A model generated the notes under the pieces. It worked only from the letters and a program-made list of their open reading frames with translations. It was not told where the DNA came from and did not search any database. A stretch of DNA of 39,162 nt from an uncultured Methanosarcinales archaeon. GTDB taxonomy: Archaea > Nanobdellota > Nanobdellia > Woesearchaeales > CG1-02-33-12. This document shows, in pieces, positions 1-39,162 of this stretch (position 1 is its first letter; each line of letters begins with the position of its first letter). The position numbers and the translations under genes were made by a program. The stretch is from assembly GCA_964458955.1 (NCBI GenBank), contig CAYWLA010000001.1, positions 5,982 through 45,143 on the forward strand, read 5' to 3'.

Positions 1-66
1 TTTATATACAAAATTAAAGAGATTAATATTATCAAAATTTAATGAATTAATTGGAAGTGGTATACT

Positions 67-1350
67 ATGAAGTTTATGAAAGATAAAAAAGGGTTAGGAA
101 TAATAGGTTTGCTTTCTAGTTACTGGCCTATTCTTCTTATTGTTGCTATTGTTATTGGCATAATTTATTTAAATTATACTCAATCACCTGCTGAAATTCC
201 TGAATCTGGTATAGATGAGGATGGTCAACCAACTTCTGAGCTCCTCCCAGGAGTAGATAACAAAAACTCTTGTGAAAATGTTACTGGTTTGCCTTTTAGT
301 TCTACTAGTTATCTTGGTGATCCCGGGAGTAATCCAGAATATATATCTGGCTATTCAGTATGTATAGATGAACGTATTGATTTAGACACAGATACTGGTA
401 CATGGAAGTCTTATGAAGTTGAAAAAGGTGATGAATGGTGCTTGGAATTAAACATGGATAGTGATCATAGTGAATACATAAAATGCTGTGTATACTGTCC
501 ACAAGAAACACATTATTCTCCAATTAGCAAGTCCTGTAAACTTGATTTAGATATTGAAGAGGGGCTTCAATGGGAACTTGAATGCCCTTACATAACCCTA
601 TCATGGGATAAGGATGAAAGAGCAGTATCTTATGAAATTATCCCTTTTTATGATGAAAATAAAGATAAAGTAGAGGATGGCAAGTGCGTTGAGGATATAT
701 CCAACACCAAAGAGAGATATTTTTATTATAACCTGAAATCAAGTGGTTGTGCAGCTTATTACACAGGAAATGTAAGGTTTCAAATTATTCCACAGTATTC
801 TGATGGCCTGTCAATAGAATCATATATTACAAACTGGATTGATGTAAGTGTATGTAATATTGGATCTACTGAACTAACTACCATATGCACAGACTCTGAT
901 GGTGGAAAAGATTATTATGTTAAAGGATATACTATAAATGAGAATGGTGTTAGGGATGATGATGTGTGTATGTCAGATCCTGAAGGTAAGGTTCTTAATG
1001 AATATTATTGTGATGAAAATGGAGGAAAAGGCATTGAATATACTTGTCCAAATGGCTGTAGTGATGGAGCATGTATTTGTGATATGATAAATACGCTAGC
1101 TGATGGAGAATTAAAAACTTACACAATTAAAGGTATTGATTATAATGTCAAGCCAATAATCACCACAAATATATATCCTTATCACGTTCAGTTTGTGGTA
1201 AATGGTGAACTAACTGAACTCTTGGGAACAGGTAATACATTCACATTATCAAATGGAGCAGGAATAGCTGTAATTGAAATCCTGCCAAATGAAGCAGGGG
1301 ATGTAACACAAGATTTAGTTGAATTTTGTTTAAATGGGAAAACTAGTTAG
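67..1350 (+). CDS. Cysteine-rich, N-terminally membrane-anchored surface/secreted protein (function unknown)
   Basis: 427-aa ORF. Hydrophobic N-terminal segment GLGIIGLLSSYWPILLIVAIVIGIIYL. Many Cys, including the module CTDSDGGKDYYVKGYT...YYCDENGG...CPNGCSDGACIC. No catalytic motif recognised. Confidence 0.6.
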   Translation: MKFMKDKKGLGIIGLLSSYWPILLIVAIVIGIIYLNYTQSPAEIPESGIDEDGQPTSELLPGVDNKNSCENVTGLPFSSTSYLGDPGSNPEYISGYSVCIDERIDLDTDTGTWKSYEVEKGDEWCLELNMDSDHSEYIKCCVYCPQETHYSPISKSCKLDLDIEEGLQWELECPYITLSWDKDERAVSYEIIPFYDENKDKVEDGKCVEDISNTKERYFYYNLKSSGCAAYYTGNVRFQIIPQYSDGLSIESYITNWIDVSVCNIGSTELTTICTDSDGGKDYYVKGYTINENGVRDDDVCMSDPEGKVLNEYYCDENGGKGIEYTCPNGCSDGACICDMINTLADGELKTYTIKGIDYNVKPIITTNIYPYHVQFVVNGELTELLGTGNTFTLSNGAGIAVIEILPNEAGDVTQDLVEFCLNGKTS

Positions 1351-1435
1351 GAACCAACAGAAGCATCAGAAAGAATCCTAGCTGAAATTTAATTAATTAT
1401 ACATATTCTATTTTAAGAATCATATTTACCAAAAT

Positions 1436-1443
1436 TTTATATA
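1436..1443 (+). promoter_or_regulatory. TATA-box-like element (TTTATATA) 30 nt upstream of the aRF1 ATG; implies a leaderless mRNA
   Basis: The same TATA-to-ATG geometry (30-31 nt) recurs at five other genes in this window. There is no Shine-Dalgarno motif between the box and the ATG. Confidence 0.4.
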
Positions 1444-1465
1444 TTGCATCTAATTCTTTATAGAT

Positions 1466-4081
1466 ATGGCCTTAACTGAAAAAGAAAAATATGAACTAAA
1501 GAAATTTATTAAGAAGCTTGAACTATTTAAAAGGCCGCACACAGAGCTTGTTACTGTTTATATTCCTGCTGGCTATGACATAAATAAGATAATAAACCAT
1601 TTAAAGCAGGAGCAGGGAACTGCAACAAATATAAAATCAGCTTCAACAAGGAAAAATGTTATTGATGCACTTGAGAGAATGGTACAACATTTGAGATTAT
1701 TTAAGCAGACACCAGAAAATGGCCTGACTGTTTTTTCCGGGAATGTTGCTGAAAGAGAAGGACAGATTGATTTGGAAGTATGGAGCATAGAGCCGCCAGT
1801 GCCTTTAAATACCAGAATATACAGGTGTGACAAGCAGTTTGTTCTTGACTTGTTGAGAGATATGCTTGACACAAAAGAGGTTTACGGTCTTGTTGTCATG
1901 GACAGGAGAGATGCAAACATTGCTTTGTTAAAGGGAAAAACAATAGTCCCTTTGGTTAAGACACATTCACAGGTTCCTGGAAAACAGCGAGCTGGGGGAC
2001 AATGTCTTGTAAATGAATCTTTAATCCAATTATCTGATGGTTCTCTTCCCAAAATTGAAATGGTTCATAATCCAAATATAATCAAGTCTATTATGATTAA
2101 GAACAATTTTGCAGTTTCTGATTCAAATATCATAGATAAATGGAATGTAAAGAAGAATAAAATTTACAAGATTGTTACTAAAAATCCCCGCTTAGAAATT
2201 CAATCATCTAAAGATCATTTGTTTTTTGTAGCAACTTCTAAAGGAATCATTGAAAAATCTGCAGAGGAATTAAAACAGGGAGATTATCTAATAATGCCTG
2301 AAAAAATATACATCAAAGGAAAAATACAAAAAATAAATTCAAAAAAATATTATAATTCTTTTATCATAACAAAAGAAGGCCAGGAATTTCTAAAGAAAAG
2401 AAGATTAAAAAAGGGATTGCTTCAAAGGCAATTAGCAAAAGAAGCAGGTTTAACACAAACAACAATCTCCCGTTATGAACTTGGTAAATCAAATGCATGC
2501 AGGATGCCATTAAAAAGATTGTGCAGTAAGTTAAATATTGATTTTGATAAATTTTTAAAAGATTATACCCATTCTTATATGTATAGAAATATAAATTTAC
2601 CAACTACTTTAAATAAGGAATTTGCACAATTTTTAGGATATCTCATAGGGGATGGTTGCATAGAAACTGACAGGGTTACTTTCTTTGAGCAAAATAAACA
2701 ATTAGCGTTAACTTACCAGAAAAAATTCAATCAATTCTTCAAAATTAATTCCAGCTATAGGTTTAGAGAAAGCAAAAACTATTATCAGATAAGATTTACT
2801 AGCAGGCCTTTGGTTAGATTAATCAAAGAAGAATTCCCGGAAATAAGGAAAGCTTTAGATTCTGAAATCCCCAAAAAAATACTCCTATCTGATAATAGGA
2901 TTGTTGCAGCTTTCTTGAGGGGATTATTTGATGCAGATGGATTTGTTAATATTAAAAGAGGAGTTGCTCTTGGAATAAATAATAAGAAATTGGCTCAACA
3001 TACTCAACTTGCACTGTTAAGGTTTTCTATTTTAAGTTCATTGCTGGAATATGACAATAAGGCAAATAAATACAGCAATAATCCGAGATTTACAGTTGAT
3101 ATAACTGAAAAGAAATCAATTCAATTGTTCAAAAAACACATTGGTTTCAGCTTTCATGAAAAAGCTAATAAATTAAATGCTATCATTAATAAAAAATCAG
3201 ATTCAAGCTATTCAAGGCAAATAATAGTTTCAGGAAGAAAAATAAGGAAATTAATAGAAAAATCAGGCTATAATCTTGAATTATTCCCAAAAGTTAATAA
3301 CTTTTTTAGAAATGAAAGAATGATGAGCAAACAAACTTTCAAAAATTCAATTTTATCTAATATTAAAGATAAAAAGCTGTATAATCAATTAGAGGTTATT
3401 TACAATTATCCAATTCTTCCAATTAAGATAAACAAGATAGAAAAAATCAATAAGAAAGTAAAAATGATTGATATATCAGTCAAAAACAAAAACTTCATAG
3501 CAAATGGAATAATTACTCATAATTCAGCAGCCCGTTTTGCAAGAATAAGAGAGGGTGCTGCAAAAGACCATTATAAAAAGGTTGCAGAATACATGAAAAA
3601 CCAGTTTTTAACACTAAAGGAGCTTAAGGGAATAATTGTTGGCGGTCCAGGTCCTACAAAATATGACTTTGTTGATGGTAACTATATTACAAATGAAGTG
3701 AAAAAAAAGATAATTGCAATAAAGGATTTGTCTTACACAGAGGAATTTGGACTGCAGGAATTATTAGATAAATCACAGGATGTATTGGCAAAAGAAGAGG
3801 TAGCAGCTGAAAAAGAAATAATGGCGAAATTCTTTAATCTGCTTTCAACAAGGCAGGGGATGGTAAGCTATGGCCTTAATGAAGTGAAAAAAAACCTTGA
3901 GATTGGCGCTGTAGACATATTATTGCTTTCAGAAAGCCTTGATGATAGTATAATAGATGAAATGGAGAATCTAGCAAAAACATTTGGCACTACTGTTAAT
4001 ATAATCTCAACAGAAACAAGAGAAGGTGTTCAGCTAAGGGAGATTGGCAAGATAGCTGCCATCCTAAGGTATGAGATTTAA
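1466..4081 (+). CDS. prf1: Peptide chain release factor aRF1, precursor containing one intein
   Basis: NIKS motif (TATNIKSAS), YxCxxxF (YRCDKQF) and GGQ (KQRAGGQ). After a 507-aa insert the sequence continues SAARFARIREGAAK...GGPGPTK...ILRYEI, which is the canonical aRF1 continuation. Exteins total about 364 aa. Confidence 0.9.
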   Translation: MALTEKEKYELKKFIKKLELFKRPHTELVTVYIPAGYDINKIINHLKQEQGTATNIKSASTRKNVIDALERMVQHLRLFKQTPENGLTVFSGNVAEREGQIDLEVWSIEPPVPLNTRIYRCDKQFVLDLLRDMLDTKEVYGLVVMDRRDANIALLKGKTIVPLVKTHSQVPGKQRAGGQCLVNESLIQLSDGSLPKIEMVHNPNIIKSIMIKNNFAVSDSNIIDKWNVKKNKIYKIVTKNPRLEIQSSKDHLFFVATSKGIIEKSAEELKQGDYLIMPEKIYIKGKIQKINSKKYYNSFIITKEGQEFLKKRRLKKGLLQRQLAKEAGLTQTTISRYELGKSNACRMPLKRLCSKLNIDFDKFLKDYTHSYMYRNINLPTTLNKEFAQFLGYLIGDGCIETDRVTFFEQNKQLALTYQKKFNQFFKINSSYRFRESKNYYQIRFTSRPLVRLIKEEFPEIRKALDSEIPKKILLSDNRIVAAFLRGLFDADGFVNIKRGVALGINNKKLAQHTQLALLRFSILSSLLEYDNKANKYSNNPRFTVDITEKKSIQLFKKHIGFSFHEKANKLNAIINKKSDSSYSRQIIVSGRKIRKLIEKSGYNLELFPKVNNFFRNERMMSKQTFKNSILSNIKDKKLYNQLEVIYNYPILPIKINKIEKINKKVKMIDISVKNKNFIANGIITHNSAARFARIREGAAKDHYKKVAEYMKNQFLTLKELKGIIVGGPGPTKYDFVDGNYITNEVKKKIIAIKDLSYTEEFGLQELLDKSQDVLAKEEVAAEKEIMAKFFNLLSTRQGMVSYGLNEVKKNLEIGAVDILLLSESLDDSIIDEMENLAKTFGTTVNIISTETREGVQLREIGKIAAILRYEI
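2003..3523 (+). mobile_element. Intein (507 aa) with LAGLIDADG homing-endonuclease domain and an embedded HTH module, inserted after GGQ of aRF1
   Basis: Begins with Cys1 (CLVNESLIQLSDGS). Block-B-like SSKDHLFFV. Two LAGLIDADG motifs (FLGYLIGDGC, FLRGLFDADGFV). Ends FIANGIITHN, followed by a +1 Ser. Joining the flanks restores GGQ|SAARFARIRE. Confidence 0.85.
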
Positions 4082-4086
4082 AAAGA

Positions 4087-4094
4087 TTATTATA
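4087..4094 (+). promoter_or_regulatory. TATA-box-like element (TTATTATA) 30 nt upstream of the ATG at 4117 (leaderless geometry)
   Basis: Position relative to the ATG is identical to the aRF1 and pcm cases. No SD motif. Confidence 0.35.
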
Positions 4095-4116
4095 GCAAGG
4101 CTATTTCTTTTTTAAA

Positions 4117-4782
4117 ATGCAACTAATTAAAGAAGCTTTTGAGAAGCTTTATCCTAACAAAGCATTTAATTACTCTGTAAAAATCAAATATACTGCAAGG
4201 TTCAAGCCATACAATGCTAATGTAAGATACACTAAAAATAATCTTGAATTTAGCTTAAGCAAGCAATGGAAGCATATAAGCAAGGACATTGTTATTGGAT
4301 TAATACAATCCCTTTTGTTAAAGGTTTTCAAAGACAAAAAAAACACAATAAACATTGATTTGTACAATTATTTTATAAGGAATCTTCATATATCAATTCC
4401 AAAGCAAAATTCAGATCCAACACTTGAAAGCTCTTTCAACAGGGTGAATAAAGAATATTTCTACAACCTTATTGAAATATCTAACCTTGAGTGGGGGAGC
4501 AACTCAAAAAGAAAGCTTGGCTCTTATGATTATCATACAGACACAATAAGCATAAGCAAGATATTTTTAGATGCAGAGCCAGAGCTTCTTGATTATATTA
4601 TTTATCATGAGATGTTGCATAAAAAGATAAAATTCAATAACAAAGATAACAGAAGCTATCACCATACAAGGGAGTTTAGGGAAAAAGAAAAGGAGTTTAA
4701 AGGCCATAAAGAGATGGAGAAGAAAATAAAGCTCCTGATTAGAAAGTCAAAATACAAAGGGTTTTTAAGGTATTTTAGCTAA
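4117..4782 (+). CDS. DUF45/YgjP-like (M48-related) zinc-dependent hydrolase
   Basis: KLGSYDYHTDTISISKIFLDAEPELLDYIIYHEMLHKKI...HHTREF. This is an HExxH motif in the sequence context typical of COG1451/DUF45 proteins. Confidence 0.6.
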   Translation: MQLIKEAFEKLYPNKAFNYSVKIKYTARFKPYNANVRYTKNNLEFSLSKQWKHISKDIVIGLIQSLLLKVFKDKKNTINIDLYNYFIRNLHISIPKQNSDPTLESSFNRVNKEYFYNLIEISNLEWGSNSKRKLGSYDYHTDTISISKIFLDAEPELLDYIIYHEMLHKKIKFNNKDNRSYHHTREFREKEKEFKGHKEMEKKIKLLIRKSKYKGFLRYFS

Positions 4783-4796
4783 AAATCATAATTACG

Positions 4797-5603
4797 ATGA
4801 AAATTAAAGAAATCAAAGCAAAATCAATCATAACTAAATCCGGCTTACCAGATTCAGATTTTGTAATAAACCCATATATTGGATGCCAGCACGGTTGTAA
4901 ATATTGCTATGCAAGATTTATGAAAAGATTTACAGGCCATACAGAACCTTGGGGCTCATTTGTTGATGTAAAGATCAATGCTCCTGATTTAATCCCAAGA
5001 AACACAAATAAATACAAATGTAAGTCCATAACAATTAGTTCTGTTACAGACCCTTACCAGTCAATTGAGAGAAAATATAGACTCACAAGAAAAATTCTTG
5101 AAAGACTTATACCACTTCAACCACATTTAGGTTTGATGACCAAGTCTGATTTAGTAGTTAGGGATATTGATTTGTTTAAGAAATTCAAGGATTGTATTGT
5201 TGCTCTTTCTTTATCAATTTTAGACAATAAAATAAGGAAGGAATTAGAACCTTTGTCATCGTCACCAAATAAAAGAATAAACGCGCTGAAAGAAGTTCAT
5301 AAAAACAAAATTCCAACAGCCCTTTTTATCTCACCAATTTTTCCAGAAATAACAGATTGGAAAAAAATAATCAACAAAACTAAATCTTTTGTAGGTGAAT
5401 ATTGGTTTGAAAACCTAAATCTTTATCCATCTATAAAAAGAGAGGTTTATAGATTCCTAAAAAAGAACAAACCTGAACTTATAGAGAAATACAAAGATAT
5501 ATATTCAAAAAATAGCAATTATTGGGATATTGAAGAAAGGAACATAAAAGAATTTTGTAAAAAGAATAAGATTAACTGTAGAATATATTTCCATCATAAG
5601 TAG
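4797..5603 (+). CDS. Radical SAM protein, SplB / DNA-repair-photolyase-like (COG1533-like)
   Basis: INPYIGCQHGCKYCYARF contains the CxxxCxxC radical-SAM cluster motif, in the N-terminal context typical of SplB-like proteins. Confidence 0.7.
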   Translation: MKIKEIKAKSIITKSGLPDSDFVINPYIGCQHGCKYCYARFMKRFTGHTEPWGSFVDVKINAPDLIPRNTNKYKCKSITISSVTDPYQSIERKYRLTRKILERLIPLQPHLGLMTKSDLVVRDIDLFKKFKDCIVALSLSILDNKIRKELEPLSSSPNKRINALKEVHKNKIPTALFISPIFPEITDWKKIINKTKSFVGEYWFENLNLYPSIKREVYRFLKKNKPELIEKYKDIYSKNSNYWDIEERNIKEFCKKNKINCRIYFHHK

Positions 5604-5677
5604 GCATTTCAGCTAATGAAAATCAAAAACTATAAATATAGCTGGTTTTCCCTTTATTATAATGGGGTAAAAATATC

Positions 5678-6073
5678 ATGGCAACAAAACTTATTGCAGC
5701 AACCTCTGTTCAAGAGGGAAGGTATATAATACTTGATGAAATTCCATGCAGGGTAACAAGCATACAAATATCAAGGCCAGGGAAGCACGGCCATGCAAAG
5801 GTAAGACTAACTGCAATTGGGATTATTGACGGCAAGAAAAGGGAAACAGTAATGCCTGGGCATGACATGCTGCAGACACCTGTAATTGACAAAAAAACTG
5901 CACAGGTCCTATCAGTGCATGGGGATGTGGCTAATGTAATGGATGCAGAAACATATGAAACTTTTGATCTGGAAATACCAGAAGAGCTGAAGGCAGATTG
6001 TGTTCCTGGATCTAATGTACTTTATTGGTTGATTACAAACATCAAGATTATGAAACAGGTTAAATCAGAATAG
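5678..6073 (+). CDS. eif5a: Translation initiation factor 5A (aIF5A), hypusine-containing
   Basis: 131 aa. SRPGKHGHAKV hypusination loop (the Lys of GKHG). SD-like GGGGT upstream. Confidence 0.9.
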   Translation: MATKLIAATSVQEGRYIILDEIPCRVTSIQISRPGKHGHAKVRLTAIGIIDGKKRETVMPGHDMLQTPVIDKKTAQVLSVHGDVANVMDAETYETFDLEIPEELKADCVPGSNVLYWLITNIKIMKQVKSE

Positions 6074-6080
6074 GTGTAAA

Positions 6081-6242
6081 ATGGTAAAATTTCCAGAAGC
6101 AGAAGCAAGAATAATGCACAACATATTTGTATGCAAGAACTGCAAGACAAAAATAAGGGCTAATATAATGAAAGTTCTACAAGGAAAGATTAAATGCAGA
6201 AAGTGTAATAGCAAGGCATTAAGGCCCCTTAGAAAGAAATAA
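6081..6242 (+). CDS. rpl40e: 50S ribosomal protein L40e (eL40)
   Basis: Not in the supplied ORF track (53 aa). Own translation: MVKFPEAEARIMHNIFVCKNCKTKIRANIMKVLQGKIKCRKCNSKALRPLRKK. It has the FPEAEAR N-terminus, a CxxC...CxxC zinc ribbon and LRP. AGGTG SD at 6072-6076. Confidence 0.8.
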   Translation: MVKFPEAEARIMHNIFVCKNCKTKIRANIMKVLQGKIKCRKCNSKALRPLRKK

Positions 6243-6243
6243 G

Positions 6244-7458
6244 ATGGATATTCAGACTATATGCGCTTTTATATTTATAGGCTGTATGTTACTGTTTCTT
6301 TATGTTAACAGAAAGAAAATAATTATTCAGAAGATATTCTATCCATTCCTTTATTTTGCTATGTACAAGACTAAGATTGGATTAGATTTAATGGATAGGA
6401 TGGCCAAAAAACATCCAAAATTGTTAAAATATCTGGCATATGTAGGGGTTGCAGCCGGATTCTTAGGCATGGTTGCAATGGCTGCTATGCTAGTGATTAA
6501 CTTTTACAATCTAATTACAAAGCCTGCAGTAGTTTCAGGTGTGATGATGGTGCTCCCATTTAAGGCTGCGGGGACTTTTTATGTCCCTTTCTTTTATTGG
6601 ATTATATCTATTTTCCTTCTTGTAATCGTCCATGAGTTCTCGCATGGTGTTATAGCAAGATTATATAATATTAAAATAAATTCAAGCGGGCTTGCATTTC
6701 TTAATATTATAGTTCCTGTAATTCCAGCTGCATTTGTTGAGCCAGATGAGAAAGAGCTAAGAAAAAGGCCAAAGATACAGCAATTGTCAGTTTTTGCAGC
6801 AGGGCCATTTTCTAATATTCTATTTGCTCTTGTTGTTTTGGCTATAATGGGGCTTGTTATGGTTCCTGTATCTAATGCTGTCTTTAATTATAATGGTGTT
6901 TTAGTAACTGGTTTTACTCCTAGCAATGAAACCTTTCCTGCAGAAGCAGCAGGTATGACAGAAAATGAGCTGATAATTGGCATAGACAATATGCCGATTA
7001 CCACTGTGGAGAATTTCACAGAGATAATGCAGAATAAAACTCCTGGTGAATCTGTTGTTATTACAACAAATGTGACAGATTATAATATTGTTCTGACTGA
7101 AAGCCCTGATAATGAAAGTGTGGCTTATCTTGGAATTTATTTAACCCAGAATCAGGAAATAAAAGAAAATGTATTGCAAAAATACGGGAAAACTCTTCCT
7201 AATATTTTTGTCTGGTTTGTTGGATTGTTTTACTGGATTTATGTTCTAAACTTAGGTATTGGATTGTTTAACTTAGTTCCATTAGGCCCAATAGACGGCG
7301 GAAGAATGCTTCAGTTAGCAATGCACAAATTCTTTAAGAAAAAAAATGGCGACAAGATTTGGAAAGTAATCAGTTTTATTTTCCTAGGGCTTGTTTTGAT
7401 TAATGTTTTATGGCCTTTTATTCAAAACCTTATTAGGTTTATTATCGGATTTTTTTAG
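6244..7458 (+). CDS. M50 family site-2 protease (membrane zinc metalloprotease) with PDZ domain
   Basis: HEFSHG (HExxH) within a TM segment. NLVPLGPIDGG (the NxxPxxxxDG motif). Internal PDZ-like region. Multiple TM helices. Confidence 0.8.
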   Translation: MDIQTICAFIFIGCMLLFLYVNRKKIIIQKIFYPFLYFAMYKTKIGLDLMDRMAKKHPKLLKYLAYVGVAAGFLGMVAMAAMLVINFYNLITKPAVVSGVMMVLPFKAAGTFYVPFFYWIISIFLLVIVHEFSHGVIARLYNIKINSSGLAFLNIIVPVIPAAFVEPDEKELRKRPKIQQLSVFAAGPFSNILFALVVLAIMGLVMVPVSNAVFNYNGVLVTGFTPSNETFPAEAAGMTENELIIGIDNMPITTVENFTEIMQNKTPGESVVITTNVTDYNIVLTESPDNESVAYLGIYLTQNQEIKENVLQKYGKTLPNIFVWFVGLFYWIYVLNLGIGLFNLVPLGPIDGGRMLQLAMHKFFKKKNGDKIWKVISFIFLGLVLINVLWPFIQNLIRFIIGFF

Positions 7459-7777
7459 AGTTTCTTTTTTCAAAATATTTTTTAACCCTTTTGTCTATCT
7501 GTGGTCTTGCATTTATATCAAGCTTGTAATAAATCTTTTCAGCCTCTGGCCCCCATGAATAGTTGCCTTTTTCACTTTTGATTTTGCTTATCTTGAATTC
7601 CTTTAAAGCAAGGCCTTTCTTAAGATGATAGTAAATTGACCTCATTGTCACAGCAGGAAAAATATCAATGTACTTTTTGTATATATCATACCCATAGGCA
7701 CTCTTCAAAAAATAGAGTATCTCAATAATATTCTGCCTTATCTTGCTCTGGACTGGTCTTCCGCGGTTCATAAGCAA
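7442..7777 (-). CDS. Small winged-helix DNA-binding protein (PadR/ArsR-like), putative transcriptional regulator
   Basis: 111 aa. IRQNIIEILYFLKSAYGYDIYKK...MRSIYYHLKKGL resembles wHTH regulators. Its 3' end overlaps the convergent protease gene by 17 nt. Confidence 0.4.
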   Translation of the reverse strand: MLMNRGRPVQSKIRQNIIEILYFLKSAYGYDIYKKYIDIFPAVTMRSIYYHLKKGLALKEFKISKIKSEKGNYSWGPEAEKIYYKLDINARPQIDKRVKKYFEKRNSKKIR

Positions 7778-7834
7778 ATTACAAACTTGTTTTTTTAAAT
7801 ATTTTTCTATATTGAAAATTAATTTTCCAAAAGC

Positions 7835-7842
7835 TTTTTATG
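7835..7842 (+). promoter_or_regulatory. TATA-like element (TTTTTATG) 31 nt upstream of the ATG at 7866 (leaderless geometry)
   Basis: This geometry supports the ATG at 7866 rather than the TTG at 7860 used by the ORF track. Confidence 0.3.
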
Positions 7843-7865
7843 TAACCTGTTAATCTTCTTTGTTT

Positions 7866-8471
7866 ATGATAAAAGCAATCATCTTTGATTATGGAAATGT
7901 AATCCACAAATGGGACAATTATATCTTCTTGGACAAAATTGTCAAAAAATCTAATAAAAGTTATGAATACATTGATAATTTTATTTTTTCGTCCGGATTG
8001 CAGGATAAATTTGAATTAGGAGAAATATCAGAAATAGACTTTTTTAGAATTATAAAGGAACAATGCAACCTTTCAATAACCAGAAAAGAATTTTTTAAAG
8101 AATACACAGACAGACTTTTTGAGAAAATTTCATCTACTACAGTCTTAATTAAAAAATTAAAGAAAGATTATAAAGTTGCATTACTCTCAAACACAACGAA
8201 GGTTGATTTTGATTATATAATCAAAAAATTAAGAGAATTTTCTTTGTTTGATTCTGTTACATTATCTTTTGAACTTGGACTCGCAAAACCAGATAAAAGA
8301 ATATATCTTGATGCACTAAAAAAATTAAATATTAAGCCAGATGAGTGCATTTACATAGATGACATAAAAGAATATTCTGACGCTGCATCAAAGCTAGGTA
8401 TTCATGGAATATATTATACTTCTTATGAAAATTTAATTAAAGAATTAAAAAAATTGAATGTAAAGGTTTGA
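7866..8471 (+). CDS. HAD-superfamily hydrolase, subfamily IA variant 3-like
   Basis: IIFDYGNVI (FDxGGV-type motif I), LSNT (motif II), and K...DD (YIDDIKE) motifs III/IV. Confidence 0.7.
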   Translation: MIKAIIFDYGNVIHKWDNYIFLDKIVKKSNKSYEYIDNFIFSSGLQDKFELGEISEIDFFRIIKEQCNLSITRKEFFKEYTDRLFEKISSTTVLIKKLKKDYKVALLSNTTKVDFDYIIKKLREFSLFDSVTLSFELGLAKPDKRIYLDALKKLNIKPDECIYIDDIKEYSDAASKLGIHGIYYTSYENLIKELKKLNVKV

Positions 8472-8476
8472 TTTTA

Positions 8477-10843
8477 CTACTGCGGTCTTAAATTCCTTCT
8501 CTCTGCATCCAATAAAAGTCTTTTTTCTGTTATTGCAACTGTATGCCTTATCTGCTGGACAGCGTCTGGGTTTGCGCTTATGCTGTCAATACCCTGCCTT
8601 ACCAAAAATGCAGCCATCTTTGGCGTTGAGCCTGCCTGGCCGCATATTGAAGTCTGCACGTGATATTTCTTGCATACTTTTATTACTCTTGCAATCTCTG
8701 AAAGAACTGCTGGATGCAGCTCATCATAATGCTTTTGCACCAAAGCATTGTTCCTATCAATTGCCAGAGTGTATTGTGTTAGGTCATTTGTTCCAAAGCT
8801 TATAAAATCAATCCCAAGTTTGCAGATATCCTCTATTATCCATACAGCAGCAGGGGTCTCTATCATTACTCCAAATTCAACATATTCATCATCAAAAACA
8901 TCGTCCAAAATCTCTTTTGCTTTTTTAACTTCATCAACCCTTGTGACAAGCGGAATCATGACTCCAACATTTTTTAGCCCCATTTCATGGACTTTTTTTA
9001 TTGCCTCAAATTCTGCTCTTAAAAATCCAGGCTGGTCCAAAGAACGCCTTATGCCTCTCCATCCGAGCATTGGGTTTTCCTCTTCAGGCTCATCCTCTCC
9101 GCCTTCAAGACTTTTGAATTCATCTGTTGGAGCATCAAGTGTTCTATACCATACTGACTTTCCGTCAAATGCCCTTGCAACAGTTGATATCCCCTTAACC
9201 AGTATATCAATAAGCTCTTGCTTTCTGCCCTGCTTTACTAAATAAGCTGGATGAACTTTAGAGCCAAGAATCATGTGCTCTGCCCTTAACAAACCAACCC
9301 CATCTGCTCCTGTTGCAGCTGTTTTTTCAGCATATTCTGGAAAGTCCATTATCACCTTGATTTGCGTTGCTGTGATTAATTCACTATACCCTCTTTTTGT
9401 TTCTTCTGCCTGCTTTGGCTTTTTTATTGCTATCTTTCCTTCATAGACTTTGCCATGTGTTGCATCAACAGTAATCATTGTGTTTTCTTTTAAAACAGAA
9501 GTTGCGTTGCCTGTTCCAACAATGCATGGGATTCCCATCTCACGGCTTACAATTGCTGCATGGCAGGTTGTTCCACCCATATCAGTTACAATGGCTGATG
9601 CCCTTTTCATTACTGGCACCATGTCTGGATTTGTCATCTTTGTTACAAGAACATCTCCTTTCTGGACTTTTGAAAACTCATGCGGCTCGTTTGCAATCTT
9701 CACAATACCAAAAGCAAAACCAGGGCTGGCTGTGTTTCCTGTGACCAAAACATTAACATTAGAAATATCAGAGCCTTCTTCAGCAGGTGTTTTTTCAGTT
9801 TCCTCCTCAGTTGGTTTTTGCTCTTCTATTTTTATTTCTTCTCTAATTTTTTTTATTGTTGTTATTGGCCTTGTCTGCACGACATATATCTTTCCTCCTT
9901 CAATAGCCCATTCAATATCCTGTGGCTTGTTATAATGCCCTTCTAATTTTTTTGCAATCTCTGCCAGGCCCAATATTTCTTCGTCTTTTAATATCTGAGC
10001 CCCTCTTTTATCCTCAACTATTGTTTTTTTAACTGTTTTTCCTGTTTCATCCCTGACATATGCCCATTCCTGCTCTTTTATGTCCTTGCTTTTTATTTTC
10101 ATAGAATTTTTATCAACAATGTAGGAATCAGGATTTACAGAGCCAGATACAATTGCCTCTCCAAGGCCAAAGCATGCTTCTACTATAATCTCACTTTCAT
10201 TATTTGTTGATGGGTTTATAGAAAAAGTTATTCCTGCTTTCTGTGAATTAACCATTTTCTGCACAACAACAGCTATCAATACCTGCATATGATTAAAATT
10301 ATTTTTTACTCTATAATAGATTGCCCTTGCAGTAAACAGTGATGCCCAGCATGCCCTCACTGCCTTGACAACATCCCCACTTCCCTTTATGTTGAGAAAT
10401 GTTGCCTGCTGTCCTGCAAAAGAGGCTTCTGGAAGGTCTTCAGCAGTTGCACTGCTTCTAACTGCAACAAACTCATCTTTTCCTTTATTTACTAACTCAG
10501 CAGCATTTGCCGGTTTATCAGTTATGCCCATGCTTTCATAGGCATCTATAATCTCTTCTTTAATGTCATCAGGAATCTCTGTTGCTATGATTAGTTTCTG
10601 CACTTCATTCGCCTTGTTCTGCAGTTCTTCATTGTTTTCAACATTAAGCCCTGAAAGAATTTTTGTTATTTTTTCTTTTATATTAGTTACTTCTATAAAT
10701 TCCTTATATGCATCTGCATTTACCATAAACCCTGGCGGAACAGACATACCAAGATTATACATCTCTCCAAGATTAGCCCCTTTGCCGCCAACAATAGGAA
10801 TATCATCCTTTGATATTTCCTTAAACCATGATATTATTTTCAT
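8477..10843 (-). CDS. ppsA: Phosphoenolpyruvate synthase (pyruvate, water dikinase)
   Basis: N-terminal ATP-grasp (GGKGANLGEM) and phosphohistidine domain (GGTTCHAAIVSREMGIPCIVG). C-terminal PEP-utilising TIM barrel (GMIETPAA-like MIETPAAV, NDLTQY). The start is set at the ATG preceded by GAGGTG plus 6 nt. The GTG start in the ORF track lies inside that SD. Confidence 0.9.
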   Translation of the reverse strand: MKIISWFKEISKDDIPIVGGKGANLGEMYNLGMSVPPGFMVNADAYKEFIEVTNIKEKITKILSGLNVENNEELQNKANEVQKLIIATEIPDDIKEEIIDAYESMGITDKPANAAELVNKGKDEFVAVRSSATAEDLPEASFAGQQATFLNIKGSGDVVKAVRACWASLFTARAIYYRVKNNFNHMQVLIAVVVQKMVNSQKAGITFSINPSTNNESEIIVEACFGLGEAIVSGSVNPDSYIVDKNSMKIKSKDIKEQEWAYVRDETGKTVKKTIVEDKRGAQILKDEEILGLAEIAKKLEGHYNKPQDIEWAIEGGKIYVVQTRPITTIKKIREEIKIEEQKPTEEETEKTPAEEGSDISNVNVLVTGNTASPGFAFGIVKIANEPHEFSKVQKGDVLVTKMTNPDMVPVMKRASAIVTDMGGTTCHAAIVSREMGIPCIVGTGNATSVLKENTMITVDATHGKVYEGKIAIKKPKQAEETKRGYSELITATQIKVIMDFPEYAEKTAATGADGVGLLRAEHMILGSKVHPAYLVKQGRKQELIDILVKGISTVARAFDGKSVWYRTLDAPTDEFKSLEGGEDEPEEENPMLGWRGIRRSLDQPGFLRAEFEAIKKVHEMGLKNVGVMIPLVTRVDEVKKAKEILDDVFDDEYVEFGVMIETPAAVWIIEDICKLGIDFISFGTNDLTQYTLAIDRNNALVQKHYDELHPAVLSEIARVIKVCKKYHVQTSICGQAGSTPKMAAFLVRQGIDSISANPDAVQQIRHTVAITEKRLLLDAERRNLRPQ

Positions 10844-10930
10844 AATTAACACCTCTATTTTAATATTCTGTTGTTAAAAACTTAATCAAGGATTTATATA
10901 AATCTTTCTGTTTAAATTATTAAAAAACTA

Positions 10931-10938
10931 TTTATATT
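10931..10938 (+). promoter_or_regulatory. TATA-box-like element (TTTATATT) 30 nt upstream of the pcm ATG (leaderless geometry)
   Basis: Same spacing as at aRF1. No SD motif. Confidence 0.4.
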
Positions 10939-10960
10939 TAAGAAGCATTAAGAATTTAAT

Positions 10961-11584
10961 ATGGGAAAGGAAGAACTAGTAAGATATTGGACTGATAACA
11001 AAATAATCACAGATAAAAGACTGATAAAAGCATTTAAATCAATTCCAAGAGAGGAATTTATCTTAGGTGAATCATTAAATGAGGCCTATGGTGACTATCC
11101 GCTTCCTATTTTAAAGGGCCAGACAATATCACAGCCAACAACTGTTATGATTATGATCAATGCACTTGATTTAAAAAAAACAGATAATGTTTTAGAGGTT
11201 GGTGCTGGCTCTGGCTATTGTGCTGCAATAATATCCAAGATGGTAAAATTTGTTTATACAACAGAAATCATTCCAGAGCTTGCAGAGTTTGCAGCTAACA
11301 ACATAAAAAACATTGGAATAAAAAATATAGAAGTAATAAACTATGACGGCTCTCAGGGCTATGAAAAACAAGCGCCTTATGACAAGATAATTGTTACTGC
11401 TGCATGCCCAAAAATACCTCCTCCTTTAATAGAGCAGCTAAAGCAGAATGGAATAATAGTTGCACCTGTTTCTTATCTTCTTGGCCAAAACATGATAAAA
11501 GGCATAAAAAAAGGTAAAGAGCTGAAAACAGAATCACTGGGTAATTTTATGTTTGTGCTCTTAAAAGGAAAGTATGGTTATTGA
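10961..11584 (+). CDS. pcm: Protein-L-isoaspartate O-methyltransferase
   Basis: GQTISQPTTV and VLEVGAGSGY (SAM motif I); 207 aa. Confidence 0.9.
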   Translation: MGKEELVRYWTDNKIITDKRLIKAFKSIPREEFILGESLNEAYGDYPLPILKGQTISQPTTVMIMINALDLKKTDNVLEVGAGSGYCAAIISKMVKFVYTTEIIPELAEFAANNIKNIGIKNIEVINYDGSQGYEKQAPYDKIIVTAACPKIPPPLIEQLKQNGIIVAPVSYLLGQNMIKGIKKGKELKTESLGNFMFVLLKGKYGY

Positions 11585-11595
11585 AAAATTATGCA

Positions 11596-11646
11596 CAGAA
11601 ATGCTTGCGAAAACCTCTTACTTTAGTATGAGAATGAGCATTTCTG
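11596..11646. repeat. Perfect 10-bp inverted repeat (CAGAAATGCT / AGCATTTCTG) with a 31-nt spacer, in a convergent intergenic gap
   Basis: Read directly. Arms lie at 11596-11605 and 11637-11646. The spacer itself contains an imperfect CTCTTAC/GTATGAG pairing. Confidence 0.6.
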
Positions 11647-11653
11647 GCATCCT

Positions 11654-11674
11654 AAAAATTCATTGTGAATTTTT
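11654..11674. terminator. 9-bp stem / 3-nt loop hairpin (AAAAATTCA-TTG-TGAATTTTT) at the 3' end of the aldolase gene
   Basis: Read directly. It overlaps the aldolase stop codon and is flanked by T-rich sequence on the + strand. Confidence 0.35.
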
Positions 11675-12473
11675 ATGATTTTAAAATTTTCAATGCTTCA
11701 TTAACACTTTTGTTGTCAAAGATAATTTTCTTTAATGCCTTTGTCATCTCCAAAGGTTTTTTGTGTTGCCAGACATTTCTTCCAATTGCAAGGCCTGAAG
11801 CCCCTGCTTTCATTGCATCATAAGTTCTTTGCAATACTTCTTTGTCAGATAACTTTTTGCCGCCAACAACCAGCACTTTTGCTTTTCCAGCTGCCTTTAC
11901 AACCCATTTAAAGCCCTCAAAATCATTATTGTAATTTATTTTTACAAAATCAGCGCCAAGCTCAAGTCCTATGCGTGCAGCATATGCAATTGTTTCAGTT
12001 GAAAGATCATCCTGAACAAACTTTCCACGAGGATAAATCCAGGCAATAACAGGAATTCCATAGGTATGTGCTGTCTCAATAAGCTTGCCAAAATCCTTAA
12101 ACATCTTATGCTCAAACTCAGAGCCAGGATATATTGTATAGCCAACAGCATCTGCTCCAAGCTTTACAGCACGGCCAATTGAGCAAACCTGGCTTGAGAT
12201 TGGGTCACTCTTAACAAGATTGGTCTTGCCATTAAGCTTTACAATTAATGGAACAATTGCATTATGCTTGTCATAATATTTCTCAGCAATCCCATGATGC
12301 AGTATAATAGCATTGTATTTCCCTTTTTCTGCTATTTTAAGAACATAATCTGGATTAACATTATTGAGGTTAAAATCTGTTGGCCCATGCTCAAGGCCCT
12401 GGTCATATGCAAGAAGCAAAGACCTTTCATTATGCATTATCTTCTGCATCTGCAATTTTGTCAAAAAATCCAC
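11673..12473 (-). CDS. fba: Class I fructose-bisphosphate aldolase, archaeal DhnA family (an ADH-synthase/AroA' paralog cannot be excluded)
   Basis: LAYDQGLEHGP and ADFVKINY (Schiff-base Lys context); 266 aa TIM-barrel size. Confidence 0.7.
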   Translation of the reverse strand: MDFLTKLQMQKIMHNERSLLLAYDQGLEHGPTDFNLNNVNPDYVLKIAEKGKYNAIILHHGIAEKYYDKHNAIVPLIVKLNGKTNLVKSDPISSQVCSIGRAVKLGADAVGYTIYPGSEFEHKMFKDFGKLIETAHTYGIPVIAWIYPRGKFVQDDLSTETIAYAARIGLELGADFVKINYNNDFEGFKWVVKAAGKAKVLVVGGKKLSDKEVLQRTYDAMKAGASGLAIGRNVWQHKKPLEMTKALKKIIFDNKSVNEALKILKS

Positions 12474-12482
12474 CTCTTTTTC

Positions 12483-13043
12483 TTATTTTATCATATCAAG
12501 GACATCACACACTTTATAAATTGTGTCTTTTACAGTTCTTATTCCAATATTATCCTCTTCAAACGGCTCTTGCACAATCCCGCCAAAGTGGCTGCCATCC
12601 CCAACAATAATCATTCCATGTATATTCATCCAGGCATGCATTGCTTCAATGGTTTTTTCCTGACCACCATTTCTTGACCCACCAACAGCAACAGCAGCCC
12701 CAACTTTATTCTTTAATAAACTGCCAGCTCTTCTTAAAACCAGGGTTCTGTCAAAGAATGCTTTCAACTGCGAGCTGACAGATCCAAAATAAACAGGGCT
12801 AGCTACAACAATCGCATCAGCATCCTCCAATAAGGGCAATAGTTTTTTCATATCATCCTTTATGCTGCATTCTTTTTTATCCTTGCACAAACCACAATCC
12901 TTGCATCCAGCTATCTTGTATTCTGAGAGAAATATTCTTAACGTAATAAAACCTTTTTGTTTGGCAATATCAAGCACATAATCTATTATTCTCTCATTAT
13001 TTCCATTTTTAGTCGGAGAACCACTTATGCCAACAATCTTCAT
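12483..13043 (-). CDS. Iron-sulfur flavoprotein (Isf) / NADPH-dependent FMN reductase family
   Basis: MKIVGISGSPTKNGNN flavodoxin-like start. Compact Cys motif CKDCGLCKDKKEC (Cx2Cx2Cx5C), typical of Isf proteins. Confidence 0.75.
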   Translation of the reverse strand: MKIVGISGSPTKNGNNERIIDYVLDIAKQKGFITLRIFLSEYKIAGCKDCGLCKDKKECSIKDDMKKLLPLLEDADAIVVASPVYFGSVSSQLKAFFDRTLVLRRAGSLLKNKVGAAVAVGGSRNGGQEKTIEAMHAWMNIHGMIIVGDGSHFGGIVQEPFEEDNIGIRTVKDTIYKVCDVLDMIK

Positions 13044-13061
13044 TTTTTTCTAAAACACATT

Positions 13062-14051
13062 TTATCTTTTAAACTTTTTTATTTTAGCAGGCCTTTTATT
13101 TATAACTTTTAATATTTCATTATATTTAAGCAACCTGTTTTTTGCCCCAGGATGCATAATAACTGATTCTGAGTTTACCAAACCCAACCTCAATGCAAAC
13201 TCAACATCATTCTTCTTTATTATTCCTGACAAGAATGATGAGGCAAATGCATCTCCTGCACCTGTGCTCTCAACAACCCTTACCTTACTTGGAATCAGAA
13301 CATAAATATTTTTCCCGTCATAAGCATTAATTGCTTTTTTTCCGTCAGTAATTACTATTATTTCTGGTCCAAGCTTATAGAGAGCCTTTAACATGACTTT
13401 AACATTATTTTTTCCTGCTAATAATGAAGCTTCCTCACTATTTAATATTAGTATATCTGTTCTAGTTAGGATATTTTTTAAATAATCTCTGCCTTTTTTT
13501 GCCAGATAAGTGCTTGGATTAAAGGCTATCTTAATCTTGTTTTTTTCAGCAAATTCTGCCAATTTTTCTAATGTTTTGAATGACTCAGAAACCATTGAGG
13601 AAAAATAAAACCATTTTGTTTTCACTTTTTTTAAGTTTATATCAGAAAATTTTAATTTGTTATTTGCACCTTTGTATGTTAAGATAGTCCTGTCATGCTC
13701 TATTGAATCAAGAATTATGGAATAACCTGTAGTATCATTAATTAATTTGCCAATGAAATCTATTTTTTCTTTTTTTAATAAATCAAGGATTTTTCTTCCA
13801 TTCTCATCATTTCCTAAACTTCCTAAATAACCTACTTTATGGCCCAGCCTTGCCAAAGAAACAGCAGTATTTGTTCCGCCACCCCCTGTTGTGAACCTTA
13901 ATTCTTTAATCAGAATCTTAGAGCCAGAAGGATAAGCAATTAATTCTTCTTCAGAATTTGATGTTTTTATTTTTATAAGCTTAGACTCTGTATTTGCAAA
14001 AACATCAACAGTTGCAGATCCTACTGTAATAATATCATACATTCTACCCAT
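13062..14051 (-). CDS. PfkB-family carbohydrate/nucleoside kinase
   Basis: TTGGGGTNTA and GAGDAFASSF (PfkB signatures 1 and 2). The substrate cannot be assigned from sequence alone. Confidence 0.8.
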   Translation of the reverse strand: MGRMYDIITVGSATVDVFANTESKLIKIKTSNSEEELIAYPSGSKILIKELRFTTGGGGTNTAVSLARLGHKVGYLGSLGNDENGRKILDLLKKEKIDFIGKLINDTTGYSIILDSIEHDRTILTYKGANNKLKFSDINLKKVKTKWFYFSSMVSESFKTLEKLAEFAEKNKIKIAFNPSTYLAKKGRDYLKNILTRTDILILNSEEASLLAGKNNVKVMLKALYKLGPEIIVITDGKKAINAYDGKNIYVLIPSKVRVVESTGAGDAFASSFLSGIIKKNDVEFALRLGLVNSESVIMHPGAKNRLLKYNEILKVINKRPAKIKKFKR

Positions 14052-14145
14052 TAAATAAAGCTTTATGTTTATATATCTTTCTGAGAAAATATATTAAACT
14101 TAAGAAATCATAAAAAAATAAATAAAAAATAAAAAAATAAATTAC

Positions 14146-14502
14146 TTATTTCATCTGTGCAAATGCATATATCTGTTTAAGAGCAACTACAACTGTTGCT
14201 GGCACAACAAATGCCATTATAGCATTAAACACTCCACTTAGATATTCACCAATGTACAATACAGTTGTTAATGTGCCTGATGCTCCACCAATATATGCTA
14301 CTAATACTAATGCTACTGCTGTCCACACAAACTCTTTTGTTTCCTTTCCACCTATATTTACAAAACCTACTATCAATCCCAACACTACCAAGAGAGATAT
14401 TAGCCATGGTTCCAATGTTCCCAAATAACCGCCTATTAATCCTAGAATCACTGCAAGAACAACTCCAAGAACAAATGAAATCTCTCCTATTTTTTTCTGC
14501 AT
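14146..14502 (-). CDS. Small integral membrane protein (about 4 TM helices), function unknown
   Basis: The start is set at the ATG (MQKKIGEISF...), preceded by AGAGGTG plus 6 nt. The GTG start in the ORF track lies inside the SD. The protein is strongly hydrophobic throughout. Confidence 0.55.
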   Translation of the reverse strand: MQKKIGEISFVLGVVLAVILGLIGGYLGTLEPWLISLLVVLGLIVGFVNIGGKETKEFVWTAVALVLVAYIGGASGTLTTVLYIGEYLSGVFNAIMAFVVPATVVVALKQIYAFAQMK

Positions 14503-14519
14503 TGTTTTCACCTCTTTAT

Positions 14520-14536
14520 AGCTAGATTTTCTAGCT
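14520..14536. repeat. 17-nt palindrome AGCTAGA-TTT-TCTAGCT immediately upstream of the SD of the membrane-protein gene
   Basis: Read directly; 7-bp arms with a 3-nt centre. Confidence 0.6.
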
Positions 14537-15021
14537 TTTTATGTATTTTATTTTAATTCTTTATAAAACCTTTGTAACTATTTTTTAGAACTAACTGTTT
14601 TTTATAATTTGATCTAACAAGTTTAAAAAATAAAACCTAATTTTTTTATTAAAAATTTTTAGTTAAACAAATCATTTAAATTTTTTATGAAAAATAATTA
14701 AATAATTTTAATATTTTATTTTTTTCTGAAAAATCTCTTTTTAAACTTTTTATCATCAGGTATTTTTAAACAAGCATTTAAATTTTTTTAACAGCGACGA
14801 TAAAATTAACTTTTTTATTTATTTTAATAATAATTTTTATTTGATTTTTATAATTTGTTTTGATTTCTTATCAAAAAAATTATTTTTTAATTTTTAAAAA
14901 CAAAAAATTATCGACGAGAAATAGTTTTTATTAAAAAAAAACGAAAACTATTTAAACAATAAAAATAAAAAATAATATTAGTGTTGTTCAAACACACAAA
15001 AAATCCAGAGGTGAAACAATA

Positions 15022-15108
15022 ATGGCAGCAAAGAAAAAGGCTAAGAAAAAGGTAGTAAAGAAAAAAGCAGTAAAGAGAAAAGTAGTAAAGAAGAAAAAGA
15101 GAAGATAA
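15022..15108 (+). CDS. 28-codon lysine-rich micro-ORF (MAAKKKAKKKVVKKKAVKRKVVKKKKRR)
   Basis: Own translation. A perfect SD (GAGGTGA, 15008-15014) lies 7 nt upstream of the ATG. A hairpin plus T-tract follows 14 nt after the stop. It is too short for the ORF track. Confidence 0.5.
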   Translation: MAAKKKAKKKVVKKKAVKRKVVKKKKRR

Positions 15109-15122
15109 GATTATTCTTTTAC

Positions 15123-15158
15123 CTGCCTAACCTTTTTCTAGGCAGTTTTTATTTTTTT
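15123..15158 (+). terminator. Stem-loop (CTGCCTA / TAGGCAG, 9-nt loop) followed by TTTTTATTTTTTT
   Basis: Read directly. Stem arms lie at 15123-15129 and 15139-15145, and the T-tract at 15146-15158. Confidence 0.5.
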
Positions 15159-15165
15159 ATAAAAA

Positions 15166-15173
15166 TTTAAATA
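15166..15173 (+). promoter_or_regulatory. TATA-box-like element (TTTAAATA) 31 nt upstream of the nth ATG (leaderless geometry)
   Basis: Same spacing class as the other leaderless candidates. Confidence 0.35.
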
Positions 15174-15196
15174 GTTCCTGCTTATTCTATGATTAA

Positions 15197-15829
15197 ATGC
15201 CAGATGATATAACCAGAATAGTTAAATTGTTAGAAAAAGATTATAATTTAACTTTTTATTCAAGAGAAAAACCATTCAAGGTGCTTATTTCAGTTATATT
15301 AAGCCAGCGCACAAGGGATGAGAATACACTAATTGCATCAAAAAAACTTTTTTCAAGGTTTGATACAGCCAAAAAGCTTGTAAATGCAGATATTTCTGAA
15401 GTAAAAAAATTGATAAAACAATCAGGCTTTTATAATGTTAAGGCAAGGAGAATAAAAGAGGTTAGCAGAATTTTATTAAATAACTATAATGGCAAAGTTC
15501 CTCATGAAATAGATAAACTTTTGAAGCTTCCAGGAGTTGGAAGAAAGACAGCAAACTGTGTTCTTGTCTATGCATTCAGAAAGCCGGCAATACCTGTGGA
15601 TACTCACGTCCATAGAATATCAAACAGGCTTGGAATTGTAAAAACAAAAACGCCAGAGCAAACTGAGCATGAACTGACAAAACAAATTCCAAAAAAATAT
15701 TGGATCAAGGTTAATGAATTGTTTGTAAAGCATGGGCAAGCAATTTGTAATCCAATAAGCCCAAAATGTGACAAATGCATTATAAGCAAGTTATGTAATT
15801 TTAGCAAAAATTTACCAAAAGATATTTAA
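15197..15829 (+). CDS. nth: Endonuclease III (HhH-GPD DNA glycosylase/AP lyase with 4Fe-4S cluster)
   Basis: LPGVGRKTANCVL (HhH-GPD), the catalytic-region VDTHV, and a C-terminal Cys cluster CNPISPKCDKCIISKLC. Confidence 0.85.
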   Translation: MPDDITRIVKLLEKDYNLTFYSREKPFKVLISVILSQRTRDENTLIASKKLFSRFDTAKKLVNADISEVKKLIKQSGFYNVKARRIKEVSRILLNNYNGKVPHEIDKLLKLPGVGRKTANCVLVYAFRKPAIPVDTHVHRISNRLGIVKTKTPEQTEHELTKQIPKKYWIKVNELFVKHGQAICNPISPKCDKCIISKLCNFSKNLPKDI

Positions 15830-15874
15830 AAGATAAGAAACTAAAATTATAAAAAGTGATTTTGAGGTGAAAAA

Positions 15875-16285
15875 ATGGAAATAAAATACATTTTAGCAGT
15901 ATTAGTTGTGCTTATGTTAAGCGGATGTGCTGCAGAAGTTCAAGAGCAACCAGACGAAATTGTTACTCCAGATGTAACACCACCACCAGTAGAACCTGAA
16001 ATGCCACCAGAAGCACTACCAGTAGAACCTGAAGTTGTTGGTGGAGTAGCAGATGTACAAATTCTCAGAGCAGGATTTGATCCTGAAGAGCTAACAGTAA
16101 GTGTTGGTACAGTTGTTACATGGAAAAACATGGATGACAGAATACATATTATTATGATAGTTGGCGGAGAAAGAAGCCCAAGACTAGAGGAAAGAGATAC
16201 CTTTGAGTATAAGTTTGAGGAAGCAGGAACATACCAAGTTATGGATGCAATATTTGGATTCAAGGGTACTGTAACAGCAGAATAA
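15875..16285 (+). CDS. Cupredoxin-fold lipoprotein, apparently lacking the type-1 copper Cys/His/Met ligand loop
   Basis: Lipobox LMLSGC. Pro/Glu-rich linker (PPPVEPEMPPEALPVEPE). The VTWKNMDDRIHII strand pattern is cupredoxin-like. The C-terminal loop reads TYQVMDAIFGFKGTV, with no Cys or His. Confidence 0.5.
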   Translation: MEIKYILAVLVVLMLSGCAAEVQEQPDEIVTPDVTPPPVEPEMPPEALPVEPEVVGGVADVQILRAGFDPEELTVSVGTVVTWKNMDDRIHIIMIVGGERSPRLEERDTFEYKFEEAGTYQVMDAIFGFKGTVTAE

Positions 16286-16336
16286 ATTTTTTTATTTTTT
16301 TAACTTTTTTTAAATTTAAGGTTTCTTAAAATAATT

Positions 16337-17611
16337 TTATATAAATTCATTTAATCCTTTTTGCTTATATTTATTAGCTTGTTTAACCTCTAAAACCTCT
16401 TCTTTTACATTTTTCTCAGAAAATAAAGGATAACCATACTCGCCATCAAAGCCTGGCTGGATTTTTATTTTTCCATTGCGGATATTAATTATTGCCTCTG
16501 CAGTCTTTTCATTGGCTATCTTTTTTAATTCATTAAATGATAAATCAAGCAGAACATCCATTTCCGACCTTGACTCATTAACTAAATCATAGTATGCTTT
16601 CCATGTCTTTTGTGTTGCAATTCCTGAATCCAGCAGCTTTGATAAAATTTCTGACAATGGAATCAATGATCTGAATGGAACAGCATCTTTCGGCCTAAAG
16701 CCAGCAGGTCTGTCAGCAAGTTCCTCAACTCTGTGCAATACCCCTATTGTTAATTTTCTTTTGCAAACAGGGCAAACATCCTTGTGTTTTAATGATTCAT
16801 TTGGGCTCATACACACATTGCAGTTTCTATGTCCATCAAAGTGATATTTTCCATAACTTGGGTCAACCTCTATTGTCTCAACTAAGCCTCGTTTTGTTTT
16901 TATTGCGTTTAACAATGAATCATAAGTTAATTCTTTTAAATCAAAGATATTGCACTCTCGGCCAATGCGCCAGGGCCAGAAAGAATGCAAATCAGAATTG
17001 CTTATTAATGTATATTTATCTAAAGAGCTTAATCTCCAGTTCATTGCAGGGTCTGAGCTAAGCCCTGTTTCTAAAGCATGAATATGTTTTGTCTGGTCTT
17101 TAAAACATTCTTGCACACTGTCAAAGCCTGATTTTGAGCCAAACAATCCAAACCAGGGAGTCCAGACATGCGCAGGAATTATTTCTATATCCTTGTCAAT
17201 CTCTTTCATCATCTCAACAAACTCAGGGCAGTTTATTCCAAAGATTGGCCTGCCGTCGTAATCAACACGGCCTAATTTCTTTAGCTGTTCTGTTATCTGT
17301 GAGACAATATCAAAATTCTTTGCAAGAACAATATTATGGATTTTTCTTGACTTTTCATCCTGAGTGTACATTAAAGAGATTTCTGTCTGAAGAATAAAAT
17401 TAAAGCCTGTTTTTGTCTTTAAAATTCCTGTTCCATCTTCTGTAAGCTCTGATTTAAGCTCTTTAATCCATAAAGGATGAGTAAAGTCGCCTGTGCCTAG
17501 AAGAGTGGGGCCCTTAAGCCTCGCATATTTTTCAAGATTTTGAATATTTAATTGTTTGGAAGTGGCCCTGCTATATTTAGAATGAATGTGCAAGTCAGCA
17601 ATTATTCTCAT
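16337..17611 (-). CDS. Endonuclease Q-like PHP-domain nuclease (cleaves 5' of dU/hypoxanthine/AP sites in characterised members)
   Basis: ADLHIHSKYSRATS PHP start, ETGLSSD, SNSDLHS, DPSYGKYHFDGH, and a zinc finger CNVC...CPVCKRKLTIGVLHRVEELADRP. At 424 aa the size matches archaeal EndoQ as I remember it. Confidence 0.7.
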   Translation of the reverse strand: MRIIADLHIHSKYSRATSKQLNIQNLEKYARLKGPTLLGTGDFTHPLWIKELKSELTEDGTGILKTKTGFNFILQTEISLMYTQDEKSRKIHNIVLAKNFDIVSQITEQLKKLGRVDYDGRPIFGINCPEFVEMMKEIDKDIEIIPAHVWTPWFGLFGSKSGFDSVQECFKDQTKHIHALETGLSSDPAMNWRLSSLDKYTLISNSDLHSFWPWRIGRECNIFDLKELTYDSLLNAIKTKRGLVETIEVDPSYGKYHFDGHRNCNVCMSPNESLKHKDVCPVCKRKLTIGVLHRVEELADRPAGFRPKDAVPFRSLIPLSEILSKLLDSGIATQKTWKAYYDLVNESRSEMDVLLDLSFNELKKIANEKTAEAIINIRNGKIKIQPGFDGEYGYPLFSEKNVKEEVLEVKQANKYKQKGLNEFI

Positions 17612-17875
17612 TTGCCTTAATAAAACAGATTTATATAAAAAAGTTGCTATAACTTTCGTAGCACTGCTATATTTTTTATAATACTTAAAAAATAATAATC
17701 TTTAAATACTACCTATCAAACTATTTTCAAATTTAAGTTAGTAATAAGGGGAGGATGTTTATTGTAATTAACAAATGCAAAAAAATATCTGGCTTGGACT
17801 TTTGTATTATTTGACCTTGTATTCTGATCTTTCTAGTTTGAGCTACTTCAATTTTGATAAAATAATGGAGTCAAA

Positions 17876-18442
17876 ATGAAATGCAATAGTAACCACCATA
17901 TAAAAAACAAAAACCTTCTTGTAGGGAATAGGATACCAAAAGACTTTTTTATTACAATAGGTAAGGGAGAAAGTGACATAACTATCCATGCAGGTTCATA
18001 CCATCTGGCCCTTAAGCAGGCTGATATTGAAATGTGTAATATAATTACTTATTCATCAATCCTTCCTGCAATCTCGAGAGAAGTCAAAAGGCCAAAAAAA
18101 TTAGTTCATGGTTCAGTCATGGAAACAATCATGGCTGTTGCAAATTGCAGAAAAAAGGAATCATGCATAGTAGGCATAATTTTTGGATGGCTTTATGACA
18201 GAAAATCAAATGAAAAATATGGCGGGCTGGTATGTGAGTACAACGGCTCCCTTTCCGAAAAGATGGCAGAAAAACAACTGAAAAAAAGCCTAAATGAGTT
18301 ATACACAAACGGATATTCTAAAAAATATTCCTTAAAGGACACCAAGATAATCCTAAACAGTATCTCTCCGAAAAAAGAATTTGGGACGGCAATAGTTGCT
18401 TTATGCTTCATAAATTATATTTACCCTTATTTACATGATTAA
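17876..18442 (+). CDS. pdaD: Pyruvoyl-dependent arginine decarboxylase proenzyme
   Basis: IPKDFFITIGKGES and the self-cleavage site context ITYSSILP (Ser-Ser). Confidence 0.85.
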   Translation: MKCNSNHHIKNKNLLVGNRIPKDFFITIGKGESDITIHAGSYHLALKQADIEMCNIITYSSILPAISREVKRPKKLVHGSVMETIMAVANCRKKESCIVGIIFGWLYDRKSNEKYGGLVCEYNGSLSEKMAEKQLKKSLNELYTNGYSKKYSLKDTKIILNSISPKKEFGTAIVALCFINYIYPYLHD

Positions 18443-19310
18443 GATGAAAGGAAAAAAAAACTATTGCGGGCTCCCTGATGAATACTGTAATGAGAGCAAT
18501 TCAAAAATAGTAGTAATTCCTGTGCCTTATGATAAAACCAGCACATGGATTAAGGGAGCTGATAATGGCCCGTCTGCAATTCTAGAGGCATCTGCAAATA
18601 TGGAGCTCTACGACATAGAGACAGACTCAGAAATTTATAAGTCTGGAATTTACACTGCGAGCCCGGTAGTCGAGTCTGCTTCTTCTGAAAAAATGATGAA
18701 TTCTGTTAAAAACAAGGTCAATAATTATATCAAAAAAGGAAAATTTGCAGTTGTTTTGGGCGGAGAACACTCTATAAGTATAGGCTCAATAAAAGCACAT
18801 GTTGAAAATTATAATAATCTTTGTGTATTGCAGTTGGATGCCCATTCTGACCTGAGAGACAGCTACAATGGCTCCAAATACAGCCATGCCTGCGTAATGG
18901 CGAGGGCAAGAGAAATATGCCCTATAGTGCAAGTCGGCATTAGGAGCATTGATTCGTCCGAGTTTAAAGTAATGAACAAAGAAAGAGTATTTTTTGCAAA
19001 AGATATCCAAAAAAATAAAGAATGGGTTAAGGGGGTAGTTAGACTTTTATCTGATAAAGTTTATTTAACTATTGATTTAGATGTTCTTGATCCCTCCATA
19101 ATGCCTTCAACAGGCACGCCGGAGCCAGGAGGTTTATTGTGGTATGATATATTGGCATTGTTGAAAGAGGTTATTGATAAAAAAGAGCTGGTCGGTTTTG
19201 ATATTGTTGAATTATGCCCTAACCCAGCAAACAAAGCGCCAGACTTCTTGGCTTCAAAATTATTATATAAAATTTTAAGTTATAAATTTGGAGGATGCAA
19301 AAATGAATAA
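18435..19310 (+). CDS. speB: Agmatinase (ureohydrolase family)
   Basis: GGEHSIS, QLDAHSDL and TIDLDVLDPS, which are the Mn-binding arginase-family motifs. It overlaps pdaD by 8 nt. Confidence 0.85.
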   Translation: MIKMKGKKNYCGLPDEYCNESNSKIVVIPVPYDKTSTWIKGADNGPSAILEASANMELYDIETDSEIYKSGIYTASPVVESASSEKMMNSVKNKVNNYIKKGKFAVVLGGEHSISIGSIKAHVENYNNLCVLQLDAHSDLRDSYNGSKYSHACVMARAREICPIVQVGIRSIDSSEFKVMNKERVFFAKDIQKNKEWVKGVVRLLSDKVYLTIDLDVLDPSIMPSTGTPEPGGLLWYDILALLKEVIDKKELVGFDIVELCPNPANKAPDFLASKLLYKILSYKFGGCKNE

Positions 19311-20319
19311 AAAAGATTTCCTGAAAGAAACTGTTAAGCATATTGATATAAAGGCAGTTGATTCAACTAAAATAATAGACTCTATGAGGGAGATGTCTTT
19401 TACAAGCAGGGATACTGCAAGAGCTGCTGACATATTAAATAAAATGATTAATAACAAGGAATGTACAATCATTTTAACTCTCGCTGGAAGCACAAGCGCT
19501 GCAGGATGCATGCAGGTCTATGTAGATATGGTAAAAAATAAGATGGTGGATGTAATTGTAGCTACAGGAGCGTCTATAGTTGATATGGACTTTTTTGAAG
19601 CATTGGGGTTTAAGCATTACAAAGGAAGCCCATATGCAGAGGATAAGCAATTAAGAAAGCTTTACATAGACAGGATATATGATACTTTTATTGATGAAGA
19701 AGAACTGCAGGTTTGCGACAAAACAATAAAAAATATTGCTGATTCTCTTGAAAAAAGGCCTTATTCCTCAAGGGAATTCATATTAGAGATGGGGAAGTAC
19801 CTTACAGTTCATTCAAAAAAGAAGGATTCTCTTGTTCAAACAGCATATGAAAACAATGTACCCATCTTCTGCCCGGCATTTTCAGATTCAAGTGCGGGTT
19901 TTGGATTGGTTTTGCACCAGTGGGAAAATAGAGATAAGCATGTATCAATAGATTCTGTTAAGGATTTTCTTGAACTTACCCAAATAAAAATGAAAACCAA
20001 GTCAACAGGATTATTCATGATAGGTGGAGGAGTTCCAAAGAATTTTGCCCAGGATACTGTGGTTTGTGCCGAAGTATTGGGAAAGAAAGTATCTATGCAC
20101 AAATATGCTGTGCAAATAACTGTGGCTGATGTCAGGGATGGGGCATGCTCCAGTTCCACATTAAAAGAGGCATCATCATGGGGAAAAGTGGAAACTATTT
20201 TTGAGCAGATGGTTTATGCAGAGGCCACAAGCGTACTTCCCTTGATTATAAGCTATGTTTACCATAAGAAAGATTGGAAAGAAAGAAAAAAAATGGAATG
20301 GAGCAGGATTTTTGAGTAA
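19303..20319 (+). CDS. dys: Deoxyhypusine synthase
   Basis: GGGVPKNF and EASSWGKV (catalytic Lys context). The start is set at the ATG preceded by GGAGG plus 8 nt (the ORF track uses an upstream TTG). It overlaps the speB stop (ATGAATAA). Confidence 0.85.
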   Translation: MNKKDFLKETVKHIDIKAVDSTKIIDSMREMSFTSRDTARAADILNKMINNKECTIILTLAGSTSAAGCMQVYVDMVKNKMVDVIVATGASIVDMDFFEALGFKHYKGSPYAEDKQLRKLYIDRIYDTFIDEEELQVCDKTIKNIADSLEKRPYSSREFILEMGKYLTVHSKKKDSLVQTAYENNVPIFCPAFSDSSAGFGLVLHQWENRDKHVSIDSVKDFLELTQIKMKTKSTGLFMIGGGVPKNFAQDTVVCAEVLGKKVSMHKYAVQITVADVRDGACSSSTLKEASSWGKVETIFEQMVYAEATSVLPLIISYVYHKKDWKERKKMEWSRIFE

Positions 20320-20351
20320 ATTTTGCTTAATTAACCTCAATAATTAGATGC

Positions 20352-20756
20352 TCAAATTAAAGTAGAAAAATATTCTATGATTTTTTTCTTAACTTCCTCA
20401 GGATATAATAATAATTTTTGCAAATCCTCTTTATGCACCCACTCCGGATGATACTGATTGTTTTTATTTATTCTTTGTAATTCGGGACCGCCAAGCTTTA
20501 GCTCTCCAGAGAATTTTTTTGCAAGAAAATAAATTCCATTGTGCCAAGAATCATTAACCTTGCAGAGAACCTTACCTAATTCAACATTAAGGTTAGTTTC
20601 CTCTTTTATTTCCCTTACTGCTGCTTCCTCTGGATTTTCATCCTCTTCAATTGTGCCTCCAGGGATTACATAATACTCTTTTCCTTTTTTTATTCTGCGC
20701 AGAAGCAATATTCTGTCTCTATCAATAATTATTACAGCAGCCCTATCATGTATCAT
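20352..20756 (-). CDS. NUDIX hydrolase
   Basis: Nudix box GGTIEEDENPEEAAVREIKEETNL. Confidence 0.85.
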   Translation of the reverse strand: MIHDRAAVIIIDRDRILLLRRIKKGKEYYVIPGGTIEEDENPEEAAVREIKEETNLNVELGKVLCKVNDSWHNGIYFLAKKFSGELKLGGPELQRINKNNQYHPEWVHKEDLQKLLLYPEEVKKKIIEYFSTLI

Positions 20757-20829
20757 AAGAAAAATATTGTTTTGTTAGTTAATAAATTTATCTGATTTTT
20801 TGTTGAGAAATATTATCTTACTCTTTAAA

Positions 20830-21342
20830 CTACAGAGAAACAATCTTAGCATTGTTTGTTTTTGTGTCATAGATTGCCACTGTTATTTCATCAGAAAGCT
20901 CTGTTGCACATACGCCGCTTATTGAGCCTGGGTTAATATGAAGAGTTTTTCCCTTCTTTTCAATTGAGGCCATGTGATTATGGCCTGAAAAAACAGCATC
21001 ATATTTCTGTGATTCAATAAGGCCATTCAAGAGAATGTCAGACTGGCCGTGATAAGCCACAATATTTCTCCCATCTATTTCTTTTTCAAAACAGATATTA
21101 TGAAACTCAATCCCCATTTCTTTTACTTTTTCCCATGTGAGGAAATTGAACTTGTCGCCTTCATTATTGCCAAATACTGAAATTATCTTGCATTTAAGGC
21201 CCTTTGTAAATGGAGGCATAAAAGGAGAAACCCAGTCGCCGCAGTGGATTACAAGGCCCACTTTCTTTTTGTTGAATAAATCAACAGCCTTCAAGAGGTT
21301 TCTTGCATTGTCATGTGTGTCAGATATTATTCCGATTAACAT
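20830..21342 (-). CDS. MJ0936/YfcE-family metallophosphoesterase
   Basis: ISDTHDN, HCGDW, GNNEGD and GHNH motifs; 170 aa. Confidence 0.8.
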   Translation of the reverse strand: MLIGIISDTHDNARNLLKAVDLFNKKKVGLVIHCGDWVSPFMPPFTKGLKCKIISVFGNNEGDKFNFLTWEKVKEMGIEFHNICFEKEIDGRNIVAYHGQSDILLNGLIESQKYDAVFSGHNHMASIEKKGKTLHINPGSISGVCATELSDEITVAIYDTKTNNAKIVSL

Positions 21343-21377
21343 ATCACTTAAATTGAGAAATTAGTTTAAATAATTTG

Positions 21378-23186
21378 CTATTTGTAAATTTCGTTTATCA
21401 GCTCAACATACATTGCAGCAGACCATGCCTGGGCCAGGCAGCCTTCTGATCTTAGCTCTTTAGAGCTTGACAATTCTGCATGATGGCCTATTGCTCCCTG
21501 CCACAAAATCTCTTTTGTGCTTGCTTGTAATATTTTATCAATATATTTTTTGTATTTTTTCTTATCCAATCTATACAAAGTAATTGCAGCAAGGTTGTTT
21601 ATCCAGAACCATGAATCACCATTGTGATAGCTTTCATTAATTTCCCCTGTATGCTCTTGTCTAAACAAAGAATTATTTTTGTCTATTGTTGAAACTCCGC
21701 CCCAATTATTCCACAAGCTTTTTAATGCATTATCAAAGCATGTAATCCATTCTTTTTTTGCCAGAAGTTCAGGATACATGTAATATGCAATAAACACATT
21801 TGGCCTTATAGTAAAATCATCTAACCCATCTGCAAGATATTTTTTGTTCCAAAACTTATCCATAACCTCTTTTTTTAAACTATCTTCAAGCTCTTGATAG
21901 ATTTTGTTATTTGTAAGCTCATACATCAGCTTATACATGCTTAGCTGCATTGCCTGAATTTCTATCCTGAAACCATCTCTCTGCAGGCTATCCATCCATG
22001 TTTCTTTTGCATTATTCAAGACAAGATGCTCCCTTGTGTGATATTTTATCATAAAATCAAGAGAATGCCCAATTCTTCCTTTTATCTCTTCAATTTCATT
22101 TTTTGTAAATTGCTTTTCAAGAATTTTTTTATTTTTTAAGATACAAATCAAGTTTTCTGCTCTTTTTGAAACCCAGCCAGCAGAGTCAGCGCTTCTTAAT
22201 AAAGAGCCTAGCTTTGTTGGAAGCTTTCCATCATGCAAAACAGATTTCAGATGCCTAAACAAAATATTTTTTGCTAAACTAAAATTCTCGCATAACATCA
22301 AGGCCTTTAATGAGATGGCCTCATCTCTTGTCCAAAACTGGAAAAACCATGGCAGACCAGCAAAAATGCCTTTATTATCAACAACCAATGAATCAAGAGA
22401 GCTTATTGTGCAAGAATATGCCATCATAACTTCATTTTTAATATTCTTTCTTAATTTTAATAAGTTATCATAATAATCTTTTTGCTTTTTTCTTAAACTT
22501 TCAATATTCCTAAAAACATAATCTGCCTCTTTTTTTGCCTTTTCCTTGTTTTTTGAGAAACTGAAGACAACCTTTTCTGTCTTTAAAGTTAGCGCCGAAA
22601 AAATATATCTTTCATAAGGCATTGAATTCCTTTTTTTGTCAAATTCATAATTTCTTTTTTCCCATTCTTCAACTTTCTTGAACATGCCCTCAAACTTAAG
22701 CACTAAGAATAAAGAATATTCTTCCCTGTCATCAGAGCTGTCTTCCCTTGAATCTGTTTTTTTAACAAACTTAACTATTATTTTATCATCTTCCTGCCAA
22801 ATAGTATAAAATCTGCCCCACTGCCTTTGATCATAGCTCTTTTTTGCATCAAGGACTATTTCAATATTACTTGGCTGGGTTATCTCATAAACTAATGAAT
22901 CATAATTGTGGGGCATAAAAAATGTTTCAGTTGCACTGTCATATTCCCTTTTGATTTCATAAAATTTATTGGTTATCTTGCCTGCCTTGGAAGAACCAAC
23001 TATATGTAGGCTTTCAATAACCTTATACATTTTGTCATCAAAAAAGAAAAGCCCGTCATATCTGCTTTTATCCTTGTTAGCAAAACAAAAATATCCTCCC
23101 TTCCTGTTTGTAATCAGAAGCCTGGTATCTTTAGCTGATTTGCTTTCTATCTTGTGATTATTTAATAAATGAACTATCTTTACCAT
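21378..23186 (-). CDS. Glycogen debranching enzyme (amylo-alpha-1,6-glucosidase, GDE_C-type)
   Basis: FWTRDEAISLKAL, GFRIEIQA, HNGDSWFWINN and AQAWSAA, which are typical of the archaeal/bacterial GDE (alpha/alpha)6 domain. Confidence 0.75.
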   Translation of the reverse strand: MVKIVHLLNNHKIESKSAKDTRLLITNRKGGYFCFANKDKSRYDGLFFFDDKMYKVIESLHIVGSSKAGKITNKFYEIKREYDSATETFFMPHNYDSLVYEITQPSNIEIVLDAKKSYDQRQWGRFYTIWQEDDKIIVKFVKKTDSREDSSDDREEYSLFLVLKFEGMFKKVEEWEKRNYEFDKKRNSMPYERYIFSALTLKTEKVVFSFSKNKEKAKKEADYVFRNIESLRKKQKDYYDNLLKLRKNIKNEVMMAYSCTISSLDSLVVDNKGIFAGLPWFFQFWTRDEAISLKALMLCENFSLAKNILFRHLKSVLHDGKLPTKLGSLLRSADSAGWVSKRAENLICILKNKKILEKQFTKNEIEEIKGRIGHSLDFMIKYHTREHLVLNNAKETWMDSLQRDGFRIEIQAMQLSMYKLMYELTNNKIYQELEDSLKKEVMDKFWNKKYLADGLDDFTIRPNVFIAYYMYPELLAKKEWITCFDNALKSLWNNWGGVSTIDKNNSLFRQEHTGEINESYHNGDSWFWINNLAAITLYRLDKKKYKKYIDKILQASTKEILWQGAIGHHAELSSSKELRSEGCLAQAWSAAMYVELINEIYK

Positions 23187-23233
23187 TTTATTGAGCAGAA
23201 AAACTAAATTCAGATATATTTTTTTATCTTTTT

Positions 23234-24175
23234 TTATTCCTCTCCCCTGTAAAATTTTGCAGCATCTTCCGGGCTTACAGAATTTATTGTTGCATTTGTT
23301 GCCAGCTCAAAACCAGCCCATGTTGCAAGCCTTGGGCATATTTCAATATGAAAGTGCAAATCTTTATCATCAGGAGCATAATGCAGGAAAAAATTGTATG
23401 GAAGATTTATTTTCCTTAGCTTTAGCAGGACTTTTTTAAGCATAGAAGCTAAATCATTTAGTTTAGTTTCATCCATTTCTGTTATACTTCTTATGTGCTC
23501 TTTTGGAAATATCCAGATTTCATAATTGAATCTTGAGGCATAGGGTGTAAAGCTTACAAAATTATTATTTTCAAAGACTCTTCTGTAACTGTTTTTCTCA
23601 ATATTGATTATCTCACAATAAGGGCATGTTCCATAAGTTCTGGCTGCATTAACCTCTTGTTCAACAAGAACAGGAACTTTGTTATAAGTCATAACCTGTG
23701 TGTGCGAATGAATTAATGAGGTTCCTGCTTCCATTCCTTCATTCTTGAAGACAATTACATATTTTGTGCCATCTGTTTTACTTAATTCAGTTATCCTGTT
23801 AGCATATACCTTTAAAATTTCTTTTATACGCTCTTCTGATAAATCAGCCAGCTGCTTATTATGGTCAGGTGTTTCAACTATTACCTCATGTATTCCAAAT
23901 GCATCAGCATATGTGAAATACTTGTTTGTACTTCTTATTGAAGGGCTTCCCTCATGGCTTACAGCAGGGAACTTGTTTGGAAACCACCTTATAATCCACT
24001 TGCCATCTTTTTCAATCCTTCCAGTTTCCGTTGGGGTGAGATTTTCATTGCCAGGGCAGAAATAGCAAATTCCTTCTTTTTTTGCCTTGATTTTTTTAAA
24101 TTCTTTTGGCCTTTTCTTTCTTTCAGAAGCGATAATAACCCATCTATCTAAAATATAATCCTTTCTAAGCTCCAT
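23234..24175 (-). CDS. galT: Galactose-1-phosphate uridylyltransferase family (class I GalT / hexose-1-P nucleotidyltransferase)
   Basis: CYFCPGNE zinc motif and the HSHTQV (HxHxQ) active site. The ATG abuts the stop of the upstream synthase gene. Confidence 0.8.
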   Translation of the reverse strand: MELRKDYILDRWVIIASERKKRPKEFKKIKAKKEGICYFCPGNENLTPTETGRIEKDGKWIIRWFPNKFPAVSHEGSPSIRSTNKYFTYADAFGIHEVIVETPDHNKQLADLSEERIKEILKVYANRITELSKTDGTKYVIVFKNEGMEAGTSLIHSHTQVMTYNKVPVLVEQEVNAARTYGTCPYCEIINIEKNSYRRVFENNNFVSFTPYASRFNYEIWIFPKEHIRSITEMDETKLNDLASMLKKVLLKLRKINLPYNFFLHYAPDDKDLHFHIEICPRLATWAGFELATNATINSVSPEDAAKFYRGEE

Positions 24176-25963
24176 TTAACCAAGCCTCTTTACAGCAAGA
24201 TTATGTGCTTCAATATAATTATTAATCAAAACATCCCAATCAGCCAATGAAGCTAATCTTTGCGCTTCCATCTTGTTTTTTATTCTGTCCTGCTTTGATA
24301 AATTGCTGAAATAATAAAAGGTATTAGTAAGCTCCTTAACAACCTCATCATCTTTTTTGCCTAGTCTTTTCAAAACAAATATGCCGGGATTTTTGCTTTG
24401 AACTGATTTTTCATTAACATATCTGCCAAATCCAGCTAAGTCAGTTGTTACAGATGAAACACCAAGTGCAGCTGCTTCTAAAGGTGTATAACCCCATGGT
24501 TCATAATATGATGGAAATACCCCTAAATGTGAGCCCTGCATGCATTCATAATAGCTTAAATCAAGCAGGCTATCTGCTCCTGTTAGATAAATTGGATAAA
24601 ACACAACCTTTACCCTGTCTTCTTTTTTGTTTAATAAGCCAGCTTCATTAAGGGATTTTATAATAGGATCATTCTGTTCATCATGCAAATCATGTGTTGA
24701 TAATGCAGGATTTCCTTTTTTCATAAGCTTCAAAACCTTTTTTTTATTTTCATGCATAAAATCTTCATTAAAAATTGTTTTTTCTGTAATGCCTTTTTTT
24801 GAAACCAGGGAATAGATTATATTATTTTTAATCTCATTTATATCATCATTAACAGAATCTTTTATATCTTCAAAAAATGCCCTGCTTTCTAATAATTCTG
24901 TTTTTATGCTTCTTATGTTTCCCGGAACCCAGAAAAAAGCAATAACTGTTTTTTTGGAATTATCTTTCTTTAGCTTTTCATTAAGCTTTGCCAATGCTTT
25001 TACAAATATGTCAATGCCCTTTGCCCTGAATTCATATCTTCCGCATAAGAAATAAAGAAGAGTATCATCAAGGTCAAATGAATAATATGGAAAAAAATAA
25101 TACAATAAAAACTCCTTTATTCTTTCCCTGTATAATCTATGTTTTATGGATGCTTCCTCAAATGTTGGGAATTTATTAAGGTTAAGGCCATTTGGCAAAA
25201 GAACATCTGGTTTTTTCCCAAGAAGGTGCTCTGCTTCCAGGCCTGTAATCTCGCTTACAGTTGTGAATACATCTGCATTTAATGCACTTTGCTTTTCTGT
25301 AAGATATTTTGCCTGAATGCCATAATCATAGGCCTTTTTTTCAGGATTTATCTTATCAAATGTTTCATAAAGCTCTTCATTTGCAAAAGACATTGTTCTT
25401 CCGAGTATTGTTGCATGTGTTGTAAAAACAGTTGCAACCTTGACATTATTTTGCTTTAGGTAAAGCAAGCCAGCCCCGGCCAGCCATTCATGGAATTGTG
25501 CAACAATTTTTTTATCATTAAAGGCATTTTTTATTTCCTCAAGAAGCTTTCCAACAGCATATGACCAAATAACAGGCTCATCAAAATCAAAATATTGTGT
25601 ATTGAGTGAGTCTATCTTGAAATTCTGCCACAAGCTTGTTTTTATTTCATCTTTTTTGGATGTAAACTCACTGAAATCAACCAGAATTGTGTTAGGCTCT
25701 CCCTTGATAAGCCAGCTGCCGTAATGGCATTTTATGCCTTGTTTTTGCAGTTTTTCAAATACATGTTTTAATTTATCTGAAGGAACTTTTTCCTGAAATT
25801 CACCAGCCACTTTTTCTGGAAAAAAAGGCCCTATTGCAAAATAATTTTCTTTGTAATAACTTATTGTTTCAGCAGCCTTTGATTTGACAACTGTGTAGAT
25901 GCCTCCAACCTTGTTGCATATTTCCCATGAAACCTCAAATAAATAATCTGCTTCTTTTTCCAT
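24176..25963 (-). CDS. Glycogen synthase, GT3 (eukaryote-type) family
   Basis: FEVSWEICNKVGGIYTVVKSKA matches the hallmark N-terminus of animal/fungal glycogen synthases (FEVAWEVANKVGGIYTV). The size is about 595 aa. The start is taken at MEKEADYLFEV, 1 nt after the regulator's stop. The alternative ATG at 25987 would add 8 aa. Confidence 0.8.
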   Translation of the reverse strand: MEKEADYLFEVSWEICNKVGGIYTVVKSKAAETISYYKENYFAIGPFFPEKVAGEFQEKVPSDKLKHVFEKLQKQGIKCHYGSWLIKGEPNTILVDFSEFTSKKDEIKTSLWQNFKIDSLNTQYFDFDEPVIWSYAVGKLLEEIKNAFNDKKIVAQFHEWLAGAGLLYLKQNNVKVATVFTTHATILGRTMSFANEELYETFDKINPEKKAYDYGIQAKYLTEKQSALNADVFTTVSEITGLEAEHLLGKKPDVLLPNGLNLNKFPTFEEASIKHRLYRERIKEFLLYYFFPYYSFDLDDTLLYFLCGRYEFRAKGIDIFVKALAKLNEKLKKDNSKKTVIAFFWVPGNIRSIKTELLESRAFFEDIKDSVNDDINEIKNNIIYSLVSKKGITEKTIFNEDFMHENKKKVLKLMKKGNPALSTHDLHDEQNDPIIKSLNEAGLLNKKEDRVKVVFYPIYLTGADSLLDLSYYECMQGSHLGVFPSYYEPWGYTPLEAAALGVSSVTTDLAGFGRYVNEKSVQSKNPGIFVLKRLGKKDDEVVKELTNTFYYFSNLSKQDRIKNKMEAQRLASLADWDVLINNYIEAHNLAVKRLG

Positions 25964-25964
25964 T

Positions 25965-26543
25965 TTAATCAACAAATACCAGGTCATCAGACCATTCTTC
26001 TTTTATCTTTCCATTTCTCATGTTAATAAACGGCATGTAATTATGCATAATTATGAAATGTGAGTTGAATGTAAGCACATCTGTTTTTATCACAGCATCC
26101 TCTCCAAGCAGCCTTTTTAATTTTGGCAGAATCTCAGCATTAAAGACCTCAATTATGTCAGATTCAACCCTTGACTCTATTGTCATTGCGATAATTGCAT
26201 GGCCATCCTTGTCCCCAATTGAACATTCAGAAATATGCTTCATCTCTATCTTTGAGGGAAGGTTATTCTTCAGAATCTCGAATATGATGCTTCTTGTAAT
26301 ACCATACTTGAATGTTATTATGTACTGTTGCTTTGCGCCAAATTTTCCTGTTCCTGTAAAGGTATTATCAACATTTGTATGATAGCTTATTATTCCACTT
26401 TTTTCAAGAAGCTTTCTTTTCCTGTTTACACTTTTTACAGGAACATCTGTTTTCTTACTTATCTGGTTGTCAGAAATCCTTGGGTCTTTGATAAGTTCTT
26501 TTATGATAACATGCTCTTGCTGGTCAATTTCAACTATGTTAAT
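25965..26543 (-). CDS. Lrp/AsnC-family transcriptional regulator; probable non-canonical (ATT) start
   Basis: The ORF track lists only the C-terminal 92 aa (from the ATG at 26243). My own in-frame translation upstream gives (I)NIVEIDQQEHVIIKELIKDPRISDNQISKKTDVPVKSVNRKRKLLEKSGIISYHTNV, a textbook AsnC-type HTH. The frame is open back to a TAA at 26559-26561 and contains no ATG, GTG or TTG. GGGGTGG lies 7 nt upstream of the ATT at 26543. Confidence 0.6.
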   Translation of the reverse strand: MNIVEIDQQEHVIIKELIKDPRISDNQISKKTDVPVKSVNRKRKLLEKSGIISYHTNVDNTFTGTGKFGAKQQYIITFKYGITRSIIFEILKNNLPSKIEMKHISECSIGDKDGHAIIAMTIESRVESDIIEVFNAEILPKLKRLLGEDAVIKTDVLTFNSHFIIMHNYMPFINMRNGKIKEEWSDDLVFVD

Positions 26544-26582
26544 ACTAAACCACCCCTTTTATGTCATATATTAAATAATACT

Positions 26583-26590
26583 TATATAAA
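26583..26590 (-). promoter_or_regulatory. TATA box (TTTATATA on the minus strand) for the regulator/GT3/GalT/GDE operon
   Basis: It lies 47 nt upstream of the proposed ATT start. This leaves a roughly 17-nt leader carrying the AAAAGGGGTGG SD. Confidence 0.4.
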
Positions 26591-26669
26591 TATGTTTTGT
26601 TTTACCTCTTTAAGGGTTAACTTGTAAACAAATCTGTGTTTATGTTATTATGCAGTAATCGGCAAGTTA

Positions 26670-26677
26670 TTTATATA
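26670..26677 (+). promoter_or_regulatory. TATA box (TTTATATA) for the GT4/SDR/GH57 operon
   Basis: It lies 66 nt upstream of the ATG at 26736, and the leader carries the AAAAAAGGGGT SD. Its flanks mirror the opposite promoter (TACTTAT..ATAAATA). Confidence 0.4.
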
Positions 26678-26735
26678 ATAAGTACTTTTAACTATTTTAG
26701 TTAGTTTGGGATATATAAACAAAAAAGGGGTTTGA

Positions 26736-27956
26736 ATGAAAGTTTTGATGTTTGGCTGGGAATTTCCTCCATTTAATACAGGGGGCTTAGGGACTGCTTG
26801 CTATGGACTTACAAAAGGACTAAGCAAGCAAGGCATTAATATAACCTTTGTAATCCCCACAGCACCAAGATTAATTAAATCAGATTTTGTTGATATGATT
26901 ATTGCCTTTTCTACAAGTTTTGTTAATATCAAAACCATAGATTCATTATTAGTTCCTTACATATCATCAAGAGGATATGAAAATATGCATAAGAAAAGAT
27001 GTATGAATTCAGACAAAAACTTTAGCAGAATTTATGGCCAAAATTTATTTGAAGAGGTGTATAGATATGCCATGAAGGCAAGAGAAATAGCTGAAAATGA
27101 GACTTTTGACTTGATACATTGCCATGACTGGATGACTTATTTGGCAGGAATTGAAGCAAAAAAAGTTTCAAATAAGCCATTGGTTATGCATGTTCATGCA
27201 ACTGAATTTGACCGCACAGGCGATAACCCAAACCAGGCTGTTTATGATATTGAAAGAATGGGAATGCATGCTGCGGATTTGATTATAGCCGTATCTAACT
27301 TTACAAAAAATAAAATAATAGAGCATTACGGAATAAGCCCTGAAAAGGTATTTGTTGTTCATAATGCTGTTGAATTTACAAACTTTCCTGACAGCGAAGA
27401 TTTTAAGATAAAAAGCCATGATAAAATAGTTTTATTCCTTGGAAGGATAACACTGCAAAAAGGACCTGATTATTTCCTTGATGCTGCTAAAAAAGTGCTT
27501 GAAAATGAAAAAAATGTTAAATTTATTGTTGCAGGCTCTGGTGATATGGAAGCAGGCATGATAGAAAAGGCAGCAAGATTAGGGATTGCACAGCATGTCT
27601 TATTTACAGGATTTTTGCGTGGCGATGATATTGATAGGGCATATAAAATGGCAGATTTGTATGTTATGCCCTCTGTTTCAGAGCCATTTGGAATAACTCC
27701 ATTAGAAGCAATGAGAAACGGTACACCAGTTCTTATATCAAAGCAGTCAGGTGTTTCAGAGGTTATAAAAAACTGCCTTAAGGCTGATTTTTGGGATATA
27801 GATGAAATATCTAATAAAATAATCGCAGTACTTAAATATAATGCATTGCATCATTGCTTAAAAGAGCATGGTCTGATAGAAATAAAAAAATTCAGCTGGG
27901 ATGACAGCGCTAAAAAATGTATTGAAGTTTATGAAAGAGCATTAAGCAAATCATAA
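26736..27956 (+). CDS. GT4/GT5-type glycosyltransferase, probable archaeal-type glycogen (alpha-glucan) synthase
   Basis: MKVLMFGWEFPPFNTGGLGTA (the GGLG donor-site loop of GlgA-like enzymes), HCHDW, and the GT-B C-terminal domain EPFGITPLEAM. 406 aa. Confidence 0.7.
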   Translation: MKVLMFGWEFPPFNTGGLGTACYGLTKGLSKQGINITFVIPTAPRLIKSDFVDMIIAFSTSFVNIKTIDSLLVPYISSRGYENMHKKRCMNSDKNFSRIYGQNLFEEVYRYAMKAREIAENETFDLIHCHDWMTYLAGIEAKKVSNKPLVMHVHATEFDRTGDNPNQAVYDIERMGMHAADLIIAVSNFTKNKIIEHYGISPEKVFVVHNAVEFTNFPDSEDFKIKSHDKIVLFLGRITLQKGPDYFLDAAKKVLENEKNVKFIVAGSGDMEAGMIEKAARLGIAQHVLFTGFLRGDDIDRAYKMADLYVMPSVSEPFGITPLEAMRNGTPVLISKQSGVSEVIKNCLKADFWDIDEISNKIIAVLKYNALHHCLKEHGLIEIKKFSWDDSAKKCIEVYERALSKS

Positions 27957-27968
27957 AGGAGGTTTAAA

Positions 27969-28718
27969 ATGGATTTAAAAAACAAGGTTGCTATTATAAC
28001 AGGCTCAAGGAGAGGAATTGGTAAGGCAATAGCACTTGCCTTGGCAAAAGCAGGAGCAAATGTTGTTGTTAGTGACATAAACCTGGATGATTGCAACAAA
28101 GTAGTGGAAGAGATTAAGGCTATTAATGGAAATGCTTTGGCTGTTAAGGCAGATGTTTCAAATCCTGAAGATGTTAGCCATATGATAAACTTAACAACAG
28201 AAAAGTTTGGCAAGGTCGATATACTTGTTAACAATGCAGGGATATATATGCAAAAATCATTGACTGATTTTACAGAGCAGGAGTTTGACAGGGTTTTGGA
28301 TATAAACCTTAAGGGGGTTTTTCTCTGTTCAAAAGCTGCTGTTCCAGAGATGATAAAACAGGGCAAAGGCAAGATAATTAATATAGCATCTATTGCAGGC
28401 CAGGTAGGATTTGCAAATTCTAGTGCTTATTGTGCTTCAAAAGGAGGAATAATAAATATGACAAGAGAGCTTGCTTTAGAGCTAGGGCAATACAAAATAA
28501 ATGTTAATGCAATAGGCCCAGGAGTAATAGAGACACCTATGACAAAAGACTTATTAGAAGATAAAGCAACAAAAGAAACACTGCTTGCAAATATTCCATT
28601 AAACAGGATAGGAAAGCCAGAAGACATAGCAAATGCAGCCCTATTCCTCGCCTCAGATAACTCAGATTATATAACCGGCATTACATTATTTGTTGACGGA
28701 GGTTGGCTTGCACATTAA
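27969..28718 (+). CDS. Short-chain dehydrogenase/reductase (FabG-like)
   Basis: TGSRRGIGKAIA (TGxxxGxG), NNAG and YCASKGG (YxxxK). AAGGAGG SD. Confidence 0.85.
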   Translation: MDLKNKVAIITGSRRGIGKAIALALAKAGANVVVSDINLDDCNKVVEEIKAINGNALAVKADVSNPEDVSHMINLTTEKFGKVDILVNNAGIYMQKSLTDFTEQEFDRVLDINLKGVFLCSKAAVPEMIKQGKGKIINIASIAGQVGFANSSAYCASKGGIINMTRELALELGQYKINVNAIGPGVIETPMTKDLLEDKATKETLLANIPLNRIGKPEDIANAALFLASDNSDYITGITLFVDGGWLAH

Positions 28719-28727
28719 AGCTTAAAA

Positions 28728-29945
28728 ATGGTATCAATTTGTTTTTATTTTCAGGTTCATCAGCCATATAGGCTTAGGAACTATAATGTATTTGAGATTG
28801 GAAAGAATCATAGCTATACTAATAAGCAGAAAAATGAAGAAATACTAAAAAAAGTTGCACAAAAATGTTATCTCCCAACCAACAAACTAATGCTTGATCT
28901 GCTTAACAAGCATGAAGAATTTAAGATAAGCTATTCATTTTCTGGTATTATCCTAGAGCAGTTTGAAGAATTTATGCCAGAAGTTTTGCAATCATTCAGG
29001 GATCTGGCTGATACTGGAAAGGTTGAGATACTTGATGAGACTTATTATCACTCACTTTCATTCCTGCATTCAAAACAGGAGTTTAAGGAGCAGGTTATTT
29101 TGCATAATAAAAAAATAAGAAGCTTGTTTAAGCAAAGTCCCTCTGTTTTCAGGAACACAGAGCTTGTCTATAATAATGAGCTTGCAAATTTTGTTGAATC
29201 AATGGGTTATAAGGGAATACTTGCAGAGGGAGCAGACCATATACTTGGATGGAGATCACCAAATTTTGTTTACACCCCGAAAACAACATCAAAGATTAAG
29301 CTTTTACTTAAAAATTACAAGCTTTCTGATGATATTGCATTTAGGTTTTCAGATAAAGGCTGGAAGGAATGGCCACTTACAGTTGATAAATACACTAATT
29401 GGGTTAATAAGGTTAATGGAAATGGAAATCTAGTTAATTTATTTATGGATTATGAAACCTTTGGAGAGCATCAGTGGGAAGATACAGGAATATTTAATTT
29501 TTTAAGGCATTTGCCCCAGGAATTGCTTAAGCACCCAGATAATGATTTTAAGACACCTAGTGAGGCAATAAAAGCATATAATCCAGTTGCAGAACTGGAT
29601 ATTCACAGCCCTGTTTCATGGGCAGATGTTGAAAGAGATACAAGCGCATGGGATGGGAATGACATGCAGAAGTCAGCAATAAATGAGATATACCAGATTG
29701 AAGATGCTATAAAAAAATCAAGGGATAAAAAACTCATTAATGACTGGAGAAAGCTCCAGACAAGCGATCATTTTTATTATATGTGCACAAAGTGGTTTAA
29801 TGATGGTGATGTGCATAAATACTTTAATCCTTATGATAATCCTTATGATGCATTCATAACATTTATGAACATACTGAATGATGTGAACTTTAGGTTAAAA
29901 GAGCATTCAGAAAAAAATATTTTAAAAAAAGAGGTGTTAGTATGA
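28728..29945 (+). CDS. Glycoside hydrolase family 57 (alpha-amylase-like)
   Basis: ICFYFQVHQPYRLRNY is the characteristic GH57 region-1 (HQP) start. Also ETFGEH. 405 aa. Confidence 0.8.
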   Translation: MVSICFYFQVHQPYRLRNYNVFEIGKNHSYTNKQKNEEILKKVAQKCYLPTNKLMLDLLNKHEEFKISYSFSGIILEQFEEFMPEVLQSFRDLADTGKVEILDETYYHSLSFLHSKQEFKEQVILHNKKIRSLFKQSPSVFRNTELVYNNELANFVESMGYKGILAEGADHILGWRSPNFVYTPKTTSKIKLLLKNYKLSDDIAFRFSDKGWKEWPLTVDKYTNWVNKVNGNGNLVNLFMDYETFGEHQWEDTGIFNFLRHLPQELLKHPDNDFKTPSEAIKAYNPVAELDIHSPVSWADVERDTSAWDGNDMQKSAINEIYQIEDAIKKSRDKKLINDWRKLQTSDHFYYMCTKWFNDGDVHKYFNPYDNPYDAFITFMNILNDVNFRLKEHSEKNILKKEVLV

Positions 29946-30253
29946 AAACAAAAAAAAGAGTTAAAGAGAAAAAAATAGAAAAGAAGGATATATTGAAGGA
30001 TGCAAATTCAGACCATTATTTTTTTGTTAATGATGGAACTGTTTTGAAGAATGTATTGGATTTGTCTAAACAGATTGATAACATGGCTGATGAAATATTT
30101 GAACATCATGTCAATGAGACAAGAAATGATTTCAGCAATTGGATAAAGAACGTCTTTAAAGAGGAAAAGCTTGCAGAAGAACTTTTGAAAACAACTGATA
30201 AAGATAAAACACAGATAATTATCTTAAAGCATATAATAAAGAAATTCAACTAA
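29942..30253 (+). CDS. Small conserved protein, paralog A (F-x-HHV-x5-NDFSNW motif), function unknown
   Basis: 103 aa. Its start overlaps the GH57 stop (ATGA). It aligns with the next ORF across DHYFFVNDGTVLKNVLDLSKQIDNMADEIFEHHVNETRNDFSNWIKNVFKEEKLAEELLK. Confidence 0.6.
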   Translation: MKTKKRVKEKKIEKKDILKDANSDHYFFVNDGTVLKNVLDLSKQIDNMADEIFEHHVNETRNDFSNWIKNVFKEEKLAEELLKTTDKDKTQIIILKHIIKKFN

Positions 30254-30259
30254 AAAAAG

Positions 30260-30682
30260 GTGATTAAAATAGCAAAAAATAATTTATTGCCAGAAAATGC
30301 AAACTTAATCTTAAGTGATGTTGTTCCAAAACATGAATTTAGTATTCATATGGGGATATCCATAAAGAATCTGCGGGAGCTTGCTGAAGCATTGGAAATA
30401 ATGGATGATGATGCCTTTAAGCATCATGTGACAAAAGAAAAAAATGATTTCAGCAACTGGGTTAAAGATATTATTGAAGATGTTGAACTAAGCAAGGATT
30501 TACTGAAAGCCAAAACCAGGAAAAAAGCATTTGAGGCAGTTAGCCAGAGGATTGAGCAGCTTAAAAGTGGCCATGTGGCAAAAGACAAAATAAACCTCTT
30601 CACAGATAAGTTTTTAATCGGCCTGATTTTGGGCTTAGTGATTGGTTTTGTGATTTCAGCAATAATAAATGGGCTGGTTTGA
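30260..30682 (+). CDS. Small conserved protein, paralog B, with C-terminal TM anchor, function unknown
   Basis: KHEFSIHMGISIKNLRELAEALEIMDDDAFKHHVTKEKNDFSNWVKDIIEDVELSKDLLK, plus a C-terminal FLIGLILGLVIGFVISAIINGLV. The start is uncertain: the listed GTG lies within an AGGTGA SD-like motif, and an in-frame ATA follows 6 nt later. Confidence 0.6.
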   Translation: MIKIAKNNLLPENANLILSDVVPKHEFSIHMGISIKNLRELAEALEIMDDDAFKHHVTKEKNDFSNWVKDIIEDVELSKDLLKAKTRKKAFEAVSQRIEQLKSGHVAKDKINLFTDKFLIGLILGLVIGFVISAIINGLV

Positions 30683-30766
30683 TAAGATTTTAGAAATTAC
30701 TTGACAATTATAATTTATCTAAGAGGTATTATCATTAATGAGTTATGCTTTTACAAATAGCCCATT

Positions 30767-31456
30767 CTACTTTAAATCATTAAATATATCAGGATTCTTT
30801 AATGCAGCTCGACCTATCATTGCACCTTTTATTCCAATAGCATTCAGATATTTTACCTGCTCTTTTGTCTTGATGTCGCCGTTTGCTATAATAATCTTAT
30901 TTGTCTTGACTATTTCGTTGTAAACGCTAAAGTCCGCAGGATCTTTGAGGATTTGTTTACCATCTCTTGCATGAACTATAAAGAAGTCTGCATCTACTTT
31001 GTTTATCAAGTTAAGATAGACTTTTTTTTGCTTTTCGAATTTGTTCATTCCTAATCTTAATTTTATCGATGCAGGATGACTGTAATCCTTTATTGTTTGA
31101 ACTATTTTTTTAACTTTACTTATCCTTTTAATTAAAGCGCAACCTAATCCTACTTGAACCATGTTCGGACTTGAACAGCCCAAGTTTAGATTGAATCCTA
31201 AGAATCCTTTTTGCGGTAAAAAGTTTTGCAGGAACTTATTTAGATCTGTGACATTTGATCCAATCAGTTGAATGTAAGTTGGAATTGGCTTTGGAATTTT
31301 AATTTTTTCTAATGTGCTTTTATTGCGCTTGGCTAATCCAGATATTCTTGCCATTTCAGTGAATGTTGAATCTGCTCCTTTTTTGTAGCATAGCTCTCTG
31401 AATTCTGGGCCAGTGTGGTCTTCCATCGGTGCTAGCATCAGTTCGAAGTCTTTCAT
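30767..31456 (-). CDS. tRNA-dihydrouridine synthase family protein (short, TIM-barrel only)
   Basis: MLAPMEDHTGPEFRELC and NLNLGCSSPNMV (catalytic Cys context). 229 aa. Confidence 0.65.
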   Translation of the reverse strand: MKDFELMLAPMEDHTGPEFRELCYKKGADSTFTEMARISGLAKRNKSTLEKIKIPKPIPTYIQLIGSNVTDLNKFLQNFLPQKGFLGFNLNLGCSSPNMVQVGLGCALIKRISKVKKIVQTIKDYSHPASIKLRLGMNKFEKQKKVYLNLINKVDADFFIVHARDGKQILKDPADFSVYNEIVKTNKIIIANGDIKTKEQVKYLNAIGIKGAMIGRAALKNPDIFNDLK

Positions 31457-31657
31457 AGGAAATAAAATTGAGGAGGGATTTAATAAATGTATTGATAAAA
31501 GAGTGCTCCTTTCTACAATAAACTAGATTTTACGAAGTAAAATTCAATATGTCCGCAGGAATAACTCTTTATTTTCTTTTTAAAACTTCAATACGATTAA
31601 ATATAACAAGAATTTAAATGTTACATAAACTAATATTTTAATTAGTTAGTTATCTCT

Positions 31658-33019
31658 TTATTTGAACTTCATACCTTGCATACCCTTGCCGCTGAATTTT
31701 TTCATCATTCTTTCCATATTCTTTGGACTTCCGCCCTTGAATAGCTTTGCCATCTTCTTACTCTGCCTATACTGCTTTAATAATTCCCTTATCTCTTTTG
31801 TAGATGTTCCTGCACCCTTTGCAATCCTGTCAATCCTTGTAATGCTTATAATATCTGGATCTTCAAGTTCTTCTCTTGACATTGAGTCCATTATAAAGCG
31901 CCATTTTTTCAGCTTTCCTTCCTGAACTTTTAACAATTCTTTTGGCATTTTTAACTGGGAAAAACCTGGAATCATTTCTGTTATCTTGCTCAAAGGTCCC
32001 ATCTTGCTCATTGCCTGCATCTGCTCATATAAATCAATTAAGTTAAAATCTCCTTTGAGAAATCTTTTTCCTAAATCCTCTGCATCTTCCTTGGATATTG
32101 CCTGTTCTGCTTTTTCTAATAATGCTTCAAGGTCACCCATGCCTAAAAGCCTTGAAATAAATCCTTCTGGTCTGAAAACCTCTAAATCCTCTGATTTTTC
32201 GCCAACACCAATAAATTTTATCTTTGTATCTGTTGCAGCGCATGCTGTTAAAGCTCCTCCTGCCTTAGCAGTGCCGTCCATCTTTGTTACAATCACACCG
32301 GTTATCTTGCATGATTCATGGAAAGCCTGTGCCTGTTTTTGGGCTGCTTGGCCAATATCTGCACTTATTACCAAAAGATTTTCCTCTGGCTTTACAGCAA
32401 TGTTTATTTTTTTTATTTCTTCAATTAAATCCTTTGATAATGCATCCCTTCCAGAAGTATCTATGATTATTATATTGTATTTGCTGAACTCTTTTTCAAA
32501 CTTTTTCAATATGTTTAATGGATTTTTTTCTTTTTTGTCAATAAAAACAGGAACATTTGCTTTTTTAGCTATCTGCTCTATCTGATCCATTGCAGCAGGT
32601 CTGTGGGTATCAAGGCCAACCAATGCAACCTTATAACCCCTTTTTGTATAGAATTTAGCGAGCTTTCCTGCCTGGGTTGTTTTTCCAGAGCCAAACAGGC
32701 CAACAAGCATTATCTTGGTTGGCTTGCTTTTTATTTCTATTTTTCCTTCTTCTTTTCCAACGAAGTTTACTAATTCCTCGTAAACTACTTTTACAAGGTA
32801 TTCTTTTTTTGTGAGGCCAGCAGGAGTTTCCTCTTTTAAGGCCCGCTCTTTTATCTTATTGGTTAAATCAAAGACTAGTTGAACATTAACATCTGCCTGC
32901 AATAAAGCTCGCTGTATATCCTTCACAAGCTCATTAATGAGTTTCTCGTCAACAAATATTGCTTTTGCTATCTTGCTTAATGTATTCTTTAGTGAGCTTC
33001 CAAGCTTGTCCAATACCAT
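31658..33019 (-). CDS. srp54: Signal recognition particle protein SRP54
   Basis: GLFGSGKTT, DTSGR and TKMDGTAKAGGAL (NG domain), plus a Met-rich M domain. Confidence 0.9.
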   Translation of the reverse strand: MVLDKLGSSLKNTLSKIAKAIFVDEKLINELVKDIQRALLQADVNVQLVFDLTNKIKERALKEETPAGLTKKEYLVKVVYEELVNFVGKEEGKIEIKSKPTKIMLVGLFGSGKTTQAGKLAKFYTKRGYKVALVGLDTHRPAAMDQIEQIAKKANVPVFIDKKEKNPLNILKKFEKEFSKYNIIIIDTSGRDALSKDLIEEIKKINIAVKPEENLLVISADIGQAAQKQAQAFHESCKITGVIVTKMDGTAKAGGALTACAATDTKIKFIGVGEKSEDLEVFRPEGFISRLLGMGDLEALLEKAEQAISKEDAEDLGKRFLKGDFNLIDLYEQMQAMSKMGPLSKITEMIPGFSQLKMPKELLKVQEGKLKKWRFIMDSMSREELEDPDIISITRIDRIAKGAGTSTKEIRELLKQYRQSKKMAKLFKGGSPKNMERMMKKFSGKGMQGMKFK

Positions 33020-33071
33020 TTTACATCTGAAAACAGGTTTTCATTTATAAAACTTTAGAAAAAAATACTTA

Positions 33072-33731
33072 TTATAATTTATTTTGGTATTTTAAGGATG
33101 CAAAAATTGAATCATTAAATTTTTTAGTTTTTTCCAATGCTTCAAATTCCACTGTTGTTTTTTTTCTGTGTCTTTCACTATCATTCATTGCCTGTTCTGA
33201 TAAATGAGGGTCATTATTTATCTTAGTTATATATGATTGTTGTACATTTAATTCTTCATAACCCTGAATTTTTTTACTAATTGAAGAATAGAATGCTTCT
33301 TTAGCCCTTTCTTCTACTGCTTTTGAATCAACAAGAAATTCATCCACTGATTTATCAAAAACTGAATTTTTTTCATTAGATAATTCCCTTAAATTATTTT
33401 TTATTACACCATTATTTCTTTTGACTATTTTAACATAATCTTCTATTGCTTTTGTTAAAAGTTGAATATATACTTCCTTATGTTCATAAGTTGTGTTCAT
33501 GCGGATATTTCCATCTGCCAATACTTCGACCTTCTCCCATTCTTTATTAAAGCGATGTTTTTCTTTAATATAAGAAAACATCATCTTAATCAATCTATCT
33601 CTCCTATCAACAACTCTACCTGGCTTATTAATTACTTCCATATTTTCTGAGATATGGTTCACTAACTCTTCTATTGTTGAGTAATACTTTTTATTTTCTT
33701 GACTGATTCCAGGTTTTTCTTCAATAGTCAT
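33072..33731 (-). CDS. Hypothetical protein (219 aa, charged, predicted helical)
   Basis: The long ORF sits between two well-supported genes on the same strand. No motif recognised. Confidence 0.45.
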   Translation of the reverse strand: MTIEEKPGISQENKKYYSTIEELVNHISENMEVINKPGRVVDRRDRLIKMMFSYIKEKHRFNKEWEKVEVLADGNIRMNTTYEHKEVYIQLLTKAIEDYVKIVKRNNGVIKNNLRELSNEKNSVFDKSVDEFLVDSKAVEERAKEAFYSSISKKIQGYEELNVQQSYITKINNDPHLSEQAMNDSERHRKKTTVEFEALEKTKKFNDSIFASLKYQNKL

Positions 33732-33811
33732 TTTTACATCAGGTAAATTTATAACTTAAAAGTAAGAACTAATTTATAAACCTTTTGTTTTGTTTAAAGA
33801 AAAAGGAAAAA

Positions 33812-35722
33812 TTAAAACTTAATCTCAGACGATTTACTCTTTATAATTTCCTGCACCTTCTTGATTAAATCTTCTGTTTTTATGCCAAAGTAAACCTTGC
33901 CATCAAGAGTTCTTACAGCAATAGTGTTGTTTTCTTTTTCCTTGTCTCCAACTGTCAATATTAATGGAGTTTTATTTAGCTGGGCTTCCCTCACTTTCTT
34001 TGGCATTGTCTCTGCCCTAAAATCTGTTTCAACTCTTATGTTGCTTTTTTCCAGTTCCTGTTTTACCTTTTCTGCATAAGGGATATGGCTGTCGTTTATA
34101 TTCAGGATTACTGCTTGTGTTGGGGAGAGCCATAAAGGAAACTTTCCTGCATAATGCTCTATCAATATCCCCATAAACCTCTCTATTGAGCCGTAGATAG
34201 TTCTGTGTATCATGATTGGCCTGTGCTTTTTTCCATCCTTTCCCTCGTATGTCAAATCGAATTTTTCAGGCATTGCAAAGTCAAGCTGTATTGTTCCGCA
34301 CTGCCATGTTCTTCCCAGGCAGTCCTTTAGATGGAAGTCTATTTTTGGTCCGTAGAATGCCCCGTCTCCCTCATTAATCTTATATTTTATTTTTTTAGTA
34401 TCCAAAGCATCTTTTAATCCAGCAATTGCCTTTTCCCATGCTTCATCAGAGCCCATTGCATTGTCTGGCTTTGTGCTTAACTCCATATTGTACTCAAATC
34501 CAAACAGGTTGTAAAACTTTTCTGTAAGATTAATAACCCCTATTATCTCATCTTTTATCTGCTCTTCTGTCATGTAAATATGGGCATCATCCTGGGTAAA
34601 GCATCTGACTCTAAATAATCCTGCAAGCACGCCTGACATCTCATGCCTGTGCACTATTCCCATTTCCCCCATCCTTAACGGAAGATCTCTGTAAGACCTT
34701 ATGTTTGTTTTGTAAATCAATATTCCGCCGGGGCAGTTCATGGGTTTTATTGCATAATCATCACCATCTATTTTTGTGAAATACATGTTTTCCTTGAAGT
34801 GGTCCCAGTGGCCGCTCTGTTCCCATAATTTTCTGTTAAGGATAATTGGGGTTATTACCTCTTTGTAGCCAGACTTTACATGCTCCTCTCTCCAGAATTT
34901 CTGAAGCTCCCTAAAAACAAATGTTCCCTTTGGGTGGAAGAAAGGAAATCCTGGGCCTTCATCATGCACGCTGAACAAATCAAGCTCTTTTCCAAGCTTC
35001 CTGTGGTCCCTTTTTTCAGCTTCTTCTAATAAGGTTAGGTATGCATTTAGCTGTTTTTTATCCGGGAAAGATATTCCATAAACTCTCTGCAATTGCTTGT
35101 TTTTCGCATCTCCTCTCCAGTAAGCTCCTGCAAGCTTTGTCAGTTTGAATGCCTTTAGTTTCCCTGTTGAAGGAACATGAGGGCCGCGGCAGAAATCAAT
35201 GAAATTGCCCTGCTTATAGATGCTTATTTTTTCATCTTCTAGTTCATTAATCATCTCTGTTTTGTATGGATTGTCCTTGAAGAGGTTTAATGCCTCTTTT
35301 TTTGTCAGCTTAGTCCTCTCAATACTTAAGTTTTCCTTGACTATTTTATCCATTTCTTTTTCAATTTTTATAAGGTCTTCTGGTGTAAGTTTTTTGTCTA
35401 AATCAATATCATAGTAAAAGCCCTCATCAACTGCAGGTCCGATGGCAAACTTAACATCAGGGTAAAGGTTTTTTATTGCCTGGGCCATCAAGTGAGCACT
35501 TGAGTGCCTGAAAGCCTCTTTACCAGCATCATCTTTAAAGGTTATTATCCTTAGATTTGAGTCCTTGTTTATTTTTGTGCTGAGGTCAACCAATTCATTG
35601 TTAAGCTTTGCTGCAATTGCATCATCTGCAAGCTTTTCTCCTATATCTTTTGCTACTTCTATCACGCTTATTCCTTTTTCATATTCTTTAACTGAGCTAT
35701 CTGGGAATTTTATTTTTATCAT
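33812..35722 (-). CDS. thrS: Threonyl-tRNA synthetase, bacterial-type architecture (TGS, N2 editing domain, class II core, anticodon-binding domain)
   Basis: MIKIKFPDSSVKEY (TGS domain). FRHSSAHLMAQAIKNLYPDVKFAIGPAVDEGFYYDIDLD (editing domain HxxxH). HRHEMSG class II motif. The start is set at the ATG preceded by GGAGG plus 8 nt. Confidence 0.9.
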   Translation of the reverse strand: MIKIKFPDSSVKEYEKGISVIEVAKDIGEKLADDAIAAKLNNELVDLSTKINKDSNLRIITFKDDAGKEAFRHSSAHLMAQAIKNLYPDVKFAIGPAVDEGFYYDIDLDKKLTPEDLIKIEKEMDKIVKENLSIERTKLTKKEALNLFKDNPYKTEMINELEDEKISIYKQGNFIDFCRGPHVPSTGKLKAFKLTKLAGAYWRGDAKNKQLQRVYGISFPDKKQLNAYLTLLEEAEKRDHRKLGKELDLFSVHDEGPGFPFFHPKGTFVFRELQKFWREEHVKSGYKEVITPIILNRKLWEQSGHWDHFKENMYFTKIDGDDYAIKPMNCPGGILIYKTNIRSYRDLPLRMGEMGIVHRHEMSGVLAGLFRVRCFTQDDAHIYMTEEQIKDEIIGVINLTEKFYNLFGFEYNMELSTKPDNAMGSDEAWEKAIAGLKDALDTKKIKYKINEGDGAFYGPKIDFHLKDCLGRTWQCGTIQLDFAMPEKFDLTYEGKDGKKHRPIMIHRTIYGSIERFMGILIEHYAGKFPLWLSPTQAVILNINDSHIPYAEKVKQELEKSNIRVETDFRAETMPKKVREAQLNKTPLILTVGDKEKENNTIAVRTLDGKVYFGIKTEDLIKKVQEIIKSKSSEIKF

Positions 35723-36072
35723 CTGAATATCCTCCATAATCCTTATTTTATTTAATATTTTTTAATAAAACCATAAAACAACAAAATAGTATTTAAGCTT
35801 TGTTATAAAAATGCAGTAGAACTAACGTGTTGTTAACAGGAATATATCTAGGAATAACTCATCCACATCTCCTATTAACTTTATTTCTTTCATGTTACAG
35901 GCATTTTGAACAGAATTATTTAAATGTTTCGCTTGTTTATTGCATTCTTTTTCTGTTGAAACTTTAGCACAAAAAATCTGTTTTCAAGGGGGTGAATAGT
36001 TTTGATAACCCCTAAAAATTCTCAAAATCAAAAGATTTAAAAGCAAGCTCAAAATATCACATAAAACTTAAA

Positions 36073-36477
36073 ATGAATGCCAATGAAAAATCAGACAGGG
36101 AAATTGTTGATGAATACAAAAGGCTTAATCCATGGGGCATGTCCATTAATGTTGACCTCAAAAACTGTAATCCTAAGACTATAAGAAGCAAGGAAAAAAT
36201 AAGGGAATTCATAGTAAACCTTTGCAAGCTTATAGACATGAAAAGGTTTGGTGAGCCGCAGATAGTTAATTTTGGCGAGGAAGAGAAAGTCGAGGGATAT
36301 TCATTTACTCAGTTAATAGAAACATCCCTTGTTTCAGGTCATCTTGCAAACTATACCAATGCAGCTTACATAGACATATTCAGCTGCAAAGCATATGAGC
36401 CAAAAAAAACAGCAGAATTCTGCAAAGAATTCTTTAAGGCAGATTCTTACAAAATTAATGTTTCATTCAGGTTTTAA
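36073..36477 (+). CDS. S-adenosylmethionine decarboxylase-like (SpeH-type pyruvoyl enzyme fold), divergent
   Basis: 134 aa. FTQLIETSLVSGHLANYTNAAYIDIFSCK aligns by eye to the SpeH LSESHISIHTWPE...AIDVFTCG region. It has Thr-Ser in place of the Glu-Ser processing site. Confidence 0.5.
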   Translation: MNANEKSDREIVDEYKRLNPWGMSINVDLKNCNPKTIRSKEKIREFIVNLCKLIDMKRFGEPQIVNFGEEEKVEGYSFTQLIETSLVSGHLANYTNAAYIDIFSCKAYEPKKTAEFCKEFFKADSYKINVSFRF

Positions 36478-36540
36478 CAAAATCTTCTTAATCAAAAAGT
36501 TTAAAAACAAGCACATTAAATTTATTCTTGAGGTGTTAAA

Positions 36541-37611
36541 TTGGATTCAAAGGCTTGCATTGATTGGCTTGAAAAAAAGAACCTGTTAGACACATGCAAA
36601 ACTTATTCTACTTATATTAGGGGAGTTTTCAAAGACTGCCTAAGAGCGAAGAATGAAAGCATATTAATAATAGGTGATACGGGTTATGATAGAAAGTGTG
36701 CAGCAGCTATTCTTGCAGGCTCTTACTATTTTGCAGCAAAAAAACTTGGATTGCATCCAAGGATTTTTTTTCAGGTACCAAAATTAAGAGGGGATATTGC
36801 AGATAAAAGCATTATTGATGCAATTAATTATCTTGGTGAGAGAAGCATTTTACTTCTTGCTTCATCCAACAGGCTTGGCTCTTTAAGGGGTATAACCAAA
36901 AGCTACAGGCATTTCTGCAGGAAGAGGGATATGAGATTTGTCACAACTCCAAGCTTAGGGCATATAGAAACAAGGGATTTTAAGGAGTTAGTAAAAACCA
37001 TTAACATAGACTACCCGGAAATACAAAGGGCACACAGAAAACTTAAGGTACTTATTGAAAAAGGGACAGATTTGCATGTAAGGACAAAAGCTGGAACAGA
37101 TCTTCATATGAAAATTGATGTTGCAAATATTAAATCTGCAGACGGCGATTATACAAAGCCCGGCTCTGGAGGCAACCTTCCTGCTGGAGAAGTCTATTTC
37201 CCTCCAAAGAAGAAATCAGTTGATGGAAAGGTTGTTATTGACGGAAGCTTAAGAACTAGGCATGGCACTGCAATAATAAAAAATCCGATAACTTTAGTCA
37301 TAAAGAATGGAGACCTTATTGACATTCAGGGAAAAGAGGAAGCAAAACTTCTTGAGGAAACCCTATTATGGGCAGAAAGAAATTCCAAATACCCTTGGGG
37401 AATAAGAAAAGTCTGTGAGTTTGGCATAGGACTCAACCCAAAAGCCAAGATAGTCGGATCAACAATAATAGACGAGAAAGCACTTGGAACAGCCCACATT
37501 GCTCTCGGCTCAAACAACTGGTTTGGTGGTTCAATATTTGCAATGACACACCTTGACCAGGTCTTTAGAAATCCCAGAATAACAATCAATGGAAGATTAT
37601 TGAATATTTAG
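36541..37611 (+). CDS. M29 family aminopeptidase (aminopeptidase T/PepS-like)
   Basis: GNLPAGEVYFPP, EFGIGLNP and DEKALGTAHIALG. TTG start preceded by GAGGTG plus 5 nt. Confidence 0.8.
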   Translation: MDSKACIDWLEKKNLLDTCKTYSTYIRGVFKDCLRAKNESILIIGDTGYDRKCAAAILAGSYYFAAKKLGLHPRIFFQVPKLRGDIADKSIIDAINYLGERSILLLASSNRLGSLRGITKSYRHFCRKRDMRFVTTPSLGHIETRDFKELVKTINIDYPEIQRAHRKLKVLIEKGTDLHVRTKAGTDLHMKIDVANIKSADGDYTKPGSGGNLPAGEVYFPPKKKSVDGKVVIDGSLRTRHGTAIIKNPITLVIKNGDLIDIQGKEEAKLLEETLLWAERNSKYPWGIRKVCEFGIGLNPKAKIVGSTIIDEKALGTAHIALGSNNWFGGSIFAMTHLDQVFRNPRITINGRLLNI

Positions 37612-38379
37612 TTAGGCTGCTTCTTTTTTGTATTTGTCTGTTATTTGCTTTACATTATATTCTGAATTTTCTTTACTTATTAATGCTTTGTAGAGATTGC
37701 TAGTATCATTTATACTTATAACTTTATCTTTATCAACGCCCAATTTCTTACCAAATTCTTTTCCAAGTGCTGAAATATCTTTCTCCTTAAGATCACCAAA
37801 GGTATATCCTGACAACTTTCCAACTATATTGTCTATGCTATTTTTACTTGAGTTTGCTAACCCTTCTGATGTGAGAGTTTTAAGTCCTTCATCATCCTCT
37901 TTAGTAACATTCGCAGTTTGAAGATACATAGTTTTTAAGCTTTGTTTGCCTAAGTAATTACCTTGATTTTTTATGCCTAAAAAATTAAGGTAATCATCTT
38001 TTCTTGCTTCATAAATTTTATCTACAATCTGTTGCCTTTCTTTTACTTTTAGTTCTCTTGGTTTTTTGCCAGTTGCTTCAATTGCATTTACATATGCTCT
38101 AACTGATTCATAATCATGGTCTATGGACCATTTACCAATCTGTTCCTGCCTTTTTTTCAATTCTTCTATGTTAATAACTTTTTCCTCTACTCCACCTATT
38201 AGCATGATTCCAGCTATCCAGACTAAGAAAAATCCAAAAAGAACATTTGATGTTGAATCCAATACTCTGCTCTGAACTCCAATTACAGCCCCTGTTATGT
38301 TTGCCTCTGTCCCAATAATAAATAACAAGCCAACTATTATAAGAATAAAACTTACTATCACAACTTTTTTCTCTTTCAT
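37612..38379 (-). CDS. Membrane-anchored protein (2 N-terminal TM helices), paralog of the next ORF, function unknown
   Basis: 255 aa. It shares FLGIKNQGNY...KEFGKKLGVDKDKVISINDTSNLYKAL...KYKK with 38494-39051. A minus-strand TATA (+ strand coordinates 38403-38410) lies 31 nt upstream of the ATG. Confidence 0.5.
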   Translation of the reverse strand: MKEKKVVIVSFILIIVGLLFIIGTEANITGAVIGVQSRVLDSTSNVLFGFFLVWIAGIMLIGGVEEKVINIEELKKRQEQIGKWSIDHDYESVRAYVNAIEATGKKPRELKVKERQQIVDKIYEARKDDYLNFLGIKNQGNYLGKQSLKTMYLQTANVTKEDDEGLKTLTSEGLANSSKNSIDNIVGKLSGYTFGDLKEKDISALGKEFGKKLGVDKDKVISINDTSNLYKALISKENSEYNVKQITDKYKKEAA

Positions 38380-38402
38380 TAAGTTAATTACTTCTTTAGT
38401 TA

Positions 38403-38410
38403 TATATAAA
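38403..38410 (-). promoter_or_regulatory. TATA box (TTTATATA on the minus strand) 31 nt upstream of the ATG at 38379 (leaderless geometry)
   Basis: Same spacing class as the other leaderless candidates. Confidence 0.35.
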
Positions 38411-38493
38411 CATTTCTAAATTTGGATTAAGTTAGAATACAATAAAATGTGAAAATAAAATAAATATTTAAAAAATTAAAGAAAAATAAAAAA

Positions 38494-39051
38494 TTACCTG
38501 TATTTCCTTACAATCTCTTGCCATGTATTGTCAGAGCCCTTTTTAAAGGTGTATGCTCCATACAAGTCCATTACATCATTTATTGTCTGAACTTTAGCTG
38601 GATCAACATTCCGTCTTCCAAAGAAATTACTAAACTCGCTTGCATAACCTTGAATCTCTGATGGGTTGATACTCTGAGGAATTCCATCCATAGTAAACTT
38701 AACTGTATCTTCTATAATTGGTTTTACAATTTTTACTATCCCTGCTGTTCCTTCTGTTTTAAGTTTTCCAGCCAGTTTTTGTATATCTTGACTAGTATAT
38801 CGCACTAAATGATTTAATGCTGATTGACCAATCCAGTTTCCTACTTCATCTGGAATTTCTCCTGCTTCTCTATATCCTTGATTAACTCCTAAAAAAAGTT
38901 GTTTTGAAGCCTCATTCCAGTCTGCATCACTAAGAGCACTAGCCCTTCTATTGCCAATATAGCTTGACAAATTTTGTATTCCTCTTATATCTAAGTCTAC
39001 TATAAGATTATTTACTTCTTTAATTTTATCATCCAAATTTTGTATAGTCAT
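38494..39051 (-). CDS. Soluble paralog of 37612-38379, function unknown
   Basis: 185 aa. FLGVNQGY...SEFSNFFGRRNVDPAKVQTINDVMDLYGAY...RKYR. A strong SD (AAGGAGGCAAGAAA) lies directly upstream of the ATG. Confidence 0.5.
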   Translation of the reverse strand: MTIQNLDDKIKEVNNLIVDLDIRGIQNLSSYIGNRRASALSDADWNEASKQLFLGVNQGYREAGEIPDEVGNWIGQSALNHLVRYTSQDIQKLAGKLKTEGTAGIVKIVKPIIEDTVKFTMDGIPQSINPSEIQGYASEFSNFFGRRNVDPAKVQTINDVMDLYGAYTFKKGSDNTWQEIVRKYR

Positions 39052-39162
39052 TTTCTTGCCTCCTTCTTTTTATTTTTTATATTATATACTAAACTGTCTT
39101 ATATACAGTGTAGATAGTATAACTACTATATAAATGTTTCGTTTTTGTTATCACAATCAAGT

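What the first reader, a model, noticed from the sequence alone, without database searches (positions are those of the whole stretch)
2003..3523. 507-aa LAGLIDADG intein splits the sole class-I release factor exactly after its catalytic GGQ motif
Seen directly:
- The aRF1 ORF is 871 aa instead of about 400.
- The N-extein ends ...VPGKQRAGGQ.
- The insert opens with Cys (CLVNESLIQLSDGS).
- It contains a block-B-like SKDH and two LAGLIDADG motifs (LGYLIGDGC, LRGLFDADGF).
- It ends IITHN, followed by Ser.
- Removing 2003-3523 restores GGQ|SAARFARIRE, the canonical aRF1/eRF1 sequence.

The GGQ loop is the element that enters the peptidyl-transferase centre. The unspliced precursor should therefore be unable to hydrolyse peptidyl-tRNA, which would make all translation termination dependent on protein splicing. 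I do not recall aRF1 among the classical intein host proteins (polymerases, RFC, RNR, MCM, VMA, IF2, etc.), so the insertion site may be new or rare.
Basis: partly seen in the sequence, partly recalled or inferred. Interest (0 to 1): 0.72.

Follow-up and report, generated by a model that had tools for sequence, protein, structure and literature searches.

The report
Mobile intein splitting archaeal release factor
The only release-factor gene in this window (a DPANN archaeon) is interrupted right after its catalytic GGQ motif by a complete self-splicing, mobile intein; the intein is real and common in these archaea, I found no paper describing it, and in kind it is an ordinary homing intein.

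Summary
ORF 1466-4081 encodes an 871-aa aRF1 precursor. Nucleotides 2003-3523 encode a 507-aa class-1 intein (Cys1 ... His-Asn|Ser+1) inserted between Q179 of GGQ and S687.

Pfam, an AlphaFold model (pLDDT 93.7) and Foldseek (TliVMA intein, PI-PfuI, PI-TkoII, PI-SceI) all identify a Hint splicing domain with a nested two-motif LAGLIDADG endonuclease.

The element is neither unique nor rare:
- Hundreds of DPANN aRF1 genes (Woesearchaeota, Nanoarchaeota, Pacearchaeota, Aenigmatarchaeota, Iainarchaeota) carry a homologous intein at the same codon.
- Close relatives (88-95% extein identity, same gene neighbourhood) have an empty 364-aa allele.

Evidence that it is mobile:
- intein and extein phylogenies disagree;
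- intein dN/dS is 0.17;
- the endonuclease acidic residues are conserved;
- HTH-less and mini-intein forms exist.

This is a live homing intein. Splicing itself, and "sole release factor", remain untested. Eight literature searches aimed at this (six also covering eukaryotic eRF1) found no description, so I rate it a new member of a known kind.

Side finding: Aenigmatarchaeota aRF1 reads GGW instead of the universal GGQ.

The parts
1466..4081 (+). aRF1 precursor ORF, 871 aa (100.4 kDa), stop codon included
   Evidence: ORF; eRF1_1, eRF1_2, eRF1_3, Intein_splicing, LAGLIDADG_3, HTH_3; mass
1466..2002 (+). N-extein, aa 1-179. Contains NIKS (nt 1628-1639), YRCDKQF (nt 1820-1840) and GGQ (nt 1994-2002).
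   Evidence: It is 91-94% nt-identical to the intein-free alleles L001 and L005.
2003..3523 (+). Intein, 507 aa, 59.2 kDa, pI about 10. GC is 27% against 36-38% in the exteins.
2003..2362 (+). N-terminal Hint part (intein aa 1-120). Block A starts with Cys1 (CLVNESLIQLSDG). Block B is S-x-x-H (SSKDH, nt 2204-2218), with Ser in place of the usual Thr.
   Evidence: C1, S69 and H72 are invariant in 57 homologues; C1 and H72 are also invariant in the more divergent 11-sequence set. Aligns to the PI-PfuI N-terminal splicing region. Beta-strand rich in the model.
2372..2566 (+). XRE/Cro-type helix-turn-helix accessory domain (intein aa ~124-188, five helices), lying between Hint-N and the endonuclease.
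   Evidence: Pfam HTH_3 44 bits against a cut-off of 23. Sequence matches to C.BclI (2b5a) and 434 repressor. Helices 124-188 in the model. dN/dS 0.14. Absent from some homologous aRF1 inteins.
2615..3157 (+). LAGLIDADG homing-endonuclease domain (intein aa ~205-385). Motif 1 is LGYLIGDGC (nt 2633-2659); motif 2 is LRGLFDADGF (nt 2915-2944).
   Evidence: Pfam LAGLIDADG_3, two stretches. Foldseek matches to I-DmoI and I-Tsp061I for this part. Intein residues G212, Y213, G216, G218, G307, D310, A311 and G313 are invariant, and D217 is invariant or >=90% conserved. Position 312 is Asp here and Glu in most homologues. dN/dS 0.16.
3158..3412 (+). Helical region between the endonuclease and C-terminal Hint (intein aa ~386-470). 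It occupies the position of the 'accessory domain' of TliVMA, PI-PfuI and PI-TkoII.
   Evidence: Helices 385-467 in the model. Part of it (precursor aa 601-655) is the best-conserved intein segment, 68% mean identity to the window protein. Accessory-domain concept from PMC8966425. Its role in DNA binding is inferred.
3413..3523 (+). C-terminal Hint part (intein aa 471-507). Blocks F and G are ...MIDISVKNKNFIANGIITHN, with the block-F Asp (D490) and the terminal His506-Asn507.
   Evidence: D490, H506 and N507 are invariant. All 120 close homologues and 75 GTDB loci end ..HN|S.
3524..4081 (+). C-extein, aa 687-871, plus stop codon. It starts with Ser+1 (SAARFARIRE) and holds the rest of eRF1 domain 2 and domain 3.

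Best explanation
Nucleotides 2003-3523 are a canonical class-1 intein with a nested LAGLIDADG homing endonuclease. It sits in frame in the aRF1 gene of a Woesearchaeota-type DPANN archaeon, between Gln179 of the GGQ loop and Ser687.

How it works (inferred from the established intein mechanism):
1. The 100-kDa precursor is translated.
2. Cys1 makes an N-S acyl shift at the Gln179-Cys180 bond.
3. The acyl group is passed to the side chain of Ser+1.
4. Asn507 cyclises, helped by His506 and the block-B His and block-F Asp, and frees the 59-kDa intein.
5. An O-N shift leaves a normal Gln-Ser peptide bond, giving a 41-kDa aRF1 with an intact GGQ loop.

A 59-kDa protein hanging from the tip of the loop that must reach the peptidyl-transferase centre should make the precursor inactive. 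Functional aRF1 therefore depends on splicing (inferred).

At the DNA level the freed intein is a site-specific endonuclease that cuts empty aRF1 alleles at the GGQ|S codons. Repair from an occupied allele then copies the intein in. The XRE-type HTH and the helical region after the endonuclease most likely add DNA contacts next to the cleavage site (inferred).

The element is currently mobile in DPANN populations, not a fixed relic.
For: Identity:
- Pfam hits.
- AlphaFold model with pLDDT 93.7 and pTM 0.92.
- Best PDB matches are TliVMA intein (E 2e-22), PI-PfuI, PI-TkoII and PI-SceI. The sequence-level matches are the same.

Splicing residues:
- C1, block-B H72, D490, H506 and N507 are invariant or >=95% conserved in every alignment made; block-B S69 likewise in the 120- and 57-sequence alignments; Ser+1 follows HN in all close homologues checked (119 of 120 parsed) and in all 75 complete GTDB loci.

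Empty alleles:
- 13 clusters of aRF1 (12 of exactly 364 aa), 88-95% identical to the spliced window protein.
- L001 and L005 share the downstream gene order with the window, and their flanking genes are 83-94% nt-identical to it.
- Their DNA is contiguous across GGQ|S.

Mobility:
- Intein presence needs at least 33 changes on an extein neighbour-joining tree of 221 sequences. 36 of 107 intein-plus alleles have an intein-minus nearest neighbour.
- The intein and extein distance matrices correlate at only 0.37, against 0.82 and 0.73 for the internal controls. Some pairs have 91%-identical inteins in 57%-identical exteins, and others the reverse.
- Between the window and L008, intein dS is 0.165 against 0.328 for the exteins (Fisher p = 0.001).
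- dN/dS is 0.14-0.20 in the Hint-N, HTH, endonuclease and post-endonuclease parts.
- The LAGLIDADG acidic residues are conserved.
- All stages of the homing cycle are seen at this site: full-length, HTH-less, a 271-aa mini-intein, and empty.

Spread:
- 731 clusters at E<1e-10.
- About 46 aRF1 representatives among 50%-identity clusters.
- At least 282 stretches in GTDB species genomes. All 75 complete loci among the best 80 lie at GGQ|C...HN|S.
Against: - Nothing here shows splicing or DNA cleavage directly; both are inferred from conserved residues and evolutionary pattern.
- Block B has Ser where most inteins have Thr.
- The trees are neighbour-joining on 364 columns and the sequence sets are the top 120 hits of two searches, so the count of 33 changes is rough.
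- The lower dS of the intein could partly reflect its extreme A+T content (27% GC).
- Among the closest relatives, the intein-plus genomes (window, L008) also share a radical-SAM gene that the intein-minus ones lack. Locally, therefore, a single gain or loss is enough.
Confidence: 0.9

Rival explanations
1. The intein has been co-opted by the host. Splicing is conditional (redox, temperature or another signal), so the supply of active aRF1, and with it translation termination, is gated after translation. In addition or instead, the freed intein uses its XRE-type HTH as a DNA-binding regulator.
For: - The intein is almost as conserved as the essential extein: mean pairwise identity 0.58 against 0.62, and 108 of 507 against 84 of 364 columns at >=95%.
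- It carries a regulator-type HTH with dN/dS 0.14.
- A Cys in the HTH (intein C174) is invariant among 57 closer homologues.
- Conditional splicing of archaeal RadA inteins is documented (cited).
Against: - Empty alleles are common in close relatives, so the host does not need the intein.
- HTH-less and mini versions exist at the same site.
- C174 is not invariant in the more divergent set.
- The same Hint-HTH-LAGLIDADG layout occurs in unrelated host proteins, which fits an endonuclease accessory module.
- No palindromic operator stands out upstream of the gene.
- Conservation is explained by selection for homing.
Confidence: 0.08
2. The intein is a fixed, no longer mobile relic. The endonuclease is inactive, and the element persists only because any imprecise deletion at the GGQ loop would kill an essential gene.
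For: - Insertion at an essential catalytic motif does make loss difficult.
- All 120 closest full-length hits carry the intein.
- Locally, a single gain or loss explains the pattern.
Against: - The endonuclease, HTH and post-endonuclease parts are under purifying selection (dN/dS 0.14-0.16), with catalytic acidic residues kept. A relic would decay, as the 271-aa mini-intein P0285 shows.
- Intein and extein histories disagree strongly.
- Intein dS is half that of the extein.
- Empty alleles are interleaved with occupied ones.
Confidence: 0.07
3. The insert is not spliced. It is a permanent extra domain, the gene is a pseudogene, or it is an assembly chimera.
For: None beyond the absence of experimental data.
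Against: - The identical protein is found on four independent contigs from JGI, ENA and Logan assemblies.
- The reading frame is intact and every splice residue is conserved.
- A 59-kDa domain at the tip of the GGQ loop is incompatible with entry into the peptidyl-transferase centre (established eRF1/aRF1 structural knowledge).
- Extein dN/dS is 0.06, so the host gene is functional.
Confidence: 0.02

Closest known systems
TliVMA / PhoVMA inteins (V-ATPase A subunit, Thermococcales; PDB 7qss, 7qst, 7qsu)
   Same: - Best structural match (Foldseek E 2e-22, TM 0.76 on the target) and a top sequence match.
- Same parts: Hint domain, two-motif LAGLIDADG endonuclease, and a helical accessory domain between the endonuclease and C-terminal Hint.
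- Inserted at a catalytic loop (the P-loop) of an essential protein (PMC8966425).
   Different: - Different host protein and site.
- Only 15-16% identity.
- In TliVMA the link between Hint-N and the first LAGLIDADG helix is an unstructured 28-32-residue loop. Here that position holds a complete XRE-type HTH domain.
PI-PfuI (Pyrococcus furiosus ribonucleotide reductase intein, PDB 1dq3) and PI-TkoII (2cw7)
   Same: - Closest by sequence (E 1.3e-12; blocks A/B and both LAGLIDADG motifs align) and second and fourth by fold.
- Archaeal class-1 inteins with active LAGLIDADG endonucleases and extra DNA-binding parts.
   Different: - Host proteins belong to DNA metabolism, not translation.
- Their accessory domains differ (per PMC8966425; from my memory these are the Stirrup domain of PI-PfuI and domain IV of PI-TkoII), and neither has an HTH_3 domain.
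PI-SceI (yeast VMA1 intein)
   Same: - The textbook homing intein: splicing plus LAGLIDADG endonuclease plus an extra DNA-recognition region.
- It persists through cycles of invasion, fixation, decay and loss.
- Clear fold match (E 3e-11).
   Different: - Its DNA-recognition region is an insertion within the Hint domain.
- It is eukaryotic, with 11-12% identity.
Archaeal translation-factor inteins (aIF2/IF2-type, listed by Novikova et al., PMC4760082)
   Same: An intein in a core translation factor of archaea.
   Different: - That survey lists aIF2 but nothing for release factors in its main text, and it states that core translation proteins contain few inteins.
- aRF1 is a different protein, and the site here is the catalytic GGQ.

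Membership tests
Class-1 intein (Hint domain protein-splicing element) | Hint fold with N- and C-terminal splicing blocks | tested here: met
   Pfam Intein_splicing 74 bits against a cut-off of 35.8. The model's best PDB matches are inteins.
Class-1 intein (Hint domain protein-splicing element) | Nucleophile (Cys/Ser) as first residue | tested here: met
   Cys180 of the precursor. GGQ|C is seen in 119 of 120 close homologues by motif search; the remaining one (P0029) was a spurious early match and still parsed as GGQC. GGQ|C is also seen in 75 of 75 complete GTDB loci.
Class-1 intein (Hint domain protein-splicing element) | Block B T-x-x-H | tested here: met
   S-K-D-H: His72 is invariant in every alignment made; Ser69 (replacing the usual Thr) is invariant in the 57-sequence alignment and >=95% conserved among 120. 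The hydroxyl residue is kept, so I count this as met, with a variation.
Class-1 intein (Hint domain protein-splicing element) | C-terminal His-Asn followed by Ser/Thr/Cys at +1; block-F Asp | tested here: met
   ITHN|S. H506, N507 and D490 are invariant, and Ser+1 is present in every homologue checked.
Class-1 intein (Hint domain protein-splicing element) | In-frame insertion whose removal restores a contiguous conserved host sequence, with intein-free homologues existing | tested here: met
   The spliced sequence is 364 aa. Empty alleles, 12 of the 13 closest being exactly 364 aa, are 88-95% identical and syntenic.
Class-1 intein (Hint domain protein-splicing element) | Demonstrated protein splicing | not testable with these tools
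   Needs expression of the precursor or proteomics.
LAGLIDADG homing endonuclease (two-motif, monomeric) | Two LAGLIDADG helices, each ending in an acidic residue before Gly, in an alpha-beta-beta-alpha-beta-beta-alpha pseudo-dimer fold | tested here: met
   LGYLIGD217G and LFDAD312G. Pfam LAGLIDADG_3 hits twice. Foldseek matches I-DmoI, I-Tsp061I and the intein endonucleases. The acidic positions are conserved: D217, and D/E312.
LAGLIDADG homing endonuclease (two-motif, monomeric) | Site-specific cleavage of the empty allele, and homing | tested here: inconclusive
   Only indirect support: purifying selection, patchy distribution, intein/extein discordance and a lower intein dS. Cleavage itself was not tested.
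aRF1/eRF1 class-I release factor (host protein) | eRF1 domains 1-3 with NIKS, YxCxxxF and GGQ motifs | tested here: met
   Pfam eRF1_1, eRF1_2 and eRF1_3. NIKS is aa 55-58, YRCDKQF aa 119-125 and GGQ aa 177-179.
XRE/Cro-C1 type helix-turn-helix (Pfam HTH_3) | Five-helix HTH_3 domain | tested here: met
   44 bits against a cut-off of 23. Matches C.BclI and 434 repressor. Five helices at 124-188 with pLDDT above 90.
XRE/Cro-C1 type helix-turn-helix (Pfam HTH_3) | Sequence-specific DNA binding or transcriptional regulation | not testable with these tools
   No operator-like palindrome stands out upstream of the gene. The role in target-site binding is inferred.

The most novel reading that the evidence does not exclude
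Because every molecule of aRF1 in these cells must pass through protein splicing at the catalytic loop, the intein could act as a post-translational valve on translation termination, through conditional splicing that responds to redox state or stress. The released 59-kDa intein, with its regulator-type HTH, could have a second life as a DNA-binding protein. That would make it a domesticated intein controlling a core step of the genetic code in genome-reduced archaea.
Probability: 0.08. Interest if true: 0.8.

Novelty: new member of a known kind. Interest (0 to 1): 0.5.

Why it matters
- It adds the class-I release factor, at its catalytic GGQ loop, to the list of intein host sites. A second site lies before the Cys of YxCxxxF in some relatives. 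Surveys describe translation proteins as poor in inteins.
- It is a well-populated natural example of a homing cycle in uncultivated DPANN archaea. Occupied, HTH-less, mini and empty alleles all occur at one codon, which is useful for studying intein spread and gene flow between these organisms.
- Practical point: NCBI names many of these precursors "helix-turn-helix domain-containing protein" or "LAGLIDADG family homing endonuclease". Such genomes can therefore look as if they lack aRF1.
- The Hint-HTH-LAGLIDADG layout may interest engineers of meganucleases.

Tried and rejected
Literature:
- Eight searches aimed at a natural release-factor intein (intein with aRF1, eRF1, "peptide chain release factor", "release factor" plus archaea, Woesearchaeota, DPANN, the Novikova survey, Anaeramoeba) found no description; six of them were not limited to archaea and so also covered eukaryotic eRF1.
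- The Bodo saltans virus paper mentions both terms, but its inteins are in polymerases.
- The supplements of the Novikova survey are not held.

Regulatory role of the HTH:
- The 115-bp upstream region has one weak 11-nt inverted repeat and a TATA-like box, with nothing operator-like.

Other elements in the window:
- HMMs built from the Hint, endonuclease, HTH and extein parts hit only this ORF.
- No tRNA or Rfam hits.

Whether the GGW release factor is a paralogue:
- Looking for the GGW locus's neighbouring genes around GGQ-type Aenigmatarchaeota loci gave no hits within the 3-kb flanks.

Technical:
- A first regular-expression pass over the GTDB loci failed for technical reasons and was redone.
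- A first script failed on file names.
Full report
**Observation**

ORF 1466..4081 (+) is 871 aa. The Gln of GGQ is residue 179, Cys180 begins at nt 2003, and Asn686 ends at nt 3523 and is followed by Ser687. The insert is exactly 507 aa, and its removal gives a 364-aa protein reading ...VPGKQRAGGQ|SAARFARIRE.

Pfam finds eRF1 domains 1, 2 and 3, Intein_splicing and two LAGLIDADG_3 stretches. All are well above the curated cut-offs. The intein is 27% G+C against 36-38% for the exteins.

**Anatomy**

An AlphaFold model of the intein, built on 57 homologues, is confident throughout (pLDDT 93.7, pTM 0.92). Its best matches among solved structures are the endonuclease-bearing inteins TliVMA (E 2e-22), PI-PfuI, PI-TkoII, PhoVMA and PI-SceI. 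These are followed by free LAGLIDADG enzymes such as I-DmoI for the middle part. Sequence search of the PDB gives the same inteins, and it matches residues 122-187 to the controller protein C.BclI and to 434 repressor.

The order of parts is:
- Hint-N, aa 1-120 (block A Cys1; block B S-K-D-H);
- a five-helix HTH, aa 124-188;
- the LAGLIDADG domain, aa 205-385 (motifs ending D217-G and D312-G);
- a helical region, aa 386-470, in the position of the "accessory domain" described for TliVMA, PI-PfuI and PI-TkoII (PMC8966425);
- Hint-C, aa 471-507 (block-F D490, His506-Asn507).

In TliVMA the Hint-N to endonuclease link is an unstructured loop. Here a whole HTH domain sits there.

**Distribution**

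The full precursor finds 731 protein clusters at E<1e-10. The best 120, down to 56% identity, are nearly all about 870 aa (a few are truncated or longer), and all but two HTH-less ones have the same domain set. They come from Woesearchaeota and Nanoarchaeota MAGs. JGI names several [quoted passage not shown], while NCBI calls them "helix-turn-helix domain-containing protein" or "LAGLIDADG family homing endonuclease". All keep GGQ|C ... HN|S.

An exhaustive search of 50%-identity representatives with the intein alone finds 87 proteins at E<1e-30. About 46 full-length representatives are aRF1 with a homologous intein at the same place, with intein identity down to about 29%.

In one genome per GTDB species, at least 282 stretches encode relatives. 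Of the best 80 loci, all 75 complete ones are aRF1 genes interrupted at GGQ|C...HN|S. They come from Woesearchaeota, Nanoarchaeota, Pacearchaeota, Aenigmatarchaeota and Iainarchaeota/Diapherotrites, plus a few evidently mislabelled bins. The site is therefore common in DPANN archaea.

**Empty alleles**

Searching with the spliced sequence returns aRF1 proteins, 12 of the closest 13 being exactly 364 aa, that are 88-95% identical (P0121-P0133). Two of them (loci L001, L005) have the same downstream gene order as the window: aRF1, a 221/222-aa YgjP-like protein, eIF5A, and an M50 peptidase. Their flanking genes are 83-94% nt-identical to the window, as close as the intein-bearing relative L008. 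Their DNA runs straight through ...GGACAA|TCAGCAGCC....

**Mobility**

- On a neighbour-joining tree of 107 spliced and 114 empty exteins, intein presence needs 33 changes (74 +/- 4 if labels are shuffled). 36 of 107 occupied alleles have an empty allele as nearest neighbour.
- Pairwise distances of inteins and of their own exteins correlate at only 0.37. The two extein halves correlate at 0.82 and the two intein halves at 0.73. Some inteins are 91% identical inside exteins that are 57% identical, and the converse also occurs.
- Between the window and L008, the intein has half the synonymous divergence of its exteins (0.165 against 0.328; p = 0.001). It is under purifying selection in the Hint-N, HTH, endonuclease and post-endonuclease parts (dN/dS 0.14-0.20, against 0.06 for the exteins).
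- Across 120 homologues the intein is nearly as conserved as the release factor itself, and the LAGLIDADG acidic residues are kept.
- HTH-less versions (409-435 aa), a 271-aa mini-intein without an endonuclease, and empty sites complete the stages of the homing cycle.

These are rough phylogenetic methods on hit-list samples. All the same, they agree that the element moves between aRF1 alleles and that its endonuclease is kept by selection.

**Mechanism**

Shown here: the residues and the fold. Inferred: the chemistry, which is the standard class-1 pathway (Cys1 acyl shift, transfer to Ser+1, Asn507 cyclisation, O-N shift). It would yield a 41.2-kDa aRF1 with a normal Gln-Ser bond and a 59.2-kDa basic intein.

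That the precursor is inactive is a reasonable inference from where the GGQ loop has to go. It is untested. Whether this is the organism's only aRF1 cannot be told from 39 kb; the window has no second copy.

The HTH is best explained as an extra DNA-binding module of the endonuclease:
- It is optional at this site.
- The same Hint-HTH_3-LAGLIDADG layout occurs in inteins of FttA/aCPSF1, Top6A, a DHHA1 protein and a metallo-beta-lactamase-fold protein.
- The upstream region of the gene shows no operator-like palindrome.

A regulatory or conditional-splicing role is not excluded, but nothing requires it.

**Comparison with what is known, and novelty**

In kind, this is an ordinary archaeal homing intein, closest to the TliVMA, PI-PfuI and PI-TkoII group. 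Like them, it sits in a catalytic loop of an essential protein.

The new elements are the host and the site. Eight full-text searches aimed at a natural release-factor intein, six of which also covered eukaryotic eRF1, found no paper describing one. The large survey by Novikova et al. lists aIF2 but no release factor, and it remarks that core translation proteins hold few inteins. To my recollection the old InBase registry has no aRF1 entry either. The library searched is incomplete, and automatic JGI annotation already labels these proteins, so I call it a new member of a known kind, of moderate interest.

**Side observations from following the homologues**

(1) Fifteen of the roughly 46 aRF1-intein representatives have no GGQ. 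The residue before the intein Cys is Trp, Met, Phe or Ser.
- Following the Trp case (P0265), the gene is real. It is on 7 contigs, one of 464 kb, and the codon is TGG.
- 118 of the 120 nearest intein-free aRF1 proteins, named Aenigmatarchaeota where a name is given, read ...KGGWSQARY.
- An intein-free GGW allele on a 1.1-Mb contig is perfectly syntenic with the intein-bearing one.
- NIKS and YxCxxxF are intact.
- One GGQ member is 71% identical to GGW members, so this looks like the orthologous release factor and not an old paralogue.
- I could not check whether those genomes also hold a GGQ copy.
- I found no mention of this in the literature searched.
- If single-copy, it would be a lineage-wide loss of the "universal" catalytic glutamine, and it deserves its own follow-up.

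(2) Two aRF1 proteins carry a second intein inserted just before the Cys of YxCxxxF (YLYM|C...HN|CDDHY).

**Verdict**

The "rare" and "sole" qualifiers are not supported as stated. Confidence that it is a splicing-competent, currently mobile LAGLIDADG intein at GGQ|S of aRF1 is 0.9. Interest is 0.5.

Noticed in passing
Outside the window: L013:10001-12739 (GGW + intein), L095:4001-5218 (GGW, no intein), proteins P0395-P0514, P0253-P0308: In Aenigmatarchaeota-type aRF1 the universally conserved GGQ reads GGW, in 118 of the 120 nearest intein-free homologues and with codon TGG. Other DPANN aRF1 representatives read GGM, GGF or GGS. NIKS and YxCxxxF are intact. A GGQ member is 71% identical to GGW members. 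I did not establish whether these genomes also carry a GGQ copy, and found no mention in the literature searched.
   Followed up: partly
Outside the window: P0292 (aa 124-367) and P0313 (aa 131-639): A second intein insertion site in aRF1, immediately before the Cys of the YxCxxxF stop-codon-recognition motif (YLYM|C...HN|CDDHY). In these proteins it occurs together with the GGQ-site intein.
   Followed up: partly
Outside the window: P0326, P0336, P0341, P0316, P0311: The same Hint - HTH_3 - LAGLIDADG intein layout occurs in other archaeal host proteins: the transcription termination factor FttA/aCPSF1, Top6A, a DHHA1-domain protein and a metallo-beta-lactamase-fold protein.
   Followed up: partly
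window 4797-5603 (+): A 268-aa radical-SAM gene lies between the YgjP-like gene and eIF5A in the window and in the intein-bearing relative L008. It is absent from the intein-free relatives L001 and L005, and L005 instead has a NUDIX gene right after aRF1.
   Followed up: no
window 67-1350 (+): A 427-aa Cys-rich ORF with an N-terminal hydrophobic stretch and no Pfam hit sits upstream of aRF1. In the relatives L001, L005 and L008 the upstream neighbours are instead ribosomal L37ae, Pcc1 and UPF0147, so the window has a rearrangement or insertion here.
   Followed up: no
L015, L024, L033, L078, L086 (GTDB genome records): Contigs carrying this DPANN aRF1 intein sit in bins titled Methanosarcinales archaeon, Candidatus Falkowbacteria bacterium and Candidatus Paceibacterota bacterium. 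L015 is 93% identical to the window intein. These are probably mis-binned or mislabelled MAGs.
   Followed up: no
Proteins P0003, P0009, P0010, P0012 and many others: NCBI names the intein-bearing aRF1 precursors "helix-turn-helix domain-containing protein" or "LAGLIDADG family homing endonuclease". Annotation-based gene inventories of these genomes would therefore score aRF1 as missing.
   Followed up: no
window 2003-3523 compared with L008:3060-4580: Synonymous divergence of the intein is half that of its own exteins (0.165 against 0.328, p = 0.001). This suggests the two inteins share a more recent ancestor than their host genes, although A+T bias may contribute.
   Followed up: partly
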